Source of the DNA: Amoeboradix gromovi X-113 | Lineage: Eukaryota > Fungi > Sanchytriomycota | NCBI GenBank assembly: GCA_018985225.1 | Contig: JADGIF010000259.1 | Coordinates: forward strand, 1 to 12,589 | Length of the DNA stretch: 12,589 nt | Reading direction: 5' to 3' | Shown here: positions 1-12,589 of the stretch, in pieces | Layout: the number at the start of each line of letters is the position of its first letter | Numbering within the stretch: position 1 is the first letter of the stretch | Notes under the pieces: model-generated | What the model was told of the DNA's origin: nothing | The model's database searches: none | Seen by the model: the letters and a program-made list of their open reading frames with translations, nothing else | Position numbers and translations under genes: made by a program

Positions 1-96
1 GGTTTGAAAGAAGGACTTTTATTAATAATAGTATTTCCTCCTTATGGAGCACCTACTTTGAAAACGACTTGATCTAGTTTTTATATTTGGTGTCCC
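1..96 (-). mobile_element. Partial MITE copy (left arm, inverted), cut by the window start
   Basis: The reverse complement of 1-96 matches 8544-8639 at 92/96 nt and begins with the TIR GGGACACCAAATATAAAAACTAGA. Confidence 0.9.
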
Positions 97-252
97 GAAT
101 ACATTTTATCAACTACTCTTGAATTTGCTGTTGTTTTTGTTGATATTTTCACTGCTGTTAAAATTGCATAAAGTTTTATATATCTTCTTGATGAATTTTG
201 AATATGTACAAGTTTATTTTTATTTACCCCTCCCGTTTACTTTTTATAAAGC

Positions 253-3200
253 ATGTCCTCCATGCTTCCAAACAACGAAAATGAGCGAATTAAATTATTA
301 GATGAATTTTACTCCAAGTTGGAGCTGTCAAAGACCAATGGCACTTATTATCAAGATTTTCATACTAATTCGAATCTTTTGAATAATTATTTTGATTTTT
401 ATTATTCGATTCCCATGAACGACTTGCTGAAGATCGTTCGGATATACTATTCTGAATTATCTGTAAATCCGCTAAATCCTAATGTAGTCAAAGTCAGTTG
501 TCACATGTTGTGTTATTTATTAAAATACAAGGATGATGTCCCGATTAGTGAACTTTCTCTCGATTATTCTCCTTTTTATAAACTAATACAACTTTATTTC
601 TCTCCAAAATCCTCAGACAAGACCATATTGTTGTCTCAGGCCCATAAATCTGATTTATTGAAGGCTTTGATCGTTTGTAATCCTTATTTTATCAATATCA
701 AGCAGTCTTTATTCTTAACTCCTGCCATCAAATCTCCTGTTAAATATTTAACCTCTTTTGTACACTATCTGCTGTTTCTACCACCACGTAAGGATATGTC
801 TTTCATCTCACAAATTTTCAATTTTATCTCTAGTTCATTTTCACAAAGTCACACTGTGTTCCACCTGTTCTTGTACTTTCTAAAGAATTCCTGTGATCGA
901 TACATTTTAACGTTGCCGATTGATATCTTAAACTACTGCAACAGTAAATTGTTGGTTTTATTCAAATTTAAATATAAAACATCTTACTTATGCTCTTTCA
1001 CTAAAAGCCACCCATCTATATACAATTTAATTGCTTTTATATTTGTTAATCAATCATTTATTCCAAATCAATTAATACGAGCTCTGCATTTTAATCTAGC
1101 TCATAATGAACCCTGGACTGTTAAATATTCTACTTTTCTTCTTGAGCTGTGCTCTTATATTAGTGAATCTACAAGCTCATGTGCCAATGACATATCCTCT
1201 TTGTTGATTGACACTCTGCTAGTTTTAATTCATTCTAAAAGCAACAGTACCAGTCTCAATTCAATTAAATCTATTGAATACCTATGTACTTATGCTACTG
1301 TTCCGCTATTTGATACCCTATACGATGCTATCTTGGCCTCCATCTCTTCTTCAATGTATCCTAATCGTATTCTAGCAGGAGTTAATCTTTCTCACTGTTT
1401 AGTACCTCTTTTTGATTCCAAACTAGGCAGCGACTCTCCCATTGTAGCCAGTTTGTCCAAGTTGCTTTATATTTTAATTGATTTGATTGATCCCAACAAT
1501 TTCCGAATCTCTTTTTCAATATTTGTATTTATACATCATGTATCTTCATTACAGTTACCTTGCCTATATCCGCTCTTCACAGATCTTTCTGTTTTTCTCT
1601 ATTCGGCCATGGAATCCTGTTTAACATGTAATCATTCTTATTCAAAAATTGTACATCCTATTAATTCACTGCTAATTCCTGTGCTGTCTAATAGCTCTTT
1701 CATACATAACAAGTGCATCTTGTTCATTCAATCAATAGATCTACATTTGTTGAACAATGTTGTCACTATGCTACTGGCTCCTTTTAAATCTTTTAATAAC
1801 ACCTCTTTTATTAACCATTGCATATCCAACATCAGCGACCATTTTAATGCTACTGACCATTGTGTTTTGAGTAGTGAGTACAAGTCATGTTGGTATATCC
1901 ACTGCTTAATGTATATTTGTGATTATCATGACATTTCTACCACCAAAGCTTTAATTGGCAGAACAAAGGACACAGAGTGTATTCCTATATATTCCAGTTT
2001 AATTAGACTTCTATCACATCATTTACAAGAGTGCATCAAGGATATCATGACTGGAAACTCTACCGATTCGAGCAGCTCTAATATGCATGAACTGTTTTCG
2101 TGTATACAGGTATTGACTGCTAGTAACTCTACAAATACGAGTATTGCATCCAAGAAAAAGGCTTTGCTGTTCAAATTGTTTATGCCTCTTCATATTATAT
2201 ACAAAGCACCTAGTACACCTGATGATTCTACTCTAGTTATAGGCCAATTGCTAAGTGTTATGACTGAAAACATCCTCTCGATCCCTATGAATAAACACCT
2301 CTCTGCTATCATCAACAATGTTTGTAGTTACAAACCGTACTCATTCACCATGCATAATTCCCATCTGTTTGTTAAAAGCGTACCTATCAAATCGCACAGC
2401 AGTGCCTGCGATTACGTGTACAAGCAATCTGAGTATATCAGATTGTATTTGATCAATTTGAACTATTATAATAGATGCTTAATTCTGTTAAACAAGCAGG
2501 TAACTACTAGATACATTGACGATCTGGTGCTGATCATTCTGTATTATGCCATTAATTCACAAACTAAGCAAACCAGATGTTCACTGCAGGATGGGCTGGT
2601 ACACTTGAACATCTCCTTTAACTTTAAGACTGCGTTAATTTGCAAGTTCAGAGAGCTATTGAACTCAATCACAACTGACGCTAATGCAAGTACGGCAGTG
2701 GGTCCTAGTACCGCAACTTCAATTGCCCGCATAAAAGGTACAGTAGGAATTGACCGGGAAGCACTGCCGTATCTGCTGCATACGGTCAACAAAGAGTCAT
2801 TTTTAAAACACACTGATGCTGACTTTGATTTCAAACTGTTTGAGCTGATTGTTGGATTGGACACCAGACAAGATGAGCTAATCTCGTCCTTGATCAACAC
2901 AATGACTAGTGCACTTGCTATTAAGAAGGTGGTTTATTCTGTTGATATTGCAAGGCTTGCTGAGTTTATAATTAAAGAAGAGAAAACATTTATTAAACAA
3001 CTGATGATCAAATGGCTTAATATGTACATCAACACGAGCATAGAAAGTACAGTTATAACCAGCGATAGGACCTTGACTACTATAAACACATTGTGCTCAG
3101 ATCTGACTATAATTAGTTTACCAACAGTCTTGGATATCTTAAATGATTTATTGCGCGCAAGTCCCGTAGCAATAAGCAAATGACATAGTTGGCTGTATAA

Positions 3201-4456
3201 TAAAACTTTGCATGCAGTCAAGCAATAGATTGAACAGACAAGATATGGTAATTGAATGCATACAGCACAGATTTATATATTTTATACAGCTAATAAATAA
3301 TGACATAGATTTAGAAGTATTCGATGGAAGTGGTGAAATGATGGACAGATTGAATACAGAGGTAATGACAGGACTAGTACTTAGAAACGCAGGTATAAGC
3401 AGAGAGGTAGTAAATAGGGTTTGTAAGTATATAATAAACTCTACAGACGCAGGCTGGTCAAACTGGATCAAATGTATGTATACTGTAGCACGAAATGCAA
3501 TGGCGGATACTTTAGAAACCCTGCTAAAATACATAATTGAGGAGTTTAATAAATATAGCTGCTATACTCATTTTAGGTTAGCAAAGGTTATACTACTGAT
3601 AATGGAATATAGCAGTGCCCGAATAGATGTAGATATGGACCAGTATGAATTCAGTGATTATATGGAATATCGTAAAGTGTGGGTGAGGTATAGAGTGATC
3701 AGACACAAACAGTGGATAATTGACAACATGAACGGAAGCACTTATCCAGTGAATAGAATGAGTCTAAATTTGGACACCAAGGTAGTTTCTCCGTGCAATC
3801 CACATTCATTAAACAAGGATAACCATAGAATACGGAGTAATTGGTACTTGATAGTAAACAGTGTACATGACGATTACGACATATTTATAGAAGGTTTGAC
3901 AGAATATGTGCTCTACATACTCAAGTACAAGGACATGGAACTGATAAATAGTGTGAGAGAGTGTATAAAGGAAGAGAGTTTTAGCAGATTATTACTCAAC
4001 GTAGCGACTTACAGAAGTCAATATGCAGAACACAAGCATGATTATTATATAATGATGCAATACAATCTGTATTATAGACAATTTGATATGGAACTTGAGC
4101 TTCTAAAAGACATACATGGAGATATAGTAAATAACATGGAACTGAATGACAAGGTAGGAATAGAAATGATAAAATGTGCTAGTATAATATATCAGATTTA
4201 TTATACTAGGGGGATAGAATGGCAAGGAAAAGGAACAATAGAATGTTTAGCAGGTTTGCTAGCATACAAACTATATCCTGAGTGGGTAAAAAAGGGTGTT
4301 TATGAGATAATGGGAAACAGCAAGTACAAAAACCTGATTGCTAAAGTTATGGTACAATTTAGAAGAAAAGAAATGGAAAACAAAAAGATTGGGAATTTGG
4401 ATTATGAAATAGAAGAATTATATTTATATTTCCAAGGGGATTCTTACTTTGCTTGA
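253..4456 (+). CDS. PSME4: Proteasome activator PA200/Blm10 (PSME4) homolog, divergent and shortened (~1400 aa if the two ORFs 253-3183 and 3176-4456 are joined)
   Basis: Long helical, HEAT-like protein. LIDLIDPNNFRISFSIFVFI resembles the PA200 motif LPGIDPNDFxKxxxTFQFI. The C-terminus GDSYFA* matches the PA200/Blm10 YYA/YFA 20S-docking tail. Frame 1 is open to 3180 and frame 2 is open from 3176, so the ORFs are one gene with an intron, frameshift or indel. Confidence 0.8.
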
Positions 4457-5020
4457 CTCAGTAAATTCTATGCAGCATAAGCTATATTGCGCGCGCCAAT
4501 CAGCGAGTCTTGAGTCAAATTGCAGGGCCATCTAACTAGTGGTCTTCATGAACCAAATCTGAGAAATGGATTAGTGAATTAAGAGTATCCAGTGAGACAT
4601 AAGTATGAGCAAGGAATGATTGTCATGCGATGATCTACTCTGTATGAAGCCGTTTATTAATTTTATTCAATATACACTCATACCTGGAGATTTTTCAGTT
4701 TATCAGAAGTTGAATATAATTTCTATTTGAAATATAATCATGGTATTACATAGGTTAATCCTAAAAAACGAGATAGTTTATAAATGGCACGTTTGAACTC
4801 AAATGAATGAAGTGCGACACCTAAGAAACAACTGCCAAACTGGTTTAGTTACACTCAATAGCTGCAGCAATTAGCTGCCATACACGTAGGAGAACAATGC
4901 CACAGATAACCCTGTGCTATAATTAGTTTTAGAGCTCTTCTCGACATATTTTCATTTTACCGCTTAGCCTGGAGTGGTGTACAAATTAAGCTCAGAGCTT
5001 CATGGCTCCGTGATACGGCT

Positions 5021-5690
5021 ATGAAAGAATTGTTCGGTACAATTTTTGATTTATTAGGATTGCTGATATCAGCTCGTGTAAGTCTAGATCAATGGGAAAA
5101 TAGTGCAACGCTATTCAAAGGGTTGTATCACGATATCAATACACTATCAGATATTTTAGCCCCGCTTGCAGATCAGAATAATGAGCGATTGGATTTGAGA
5201 GCTGATATTCTTACTCGTACAGAGTCATCATTGAATGCCCTGATATCATTTCTAGAAGTGAGTGAGCAAAGCAATGTCTCTTTGATACATCTAGATGAAC
5301 TTGGCAACAAGTTTAGTCGAATATCACGGACACATCTGATGTTCAGGAAGATTGTTGAGAAAGCAGACGCCCGGGATATTCAATCAAAACTAGACAGGCT
5401 ATATGATACAAACAACTTCAACACGACTGGTATCCAGGAATTTATAGCCGTAGGATTGCTATTCCAAGGAGCGGGACTACTTTGGAAGAAAGAATTACAA
5501 GCTAGCCATGGAATGGTTCCAAAAGAGTGCAGAATTGCATACCTTAGATGCAGCATCGCGCATTGGGTACATGTACGAAAGAGGTCTATCGTTTGAAAAG
5601 GATTACAAATCGGCAATGTGCCGGTACAAAATGAGTTATCTTGAAGTATATTTGGATCATCTGGGAGAAGATTGCACTTCATGGATGTAA
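5021..5690 (+). CDS. N-terminal helical (HeLo-like/SesA/MLKL-4HB-like) domain followed by about two Sel1-like repeats; possibly 3'-truncated or pseudogenic
   Basis: The second frame reads RKNYKLAMEWFQKSAELHTLDAASRIGYMYERGLSFEKDYKSAMCRYKMS, a typical Sel1 pattern. The first 140 aa are amphipathic helices with a hydrophobic N-terminus. Removing 5450-5468 (GT..AG, 19 nt) joins both frames into 216 aa. The N-terminal domain family is inferred. Confidence 0.6.
5450..5468 (+). other. Candidate 19-nt spliceosomal intron
   Basis: GTAGGATTGCTATTCCAAG lies exactly at the frame change. Removal gives QEFIA|ERDYFGRKNYKLAMEWF. The AAG acceptor is non-optimal and a 1-nt indel is an alternative explanation. 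Confidence 0.45.
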
Positions 5691-6480
5691 TAAATCTTAA
5701 AGATGTTCTGAAATTATTTTCATTCATATCTTTCTAAACTGACTATCAGGTCATCCAGATAGTTATTTTTAAAGTACTCAAAAATAGGGACCATTGACTC
5801 ATAGGCAAGAATTATCACTCGGAATCATAGTTCTGCAACTTGCGCATAAACCAAGGGAGCCTGAGAGCTCAAAGCAATTCGAAAACCCCACATATGATGT
5901 GAATGGACGCCTCCAGAATCAAGACATTTGAATTGTATCAATAGCTCTTAAATTGCATCATCTGTGCATTTATGAGTCATCCTAGAAGAGTTCTGTTTAC
6001 ATATTAGCAACAATTTAAAGACCTGTAGTGATTTTCTGCATCCAAGGACACATATCTTGCAAAACTTCCTTGAAACTGAAGTTGAGCAGCAGTCTAATTG
6101 ATTAGCACCGTTGCTAGTTGCTTGTATTGCCTTATTAAAGCATTGGCTTGAAGCAATGACAAGAAAAATGTCTTTCAGTAATGGTCTTATAATAGTTGTG
6201 GGAAGTGTATAGGCAGTAAAAAGAGTAACCAACAAGATAATGATATAGATTCTTTTTGCCAAACTTTTCTGAGTACTGATAACTTTGGCCATCATAGACT
6301 CAATATAAGTCAAGCACTGCGAGGGTAAACTTCAAGACCATGAATAGAAACAATATAAGAGATTATTTACCGTCCCTGGCACTTCCATCTCACACCTAGG
6401 CAGTAATTCTGTGGCGCATTCCTGACACTGCTTAAGAAATCTCTCTAAATTGTAAATTGTTGTGGCTGAGTTACAAGATT
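5635..6480 (-). pseudogene. Degenerate multicopy gene relic, possibly a Cys-cluster (CxC/KDZ-type) transposase fragment
   Basis: Minus-strand fragments with stops and frameshifts occur in the order KQCQECATELLP, YDGQSY, SLDAENHYR(C/S)LNCC, loosely like CxC domains upstream of KDZ transposases. Part of it is duplicated at 9473-9685. Boundaries are approximate. Confidence 0.3.
5864..6078 (+). repeat. Dispersed direct repeat, copy A (215 bp)
   Basis: Matches 9473-9685 with 6 substitutions and one 2-nt indel. Confidence 0.95.
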
Positions 6481-6659
6481 GCAATACTCTGATCTACACA
6501 ATCACAAAATAATGAAGATCAGCATCTTTGAAGTTACCCTGCTGATTTCCATTGATCTCTCCTAGAGTGCAGTCTCAGATTTTTAGCTTAAAGATTGACT
6601 ATTTTCTTGAATAAATCATTTATCGCGAATTTTTATGCATTTTTGTATAGTTTCAAGAC

Positions 6660-6686
6660 TTTTCCAGATTTTCCAAATTTTCCAAA
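6660..6686 (+). repeat. Short tandem repeat (TTTTCCARA)x3
   Basis: TTTTCCAGA TTTTCCAAA TTTTCCAAA, read directly from the sequence. Confidence 0.8.
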
Positions 6687-7210
6687 TACCTTAAATACTC
6701 AATATTCTTCATTTTCGCAAATGGCAAATTGAATCAATGGATGTAATTCTAAACATGCCAAATCTAAAGAAATAACTAATAGCTGTAGTATACATTCATT
6801 AACGTTGAGGAACTAGTCCAAAGATGGAACTATTAGTTCCTTCCTAACGCGTAGAAAAAGATCAACGATAAATATCCTGTAAATCATTTATTTAATAATT
6901 CGCATGTGATTATTCTTACCACAATGCGAGATCTTAATAGTTATTATGCACGTACAAGGTGTGCCAATCTTGAGAAAACCAATTTAGAGAGCTGCGCTTG
7001 TTCCAATTGTCATTTGGGGATAGATATCATATGGCAGCAAGAACATACACATCAAGTATACGCATCCTTATTCAATCCCGCCTCAGAGTAGTGAAAGCGT
7101 GAGCAATCACTGCAACAGATTTACTAGAATTGCTAGTTTCTCAGAAATCAGGACTTTTAACGGGGATCTCAGTGGACTCGTTAGCAATGATAATTTTAAG
7201 GGATAAAACT

Positions 7211-7711
7211 ATGTCAACTCAAATCATGGATACATTTACTTTCCGAGCAACAATCATGGATTCCAATATTACAGTGCATGTAAATCTGTTTAATAACTAT
7301 AGGGTAGTCATGGATTTTAACTGGTTAAATACATTATATAATTTCGATGTTAATAGTTGGTCAGGTAGGGGATTAACCACACTTGTGACTTTCTTTTTAA
7401 ATCATAGTCCTAGAGATCCAAACGTATTTGGCTCGATTAGTCCAGTAGATGGAACTATTTCGGTTACTGGCCAGCAGAAAAAAGATATCATTTTACAAGC
7501 CTGTAAAGACATATTTCATGTAATTGACCAGGTTGTAGAAAAACACGGACGTAGTCTGTTGGACTACGCTGTATGGTATCGTGACAAAAGAGCAAATTAT
7601 AATCCTTCAGACTATGCACAATACATTACTCGAGAAGCATGCAATTGCATTGTACACGGGGAACTTTTAGCACCTAATGTCCTTTATGACTTGGTTCAAT
7701 ATGATAAATAG
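7211..7711 (+). CDS. Hypothetical protein (166 aa from ATG 7211; alternative ATG at 7187)
   Basis: Uninterrupted 500-nt ORF in AT-rich DNA, A-rich start context (AAAACTATG), globular composition and a T-rich 3' flank. No family recognised. Confidence 0.55.
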   Translation: MSTQIMDTFTFRATIMDSNITVHVNLFNNYRVVMDFNWLNTLYNFDVNSWSGRGLTTLVTFFLNHSPRDPNVFGSISPVDGTISVTGQQKKDIILQACKDIFHVIDQVVEKHGRSLLDYAVWYRDKRANYNPSDYAQYITREACNCIVHGELLAPNVLYDLVQYDK

Positions 7712-8089
7712 ATAAGGCTTATTTTATTTTTCTAAATCTTTGACTATTGAACGCTAGCATCATGTAATATCATTTACATTCTTCCGCACAAGTTCTGGTT
7801 CACAGCTTTTCCCGACATTGATACGCTTTTTTGACCAATGTTATCTTTATGACCGCGTATCAGTTAACTCTACTTGTTCTTAGATTTTTCATCCAATTTT
7901 AACTCTCATACAGCCATTCAGCAACTGTCTATCCATTGGATTCGATTACTGGCTCTTCTAAATATTCGGTTGATCGGTTCGCGGTGACAGGTACTTCTCG
8001 AATGGAGTCTTTTCAGATTCCAAACATTCAAGCTCGATTATTGGTTCCATTATACTCAGATATGAGTCTCCGCAGTTGTGTGTAGAGAA

Positions 8090-9111
8090 TACACCTTTGG
8101 CTAAATCCTAGTTGACCACATTCAGACCCGATCGACACTCTCACCTCTGGGACAAAGTAATCAGGAATTTTCATTCAATGATTAGTACTAAATCTGACTA
8201 TACTGTTATAGATATGTAATGGATTTCTGCATTTGTTGAACTTGAACAACTCAATGCTGTGGAACCTCTATATCTCATTCATACGTAACATACATACAAA
8301 TTCTTTTTGTCTTTAAATCTAACCACCGCGAGCACCCAATGTTTCCGCTATGCATCCGTATGTATCCATTTTTATTGGAAGCACGGATTTCTTCATGATT
8401 TCAGAGTGTTTTTTATTCCACCAATGATCTGTAATGGCAGACACGCACACAGCTTGTTGTATTGAGGCTCTTGATCAAATTCGACATTGATAAACCGCTT
8501 GATTCTATAAAAACAAAGTGCTGCAGCTTTGTGTATTGGATATGGGACACCAAATATAAAAACTAGACCAAGTCGTTTTTAAAGGAAGTGCTCCATAAGG
8601 AGGAAATACTATTATTAATAAAAGTCCTTCTTTCAAACCAATTTTCTTTCATTAATGTCATTCCTTTCTTTAAAATATATGAGGTCTCTGAGTGTCTAAT
8701 TAAAAGGTGCAATCAGTCAGATTGATTTAATTTAATTTAATTCACTGTCGGTTAATACACACTTGATATAATGATTCAAACTGTTTAAGAAAGTTATTCT
8801 AGTTTTTATATTTGATGTCCCAATTGTATATTGCTGCACACATACACAATATTCTTTGGTCCACTTATATACAGTTGTGTACGCTCGAAGACTTCGCATC
8901 CCTTGGGGTCTTCCTGTGTATAGCCATGCACTATCAGCTTGGGTAGGAACTCTTCAGGATCTTCATCGCGCCAAACAAGTGAATTGAGGCATCTACGTAT
9001 TTCCCATGTTAATACAACAGAGGAAAGTTTTTTGGCTGGATAGAACCGATTCAATAGCACGAAAGGCGTTCTTGACTCATGCGTCGGAAACTCCTTAAGC
9101 AGAACAACCAT
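8090..9111 (-). pseudogene. Ulp1/SENP (peptidase C48) SUMO-protease-like pseudogene interrupted by a MITE
   Basis: Motifs appear in the expected order: VVLTWEIRRCLNSLVWRDED (cf. ITRKDIQTLNHLNWLNDE), VYVCSNIQ|FTKL across the MITE (cf. VHAFNTFFFTKL), WWNKK, VLPI, HWVLAVVRFKDKK (catalytic His, 8341-8303) and SECG (catalytic Cys, ~8115-8126). The 3' part has stops and frameshifts. Confidence 0.75.
8544..8821 (+). mobile_element. Complete 278-bp MITE with 24-bp TIRs and a 10-bp TSD (Mutator-like)
   Basis: Left TIR GGGACACCAAATATAAAAACTAGA (8544-8567) matches the reverse complement of 8798-8821 at 23/24. Flanks TATTGGATAT (8534-8543) and AATTGTATAT (8822-8831) match 8/10. No coding capacity. Two more partial copies occur in the window. 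Confidence 0.9.
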
Positions 9112-9249
9112 CGGCTCGCCTGTACATAAACCATAATGGACTCTGCGAAGCCTTTCTATTTTATTGGTATTGCCAATAAACCATGATCATTTACAGTCTG
9201 TAAATACTTTGTTTTTCACATTTAGGCATTCCTTATAGTCAAGTAATAC

Positions 9250-9330
9250 TATTCAGCCATTCATGTTTGTTAAATCACCATATACGCTCGCAGCTGCGAA
9301 AGCATTGGATTCAATTGGAAAACCAACACT
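9250..9330 (-). pseudogene. Possible degenerate ankyrin-like repeat fragment
   Basis: GFPIESNAFAAASVYGDLTNM, followed after a 1-nt shift by WLNS, resembles GCPW..TF..AA..GNLENMKWL-type ankyrin repeats. Single repeat only. Confidence 0.3.
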
Positions 9331-9472
9331 CTAAAGAAAACATATCTATGGTATGTCGCCTTAAGCAATGACAATCCTATACGAAGAGGTCTAGCATAAA
9401 AAATTAAAAATTTTACTTCACTTTTCTTAGTATTTTTCATTTTACCAAAACTCTATGTTACTTTGGCTCGAA

Positions 9473-9685
9473 AGAGCTCAAAGCAATTCGAGAACCCCAC
9501 ATATGATGTGAATGGACGCCTCTAGAATCAAGACATTAGAATTGTATCAATAGCTCTTAAACTGCATCATCTGTGCATTTATGAGTCATCCTAGAAGAGT
9601 TCTGTTTACATATTAGCAACAGTTTAAACACCTGTAGTGATTTTCTGCATCCAAGGACACATCTTGCAAAACTTCCTTGAAACTG
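9473..9685 (+). repeat. Dispersed direct repeat, copy B (213 bp), ending 3 nt before the DIS3 ATG
   Basis: About 96% identical to 5864-6078 and followed by GGG-ATG. Confidence 0.95.
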
Positions 9686-9688
9686 GGG

Positions 9689-12497
9689 ATGTTGTGTAAA
9701 TTAGAAACCAAGTTCATAAAATCAAAGAGAACCAATAGGGTTGGCAAGGTGGTACGAGAAATATATTTGAGGGAAGACATAGCTTGCGGGATAGCAAGCT
9801 GTCCGACTTGCAAGCAAGATTTTGGTGGAATTGGAAATAATATTATAATTCTAAGCGCGAAAGTGATTGAAAAACAAATTGATGCGTTAGAGAGTGAATT
9901 TATGAATAACATGATAATACCAATGTCTCAGCTAGATTTGTTATCAAATGTAATTAAAAAGAGAATCATGAACATAATCGAGCAGCCTAATAGAAAGTGT
10001 TTGCTATATCCTGACAAATTTTTTCTAAAGGTATATATCGAGCGGGAGCCTACCGAATCTAAAGAGGCATTTGAGTTTCGTAAAATGGAGAAATTATTGG
10101 AATACTACAGGCAGCACTGCAAATACATTAGCAACCTCACTAATGTGGATCTTAGTGTACACTTAATCGCAGAGTCCACGAGTGACAGTATTATTACACT
10201 TTATGATTATGCTCAGTTGATGAATTTGGACCAAGTGCTGGATCTGATATCTAATAGTGTTCATGTTGATAGTGACTTTGAACATAAGCCTCACGTTACT
10301 GAAGAGGAGATGTATAAGATGATTGAATCCAACAAAGCTTTTATCGGTAAACTGCAAGTTTCTAACTACAACTGTTTTCAAGGATCCATTTCAATTGAAA
10401 ATAAAAACATTGTATCTAAAATGATAATGGTAGTCGGTATGGAAGATATGAATAGAGCCGTTAACGGTGATTTGGTCGCTGTGGAGATTTACGACTGTTT
10501 TAATCTTATGGACGAGACCATAAACGATGATAACAATGCGGTGGAGCAATCGGCAGAATCTTCTGAGAAAGTAGAGCTGAATATTCCCAAGGGAAGAATT
10601 ATTCATATAATCAAAAGAAATCCAAAGAATCATGTTTGCTCATTAGATGTTTCTAAACTAGACCCATCTCAATTAAATAACAAGAACGGAGTTGTTGTAC
10701 CCTGTATTCCTGTTGATAAGAAGATTCCTCGCATATATATTCGTACAAGACAATTAAAGCATCTTCGAGGTAAGCGAATTATTGTGTCAATAGATGACTG
10801 GAATATTAAGAACCGATTCCCATTAGGTCATTACGTTGAAACCATTGGAAGAATCGATGATAAGGAGAGTGAAGTTATGGCTATTCTATATGACCATGAA
10901 ATCAACAATGAGCCATTTAGTAAAAATAGCTTGGATGAAATGCCATCACCCTCATGGACTCCATCGATTGAGGACTATACTGATAGAGCTGTTTGGGGTT
11001 TTGACCCACCTAACAATGCTAAGCATTTAAAAGATATATCTAATAGCAGCGTATTGGTATGTAGTATTGATCCACCTGGTTGTACAGATATTGATGACAC
11101 TCTACATTGCTGCATCATAAATGAAAATTTAGTCCAAATTGGTGTACACATCGCTGATGTTACTCATTTTGTAAAACATTTGTCAACTACAGATTTAGAG
11201 GCCGCAAAGAGAGGCACAACTGTTTATTTGGTAGATAGAAGAATTGACATGTTGCCCGGTGTACTAGGTAGCAACATTTGTTCATTGAAACAAGATTTGC
11301 CAAGATTGGCATTCTCAGTTGTATGGGAAATGAATCCTCACACTTTAAAAATCCATAAAACTACTTTCTGCAAATCGGTTATTAAGAGTGTCGGGTCATT
11401 TACCTATGATCAAGCTCAATCTAAACTAGACTCCAATAGCAATGATCCTATTACTACATCATTAAAGATGTTAAATTCTGTAGCTCGGCTATTAAGGCAG
11501 AGAAGAATTCAGAATGGCGCATTAACACTTGCTAGTCCTGAAGTTCGATTTAAGCTAGAGAATGAAGCCCAGGACCCCGTTGATTTAGAGCTTAAGGAAT
11601 TAAAAGAGGCCAACCAGTTAGTAGAGGAGTATATGTTGATGGCTAATATAACGGTAGCGGATAGGTTATATGAGTACTTTCCATCTTTTGCATTGTTGAG
11701 ATGCCATCCTAAACCACCAGAAGATAATTTTAAGCAAGTGCAACAGTCATTAAATAAATTTGGATTCAAGGTTGATGTTAAGACATCAAAAGCGTTGGCA
11801 GACTCCTTGAATAGTTTGGTTATTCCAAATGATCCTTACTTTAATACTCTTACTAGAATTCTAGGTAACATGAATTAATTTAGTCACTCGTTGTATGTAT
11901 CAAGCCAAATACTTCTCCAGCGGAAGTGTTAGTTATGATGGATTTATGCATTATGGTTTGAGTTGCCCAATTTACACACATTTTACTTCTCCTATACGTA
12001 GATACGCGGATGTCATAGTGCATCGATTATTAGAATCTACAATTACGATGAACGCAGTGCCCAAAGAGCTTAAAGATAAACAGCTGATGAAAGAATTGTG
12101 TGATACAATAAACTACAGAAATCAACAGGCACAACATGCCAGCAGACAAAGTGTAGTATTATACACTCATATTTATTTCAGAGGAAAAGACATTCAGGAA
12201 GATGCATATATAATGAAGATAACAAAGAATGGAATAGTGATACTGATTCCCAAATATGGATTAGAGAGTGTAGCATATTTTGATGAATCGCAAATGATGA
12301 GTAGCAAAGTTGACTTAGAACAGCAGATGATCGAAGATGGGGAAGGAAATAAATTAAGACAATTGGAGAAGGTGAAAGTAAAAGCAGAAGTAGTCAACAC
12401 CAGTACAAATAAAGACATTCCAAATTGGAAGTTAGAGCTAACCATATTAGAACCACTCACGAATCTATTCAAAAGCAGGAAGATAAGAAAAATATAA
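9689..12497 (+). CDS. DIS3: Exosome catalytic subunit DIS3/RRP44, join(9689..11864,11884..12497), 929 aa
   Basis: [22 protein letters not shown] (CR3), [12 protein letters not shown] (CSD), [59 protein letters not shown] (RNB) and a C-terminal S1 domain. Splicing restores [17 protein letters not shown]. The start is placed at ATG 9689, not TTG 9677. Confidence 0.97.
11865..11883 (+). other. 19-nt GT-AG spliceosomal intron (phase 1) in DIS3
   Basis: GTAACATGAATTAATTTAG contains the in-frame stop, a TTAAT branch-like element and a TTTAG acceptor. Removal restores the frame and the conserved RIL-x-TRCM-x-QA-x-YF motif with no gap. Confidence 0.93.
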
Positions 12498-12503
12498 AAT
12501 AAA
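12498..12503 (+). promoter_or_regulatory. Candidate polyadenylation signal
   Basis: AATAAA directly follows the DIS3 TAA stop. It could be chance in AT-rich DNA. Confidence 0.4.
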
Positions 12504-12510
12504 TGCATAT

Positions 12511-12589
12511 GAGACATCAAATATAAAAACTGGACTAACTTTCAGTAACAGCTTGGAACATTATTTCAGCTTTATTACTTTATGGATTT
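12511..12589 (-). mobile_element. Partial, more diverged MITE copy (right arm, inverted), cut by the window end
   Basis: GAGACATCAAATATAAAAACTGGACTAACTTTC... matches the reverse complement of 8764-8821 at 48/58 nt. It starts 13 nt after the DIS3 stop. Confidence 0.8.

What the first reader, a model, noticed from the sequence alone, without database searches (positions are those of the whole stretch)
253..4456. Strand skew flips inside the PA200 gene and shifts the protein composition with it
Seen: the sense strand is T/C-rich in the 5' part and A/G-rich in the 3' part. Hand counts of 60-nt lines: 781-840 A16 T25 G5 C14; 1501-1560 A15 T29 G4 C12; 3361-3420 A23 T12 G19 C6; 4321-4380 A30 T13 G11 C6. 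Synonymous usage follows (Ile ATT/ATC to ATA, Ser TCT to AGT/AGC). The N-half is rich in F/L/S/P/H and the C-half in K/E/M/R/G/D. The crossover is roughly 2400-3000. Established: transcription-linked bias keeps one sign along a gene, whereas a negative-to-positive GC-skew switch marks bidirectional replication origins. Inference: a fixed kb-scale origin or strand-specific mutational domain is centred in this gene and is strong enough to rewrite a housekeeping protein. DIS3 also seems to oscillate (purine-rich ends, G5/C16 at 11401-11460).
Basis: partly seen in the sequence, partly recalled or inferred. Interest (0 to 1): 0.75.

Follow-up and report, generated by a model that had tools for sequence, protein, structure and literature searches.

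The report
Mid-gene purine flip remodels fungal protein
In a long gene of a fast-evolving fungus-like microbe, the DNA strand switches from pyrimidine-rich to purine-rich near the middle and the protein's amino acids follow; this is likely an extreme form of a start-to-end base gradient already published for fungal genes, not a replication origin.

Summary
The flip is real. The five hand counts are exact. At 461 fourfold-degenerate sites the purine share rises from 0.38 to 0.63 near 2520 (permutation p 0.001), and Ile, Ser and Arg codons follow. It is one gene: two homologues are single ORFs covering both halves, though the window copy has a +1 frame break near 3160-3190. One homologue (31% identical) has the same amino-acid gradient, again crossing at mid-protein. 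The other is nearly flat, so the protein does not require it. An origin fits poorly, since known replication skews move G with T, whereas here G moves with A. Unusual here are the size and the AT flip. Against my reading, DIS3 shows only the 3' purine part, and only two genes could be tested (no genome held). Forks converging mid-gene from flanking origins is not excluded. The PA200 label is likely but weakly supported. No earlier scan finding matched.

The parts
253..3183 (+). 5' reading frame (976 aa) of a likely PA200/Blm10-type HEAT-repeat gene
   Evidence: ORF; 31% identical over 814 columns to the N-part of P0123, pairwise E 3e-68
3155..3188 (+). +1 frame break: likely a very short intron (13-34 nt candidates) or a one-base frameshift
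   Evidence: 11 stop-free GT/GC..AG joins of at most 70 nt listed; a 16-nt intron and a one-base skip fit P0123 about equally (scores 86 and 85), joins of 49-61 nt fit worse (70-72); run X1 shows no indel here
3176..4456 (+). 3' reading frame, ending in SYFA, a Y-phi type proteasome-binding tail
   Evidence: matches P0123 943-1349 (E 4e-31) and P0124 1136-1277 (E 9e-9); all three end in QGDSYFA
110..252 (+). 5' flank, T-rich like the 5' half of the gene
   Evidence: A36 T69 G17 C21, purine share 0.37
253..2309 (+). Pyrimidine-rich zone of the sense strand
   Evidence: fourfold purine share 0.38 before the step; all-base minimum 0.35 at 1303-1652
2310..2730 (.). Crossover zone, containing the gene midpoint (2354)
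   Evidence: step interval 2310-2580; cumulative minima 2373, 2625, 2728
2731..4456 (+). Purine-rich zone of the sense strand, strongest next to the stop codon
   Evidence: fourfold purine share 0.63 after the step; all-base 0.65 at 4103-4452, 0.53 in the bin after the stop
9689..12497 (+). DIS3/RRP44 gene with a 19-nt intron at 11865-11883; internal comparison gene
   Evidence: Pfam RNB, OB_Dis3, Rrp44_S1 above cut-off; spliced frame gives 930 aa without stops
12018..12497 (+). Purine-rich 3' end of DIS3
   Evidence: fourfold sites from 12000: A23 T4 G11 C8; step at 12018, permutation p 0.013

Best explanation
The gene shows a real pyrimidine-to-purine switch near its midpoint at silent and coding positions, most likely an extreme form of the gene-polarised mutational gradient published for fungi, likely set by the two ends of the transcription unit rather than by an origin inside it. 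Inferred mechanism: strand-asymmetric damage or repair favours T and C on the sense strand near the promoter and A and G near the 3' end. In this fast-evolving lineage a weakly constrained HEAT-repeat protein has drifted towards that equilibrium, swapping residues by codon content (L, F, S, P in the N-half; M, V, G, E, R in the C-half) while keeping its hydrophobic share. Shown: the switch, its reach into silent sites, its conservation in one homologue and near-absence in another. Inferred: that it is mutational, that transcription sets it, and that it is genome-wide.
For: Switch at fourfold sites. Same direction as the published fungal pattern: C-biased 5', G-biased 3', affecting amino acids and fourfold sites, strongest at the stop codon, GC and AT skews positively correlated (PMC3315797). 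Crossover is at mid-gene in both the window (0.54 of protein length) and P0123 (0.51), although they are 31-32% identical. The gradient persists in columns where those two differ (C minus N purine index 0.25 and 0.33, p 2e-6 and 1e-8), so it is maintained and not only inherited. P0124 is nearly flat (0.084, p 0.065). Hydrophobic share is unchanged between halves (0.43 vs 0.41). Purine share peaks at the stop and drops after it (0.65 to 0.53). The 5' flank is T-rich. DIS3 also ends purine-rich.
Against: DIS3 lacks a pyrimidine-rich 5' part (first 500 nt purine share 0.59 at fourfold sites; halves not different, p 0.36). The paper reports flat AT skew along genes, here it flips (vs 6). Fourfold sites fit a step slightly better than a ramp (2.7 log units; not significant, p 0.18). 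Columns invariant in all three homologues also show a gradient (0.44, p 4e-4); conditioning on identity biases this, but it leaves an older protein-level component open. Only 2 genes of this organism could be tested, and no DNA of the homologues was available. The flanks contain recent mobile or duplicated DNA, so the drop after the stop is weak evidence.
Confidence: 0.55

Rival explanations
1. Replication with origins in the flanking intergenic regions: forks meet in the middle of this long gene, so the crossover would be a fixed termination zone and each half would carry a leading- or lagging-strand bias of purine/pyrimidine type.
For: Crossover interval contains the gene midpoint. The fourfold profile is compatible with two plateaus. 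In yeasts the leading strand is C-rich, which gives the GC direction seen here. DIS3's different pattern could follow from different origin spacing.
Against: Yeast leading strands are also A-rich, whereas the C-rich half here is T-rich; the average yeast jump is about 8% against GC and AT skew changes of about 0.74 and 0.55 here (computed). It would need origins a few kb apart firing in nearly every cycle and kept across 69% protein divergence (inference).
Confidence: 0.2
2. One reading: a fixed bidirectional replication origin lies in the centre of the gene.
For: Negative-to-positive GC skew is the bacterial and human origin polarity (passages); a step fits as well as a ramp.
Against: At human and yeast origins G and T move together; here A moves with G, so the two terms of the usual origin index largely cancel. 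Yeast skews decay away from the origin; here all-base skew is weakest at the crossover and strongest 1-2 kb away. The polarity is opposite to that of the three yeasts tested.
Confidence: 0.08
3. Selection on the protein or the mRNA (amino-acid needs of the two halves, or transcript-level selection such as the CTP-limitation idea of PMC3315797) makes the gradient.
For: Invariant columns show a gradient; P0124 has a weak trend of the same sign; mRNA-level selection is one of the paper's two hypotheses.
Against: Protein-level selection cannot explain fourfold sites or the Ile, Ser and Arg codon switches. P0124 does without the gradient. None of 111 full-length DIS3 orthologues has a half-to-half difference above 0.034, against 0.209 and 0.254 here (a different protein, so only a scale). 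C-avoidance would not explain the A/T flip.
Confidence: 0.12
4. Two genes, a chimeric assembly or a fusion of DNA of different origin.
For: Frame break near 3180; contig depth in run X1 falls from about 59 to 39 at 3256, and X1 has side branches at 1949 and 3256.
Against: P0123 and P0124 are single ORFs colinear with both halves, and P0123 has the same gradient. The crossover lies 500-800 nt upstream of the break, inside one ORF. X1 contigs tile 67-1978, 1949-2677, 2683-3256 and 3227-4822 with one 5-nt hole and no joint listed.
Confidence: 0.04

Closest known systems
Opposite 5'/3' GC skew in fungal genes (McLean and Tirosh 2011, PMC3315797)
   Same: C-biased start, G-biased end, sign change inside the gene, present at fourfold sites, alters amino-acid use, 3' bias strongest at the stop codon, extends into the 5' flank.
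   Different: There AT skew is flat and the amino-acid effect was measured in the terminal 20 residues; here AT skew flips too, the zones span about 2 kb each and whole protein halves are remodelled. There 33% of C. albicans genes show it individually; the share in this genome is unknown.
Replication-associated skew in S. cerevisiae, K. lactis, C. albicans, L. kluyveri (PMC3459929, PMC3590768)
   Same: Sign switch in third-position skew; C-rich leading strand would match the GC direction if the gene centre were a termination zone.
   Different: Amino/keto type (C+A leading, G+T lagging), about 8% on average, replicons of about 45 kb; here purine/pyrimidine type, several times larger, on a 4-kb scale.
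PA200/Blm10 proteasome activators
   Same: Long helical-repeat protein; C-terminal Y-phi tail (SYFA; yeast Blm10 SYYA); the best structural match of the C-terminal model is the C-terminus of Blm10, end to end.
   Different: About 1390 aa against 2143 in yeast Blm10; no Pfam or PDB sequence match; the structural match is tied with unrelated HEAT proteins.

Membership tests
Fungal 5'/3' opposite GC skew | Coding strand C-biased at 5' end, G-biased at 3' end | tested here: met
   GC skew -0.31 in 603-1652, +0.43 in 4103-4452. DIS3 meets only the 3' part.
Fungal 5'/3' opposite GC skew | Present at fourfold-degenerate sites and in amino-acid use | tested here: met
Fungal 5'/3' opposite GC skew | Extends into promoter and 3' UTR | tested here: inconclusive
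   5' flank purine 0.37 but GC skew only -0.11 on 38 bases; 4457-4620 purine 0.57; flanks are short and near repeats
Fungal 5'/3' opposite GC skew | AT skew flat along the gene (a reported property) | tested here: not met
   A/T flips at fourfold sites, p 9e-5; hence filed as a variant that works like it, not as the same pattern
Fungal 5'/3' opposite GC skew | Genome-wide average over genes | not testable with these tools
   No genome held; searches gave no further DNA of this lineage
Replication-origin skew jump | GC and TA skews jump in the same direction | tested here: not met
   GC skew rises by about 0.74 while TA skew falls by about 0.55 at fourfold sites; criterion
Replication-origin skew jump | Sharp jump, decaying with distance | tested here: inconclusive
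   Step and ramp not separable at fourfold sites (p 0.18); all-base skew grows away from the crossover
Replication-origin skew jump | Mapped initiation site | not testable with these tools
   Needs Okazaki, nascent-strand or ORC/MCM data
PA200/Blm10 | C-terminal Y-phi (HbYX-type) tail | tested here: met
   SYFA in all three homologues; Blm10 ends SYYA and the motif is conserved in PA200 (10.1101/2021.04.28.441858)
PA200/Blm10 | HEAT-repeat fold matching Blm10 | tested here: inconclusive
   Model of P0124's last 149 aa (pLDDT 59.6): rank 1 of 48,161 chains is 4v7o_A6 1961-2143, Z 6.6, rmsd 5.1, 133 aligned, tied with Efr3 and importin-4. Atlas: MMS19-type HEAT clusters first, a Blm10 cluster at rank 17.
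PA200/Blm10 | Sequence match to PA200 profiles or solved chains | tested here: inconclusive
   No PA200 hit in Pfam or PDB sequences; the lineage is long-branched, so absence is weak
PA200/Blm10 | Binds and opens the 20S core | not tested
   No proteasome subunit of this organism was at hand

The most novel reading that the evidence does not exclude
An undescribed long-branch fungal or fungus-related lineage has a very strong purine/pyrimidine strand bias that radiates inward from both ends of long genes, possibly because replication starts between genes and forks meet mid-gene, so a protein's amino acids are set by distance from the gene ends. The published fungal gradient would then be partly a replication footprint, and this lineage the system in which to test it.
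Probability: 0.2. Interest if true: 0.7.

Novelty: new variant of a known kind. Interest (0 to 1): 0.38.

Why it matters
The cause of the opposite 5'/3' skew in fungal genes was left open in 2011, where the signal is modest and averaged over genes. A lineage in which one gene shows it at p 0.001, with a matching AT flip and a 14-point shift in amino-acid classes relative to a homologue, would make the cause testable by fork mapping, transcript mapping or mutation spectra. It also matters practically: position-dependent composition bias likely helps hide orthologues from profile searches (this protein has no Pfam hit) and can mislead trees (the DIS3 of this clade fails the composition test). 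If the pattern proves confined to a few genes, it is a curiosity within a known phenomenon.

Tried and rejected
No whole genome is held. The repeat-motif scan of metagenome contigs returned 7 loci, none from this organism. Related-locus scans of prokaryote genomes and viral contigs found no relative. No RNA holder listed, so the frame break is unresolved. Homologue searches: ORF1 found only itself; the C-terminal profile found only the three known proteins. Single-sequence fold of ORF2 was unusable (pLDDT 36). Foldseek on the C-terminal model gave no match at E 0.001. The Atlas search with ORF2 gave only hits under 0.9. DIS3 exon-2 counts were read in the wrong frame and are discarded; one search replaces them. 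DIS3 protein shows no purine-index gradient beyond 117 orthologues (all 13 bins within 2.3 SD). The region 4600-9600 is mostly repeats and broken frames and was not used for skew tests. Earlier scan findings: none matched; two phage notes did not bear on this. Paper searches for an AT-flipping or purine-type intragenic gradient found nothing beyond PMC3315797; subscription journals are mostly not covered.

Full report
Observation. The five hand counts are exact. GC and AT skew are negative over 1-2500 and positive over about 2750-4700. At fourfold-degenerate sites, codons before 2000 have A56 T91 G23 C41 and codons from 3212 have A52 T27 G19 C7 (Fisher p 9e-5 and 2e-3). Over all 461 fourfold sites a logistic ramp gives p 2e-6, and the best step lies at 2520 (interval 2310-2580; purine share 0.383 to 0.630; permutation p 0.001). 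Step and ramp cannot be told apart (p 0.18). Ile, Ser and Arg codon families switch as stated. F, L, S, P are enriched 5' and E, M, R, G 3'; H, K and D are not significantly different. All-base purine share in 350-nt bins runs 0.45, 0.39, 0.41, 0.35, 0.43, 0.46, 0.50, 0.53, 0.57, 0.60, 0.58, 0.65 and then 0.53 past the stop.

The gene. It lies in two frames, 253-3183 and 3176-4456. A search of 1.84 billion representatives with the second frame found 3 proteins: itself, P0123 (1349 aa) and P0124 (1277 aa). Both are single ORFs that also align with the first frame (31% identity to P0123), so this is one gene. A 16-nt intron or a one-base shift fits P0123 best; no RNA run is listed. Run X1 tiles the gene with four contigs, one 5-nt hole and no indel at the break; X1 may be the window's own sample, so it is not independent. 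The PA200 name rests on the SYFA tail (Y-phi motif) and on a C-terminal model whose top match among 48,161 chains is the C-terminus of Blm10, end to end, at Z 6.6, rmsd 5.1, 133 aligned, tied with other HEAT proteins. Pfam and PDB sequence searches gave no PA200 hit. I treat it as likely PA200.

The organism. DIS3 is 76% and 60% identical to two unnamed proteins and 33-48% to named fungal and animal ones. A quick tree of 42 rows (41 of the 119 other hits listed, chosen for spread) puts the three on a very long branch in a set with Rozella and unnamed sequences; long-branch attraction is possible and the careful search did not finish. Fungus-like is as far as this goes.

Is the gradient in the protein or the DNA? 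I scored each residue by the purine content of its first two codon positions. C-part minus N-part is 0.287 in the window, 0.348 in P0123 and 0.084 in P0124 (p 6e-13, 1e-15, 0.065). F+L+S+P+H fall from 43.9% to 20.3% in the window and from 37.9% to 31.5% in P0124. The cumulative minimum is at 0.54 and 0.51 of protein length in the window and P0123. In the 547 of 823 aligned columns where these two differ, both still show the gradient, so the pressure has kept acting. Against P0124, differing columns are purine-poorer in the N-part (134 of 243, p 0.12, for the window; 150 of 259, p 0.013, for P0123) and purine-richer in the C-part (97 of 158 and 105 of 175, p 0.005 and 0.01). Hydrophobic share is unchanged between halves. 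Against this, the 151 columns invariant in all three also show a gradient.

DIS3. Fourfold purine share is 0.59, 0.42, 0.45 and 0.74 along the gene; only the 3' rise is significant, and the cited C-rich line is within chance. So it shares the purine-rich end but not the pyrimidine-rich start. Its upstream 213 nt are a 96% duplicate of 5864-6078, which suggests recent rearrangement, but that is an excuse I could not test.

Comparison with what is known. PMC3315797 (read: parts 1-3 of 4, the whole main text; supplement not read, and its fourfold-site figure S1 bears on the comparison) shows C-biased 5' ends and G-biased 3' ends in most of the fungi analysed, at fourfold sites and in amino-acid use, significant in 33% of C. 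albicans genes, with flat AT skew; it offers mutational and adaptive explanations without deciding. PMC3459929 (12 of 26 passages found) and PMC3590768 (12 passages) show that replication skew in four yeasts is C+A on the leading strand, about 8% on average, and that the human origin index adds GC and TA skews. Here GC skew rises by about 0.74 and TA skew falls by about 0.55, a purine/pyrimidine pattern unlike either. PMC2817419 was seen as abstract and outline only and is not relied on. Searches found no report of an AT-flipping, gene-wide version.

Mechanism. Best reading (0.55): a gene-end-polarised, strand-asymmetric mutational gradient, likely tied to transcription, in extreme form. These two predict the same picture for one gene, because a pyrimidine-then-purine pattern reads the same on both strands (inference). 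Selection gets 0.12, a central origin 0.08, a chimera 0.04.

Verdict. Real, not an artefact, and a strong variant of a published phenomenon. The scale, the AT flip and the remodelling of a whole protein are what is new; the evidence is one gene, two homologous proteins and one partly discordant neighbour. Interest 0.38.

Noticed in passing
window 1-96, 8544-8822, 12510-12568; L001-L007: A high-copy element end beginning GGG (depth in X1 hundreds of times the gene's) shares its 24-nt terminal motif with elements inserted at varied sites in 7 metagenome loci. L003 encodes an NCLDV major capsid protein and a YqaJ protein, L002 a ribonucleotide reductase, L006 an Erv1/Alr protein. Likely a transposon family shared between this host lineage and a giant virus; only the terminal 26-43 nt match.
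   Followed up: partly
window 3256 and 4798; window 1949: Run X1 holds a contig that joins 3256 to the sequence found at 4798, with a 5-nt microhomology, which would drop the last 1.2 kb of the gene, and another that enters at 1949 from foreign sequence. Possibly a partial duplicate or a structural allele of 1949-3256; 4 of the 5 SNPs there are synonymous.
   Followed up: partly
window 4910-5690: A Sel1-repeat gene with a frame break near 5465; other copies in X1 carry an extra base there, and depth indicates a multi-copy family.
   Followed up: partly
window 5864-6078 and 9473-9685: A 215-nt, 96% identical duplicate that ends just before the DIS3 start codon.
   Followed up: no
window 11865-11883: 19-nt GT-AG intron in DIS3; P0002 ends at the matching place, which suggests the intron is conserved.
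   Followed up: partly
window 6590-7170: A second high-copy repeat (depth about 13,000 in X1, many divergent copies) overlapping the start of an unannotated 174-aa ORF at 7187-7711.
   Followed up: no
window 227-235 and 9685-9688: A C-run lies about 20 nt before the PA200-like start and a G-run directly before the DIS3 start, reminiscent of CCC/GGG start-proximal motifs in microsporidia (recalled, not tested).
   Followed up: no
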